This document shows positions 1 to 8,558 of a stretch of 8,558 nucleotides of DNA, piece after piece (positions within the stretch are counted from its first letter, which is position 1; each line of letters opens with the position of its first letter). The translations under genes were made by a program, and so were the position numbers. The DNA is taken from IMG/VR virus record IMGVR_UViG_2690316276_000007; one strand, written 5' to 3'. The stretch is from a virus (lineage: Duplodnaviria; Heunggongvirae; Uroviricota; Caudoviricetes). The notes under the pieces are model-generated. The model searched no databases. It saw only the letters and a list, made by a program, of their open reading frames with translations, and was not told the DNA's origin.

Positions 1-32
1 CTGGTTGTCTGGAGATTCAGGGGGCCAGTCTA
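1..32 (-). mobile_element. IS2 (IS3 family) terminal end, left inverted-repeat terminus only; the element body lies upstream of the window
   Basis: Reverse complement of 1-32 reads TAGACTGGCCCCCTGAATCTCCAGACAACCAG, matching the IS2 left end as I recall it at 31 of 32 positions. The segment is GC-rich against the AT-rich phage DNA that starts at 33. Confidence 0.75.
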
Positions 33-33
33 G

Positions 34-5375
<5,342 letters not shown>

Positions 5376-5388
5376 TAAGGATTAGATA

Positions 5389-5712
5389 ATGAGAGTATTT
5401 AAAGATACGCAGTGTGATGCGTTTCTAAATGCTTTCGGTCAGTCTATCCAAACTTGTACGGGAAGTACTTTTACAGGAATAGTAGAAGTACTTCCCGTTT
5501 CTATTGAGGCGGCAGGTGGATTTATCGAAAGCGTGGAAACATACCTAACAATCAGAAAGGACGATCTAATAACCGCAAACGTGGCAATTGGTACAGTACT
5601 AATCATTGATGGTGTAAACCAGACAATCTATAACATTGAAGATGATCTATCAGGTATGGTTAATTGCTATTTCCGTACTTCTGCTGGTGCTTCATTTGCA
5701 GAGGACTACTAA
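5389..5712 (+). CDS. Head-tail joining / tail attachment protein (lambda gpFII-like)
   Basis: AAGGA 7 nt before the ATG. Pattern GIVEV...GG.IE...L.I..DDL...IG.VL.IDG...IYNIEDD resembles lambda gpFII (GVFDD...RGDTLTIGEENFWVDRVSPDD). Synteny directly after the capsid gene. Confidence 0.55.
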   Translation: MRVFKDTQCDAFLNAFGQSIQTCTGSTFTGIVEVLPVSIEAAGGFIESVETYLTIRKDDLITANVAIGTVLIIDGVNQTIYNIEDDLSGMVNCYFRTSAGASFAEDY

Positions 5713-5713
5713 T

Positions 5714-6106
5714 ATGATGTTAGTACAAAAAGTACGGAATACGATGAAGCAGCTTATCAATGCTACTAAGAATCTGACAGTATCACGTGATGTTGATGTA
5801 TTTGAACAAATTGCTTTTGATTACTCATTAACGAGTTTAAGTTTCAGCAATGAACGCCGGGCAGGTAACTTTGCAATTCAGTATCTGATTTCCCCTAAAC
5901 CAGAATCAGGTAATACAGCCCCATCCATCACTTATGATCAGATTATTAGTACTTTTGATAAAGAGAAAACTTCAGCATTCAGTGATGCAGGTTTAATAAT
6001 GCTTTCGTGTTCTTATGAACAATCCGATATTGTCACAGATCCTATAACTGGCTCGGTTTCCCTATCCTTTACGATAAATATTCAAGTTACGGAAAAGACA
6101 AGATAA
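5714..6106 (+). CDS. Putative tail terminator (weakly lambda gpU-like), 130 aa
   Basis: GAGGA at 5701-5705 lies 8 nt before ATG 5714, 2 nt after the previous stop. Length and weak pattern (R near residue 8, VFE/VFD near residue 30) resemble lambda gpU (131 aa). The ORF-track start at 5636 overlaps the upstream gene and was trimmed. Confidence 0.45.
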   Translation: MMLVQKVRNTMKQLINATKNLTVSRDVDVFEQIAFDYSLTSLSFSNERRAGNFAIQYLISPKPESGNTAPSITYDQIISTFDKEKTSAFSDAGLIMLSCSYEQSDIVTDPITGSVSLSFTINIQVTEKTR

Positions 6107-6123
6107 CTAAAAGGATATAAAGG

Positions 6124-7332
6124 ATGAGTGATATTTTCTCAGGAAGAGAATTATCAGTACAGTATAATGCTGATATTGGTAACAGAACACCACAGGGAGC
6201 AGGCAATGTAGTAATTAAACAGATTAATACTTTTCCAACCTTAACAATAAATTCAGAAGCAAATAATTTTGAAACGTATGATAGTGATTACAGGACAGTA
6301 CTACTATCTGATAAATCAGTAGCACCATTTGATATTGTAGTTAACTACCTACCTGATGATCCTACACATCAATTCTTGGATAATGCCGCTAAGTCTCAGC
6401 AGCTTTTCCAGATCATCATTCAGTACCAGATGAATAAGGATGAAAATACCATTACTTATGCGATGGTGAATGGTTATATCACCTCTTATAAGTTGGACGG
6501 TGATAAAGGTTCAGTAGTAACCAAGGCATACAGTTTTGCCCCACATGATGTGATCGCACGTGCAATGACCATTAACGCACTATCGCCAATCTATCAGGGG
6601 GACTACGGTTTAGGTTCGAACACTACGGATGTACCTCAGTACTCACCATCAGTACCTACGGGTAACAGCTTCATCAAAGTACCATCATCTCAAGCAGGCA
6701 ATCCTGCCGGGGCGGATCTGATGGGAGTAGGGCTTGTAGATGGCACTACTGTAAGTTCTCTTGCGATGACAAAGACGGGTACTCTAAGTATCTATGCAAA
6801 GAACGCTACAACCGCCTGGACACGCATATATACCGCTACACAGATGGACGGGCGATACGTACCCCTTACACGTACCATCAACGGCCATGCACTCACGGCC
6901 AATTTAGTACTGAACAGTGAAGATACAGGTTCAGTACCTGATACACGTACTGTGAATGGTAAGCCTCTAAGTGAGGATGTAGTACTTACCAGTACTGATA
7001 CCGGCTCTGTACCAGATACACGGACAGTTAATGGTCATGTACTCAGTGAAGATATAGTACTGAGTAGTGAAGATACAGGTTCAGTACCTGACACGCGTAC
7101 AGTGAACGGTCATGTACTTAGTGAAAATGTAGTACTGAGTAGTGAAGATACAGGTTCAGTACCTGATACACGTATGGTCAACGGTCATGTACTCAGTGAG
7201 GATGTAGTACTTACCAGTACTGATGTTGGCTTAGGGAAGGTTACAGATGATGCCCAGCTTACGATAGCAGGTAATCTAAGTGATCTGGGGGACGTGGAAG
7301 AAGCACGTATTAACCTTGAAGTGGCACACTGA
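6124..7332 (+). CDS. Major tail tube protein-like (lambda gpV-like N-domain) with C-terminal tandem fibre-like repeats; 3' end interrupted by IS911, which supplies the last codons and the stop
   Basis: AAGGA 8 nt before the ATG. N-terminal ETYDSDY...QLFQIIIQYQ resembles the gpV tube domain (ESYDDSY...ALLAWF). Five 25-aa repeats at 6868-7242. The terminal codons (gaa gtg gca cac tga) lie inside the IS911 left end. Confidence 0.7.
   Translation: MSDIFSGRELSVQYNADIGNRTPQGAGNVVIKQINTFPTLTINSEANNFETYDSDYRTVLLSDKSVAPFDIVVNYLPDDPTHQFLDNAAKSQQLFQIIIQYQMNKDENTITYAMVNGYITSYKLDGDKGSVVTKAYSFAPHDVIARAMTINALSPIYQGDYGLGSNTTDVPQYSPSVPTGNSFIKVPSSQAGNPAGADLMGVGLVDGTTVSSLAMTKTGTLSIYAKNATTAWTRIYTATQMDGRYVPLTRTINGHALTANLVLNSEDTGSVPDTRTVNGKPLSEDVVLTSTDTGSVPDTRTVNGHVLSEDIVLSSEDTGSVPDTRTVNGHVLSENVVLSSEDTGSVPDTRMVNGHVLSEDVVLTSTDVGLGKVTDDAQLTIAGNLSDLGDVEEARINLEVAH
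6868..7242 (+). repeat. Tandem in-frame 75-bp repeats x5 (25-aa units, consensus TRTVNGHVLSEDVVL(S/T)S(E/T)DTGSVPD) inside the tail gene
   Basis: Units start at 6868, 6943, 7018, 7093 and 7168. Protein sequence is conserved with synonymous DNA differences between units; the fifth unit diverges at its 3' end. Confidence 0.9.
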
Positions 7333-7352
7333 ATTTGGCCACCTGAACAGAG
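7317..7352 (+). repeat. IS911 left terminal inverted repeat (IRL, about 36 bp)
   Basis: TGAAGTGG...GGCCACC...AGAG aligns imperfectly with the reverse complement of the right end visible at 8530-8558 (shared GGCCACC core and AGAG). Confidence 0.8.
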
Positions 7353-7388
7353 GTGATATGCTCACCTCAGAACAACACAGGTGCTCCA

Positions 7389-8558
<1,170 letters not shown>

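What the first reader, a model, noticed from the sequence alone, without database searches (positions are those of the whole stretch)
7290..7360. IS911 is inserted inside the tail gene; the IS supplies its last five codons and stop
The tail ORF reads ...NLSDLGDVEEARINL and then E-V-A-H-stop, encoded from the IS911 left end (7317 onward). NLSDL...AR.NL resembles, as far as I recall, a conserved tail-fibre motif that usually continues with GL. The native C-terminus and any downstream tail genes are therefore displaced beyond the IS.
Basis: partly seen in the sequence, partly recalled or inferred. Interest (0 to 1): 0.6.

Follow-up and report, generated by a model that had tools for sequence, protein, structure and literature searches.

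The report
IS911 interrupts a dead prophage's fibre gene
A common Shigella jumping gene (IS911) has landed in the tail-fibre gene of an already crippled prophage in one Shigella sonnei isolate; this is routine IS-driven genome decay, not a new biological system.

Summary
The window is a whole short-read contig of Shigella sonnei (GCA_001254295.1). ORF 6124-7332 has 398 native codons ending ...GNLSDLGDVEEARINL. It then reads E-V-A-H-stop from the left end of IS911, which starts at 7317 and is 99.9% identical to annotated E. coli copies.

Most S. sonnei assemblies carry an intact 883-aa allele. It is identical up to L398 and continues AVYSMDEVD..., ending in a Peptidase_S74 chaperone domain. Their DNA matches the window up to the IS boundary, so IS911 truncates the gene and removes 485 residues.

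- The IS supplies four sense codons plus the stop, and the third base of Leu398.
- The motif natively continues AVYS, not GL.
- The expected 3-bp target duplication is CCT (7314-7316), not CTT.

The right junction lies outside the contig and I could not retrieve it. A simple insertion is therefore inferred, not shown.

The prophage was already defective. IS2 at window 1-32 removes the first 133 residues of the large terminase, and another S. sonnei genome shares that junction. Strain-to-strain IS911 and IS2 variation in S. sonnei is documented (PMC7373316). Interest is low.

One side note: the fibre's N-terminal domain has a tail-tube fold and is a paralogue of the tube gene just downstream.

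The parts
1..32 (-). Terminal 32 nt of an IS2 copy (contig starts inside it); it abuts the truncated terminase gene
   Evidence: matches the end of annotated IS2 in Shigella/E. coli plasmids; the boundary ...GGCCAGTCTA| is fixed by a second IS2 copy in L003; the same junction is present in L003.
34..1533 (+). Large terminase (gpA family) lacking its first 133 residues
   Evidence: GpA_ATPase matches profile positions 109-247 only, plus GpA_nuclease; 87% identity to residues 134-630 of the intact 630-aa Scandinavium homologue.
1545..6106 (+). Head and connector genes of the prophage remnant: gpW-like head-tail joining protein, lambda-family portal, S78 protease-HK97 capsid fusion, head-closure protein, 130-aa protein
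6124..7316 (+). Native 5' part (398 codons, the last lacking its third base) of the tail-fibre gene: tail-tube-fold N-terminal domain plus fibre repeats
   Evidence: 100% identical to residues 1-398 of the intact 883-aa allele. (tube fold).
6905..7219 (+). 75-bp tandem repeat, 4.2 copies, encoding 25-aa fibre repeats (DTGSVPDTRTVNGHVLSEDVVLSSE)
   Evidence: translation.
7314..7316 (.). CCT, the 3 bp directly left of IS911; predicted left copy of the target-site duplication (unverified)
   Evidence: The IS911 copy in L003 has a 3-bp duplication, CAC.
7317..8558 (+). IS911, 1,242 of about 1,249 nt; the contig ends 7 nt before the right terminus
7318..7332 (+). IS-encoded tail of the chimeric ORF: GAA GTG GCA CAC TGA (E V A H stop), inside the left inverted repeat
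7389..7691 (+). IS911 orfA; the A6G -1 frameshift motif lies at 7640-7646
7718..8557 (+). IS911 orfB reading frame (rve integrase domain), in the -1 frame relative to orfA

Best explanation
In one Shigella sonnei isolate, an intact IS911 copy transposed into codon 398 of an 883-codon prophage tail-fibre gene. From established IS911 biology, this occurs by copy-out/paste-in through a circular intermediate, catalysed by the frameshift product OrfAB. The left inverted repeat is open in the fibre frame for four codons and then gives a TGA. The annotated product is therefore a 402-aa chimera, with 398 native residues plus EVAH. It keeps the tube-fold N-terminal domain and the 25-aa repeats. It loses the distal 485 residues, including the C-terminal S74 intramolecular chaperone that related fibres need to trimerise, so a functional fibre is not expected (inference). 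The tube, chaperone, tape-measure and tip genes would lie beyond the IS and be uncoupled from the late operon (inference). The event is probably neutral, because the prophage was already dead: IS2 had removed the first 133 residues of its large terminase. It is one more step in the documented IS-driven decay of Shigella genomes. Shown here: the left junction, the identity of the IS, the intact alleles, and the prior terminase truncation. Inferred: the 3-bp duplication (CCT), the continuation of the gene on the right, and the loss of function.
For: Left junction and chimeric ORF. IS911 identity, with full-length matches starting at 7317. Source genome is S. sonnei, and the window is the whole contig. 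Intact 883-aa alleles are common, and the 402-aa chimera is found on one contig only. DNA of uninterrupted alleles is identical up to the IS boundary. S74 domain at residues 774-822 of the intact allele, and a match to the T5 L-shaped fibre (8hqz). An S. sonnei protein (P0077, 481 aa, on a 2,751-bp contig) is exactly M403-K883. M403 is the first ATG after the insertion point, as expected for the orphaned 3' part. Terminase truncated by IS2, with the junction shared with L003. Another IS911 copy in the same prophage of L003 shows a clean 3-bp duplication (CAC). IS911 and IS2 expansion with strain-to-strain variation in S. sonnei: PMC7373316.
Against: The right junction is not in the window, because the contig stops 7 nt short of the IS end. 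P0077 carries an accession series different from the window's protein, so it is probably from another isolate. L003 has a second, inverted IS911 about 3.3 kb downstream. If this strain also has it, recombination between the two copies could have inverted the intervening segment.
Confidence: 0.86

Rival explanations
1. The junction is an IS911-associated rearrangement rather than a simple insertion. It could be a deletion, or an inversion by recombination with another IS911 copy. In either case the DNA to the right of the IS in this genome would not be the rest of the fibre gene.
For: The right junction was not seen. S. sonnei carries many IS911 copies. L003 has an inverted, 100% identical IS911 3.3 kb downstream in the same prophage. 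L004 shows that IS2 has already joined this prophage to unrelated chromosomal genes (ccm/narP region) in another strain.
Against: The left junction coincides exactly with the IS terminus, as expected for a transposition. An orphan ORF covering exactly M403 to the end exists in S. sonnei. An adjacent deletion made by the resident inverted copy would place the right inverted repeat, not the left one, next to the 5' part of the fibre gene (orientation read). An inversion between the two copies would still presuppose the insertion.
Confidence: 0.11
2. Assembly artefact: the short-read assembler wrongly joined the fibre gene to a collapsed IS911 repeat, and the gene is intact in the real genome.
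For: The window is a short contig bounded by repeats on both sides. IS911 is multi-copy.
Against: The switch from fibre sequence to IS occurs precisely at the terminal TG of IS911, not at an arbitrary internal k-mer. The fibre sequence shares only 2 nt (TG) with the IS at that point, too little for a k-mer mis-join.
Confidence: 0.02
3. The gene ends naturally near this position, and the IS sits just downstream of a complete gene.
For: None beyond the presence of a stop codon.
Against: All full-length homologues continue for about 400-540 residues beyond the aligned position. The stop codon lies inside IS911.
Confidence: 0.01

Closest known systems
IS911 (IS3 family) insertions that create pseudogenes in Shigella genomes (Hawkey et al. 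2020, PMC7373316)
   Same: Same element: 99.9-100% identity, TG terminus, orfA/orfB with an A6G frameshift site. Same host species and same outcome, namely strain-specific gene truncation. IS2 is also present in the same remnant.
   Different: Nothing different in kind. This particular site appears in only one assembly of the protein collection.
Phage tail fibres with a C-terminal S74 intramolecular chaperone (T5 L-shaped fibre pb1, PDB 8hqz; endosialidase-type chaperone, PF13884)
   Same: The intact 883-aa allele has Peptidase_S74 at residues 774-822. Its residues 767-878 match the C-terminus of T5 pb1 with E = 1e-40.
   Different: The window's ORF has lost this domain. The N-terminal anchor is a tail-tube-fold domain, not a pb1-like one.
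Siphophage tail tube proteins with decorating extensions (lambda gpV Ig-like domain, SPP1 gp17.1*, lactococcal tail-tube extensions; from my own knowledge)
   Different: Here the extension is a fibre of about 730 residues with its own chaperone. It is encoded by a separate paralogous gene upstream of the plain tube gene, not made by a frameshift or a small Ig/FN3 add-on. Its place in the virion is unknown.

Membership tests
IS911 (IS3 family) | Near-identity at nucleotide level to reference IS911 over the full element | tested here: met
   99.8-99.9% identity over window 7317-8558 to copies annotated 'IS3-like element IS911 family transposase'; 100% identity to an S. sonnei copy. The last 7 nt lie outside the contig.
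IS911 (IS3 family) | Terminal inverted repeats beginning 5'-TG ... CA-3' | tested here: met
   The left end TGAAGTGGCACAC... is at 7317. The right repeat is present up to ...GTTTTTGTTGAC at 8558. The complete end ...CACTTCA is seen in the identical copy in L003.
IS911 (IS3 family) | orfA and orfB in relative -1 frames with an A AAA AAG slippery site, giving the OrfAB transposase (HTH + rve) | tested here: met
   orfA 7389-7691; AAAAAAG at 7640-7646; orfB frame 7718-8557 lies in the -1 frame. Pfam HTH_Tnp_1 and rve on the called 389-aa product.
IS911 (IS3 family) | 3-bp direct target duplication flanking the element | not testable with these tools
   The right junction is outside the contig. 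Predicted duplication: CCT (7314-7316). The L003 copy shows a 3-bp duplication, CAC.
Tail fibre with S74 intramolecular chaperone | C-terminal Peptidase_S74 (PF13884) domain | tested here: not met
   The window ORF has no S74 hit. The intact allele P0066 has it at residues 774-822 (E = 3e-8). The domain lies beyond the IS, so the intact gene is a member and the truncated product is not.
Tail fibre with S74 intramolecular chaperone | Repetitive fibre shaft and homology to annotated tail-fibre proteins | tested here: met
   25-aa repeats from the 75-bp tandem array. PHROG tail and tail-fibre families match at E = 1e-13 to 1e-15. Homologues are named 'tail fiber domain-containing protein'.
Siphophage tail tube protein (TTP) | Tube-protein fold and sequence similarity to tube proteins | tested here: met
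Siphophage tail tube protein (TTP) | Being the major tube subunit of the phage | tested here: inconclusive
   A plain 157-aa (S. sonnei) or 154-aa (Scandinavium) tube gene lies directly downstream in uninterrupted loci. The fibre-bearing paralogue is therefore probably not the bulk tube subunit, but no virion data exist.

The most novel reading that the evidence does not exclude
The interrupted gene may represent an undescribed way of mounting fibres on a siphophage tail. It would be a separate paralogue of the tube protein whose tube-fold domain joins a tail ring (neck-proximal or interspersed). That paralogue carries a ~730-residue fibre matured by an S74 chaperone. The arrangement is conserved in prophages of S. 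sonnei, Scandinavium, Pluralibacter, Buttiauxella, Phytobacter and Serratia. No close cultured phage was found. The IS911 event itself would stay ordinary.
Probability: 0.3. Interest if true: 0.35.

Novelty: already known. Interest (0 to 1): 0.1.

Why it matters
It matters little beyond annotation. The 402-aa 'hypothetical protein' (WP_252857652.1) should be flagged as an IS911-truncated pseudogene of an 883-aa tail-fibre gene, inside a prophage remnant already inactivated by IS2. The insertion site could serve as a strain or lineage marker in S. sonnei IS typing. The only feature of wider interest is the architecture of the intact gene: a tube-fold anchor joined to a fibre and an S74 chaperone, next to a plain tube gene. 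That architecture is best studied in intact relatives such as the Scandinavium lactucae prophage (L008), not here.

Tried and rejected
- Megablast of the phage part found nothing in 5,426 complete E. coli genomes. In phages and plasmids it found only the IS2 end, so no annotated near-identical record was available there.
- Exact-pattern scans for the predicted right junction (IS911 end + NNN + TGCTGTTTAC...) found nothing in viral and metagenome contigs.
- L002-L007 were not exposed to the Python sandbox, so I made the comparisons with DNA alignment and get_sequence.
- The Pfam hits GldM_2nd and ThiS-like on the fibre have no stretch that passes on its own and fall on the repeats. I rejected them as repeat noise.
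- The PDB label 'putative neck whiskers protein gp24' of phage Sf11 looked like a precedent for a neck fibre. The paper identifies gp24 as the ordinary tail tube protein, so it is no precedent.
- The reading 'major tail protein with decoration' was rejected as a full description, because a separate plain tube gene follows.
- tblastn against cultured phages found no close relative. The best hit to the N-terminal part was 25% identity to a hypothetical protein of Escherichia phage DCP80.

Full report
**What the window is**

The 8,558-nt window is a complete short-read contig, CXBB01000165.1, of assembly GCA_001254295.1. Its proteins are recorded as Shigella sonnei.

Both ends of the contig lie in insertion sequences, where short-read assemblies usually break.
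- Bases 1-32 are the terminus of IS2. They match annotated IS2 ends in Shigella and E. coli plasmids. The boundary ...GGCCAGTCTA| is fixed by a second IS2 copy in L003.
- Bases 7317-8558 are IS911.

Between the two lies the head and proximal-tail module of a lambda-like siphophage (about 33-45% G+C in 400-nt windows). Its genes, are:
- a gpA-family large terminase;
- a gpW-like head-tail joining protein;
- a lambda-family portal;
- a fused S78 protease-HK97 capsid protein;
- a head-closure protein;
- a 130-aa protein;
- the 'tail gene' of the finding, at 6124-7332.

**The observation**

ORF 6124-7332 encodes 402 residues ending ...GNLSDLGDVEEARINL-EVAH-stop.
- Leu398 is CTT at 7315-7317.
- GAA GTG GCA CAC TGA follow at 7318-7332.

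From 7317 the sequence is TGAAGTGGCACACTGAATTTGGCCACC..., the left end of IS911.
- In megablast against complete E. coli genomes, full-length hits start at query base 18, which is window 7317.
- They run to the end of the window at 99.8-99.9% identity and are annotated 'IS3-like element IS911 family transposase'.
- The element looks intact. orfA is 7389-7691, the A AAA AAG slippery site is 7640-7646, and orfB is in the -1 frame to 8557.
- It is 100% identical over 1,242 nt to an IS911 copy in another S. sonnei chromosome.
- That copy shows the window stops 7 nt (CACTTCA) short of the right end.

The IS provides the last base of Leu398, four sense codons and the stop, not five codons plus the stop.

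**Is the gene truly interrupted?**

Yes. The 402-aa product belongs to a 92-member cluster of S. sonnei proteins. Its commonest members are 883-aa 'tail fiber domain-containing proteins' (P0065 on 131 contigs, P0066 on 101 contigs, including complete chromosomes).
- P0066 is identical to the window's protein through L398. It then continues AVYSMDEVDAEVTALADS... for 485 more residues.
- At DNA level, three uninterrupted S. sonnei loci read ...ATTAACCTTGCTGTTTACTCAATGGATGAAG. They are identical to the window through 7318 and diverge exactly where IS911 continues.
- The 2-nt overlap (TG) is a coincidence between the target and the IS terminus.
- More distant intact homologues also run on for hundreds of residues past the aligned position: E. 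coli, Dryocola, Serratia and a 939-aa Scandinavium protein.

That holds for a later copy of the motif (SNLADLNNIVTSRTNLGLG in Scandinavium). It does not hold for this copy, which continues AVYS, or DVYS in homologues.

**What is lost**

The intact allele carries a Peptidase_S74 intramolecular chaperone domain at residues 774-822. Its residues 767-878 match the C-terminus of the T5 L-shaped tail fibre in PDB 8hqz (E = 1e-40).

The truncated product keeps the N-terminal domain and the five 25-aa repeats, which are encoded by a 75-bp tandem array at 6905-7219. It lacks the distal shaft, the tip and the chaperone. From what is known of S74-type fibres, I infer that it cannot form a mature fibre.

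In uninterrupted loci the gene is followed by a 157-aa tube protein (Phage_tail_3), a tail assembly chaperone, tape-measure pieces and a J-like tip protein. In this strain those genes should lie beyond the IS.

**The right junction**

This is the one part I could not verify. The contig ends inside IS911.
- The cluster contains P0077 (CST36004.1, 481 aa, on a 2,751-bp contig), which is exactly M403-K883. M403 is the first ATG after the insertion point.
- By my own reading of the predicted junction, the IS911 right end would place a TGA in frame just upstream. An annotator that calls only complete genes would then start at M403.
- This fits the simple-insertion model.
- Pattern scans of viral and metagenome contigs for the predicted junction found nothing.
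- The IS starts at 7317, so the 3 bp to its left are CCT (7314-7316). The predicted duplication is CCT, not CTT.
- An IS911 copy elsewhere in the same prophage of L003 has a clean 3-bp duplication, CAC.

That L003 copy is inverted and lies about 3.3 kb downstream of the site. If it is present in this strain too, recombination between the two copies could invert the segment between them. Short-read contigs cannot exclude this.

**Context: a prophage already in decay**

- The window's terminase aligns at 87% identity to residues 134-630 of the intact 630-aa Scandinavium homologue. IS2 has therefore removed its first 133 residues.
- The identical IS2/terminase junction is present in S. sonnei L003, so this lesion predates the IS911 event.
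- Other strains show further, different lesions:
  - an extra IS2 with a 5-bp duplication (TTCTG) near the end of the head-closure gene, absent from the window;
  - an IS911 in the tail genes;
  - a TGG-to-TAG nonsense allele of the fibre gene (567 aa), and the same allele with a 162-bp tandem duplication (622 aa);
  - an IS2-mediated join to ccm/narP chromosomal genes (L004).
- The 402-aa chimera was found on this contig only, so the insertion is strain-specific.

This pattern matches published work. IS1, IS2, IS4, IS600 and IS911 have expanded in all Shigella species and create substantial strain-to-strain variation and gene loss (PMC7373316).

**Nature of the 'tail gene' (side result)**

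- Its first ~150 residues match PHROG 158 'major tail protein'.
- They are 31% identical (E = 3e-21) to the 157-aa tube protein encoded directly downstream.
- The gene order head-closure / 130 aa / [tube-fold + fibre + S74] / tube / chaperone / tape measure is kept in an apparently intact prophage of Scandinavium lactucae (L008). Eight other enterobacterial species representatives also carry relatives of the fibre gene.
- No close relative was found among 50,697 cultured phage records.
- The PDB label 'neck whiskers protein' for Sf11 gp24 is misleading, because the paper shows gp24 is the plain tube protein.

The gene is thus a fibre whose anchor is a tube-protein paralogue. Where it sits in the virion is unknown.

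**Verdict**

The finding is an ordinary, strain-specific IS911 insertion that truncates a tail-fibre gene in an already defective S. sonnei prophage.
- Confidence that IS911 truncates the gene: about 0.97.
- Confidence that it is a simple insertion with a CCT duplication and the rest of the gene immediately to the right: about 0.86.
- Novelty: already known in kind.
- Interest: 0.1.

Noticed in passing
window 1-32 and 34-1533: The contig begins with the last 32 nt of IS2, which abuts a gpA-family large terminase lacking its first 133 residues. The same IS2/terminase junction occurs in another S. sonnei chromosome (L003 2560-2599). The prophage was therefore already defective before the IS911 event.
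   Followed up: yes
window 6124-6600; L003 12876-13349: The N-terminal ~150 residues of the fibre protein have a tail-tube fold. They are 31% identical to the plain 157-aa tube protein encoded just downstream in uninterrupted loci, making this a fibre-bearing tube paralogue. The order is conserved in an intact-looking Scandinavium lactucae prophage (L008 8001-10820, then 10877-11341).
   Followed up: partly
window 6905-7219: A 75-bp tandem repeat (4.2 copies, 79% matches) encodes 25-aa repeats DTGSVPDTRTVNGHVLSEDVVLSSE in the fibre shaft. Homologues carry fewer copies.
   Followed up: partly
L003 11867-11869 and 11273-11596: Other S. sonnei strains carry independent lesions in the same fibre gene: a TGG-to-TAG nonsense codon at W568 (567-aa allele), and the same allele with a 162-bp tandem duplication (622-aa allele). 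The S74 part is then called as a separate in-frame 286-aa ORF.
   Followed up: partly
L003 8241-9575 (equivalent to window ~5695-5699) and L003 14495-15743: L003 has an extra IS2 (5-bp duplication TTCTG) near the 3' end of the head-closure gene, absent from the window. It also has an inverted IS911 (3-bp duplication CAC) in the tail genes, 100% identical to the window's copy. In L004 the IS2 joins the prophage to ccm/narP chromosomal genes, indicating an IS-mediated rearrangement.
   Followed up: partly
window 3531-5375: A single 614-aa ORF combines an S78 prohead protease domain (residues 61-153) with an HK97-type major capsid domain (residues 350-608), joined by an acidic linker. Its start overlaps the end of the portal gene by 53 nt.
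   Followed up: no
window 33-7316: This prophage module has no megablast match in 5,426 complete E. coli genomes, in the cultured-phage collection or in plasmids. The closest relatives found were prophages of Scandinavium, Pluralibacter and Buttiauxella (67-73% amino-acid identity over the first 260 residues of the fibre; terminase 87% to Scandinavium). Within the E. coli/Shigella group it looks like an S. sonnei acquisition from another enterobacterial genus.
   Followed up: partly
window 5389-5712 / 5636-6106: The mechanical ORF list gives a 156-aa TTG-started ORF that overlaps the head-closure gene by 77 nt. The assembly's own gene call starts at 5714 (130 aa), and the true start was not resolved.
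   Followed up: no

What the first reader, a model, noticed from the sequence alone, without database searches (positions are those of the whole stretch)
6124..7332. Tail tube protein with a fibre-like C-terminal repeat domain
The N-terminal roughly 240 aa look like a gpV-type tube protein, but the C-terminus carries five VNG..LSEDVVL..D.G.VPD repeats and an NLSDL...ARINL motif, both more typical of tail-fibre proteins than of the Ig-like domain on lambda gpV. It may be a tube protein displaying fibre-like adhesin repeats, or a tube-fibre gene fusion.
Basis: partly seen in the sequence, partly recalled or inferred. Interest (0 to 1): 0.55.

Follow-up and report, generated by a model that had tools for sequence, protein, structure and literature searches.

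The report
IS911-cut tail fibre with tube-protein anchor
This gene is the front 45% of a prophage tail fibre whose anchoring domain is a copy of the phage's own tail-tube protein; an IS911 insertion cut it off. The fibre family is conserved but undescribed, while this particular copy is a dead fragment in a decaying Shigella sonnei prophage.

Summary
ORF 6124-7332 has a tube-fold N-terminus, five 25-aa repeats and an NLSDL..ARINL motif.

The ORF is not a complete gene. IS911 begins at base 7317, so the last four codons and the stop come from the IS. The intact allele is 883 aa and ends in a Peptidase_S74 intramolecular chaperone, the hallmark of trimeric fibres.

It is also not the phage's tube protein. 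In related loci a canonical ~150-aa tube gene (PF08813) lies just downstream. Residues 3-139 of the target are its paralogue (31% identity; profile-profile E 2e-30).

The arrangement terminator, [tube-paralogue + fibre], tube protein, chaperones, tape measure is conserved in dozens of Enterobacterales prophages. About 100 clusters at 50% identity hold long members, with exchangeable C-terminal tips. So the tube-fibre fusion is genuine and ancient, not an accident.

The most likely function is an accessory lateral fibre built into the tail through its tube-like domain. Where it sits on the tail is unknown. No Pfam or NCBIfam family, solved structure or paper describing it was found. The only match in the phage-record collection was the distant, uncharacterised DCP80 record.

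I rate it a new variant of a known kind, of moderate interest. The window copy itself is a pseudogene.

The parts
6124..6573 (+). Tube-protein-like domain (aa 1-150) of the fibre protein, a paralogue of the phage's own tail tube protein.
6574..6858 (+). Linker (low confidence, ~aa 151-175) plus a conserved small beta domain (~aa 175-245; GNSFIKVP, TAWTRIYT motifs). Always found together with the tube-like domain. Fold not determined.
   Evidence: AF2 secondary structure and pLDDT. Conservation in A3. No Pfam or PHROG hit for aa 161-249. In the 1.84-billion-protein library this domain occurs without the tube-like domain only in N-terminally cut proteins and fragments (e.g. P0017, P0226, P0241, P0260, P0035); it was not seen joined to a different N-terminus.
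6859..7233 (+). Five tandem 25-aa shaft repeats (VPDTRTVNGhvLSedvVLtSeDTGS), aa 246-370.
   Evidence: TRF 75-bp period, 4.2 copies, score 371. Register listed. Unit number varies 0-9 among family members. Matches tail-fibre, tail-protein and head-fibre PHROGs (plus two of unknown function) and annotated tail fibres.
7273..7317 (+). NLSDLGDVEEARINL fibre motif (aa 384-398), the last phage-derived codons.
   Evidence: Sequence. NLSDL..AR.NL motifs match PDB 9zd7 'short tail fiber gp92' at E 1.5e-9 with the family profile. They occur 0-4 times per family member.
7317..8558 (+). IS911 (IS3 family). The left end TGAAGTGGCACAC starts at 7317; orfA/orfB transposase. The window stops 8 bp before the IS end, taking IS911 as 1250 bp (recalled, not measured here). 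Bases 7318-7332 supply codons EVAH plus TGA of the chimeric ORF.
   Evidence: 99.5-99.9% identity to annotated IS911 copies in E. coli, with matches starting at window 7311-7317. Identity to the S. sonnei fibre gene ends at 7318. Pfam HTH_Tnp_1 and rve.
5714..6106 (+). Tail terminator gene (130 aa), immediately upstream.
5389..5712 (+). Head-tail joining (gpFII-like stopper) gene, 107 aa.
   Evidence: Weak Pfam Phage_attach E 3e-4. phrog_82 'head closure Hc1'. Weak lambda gpFII match in PDB.

Best explanation
ORF 6124-7332 is the 5' 45% of a prophage tail-fibre gene. An IS911 insertion cut it after codon 398.

The intact protein is 883 aa in the identical allele and 560-1445 aa across the family. 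It has four parts:
- an N-terminal domain that is a paralogue of the phage's own tail tube protein;
- a conserved small beta domain;
- a shaft of variable 25-aa VNG repeats and NLSDL..AR.NL motifs;
- an exchangeable receptor-binding tip, usually followed by a Peptidase_S74 intramolecular chaperone.

Shown here: the domain architecture, the paralogy, the conserved gene position between the terminator and the true tube gene, the family's breadth, and the truncation.

Inferred: the chaperone trimerises the fibre and is then cleaved off. The three tethered tube-like domains are then incorporated into the tail tube lattice as a specialised ring or half-ring (two trimers per hexameric ring). The fibre is therefore covalently part of a tube subunit rather than docked on an adaptor. 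It would serve as an accessory lateral adhesin alongside the gpJ-like central fibre.

Its position along the tail (tip-proximal as with T5 p140/TTMP, head-proximal, or scattered) is not determined. The window copy lacks the tip and chaperone, so it is non-functional. It sits in an IS-riddled defective prophage of Shigella sonnei.
For: Truncation:
- IS911 homology starts at 7311-7317.
- The window is 100% identical to the S. sonnei locus L001 and to the intact allele L018 up to 7318 only.
- The intact L018 allele is 883 aa with Peptidase_S74 at 774-822, 34.1 bits against a cut-off of 22. Its sequence SGREFK has Ser and Lys at the spacing I recall for the S74 catalytic dyad.

Tube paralogy:
- BLASTP 31% identity, E 2e-20 to the adjacent 157-aa PF08813 tube protein.
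- 25-39% identity to the phage's own tube protein in all 29 loci tested. Tube-tube mean identity is 59%, N-domain to N-domain 44%, N-domain to tube 30%.
- hhalign E 2.2e-30 covers tube-protein residues 6-141 with only one 3-residue indel, so no tube element has been lost.
- Both proteins hit phrog_158 at the same profile positions.

Not the terminator: the upstream 130-aa protein has the terminator fold.

Conservation:
- The same gene order is found in ~38 loci.
- 78 of 88 fetched loci have one complete ORF of 500 aa or more (range 561-1445).
- 141 cluster representatives match in 1.84 billion proteins. About 100 of them are proteins of 700-1563 aa matched over residues 1-250, while the short ~150-aa hits are the true tube proteins.

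Fibre nature:
- C-termini vary between S74, Phage_tail_C_2, gp37_trimer and Collar.
- 48 of 71 distinct members end in an S74-like domain.
- The intact protein hits tail-fibre PHROGs at E 1e-34 to 1e-37.
Against: - No virion, mass-spectrometry or EM data exist for any member, so incorporation into the tube is inference from paralogy and fold only.
- A trimeric fibre on a hexameric ring needs a geometric solution that was not modelled.
- The N-domain evolves faster than the true tube protein (44% against 59% mean identity). That could mean it has left the tube lattice.
- The N-domain falls below Pfam thresholds for every tube family.
- The AF2 model is of moderate confidence (pLDDT 67.8, pTM 0.49).
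- Frequent premature stops in prophage copies show the protein is dispensable, at least for prophage maintenance.
Confidence: 0.7

Rival explanations
1. It is the phage's major tail tube protein carrying fibre-like adhesin repeats along the whole tail.1*.
For: Tube fold and a phrog_158 'major tail protein' match for residues 2-150.
Against: Every related locus has a separate ~150-aa tube gene passing Pfam PF08813, directly upstream of the tail assembly chaperone and tape-measure genes. That gene is the more conserved of the two. The target gene carries premature stops in several prophage copies whose neighbouring structural ORFs have normal lengths; whether those phages are viable was not tested. 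An S74-chaperoned trimeric fibre on every tube subunit is sterically implausible (inference).
Confidence: 0.04
2. The tube-like domain no longer lines the DNA channel. It acts as a docking module that binds the outside of the tube, the terminator or the neck (giving neck or collar fibres), or stacks as an extra ring next to the distal tail protein in the way T5 TTMP/p140 does.
For: - The gene sits right after the terminator gene.
- The N-domain is more divergent than the tube protein.
- T5/DT57C TTMP is a tube-like ring at the fibre attachment site (PMC10713586).
- This phage family's distal tail protein has a weak T5 pb9 B-domain match, below Pfam's cut-off.
Against: The profile alignment to the true tube protein is nearly gap-free over the whole tube domain, including the segment (aa ~40-65) I take to be the inter-ring hairpin (position inferred, not mapped on the model), where ETYDS.Y...L...KS is shared. 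That fits retained lattice contacts better than a new docking role. A canonical terminator already exists. A tip-proximal extra ring is really a sub-case of the best explanation.
Confidence: 0.2
3. The short ORFs (622 aa in S. sonnei; 462 and 559 aa elsewhere), each followed in frame by an S74 ORF, reflect programmed stop-codon readthrough that makes a short and a long fibre isoform.
For: In L001, L007 and L008 a single in-frame stop separates the fibre ORF from an in-frame continuation that carries on the fibre sequence. In L008 the stop falls in the middle of a repeat unit.
Against: The stops are TAG, TGA and TAA, at non-homologous positions. 78 of 88 other loci have one uninterrupted ORF. 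The otherwise identical allele L018 has TGG (Trp) where S. sonnei has TAG. These are independent nonsense mutations.
Confidence: 0.02
4. The tube-fibre architecture is an accidental recent fusion or deletion artefact in a decaying prophage, or an assembly artefact.
For: The S. sonnei prophage is heavily damaged: a 5'-truncated terminase gene, IS110-family, IS66 and IS3-family insertions, and an IS-broken tape measure gene. The window is a short draft contig ending in a repeat.
Against: The same 250-aa N-terminal module heads long fibre proteins in >100 clusters from many Enterobacterales genera, with identical synteny and an intact separate tube gene.
Confidence: 0.02

Closest known systems
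T5/DT57C lateral-fibre attachment: TTMP (p140) ring + LtfC (p132) collar + Ltf/LtfA (pb1) fibre with S74 chaperone
   Different: In T5 three separate proteins do the job and the fibre is held non-covalently by a lasso in a dodecameric collar. Here the tube-like module and the fibre are one polypeptide and no collar gene is evident. T5 TTMP has two tube sub-domains and forms trimers; this protein has one tube domain plus a small beta domain. The gene position differs too: next to the terminator and tube genes, not next to the distal tail protein. There is no detectable sequence similarity.
Decorated tube proteins: lambda gpV (tube + Ig-like), T5 pb6, SPP1 gp17.1* (FN3 by frameshift), lactococcal tube extensions
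   Same: A tube domain followed by an outward-facing C-terminal appendage thought to aid adsorption. The BFVD search found tube + FN3 proteins aligning over ~250-300 columns.
   Different: Those appendages are single Ig/FN3 or carbohydrate-binding domains on the major tube subunit itself. Here the appendage is a 400-1200-aa trimeric fibre with an S74 chaperone, carried on a second, paralogous tube-like subunit. No Big_2 or FN3 family is detected.
S74-chaperoned trimeric fibres and spikes (endosialidase K1F/endoNF, T5 pb1, GA-1 neck appendage)
   Same: A C-terminal Peptidase_S74 domain in the intact allele and in 48 of 71 family members, with Ser/Lys spacing that fits the catalytic dyad.
   Different: The N-terminal anchor is a tube paralogue rather than the usual adaptor-binding domain. 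The window copy has lost the S74 domain altogether.
Lambda side tail fibre Stf (split by a frameshift in laboratory lambda)
   Same: An accessory fibre of a lambda-like siphophage. It is dispensable and repeatedly inactivated by point lesions. Here that means an amber codon, other nonsense codons and the IS911 insertion.
   Different: The stf gene lies after J, and Stf has no tube-like domain.
IS911 (IS3 family)
   Same: 99.5-99.9% nucleotide identity over 1242 bp, with the orfA/orfB organisation.
   Different: None. It is an ordinary copy, incomplete only because the contig ends.

Membership tests
Tail tube protein fold (TTP/Hcp superfamily) | Beta-sandwich with a flanking helix and a long hairpin, detectable by structure comparison. 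| tested here: met
   [not shown]
Pfam PF08813 Phage_tail_3 (family of the phage's own tube protein) | Score at or above the Pfam gathering threshold. | tested here: not met
   No tube family reported for the target at E <= 0.1 or for full-length homologues. The neighbouring 157-aa protein scores 34.0 bits against a cut-off of 24.2. Homology to it is nevertheless secure.
PHROG 158 'major tail protein' | A significant profile match over the tube domain. | tested here: met
   Residues 2-150 match profile positions 14-162, E 6.8e-15. The true tube protein matches positions 12-156, E 5.8e-19.
Major tail tube protein (functional role) | The single principal tube-forming subunit, encoded just upstream of the tail assembly chaperones and tape measure. 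| tested here: not met
   A separate, more conserved ~150-aa tube gene occupies that position in all loci examined.
Major tail tube protein (functional role) | Polymerises into hexameric rings that line the DNA channel. | not testable with these tools
   No multimer prediction or virion data are available. The only indirect evidence is the gap-free profile alignment to the tube protein.
Lambda gpV-type tube protein (tube + Ig-like Big_2 domain) | A C-terminal Ig-like (Big_2) domain and gpV-family sequence similarity. | tested here: not met
   [not shown]
Trimeric tail fibre with S74 intramolecular chaperone | A C-terminal Peptidase_S74 domain. | tested here: met
   Met for the intact allele L018 (aa 774-822, 34.1 bits against 22) and for homologues; 48 of 71 family members have it. 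It is not present in the window ORF, which ends at codon 398 because of IS911.
Trimeric tail fibre with S74 intramolecular chaperone | Trimerisation and autoproteolytic release of the chaperone. | not testable with these tools
   Only the Ser-x4-Lys spacing (SGREFK) is visible in the sequence.
Ig-like decoration domain (GldM_2nd, PF21601) | A full-length domain match above threshold that is reproducible in homologues. | tested here: inconclusive
   26.5 bits against a cut-off of 24.4, but only profile positions 22-75 of 98 are covered and the match spans two 25-aa repeats. Homologues score E ~0.005, below threshold. I judge it a repeat-driven partial match.
IS911 (IS3 family) | Near-identical sequence, including the terminal inverted repeat and orfA/orfB. 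| tested here: met
   99.5-99.9% identity to annotated IS911 copies from position 7311-7317 onward. HTH_Tnp_1 + rve domains.

The most novel reading that the evidence does not exclude
This family represents a previously undescribed way of attaching fibres to a siphophage tail. A duplicated tube subunit is fused in one polypeptide to an S74-chaperoned trimeric fibre, so the fibre is polymerised into the tube lattice itself at a defined ring, possibly head-proximal given the gene's place next to the terminator. There would be no separate adaptor or collar. This would give two fibres per hexameric ring and create a 3-fold/6-fold symmetry problem solved within one protein.
Probability: 0.45. Interest if true: 0.6.

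Novelty: new variant of a known kind. Interest (0 to 1): 0.45.

Why it matters
If the tube-like domain really sits in the tube lattice, these phages show a compact, covalent way of mounting receptor-binding fibres on a flexible tail. That differs from the adaptor or collar systems solved so far in T5/DT57C, lambda and F-type pyocins. It would be relevant to how 3-fold fibres are matched to 6-fold tubes, to the evolution of tail modules by duplication of the tube gene, and to engineering host range.

The family is widespread in Enterobacterales prophages (E. coli, Enterobacter, Klebsiella, Salmonella, Serratia, Erwinia). It has no curated family, no structure and no characterised cultured representative.

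For the window itself the message is mundane. It is one more IS-inactivated gene in a decaying Shigella sonnei prophage.

Tried and rejected
1. Programmed readthrough. Three homologues (L001, L007, L008) showed a single in-frame stop followed by an in-frame S74 ORF, which looked like recoding. I rejected it after fetching 88 more loci. Most have one uninterrupted ORF, the stops differ in type and position, and the identical intact allele has TGG where S. sonnei has TAG.

2. The tube-like domain as the tail terminator (neck fibres). I tested this by modelling the upstream 130-aa protein, which turned out to be a canonical terminator by fold. The fibre's N-domain is therefore not needed for that role.

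3. E. coli complete genomes. A megablast of 5389-7317 found nothing. The element was found in S. sonnei via protein identity instead.

4. Cultured phages. A tblastn of the protein, the capsid and the tube protein against 50,697 phage records found only the distant DCP80 record for the N-domain.

5. PDB sequence searches with family profiles for the N-module, the terminator and the stopper gave nothing significant, except fibre motifs against 9zd7 and a weak gpFII match.

6. NCBIfam gave no family for the fibre, terminator, stopper or W-like protein.

7. Six literature searches found no description of a tube-paralogue/fibre fusion. 'N-terminal tube domain' in the Milano paper refers to a baseplate centrepiece, not a fibre.

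8. Rfam and tRNA scans of the window were empty.

9. The fold of domain 2 and of the repeats was not resolved.

Full report
**What is in the window.** The window is the whole 8,558-bp contig CXBB01000165.1 of assembly GCA_001254295.1. Its phage-derived part (1-7318) is 99.97-100% identical to a Shigella sonnei chromosome segment, L001. It carries the head end of a lambda-like siphophage late operon:
- a 5'-truncated gpA-type large terminase gene (73-1533; the Pfam ATPase match starts at profile position 109);
- a 176-aa head-tail joining gene (1545-2075);
- a lambda-family portal gene (2075-3583);
- a fused S78 protease/HK97 capsid gene (3531-5375);
- a gpFII-like gene (5389-5712);
- a 130-aa gene (5714-6106);
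- the target ORF (6124-7332).

From 7317 to the end it is IS911.

**Checking the observation.**
- Tandem Repeats Finder gives a 75-bp unit x 4.2 copies at 6905-7219, score 371.
- At protein level there are five 25-aa units at aa 246-370.
- NLSDLGDVEEARINL lies at aa 384-398.
- PHROG 158 'major tail protein' matches residues 2-150 at E 7e-15.

The tube domain is about 150 aa, not 240. Residues ~151-245 are a low-confidence linker plus a strongly conserved small beta domain with no family match.

**The ORF is a fragment.** Megablast of 7250-8558 against E. coli genomes gives 99.5-99.9% identity to annotated IS911, starting at window 7311-7317. Identity to the S. sonnei fibre gene stops at 7318. 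The IS left end, TGAAGTGGCACAC..., therefore supplies codons 399-402 (EVAH) and the stop.

An allele that is 100% identical at DNA level up to that point (L018/L019, IMG/VR) continues to 883 aa. It carries a Peptidase_S74 chaperone domain at 774-822.

The common S. sonnei allele (P0001, 622 aa, seen on 15 contigs) is damaged in a different way. It has a perfect 55-aa tandem duplication and a TGG-to-TAG change, and the frame continues into the '286-aa S74 ORF' beyond the amber codon. Only one contig carries the IS911-cut allele.

**It is not the phage's tube protein.** In L001 the 622-aa and 286-aa ORFs are followed by a 157-aa protein. That protein passes Pfam PF08813 (Phage_tail_3, 34.0 bits) and weakly matches lambda-type tube families. 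After it come a tail-assembly-chaperone pair, an IS-broken tape measure gene, a pb9-like distal tail protein and a gpJ-like tip protein.

The target's residues 3-139 are 31% identical to that tube protein (BLASTP E 2e-20). Family profiles align at 99.8% probability, E 2.2e-30, over tube-protein residues 6-141 with a single 3-residue indel. In 29 loci the N-domain is 25-39% identical to the phage's own tube protein. Mean identities are tube-tube 59%, N-N 44% and N-tube 30%. This is an old duplication in which both copies have been kept.

**A conserved family.**
- Scans with the 250-aa N-terminal module recovered 8 loci in reference genomes: Scandinavium, Buttiauxella, Phytobacter, Enterobacter, Pseudocitrobacter, Escherichia sp. 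and Pseudescherichia. They also recovered 125 loci in IMG/VR, of which 80 were fetched.
- Gene order is constant: capsid, ~106-aa stopper, ~131-aa protein, [tube-paralogue + fibre, 561-1445 aa], sometimes a small or a second fibre ORF, ~150-aa tube protein, 99-aa and ~119-aa chaperones, ~735-aa tape measure.
- 78 of 88 fetched loci have one complete ORF of 500 aa or more. There are 71 distinct sequences, median length 946 aa.
- An exhaustive HMMER search of 1.84 billion cluster representatives found 141 proteins. About 100 are long proteins matched over residues 1-250. The ~150-aa hits, at 22-36% identity, are the true tube proteins. The second domain turns up without the first only in N-terminally cut proteins and fragments.
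- C-termini are modular: S74 (48 of 71), Phage_tail_C_2, gp37_trimer, Collar.
- VNG units number 0-9 and NLSDL..AR.NL motifs 0-4 per protein.
- The intact protein hits tail-fibre PHROGs at E 1e-34 to 1e-37. The motif region matches a solved 'short tail fiber gp92' (9zd7) at E 1.5e-9.

**Two ideas tested and dropped.**

Programmed readthrough: the first three homologues I looked at each showed one in-frame stop with the fibre sequence continuing after it. The stops are of three kinds at unrelated positions, most loci are uninterrupted, and the intact twin allele has Trp at the S. sonnei amber site. These are independent nonsense mutations. About 8-9 of 93 loci carry one.

**How it most likely works.**

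Shown: the architecture, the paralogy, the synteny and the modular tips.

Inferred from established knowledge of S74 intramolecular chaperones (endosialidases, T5 pb1): the protein folds as a trimer and the chaperone is then cleaved off. The motif SGREFK has the Ser/Lys spacing of the catalytic dyad.

The tube-like domain retains the whole tube-protein framework. This includes the segment aa ~40-65, which I take to be the inter-ring hairpin, where ETYDS.Y...L...KS and VNYLPD are shared with the tube protein. The simplest model is that the three tethered N-domains enter the tube lattice, with two trimers making one hexameric ring. The fibre would then be a covalent part of the tube. It would act as an accessory lateral adhesin beside the gpJ-like central fibre.

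The recurrent inactivation fits a dispensable adsorption aid, like lambda Stf. Whether the ring is next to the tip, next to the terminator, or scattered along the tail cannot be decided from sequence.

The closest solved analogue is T5/DT57C. There a tube-like TTMP (p140) ring, enclosed by an LtfC collar, is the lateral-fibre attachment site (PMC10713586). In that system three proteins do non-covalently what one polypeptide would do here.

**Novelty.** I found nothing describing this family:
- no Pfam or NCBIfam family for the N-module;
- no PDB sequence relative;
- no cultured phage except the distant and oddly classified DCP80 record;
- no paper describing a tube-paralogue/fibre fusion in six full-text searches.

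The components (tube fold, S74 fibre, IS911) are all known, so I classify it as a new variant of a known kind. The window's own copy is a pseudogene in an IS-riddled prophage, which also has IS110-family, IS66 and other IS3-family elements and a truncated terminase gene.

**Verdict.** Interest is moderate (0.45). It rests on the family rather than on this truncated copy.

Noticed in passing
window 7317-8558: A near-complete IS911 (99.5-99.9% identical to E. coli copies) runs to the contig end, 8 bp short of its right terminus. The contig is an assembly break in a repeat, so no target-site duplication can be seen. In the related S. sonnei genome L001 an identical IS911 sits in the opposite orientation inside the tape-measure gene (L001 14502-15743).
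   Followed up: partly
window 1-1533: The large terminase ORF lacks about 110 N-terminal residues (the Pfam GpA_ATPase match starts at profile position 109). In L001 IS110-family and IS66-family transposase genes lie immediately upstream. The prophage cannot package DNA and is defective.
   Followed up: partly
[not shown]
   Followed up: yes
L001 11273-11437 and 11867-11869: The common S. sonnei allele of the fibre gene has a perfect 165-bp (55-aa) tandem duplication and a TGG-to-TAG nonsense change relative to the intact 883-aa allele (L018). The annotated '622-aa' and '286-aa S74' proteins are two halves of one broken gene.
   Followed up: yes
L007 1149-3524; L008 10001-13069; L036, L065, L074, L081: Independent premature stop codons (TGA, TAA, TAG) interrupt the same fibre gene in several prophages. 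In L007 and L008 the neighbouring structural ORFs have normal lengths; the other four were not examined beyond this gene. The fibre seems to be inactivated repeatedly. I did not test whether this is neutral decay or selected.
   Followed up: partly
L005 (PQ671644.1, Escherichia phage DCP80) 1-18530: The record is classified as Straboviridae/Gaprivervirus (T4-like), 141 kb. Its first 18 kb is a lambda-like siphophage head-tail module syntenic with this prophage: terminase, portal, protease-capsid, tube-paralogue fibre of 699 aa, second fibre of 745 aa, tube protein, tape measure. The record may be chimeric or misfiled.
   Followed up: no
L016, L017, L096 (8001-12541): In a divergent sub-family the tube-paralogue fibre protein is only 561 aa and abuts a 951-aa ORF (the stop and start overlap). 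This suggests a two-piece fibre, as in T5-like LtfA/LtfB.
   Followed up: no
window 3531-3583: The protease-capsid fusion ORF overlaps the end of the portal ORF by 53 nt in another frame. A single 614-aa S78 protease + HK97 capsid polypeptide (phrog_617) is the rule in this phage group.
   Followed up: no
L002 1-8240: In S. sonnei the prophage lies next to the ccmA-H cytochrome c maturation operon, a response-regulator gene and an AIDA-like autotransporter fragment. This gives the chromosomal neighbourhood of the element.
   Followed up: no

What the first reader, a model, noticed from the sequence alone, without database searches (positions are those of the whole stretch)
6868..7242. Repeat units are mosaic at the DNA level
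Units 2 and 5 share an identical stretch, gat gta gta ctt acc agt act gat. Units 3 and 4 share gta ctg agt agt gaa gat aca ggt tca gta cct. Other positions differ only synonymously (cgt act gtg aat / cgg aca gtt aat / cgt aca gtg aac). This points to repeated duplication or gene conversion under protein-level constraint, and makes repeat-number variation by recombination plausible.
Basis: seen in the sequence. Interest (0 to 1): 0.4.

Follow-up and report, generated by a model that had tools for sequence, protein, structure and literature searches.

The report
Recombining repeat modules in prophage fibre gene
Five 75-base repeats in a Shigella sonnei prophage fibre gene are a patchwork made by recombination, and relatives carry one to five copies; this is ordinary phage-fibre evolution, and the gene copy here is already broken by an insertion element.

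Summary
Positions 6868-7242 hold five in-frame 75-bp units (25 residues each). Column permutation (p<=0.001) and codon usage (P 1e-5 to 4e-4) both rule out chance.

- One close relative (96% identical upstream) has three units.
- Another relative has five homogenised units.
- The wider family has zero to five units.
- One S. sonnei allele is identical over 8.6 kb except for a clean 75-bp loss. Its junction lies inside the 37-nt tract shared by units 3 and 4. An assembly collapse is not excluded for this allele.

The array is the proximal shaft of an 883-residue fibre protein. Its N-terminal domain is a paralogue of the prophage's own tail-tube protein. Intact alleles end in a Peptidase_S74 chaperone domain. 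In this window IS911 truncates the gene at codon 398.

The 25-residue repeat class is widespread: about 1,450 representative proteins match, with up to 7 tandem units. It has no Pfam model. This is a new member of a known kind, of modest interest.

The parts
6124..7317 (+). The 5' 398 codons of a prophage fibre gene. Intact alleles encode 883 aa. The annotated ORF 6124-7332 gains its last residues (EVAH) and its stop codon from IS911.
   Evidence: ORF list and translation. DNA is 100% identical to S. sonnei loci up to 7318. The intact 883-aa allele is seen in L016/L017 and cluster members P0211/P0212.
6124..6573 (+). N-terminal tail-tube-fold domain (about residues 1-150), a paralogue of the prophage's own tube protein.
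   Evidence: phrog_158 'major tail protein', E 6.8e-15. AlphaFold model pLDDT is 75-92 over most of residues 10-150. Foldseek matches lambda gpV and other tube proteins at E 1.7e-7, probability 1.0. BLASTP gives 31% identity, E 2e-20, to the adjacent 157-aa Phage_tail_3 protein of L001.
6661..6843 (+). Second small beta domain (about residues 180-240), conserved across the family. It may correspond to the Ig-like decoration domain of lambda gpV.
   Evidence: Model pLDDT is 72-82 with strands at 182-235. Invariant residues G201, G219, N227, W232, T237 and Y245. The top Foldseek hits span 263-273 columns of full-length gpV, but at rmsd 10, so the equivalence is only suggestive.
6868..7242 (+). 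Array of five 75-bp / 25-residue shaft units (TRTVNGxxLSxxVVLxSxDTGSVPD): u1 6868-6942, u2 6943-7017, u3 7018-7092, u4 7093-7167, u5 7168-7242. u5 is the terminal unit and its last 6 codons leave the repeat.
6970..6999 (+). 30-nt tract in u2 that is identical to 7195-7224 in u5 (AGT GAG GAT GTA GTA CTT ACC AGT ACT GAT).
   Evidence: The same 21-nt core is identical in L018 unit 2.
7195..7224 (+). The 30-nt tract in u5 that matches u2. It gives the terminal unit an internal-type 'TSTD' segment.
7055..7091 (+). 37-nt tract in u3 that is identical to 7130-7166 in u4. It is the crossover site of the 4-unit S. sonnei allele.
   Evidence: The L094 hybrid unit equals u3 with the last base of u4, and the 75-bp gap is the only difference over 8,652 bp.
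7130..7166 (+). The 37-nt tract in u4 that matches u3.
6916..6942 (+). 26-27-nt tract at the end of u1 that is identical to the ends of u3 and u4.
7243..7317 (+). Post-array shaft module (TDDAQLTIAGNLSDLGDVEEARINL), the common 'NLSDL...ARxNL' fibre motif.
   Evidence: The motif matches solved tail fibres 9zd7 (gp92) and 7z47_D.
7317..8558 (+). IS911 (IS3 family). Its left end lies at 7317-7319, orfA starts at 7389, and orfB follows. The contig ends about 9 bp before the IS end. The element truncates the fibre gene.
   Evidence: Gene homology stops at 7318 and IS homology starts at 7317. The sequence is 99.8-99.9% identical to elements annotated 'IS3-like element IS911 family transposase' in E. 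coli. Pfam finds HTH_Tnp_1 and rve.

Best explanation
The five 75-bp units encode 25-residue structural modules of the proximal shaft of a prophage fibre protein. The protein reads, from the N-terminus: a tube-protein-like anchor, a small beta domain, the repeat shaft, further shaft motifs, a variable distal part, and a Peptidase_S74 chaperone domain.

The array grew and is reshuffled by homologous recombination or replication slippage between misaligned units. This happens within one gene (unequal exchange or gene conversion) and between related prophages. Selection keeps the 25-residue consensus. The result is units that differ by many synonymous changes but carry patches of exact identity, and a unit number that differs between relatives (0-5 in this family, up to 7 in other fibres).

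Shown here:
- the mosaic itself and its statistical support;
- the copy-number differences among relatives;
- chimeric units shared between phages;
- a 4-unit allele whose junction lies in the longest identical tract;
- truncation of this copy by IS911.

Inferred: that unit number sets shaft length or reach, and that the fibre is trimeric and attached through its tube-like domain.
For: - Mosaic.
- Constraint: pN/pS 0.11-0.55.
- Copy number: 5 units in the window, L016/L017 and L019; 3 in L018 (an exact 150-nt gap), L020, L023 and P0006; 2 in many others; 1 or 0 in the rest.
- Unit exchange: the nearest neighbour of each quarter-unit switches between L018, L019 and sister units, often at 0 mismatches.
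- Terminal-unit conversion: the terminal unit has been converted to an internal type.
- Larger-scale mosaicism of the gene: against L019, the N-terminal body is 69.5% identical but the array and shaft are 82-96%. A shared breakpoint lies near gene nt 1500.
- 4-unit S. sonnei allele: 0 mismatches over 8,652 bp apart from a 75-bp gap, with the junction inside the 37-nt u3/u4 tract.
- Independent duplication in the same gene: a perfect 165-bp tandem duplication in another S. sonnei allele.
- Fibre identity: PHROG tail and tail-fibre hits on the repeats; PF13884 in intact alleles; sources name it 'tail fiber domain-containing protein'; the repeat class co-occurs with Peptidase_S74, Collar and Gp34_trimer.
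- Precedent: tail-fibre tandem duplications arise under selection in phage EfV12-phi1 (PMC6365445).
Against: - All other S. sonnei copies examined carry an identical 5-unit array: 15 contigs with P0001, L016/L017, and most of the 92-member cluster. Change is therefore rare on the timescale of this clone.
- The single 4-unit allele comes from draft short-read assemblies and could be a collapse across the 37-nt tract.
- The exact order of events cannot be reconstructed. L018 is not a simple deletion derivative of the window array.
- No structure or experiment links unit number to fibre length or host range. The AlphaFold monomer is unreliable over the array, with pLDDT 24-52.
Confidence: 0.8

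Rival explanations
1. The patchwork was imported rather than made in place. The array is a recombinant between the arrays of different prophages (an L018-like 5' part and an L019-like middle), with little or no exchange among units of the same gene.
For: u1 and most of u2 match L018 units at 0-2 mismatches per segment. The middle segments of u3 and u4 match L019 units at 0-2 mismatches. The N-terminal body and the shaft have discordant identities to L019, 69.5% against 82-96%.
Against: The terminal unit carries a segment identical to the array's own u2. The ends of u1, u3 and u4 are identical to one another but differ from L019-type ends. The 4-unit S. sonnei allele is an intra-array event on an otherwise identical 8.6-kb background. 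The two processes are not exclusive.
Confidence: 0.3
2. Simple serial duplication followed by independent point mutation. The identical stretches are chance survivals or the product of codon bias, with no exchange between units.
For: Units are old, with pS up to 0.7. Array edges inflate apparent clustering for pairs that involve u1 and u5.
Against: Clustering of concordant sites has p<=0.001. Codon bias gives P 1e-5 to 4e-4 for the tracts. Multi-site partitions are incompatible. Chimeric units occur relative to L018 and L019.
Confidence: 0.04
3. Assembly artefact: the array, or its mosaic pattern, is a mis-assembly of short reads.
For: The window is a short draft contig that ends inside an IS. 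Several S. sonnei partial proteins start or end near the array.
Against: The same array sequence occurs in at least 15 contigs, including a 4.98-Mb contig, in two IMG isolate genomes, and in most of a 92-member protein cluster. Units differ by 11-36%, so reads place them uniquely.
Confidence: 0.02
4. Programmed hypervariation: a diversity-generating retroelement target, or a phase-variable contingency repeat that switches the fibre on and off or changes its specificity at high frequency.
For: The array lies in a receptor-recognition type of gene and has near-identical repeated segments.
Against: Differences between units are of all base types, not adenine-specific. No reverse transcriptase is called in 21.9 kb around the intact gene. 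Units are 75 nt and in frame, so a change in number cannot shift the frame. Hundreds of S. sonnei contigs carry the same array.
Confidence: 0.02

Closest known systems
Tandem duplications in phage tail-fibre genes that alter host range: T4 gp37 small-domain duplications (Tetart et al. 1996, as cited in PMC6365445) and the 1.8-kb in-frame duplications in Enterococcus phage EfV12-phi1 (PMC6365445)
   Same: In-frame tandem copies of a fibre segment arise by recombination or slippage, and copy number varies between closely related phages.
   Different: Here the units are small (75 bp), old and diverged, with exchanged patches. No host-range effect has been shown. The copy in this window is a pseudogene.
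Fibre shaft pseudo-repeats whose number sets shaft length, such as the roughly 15-residue repeats of the adenovirus fibre shaft (general knowledge, not tested here)
   Same: A short structural motif is repeated in a trimeric fibre shaft, and its number differs between related viruses.
   Different: The motif is a different, 25-residue one. No structure exists for this repeat, and any length effect is inferred only.
Tube proteins with outward decoration: lambda gpV (tube domain 1-156 plus an Ig-like domain) and SPP1 gp17.1* (FN3 extension made by frameshifting) (PMC8718954)
   Same: The N-terminal domain has the tube fold and is homologous to the prophage's own tube protein. It is followed by a small beta domain and an outward extension.
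   Different: The extension is a fibre of more than 600 residues with an S74 chaperone domain, not a single Ig or FN3 domain. It is encoded by a separate gene upstream of the plain tube gene. Incorporation into the tube has not been tested.
Peptidase_S74 (intramolecular chaperone) fibres and spikes, such as the endosialidase type (Pfam PF13884)
   Same: Intact alleles end in PF13884.
   Different: The window copy has lost that end to IS911. The N-terminal anchor is tube-like, unlike characterised S74 fibres.
Solved tail fibres that share the shaft motifs: 9zd7 'short tail fiber gp92' and 7z47 chain D 'putative tail fiber'
   Same: They share the 'NLSDL...ARxNLGL' motif (E 1.7e-14). 7z47_D also shows a weak 'VNG..L....L....VGLGNV' match (E 0.005).
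   Different: Neither has a tandem 25-residue array of this kind. The similarity is confined to short motifs.

Membership tests
25-residue tandem fibre repeat class (consensus about [ST]RT[VI]NGxxL[ST]xx[IV]xLxxxDxGxVP); no curated model exists | Period of 25 residues / 75 nt, in frame, head to tail | tested here: met
   TRF period 75. Five in-frame units. Unit HMM hits at 249, 274, 299, 324 and 349.
25-residue tandem fibre repeat class | Motif shared with many other proteins that carry tandem runs | tested here: met
   1,457 representative proteins at E<=1e-3 and 410 at E<=1e-10. Tandem runs of 1-7 units among the top 144.
25-residue tandem fibre repeat class | Occurs in phage fibre or tail proteins | tested here: met
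   PHROG tail and tail-fibre families hit the repeats. Partner proteins carry Peptidase_S74, Collar and Gp34_trimer.
25-residue tandem fibre repeat class | Covered by a curated Pfam or NCBIfam model | tested here: not met
   The only hit is PF21601 GldM_2nd, at 26.5 bits with no stretch passing on its own, which I judge spurious. NCBIfam gives nothing.
Peptidase_S74 (intramolecular chaperone) tail fibres | C-terminal PF13884 domain in the full-length gene | tested here: met
   The 858-aa allele and the 286-aa downstream fragment carry PF13884. P0006 also carries it.
Peptidase_S74 (intramolecular chaperone) tail fibres | Domain present in the copy in this window | tested here: not met
   IS911 cuts the gene at codon 398.
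Peptidase_S74 (intramolecular chaperone) tail fibres | Trimerisation and autoproteolytic release of the chaperone | not testable with these tools
   Needs biochemistry.
Siphophage tail-tube proteins (lambda gpV / Phage_tail_3 type) | Tube-protein fold in the N-terminal domain | tested here: met
   Foldseek E 1.7e-7 to 1e-6, probability 1.0, against lambda, 80alpha, NF5 and monocin tube proteins. The model is confident over most of residues 10-150.
Siphophage tail-tube proteins (lambda gpV / Phage_tail_3 type) | Sequence homology to a bona fide tube protein | tested here: met
   31% identity over 137 aa, E 2e-20, to the prophage's 157-aa PF08813 protein. phrog_158, E 6.8e-15.
Siphophage tail-tube proteins (lambda gpV / Phage_tail_3 type) | Passes the Pfam tube-protein model | tested here: not met
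   No PF08813 or other tube family at E<=0.01.
Siphophage tail-tube proteins (lambda gpV / Phage_tail_3 type) | Polymerises into the tube, or forms a ring on it | not testable with these tools
   Needs virion structure or proteomics.
Diversity-generating retroelement target (VR/TR) | Adenine-specific differences between repeat copies | tested here: not met
   The variable columns show all substitution types.
Diversity-generating retroelement target (VR/TR) | Reverse transcriptase gene nearby | tested here: not met
   No RT family among the called genes in 21.9 kb of L001 or in the window.
Phase-variable contingency repeat | Frequent number changes within a lineage | tested here: inconclusive
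   One 4-unit allele (2 contigs) against at least 270 contigs with 5 units. The allele may be an assembly collapse.
Phase-variable contingency repeat | A change in number shifts the reading frame or promoter spacing | tested here: not met
   Units are 75 nt and in frame.

The most novel reading that the evidence does not exclude
The gene represents an uncharacterised class of siphophage fibre. Its anchor is a duplicated copy of the phage's own tail-tube protein (tube fold plus a small beta domain). The fibre would therefore be built into or onto the tube, for example as a specialised ring near the neck or as an occasional tube subunit. The 25-residue modules would then act as a recombination-adjustable spacer (0-5 units in this family) that sets how far the receptor-binding end projects.
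Probability: 0.3. Interest if true: 0.55.

Novelty: new member of a known kind. Interest (0 to 1): 0.3.

Why it matters
The array is a clean small example of how phage fibre shafts evolve. Short structural modules are duplicated, lost and patched by recombination while the protein motif is kept. In one allele the junction of a unit loss lies exactly in the longest identical tract.

There are two practical points:
- The 25-residue repeat class is common, with about 1,450 representative proteins, but it has no curated model. It instead attracts a spurious GldM_2nd label.
- The fibre's tube-protein-like anchor is unusual and could show how some siphophages attach extra fibres.

For this strain the array has no functional meaning, because IS911 has broken the gene.

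Tried and rejected
- Megablast of the gene against 5,426 complete E. coli genomes found no match, and blastn against 50,697 phage records found none. Shigella is not in those sets.
- tblastn of the N-terminal body against phages found only DCP80, at 25% identity.
- Two metagenome pattern scans returned 0 and 1 hits. Viral pattern scans returned only loci already held. The 4-unit junction is absent from IMG/VR.
- A sequence search of solved structures with the whole protein gave only weak PorM hits, E 0.03. Together with the Pfam GldM_2nd hit, I reject these as repeat-driven false positives: no single stretch passes, and the same label appears on unrelated fibre proteins.
- NCBIfam gave nothing for the fibre.
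- The AlphaFold monomer gave no usable model of the array (pLDDT 24-52), so no rise per unit could be estimated.
- I tried to derive L018's 3-unit array from the window's array by a single deletion, and the window's array from L018 by a single unequal crossover. Neither fits.
- GC content by gene segment gave no clear junction signal.
- The diversity-generating retroelement, contingency-locus, invertible-segment and assembly-artefact readings were considered and rejected, as set out under the rival explanations.

Full report
**What the window is.** The 8,558-bp window is a whole draft contig of a Shigella sonnei assembly (CXBB01000165.1, GCA_001254295.1). It carries the head module of a prophage:
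- large terminase, 73-1533;
- lambda-family portal, 2075-3583;
- a fused prohead protease and major capsid gene, 3531-5375;
- two small connector genes.

Next comes ORF 6124-7332 (402 aa), which runs into IS911. Gene homology to other S. sonnei copies stops at 7318 and IS homology starts at 7317. The element is 99.8-99.9% identical to annotated IS911 copies in E. coli. The last residues (EVAH) and the stop codon of the ORF come from the IS, so the gene is truncated at codon 398.

**The observation.** Positions 6868-7242 are five in-frame 75-bp units of 25 residues each. Tandem Repeats Finder (period 75, 4.2 copies, score 371) and the repeat finder also detect them.

Both quoted identical stretches exist, and the true exact runs are longer. 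Units 2/5 share 30 nt (6970-6999 = 7195-7224). Units 3/4 share 37 nt (7055-7091 = 7130-7166). Unit 1 also shares 26-27 nt with units 3 and 4. Overall pairwise identity is only 64-89%.

Three tests show the pattern is not chance:
- Permuting the 39 variable columns gives p<=0.001 for clustered concordance in pairs 1-3, 1-4, 2-5 and 3-5.
- Multi-site partitions are incompatible, for example {1,2|3,4,5} against {1,3,4|2,5}.
- Codon bias would give the identical tracts with P of about 1e-5 to 4e-4.

pN/pS between units is 0.11-0.55, with pS up to 0.7. The units are therefore old, constrained at the protein level, and patched with young identical segments. One caveat is that the first half of unit 1 and the last six codons of unit 5 are the edges of the array, which inflates some of the clustering.

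**Relatives.** The protein cluster of the window ORF has 92 members, all from S. sonnei:

| Allele | Length | Contigs | Change |
|---|---|---|---|
| Intact | 883 aa | at least 230 | none |
| Nonsense | 567 aa | 22 | TGG to TAG |
| Nonsense plus duplication | 622 aa | 15 | perfect 165-bp tandem duplication on the nonsense background |
| IS911 | 402 aa | 1 | this window |
| Four-unit | 858 aa | 2 | one unit missing |

All of these carry the same five units except the 858-aa allele. Its DNA (L094) has no mismatch to the intact allele over 8,652 bp apart from one 75-bp gap. Its hybrid unit is unit 3 with the last base of unit 4. That is the product expected from recombination or slippage within the 37-nt tract shared by units 3 and 4. 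It comes from short-read assemblies, so a collapse cannot be excluded.

Outside S. sonnei the picture is as follows:
- L018 is 95.7% identical over the 744 nt upstream of the array. It has three units, an exact 150-nt gap. Its unit 2 equals window unit 2 codons 1-6 plus window unit 5 codons 7-19.
- L019 is only 69.5% identical upstream but 82-96% identical through the array and proximal shaft. It has five units that are homogenised, at 69-73 of 75 positions identical.
- The nearest neighbour of each quarter of each window unit switches among L018 units, L019 units and sister units, often at zero mismatches.
- The terminal unit in L018, L019 and the wider family has a 'TK/SK' type segment. The window's terminal unit carries 'TSTD', identical to its own unit 2, so an internal segment has been copied into the terminal unit.
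- Across 79 related loci the number of contiguous units is 0-5.

**What the gene is.**
- Residues 1-150 hit PHROG 158 'major tail protein'.
- They model confidently as a tube-protein fold that matches lambda gpV and other tube proteins at Foldseek E 1.7e-7.
- They are 31% identical (E 2e-20) to the prophage's own 157-aa Phage_tail_3 protein, which is encoded just downstream.
- A second small beta domain (about residues 180-240) follows, then the repeats, then 'NLSDL...ARxNL' shaft motifs shared with solved tail fibres 9zd7 and 7z47_D.
- Beyond a breakpoint near gene nt 1500, shared by L016, L018 and L019, comes a variable distal part.
- Intact alleles end in a Peptidase_S74 chaperone domain.

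The gene lies between the head-completion genes and the tube gene. It is therefore a fibre whose anchor is a tube-protein paralogue. Where it sits on the virion is not known. Known analogies are tube proteins with outward decoration domains, lambda gpV and SPP1 gp17.1* (PMC8718954).

**The repeat class.** The 125-residue array matches 1,457 representative proteins at E<=1e-3 and 410 at E<=1e-10. Tandem runs of up to 7 units occur among the best hits. Partner proteins carry fibre hallmarks: Peptidase_S74, Collar and Gp34_trimer. No Pfam or NCBIfam model covers the repeat. The GldM_2nd label that these proteins attract has no single stretch passing and is spurious.

**Mechanism.** The best-supported reading is that the units are shaft modules which are duplicated, lost and patched by homologous recombination or slippage between misaligned units. 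This happens both within one gene and between related prophages, under selection for the 25-residue consensus.

The exact tracts of 26-37 nt are about the minimum length for RecA-dependent exchange in E. coli. That figure is from my own knowledge and was not tested here. It fits with change being rare: one variant allele among hundreds of S. sonnei contigs.

That unit number tunes shaft length or reach is an inference. Precedents are the tail-fibre duplications selected during coevolution in phage EfV12-phi1 and those in T4 gp37 (PMC6365445).

**Rivals.** I considered and disfavoured pure duplication with chance identity, assembly artefact, and a diversity-generating retroelement or contingency locus. 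Import of the patchwork from other prophages is a real contributor, but it cannot explain the intra-array identities or the 4-unit allele.

**Verdict.** This is an ordinary process in phage fibre genes, seen here in a gene copy that is already dead. Interest is modest at 0.3. The tube-paralogue anchor of the fibre is the more unusual feature and deserves a separate look.

Noticed in passing
window 7317-8558: IS911 is inserted in the fibre gene at codon 398, and the contig ends about 9 bp short of the IS end. Other S. sonnei copies of this prophage carry IS elements at different places (L001 8316-9544 and 14503-15671), so the prophage is decaying by independent IS hits.
   Followed up: yes
window 6124-6573; L001 12876-13349: The N-terminal 140 residues of the fibre protein are a paralogue (31% identity, E 2e-20) of the prophage's own tail-tube protein and have the tube fold. 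A fibre anchored by a tube-protein copy does not seem to be a described arrangement.
   Followed up: partly
L001 11273-11602 and 11867-11869 (outside the window, downstream of the IS911 site): Some S. sonnei alleles carry a perfect in-frame 165-bp tandem duplication (55 residues, MKKASNLSDL...GAST) and a TGG-to-TAG nonsense change that splits the gene into 622-aa and 286-aa ORFs. The 567-aa allele has the nonsense change without the duplication. No obvious microhomology flanks the duplication.
   Followed up: partly
window 3531-5375: The prohead protease (Peptidase_S78) and the major capsid protein (Phage_capsid) are fused in one 614-aa ORF, which overlaps the 3' end of the portal gene by 53 nt.
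   Followed up: no
L016/L018/L019, fibre gene nt about 1470-1530: All three fibre genes drop from about 90% to about 40% identity at the same point (near the 'GTGWIALGIGQGGTGA' motif). This looks like a shared recombination junction between the proximal shaft and the distal, presumably receptor-binding, part.
   Followed up: partly
L093 (PQ671644.1, Escherichia phage DCP80) 6001-10374: The only isolated-phage record with a homologue is a 141-kb genome labelled Straboviridae. It carries the same lambda-like head module followed by two consecutive tube-domain fibre genes. The record may be chimeric or mislabelled.
   Followed up: no
S. sonnei cluster members P0222 (ends at residue 249) and P0214 (starts at residue 251): In at least 13 S. 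sonnei assemblies the contigs break exactly at the start of the repeat array. This suggests another IS insertion there, or an assembly break caused by the repeats.
   Followed up: no
window 6868-7242 and proteins P0075, P0077, P0079: Pfam GldM_2nd (PF21601) scores just above its cut-off on this repeat class with no single stretch passing. The precomputed label on these fibre proteins is very likely a false positive.
   Followed up: partly
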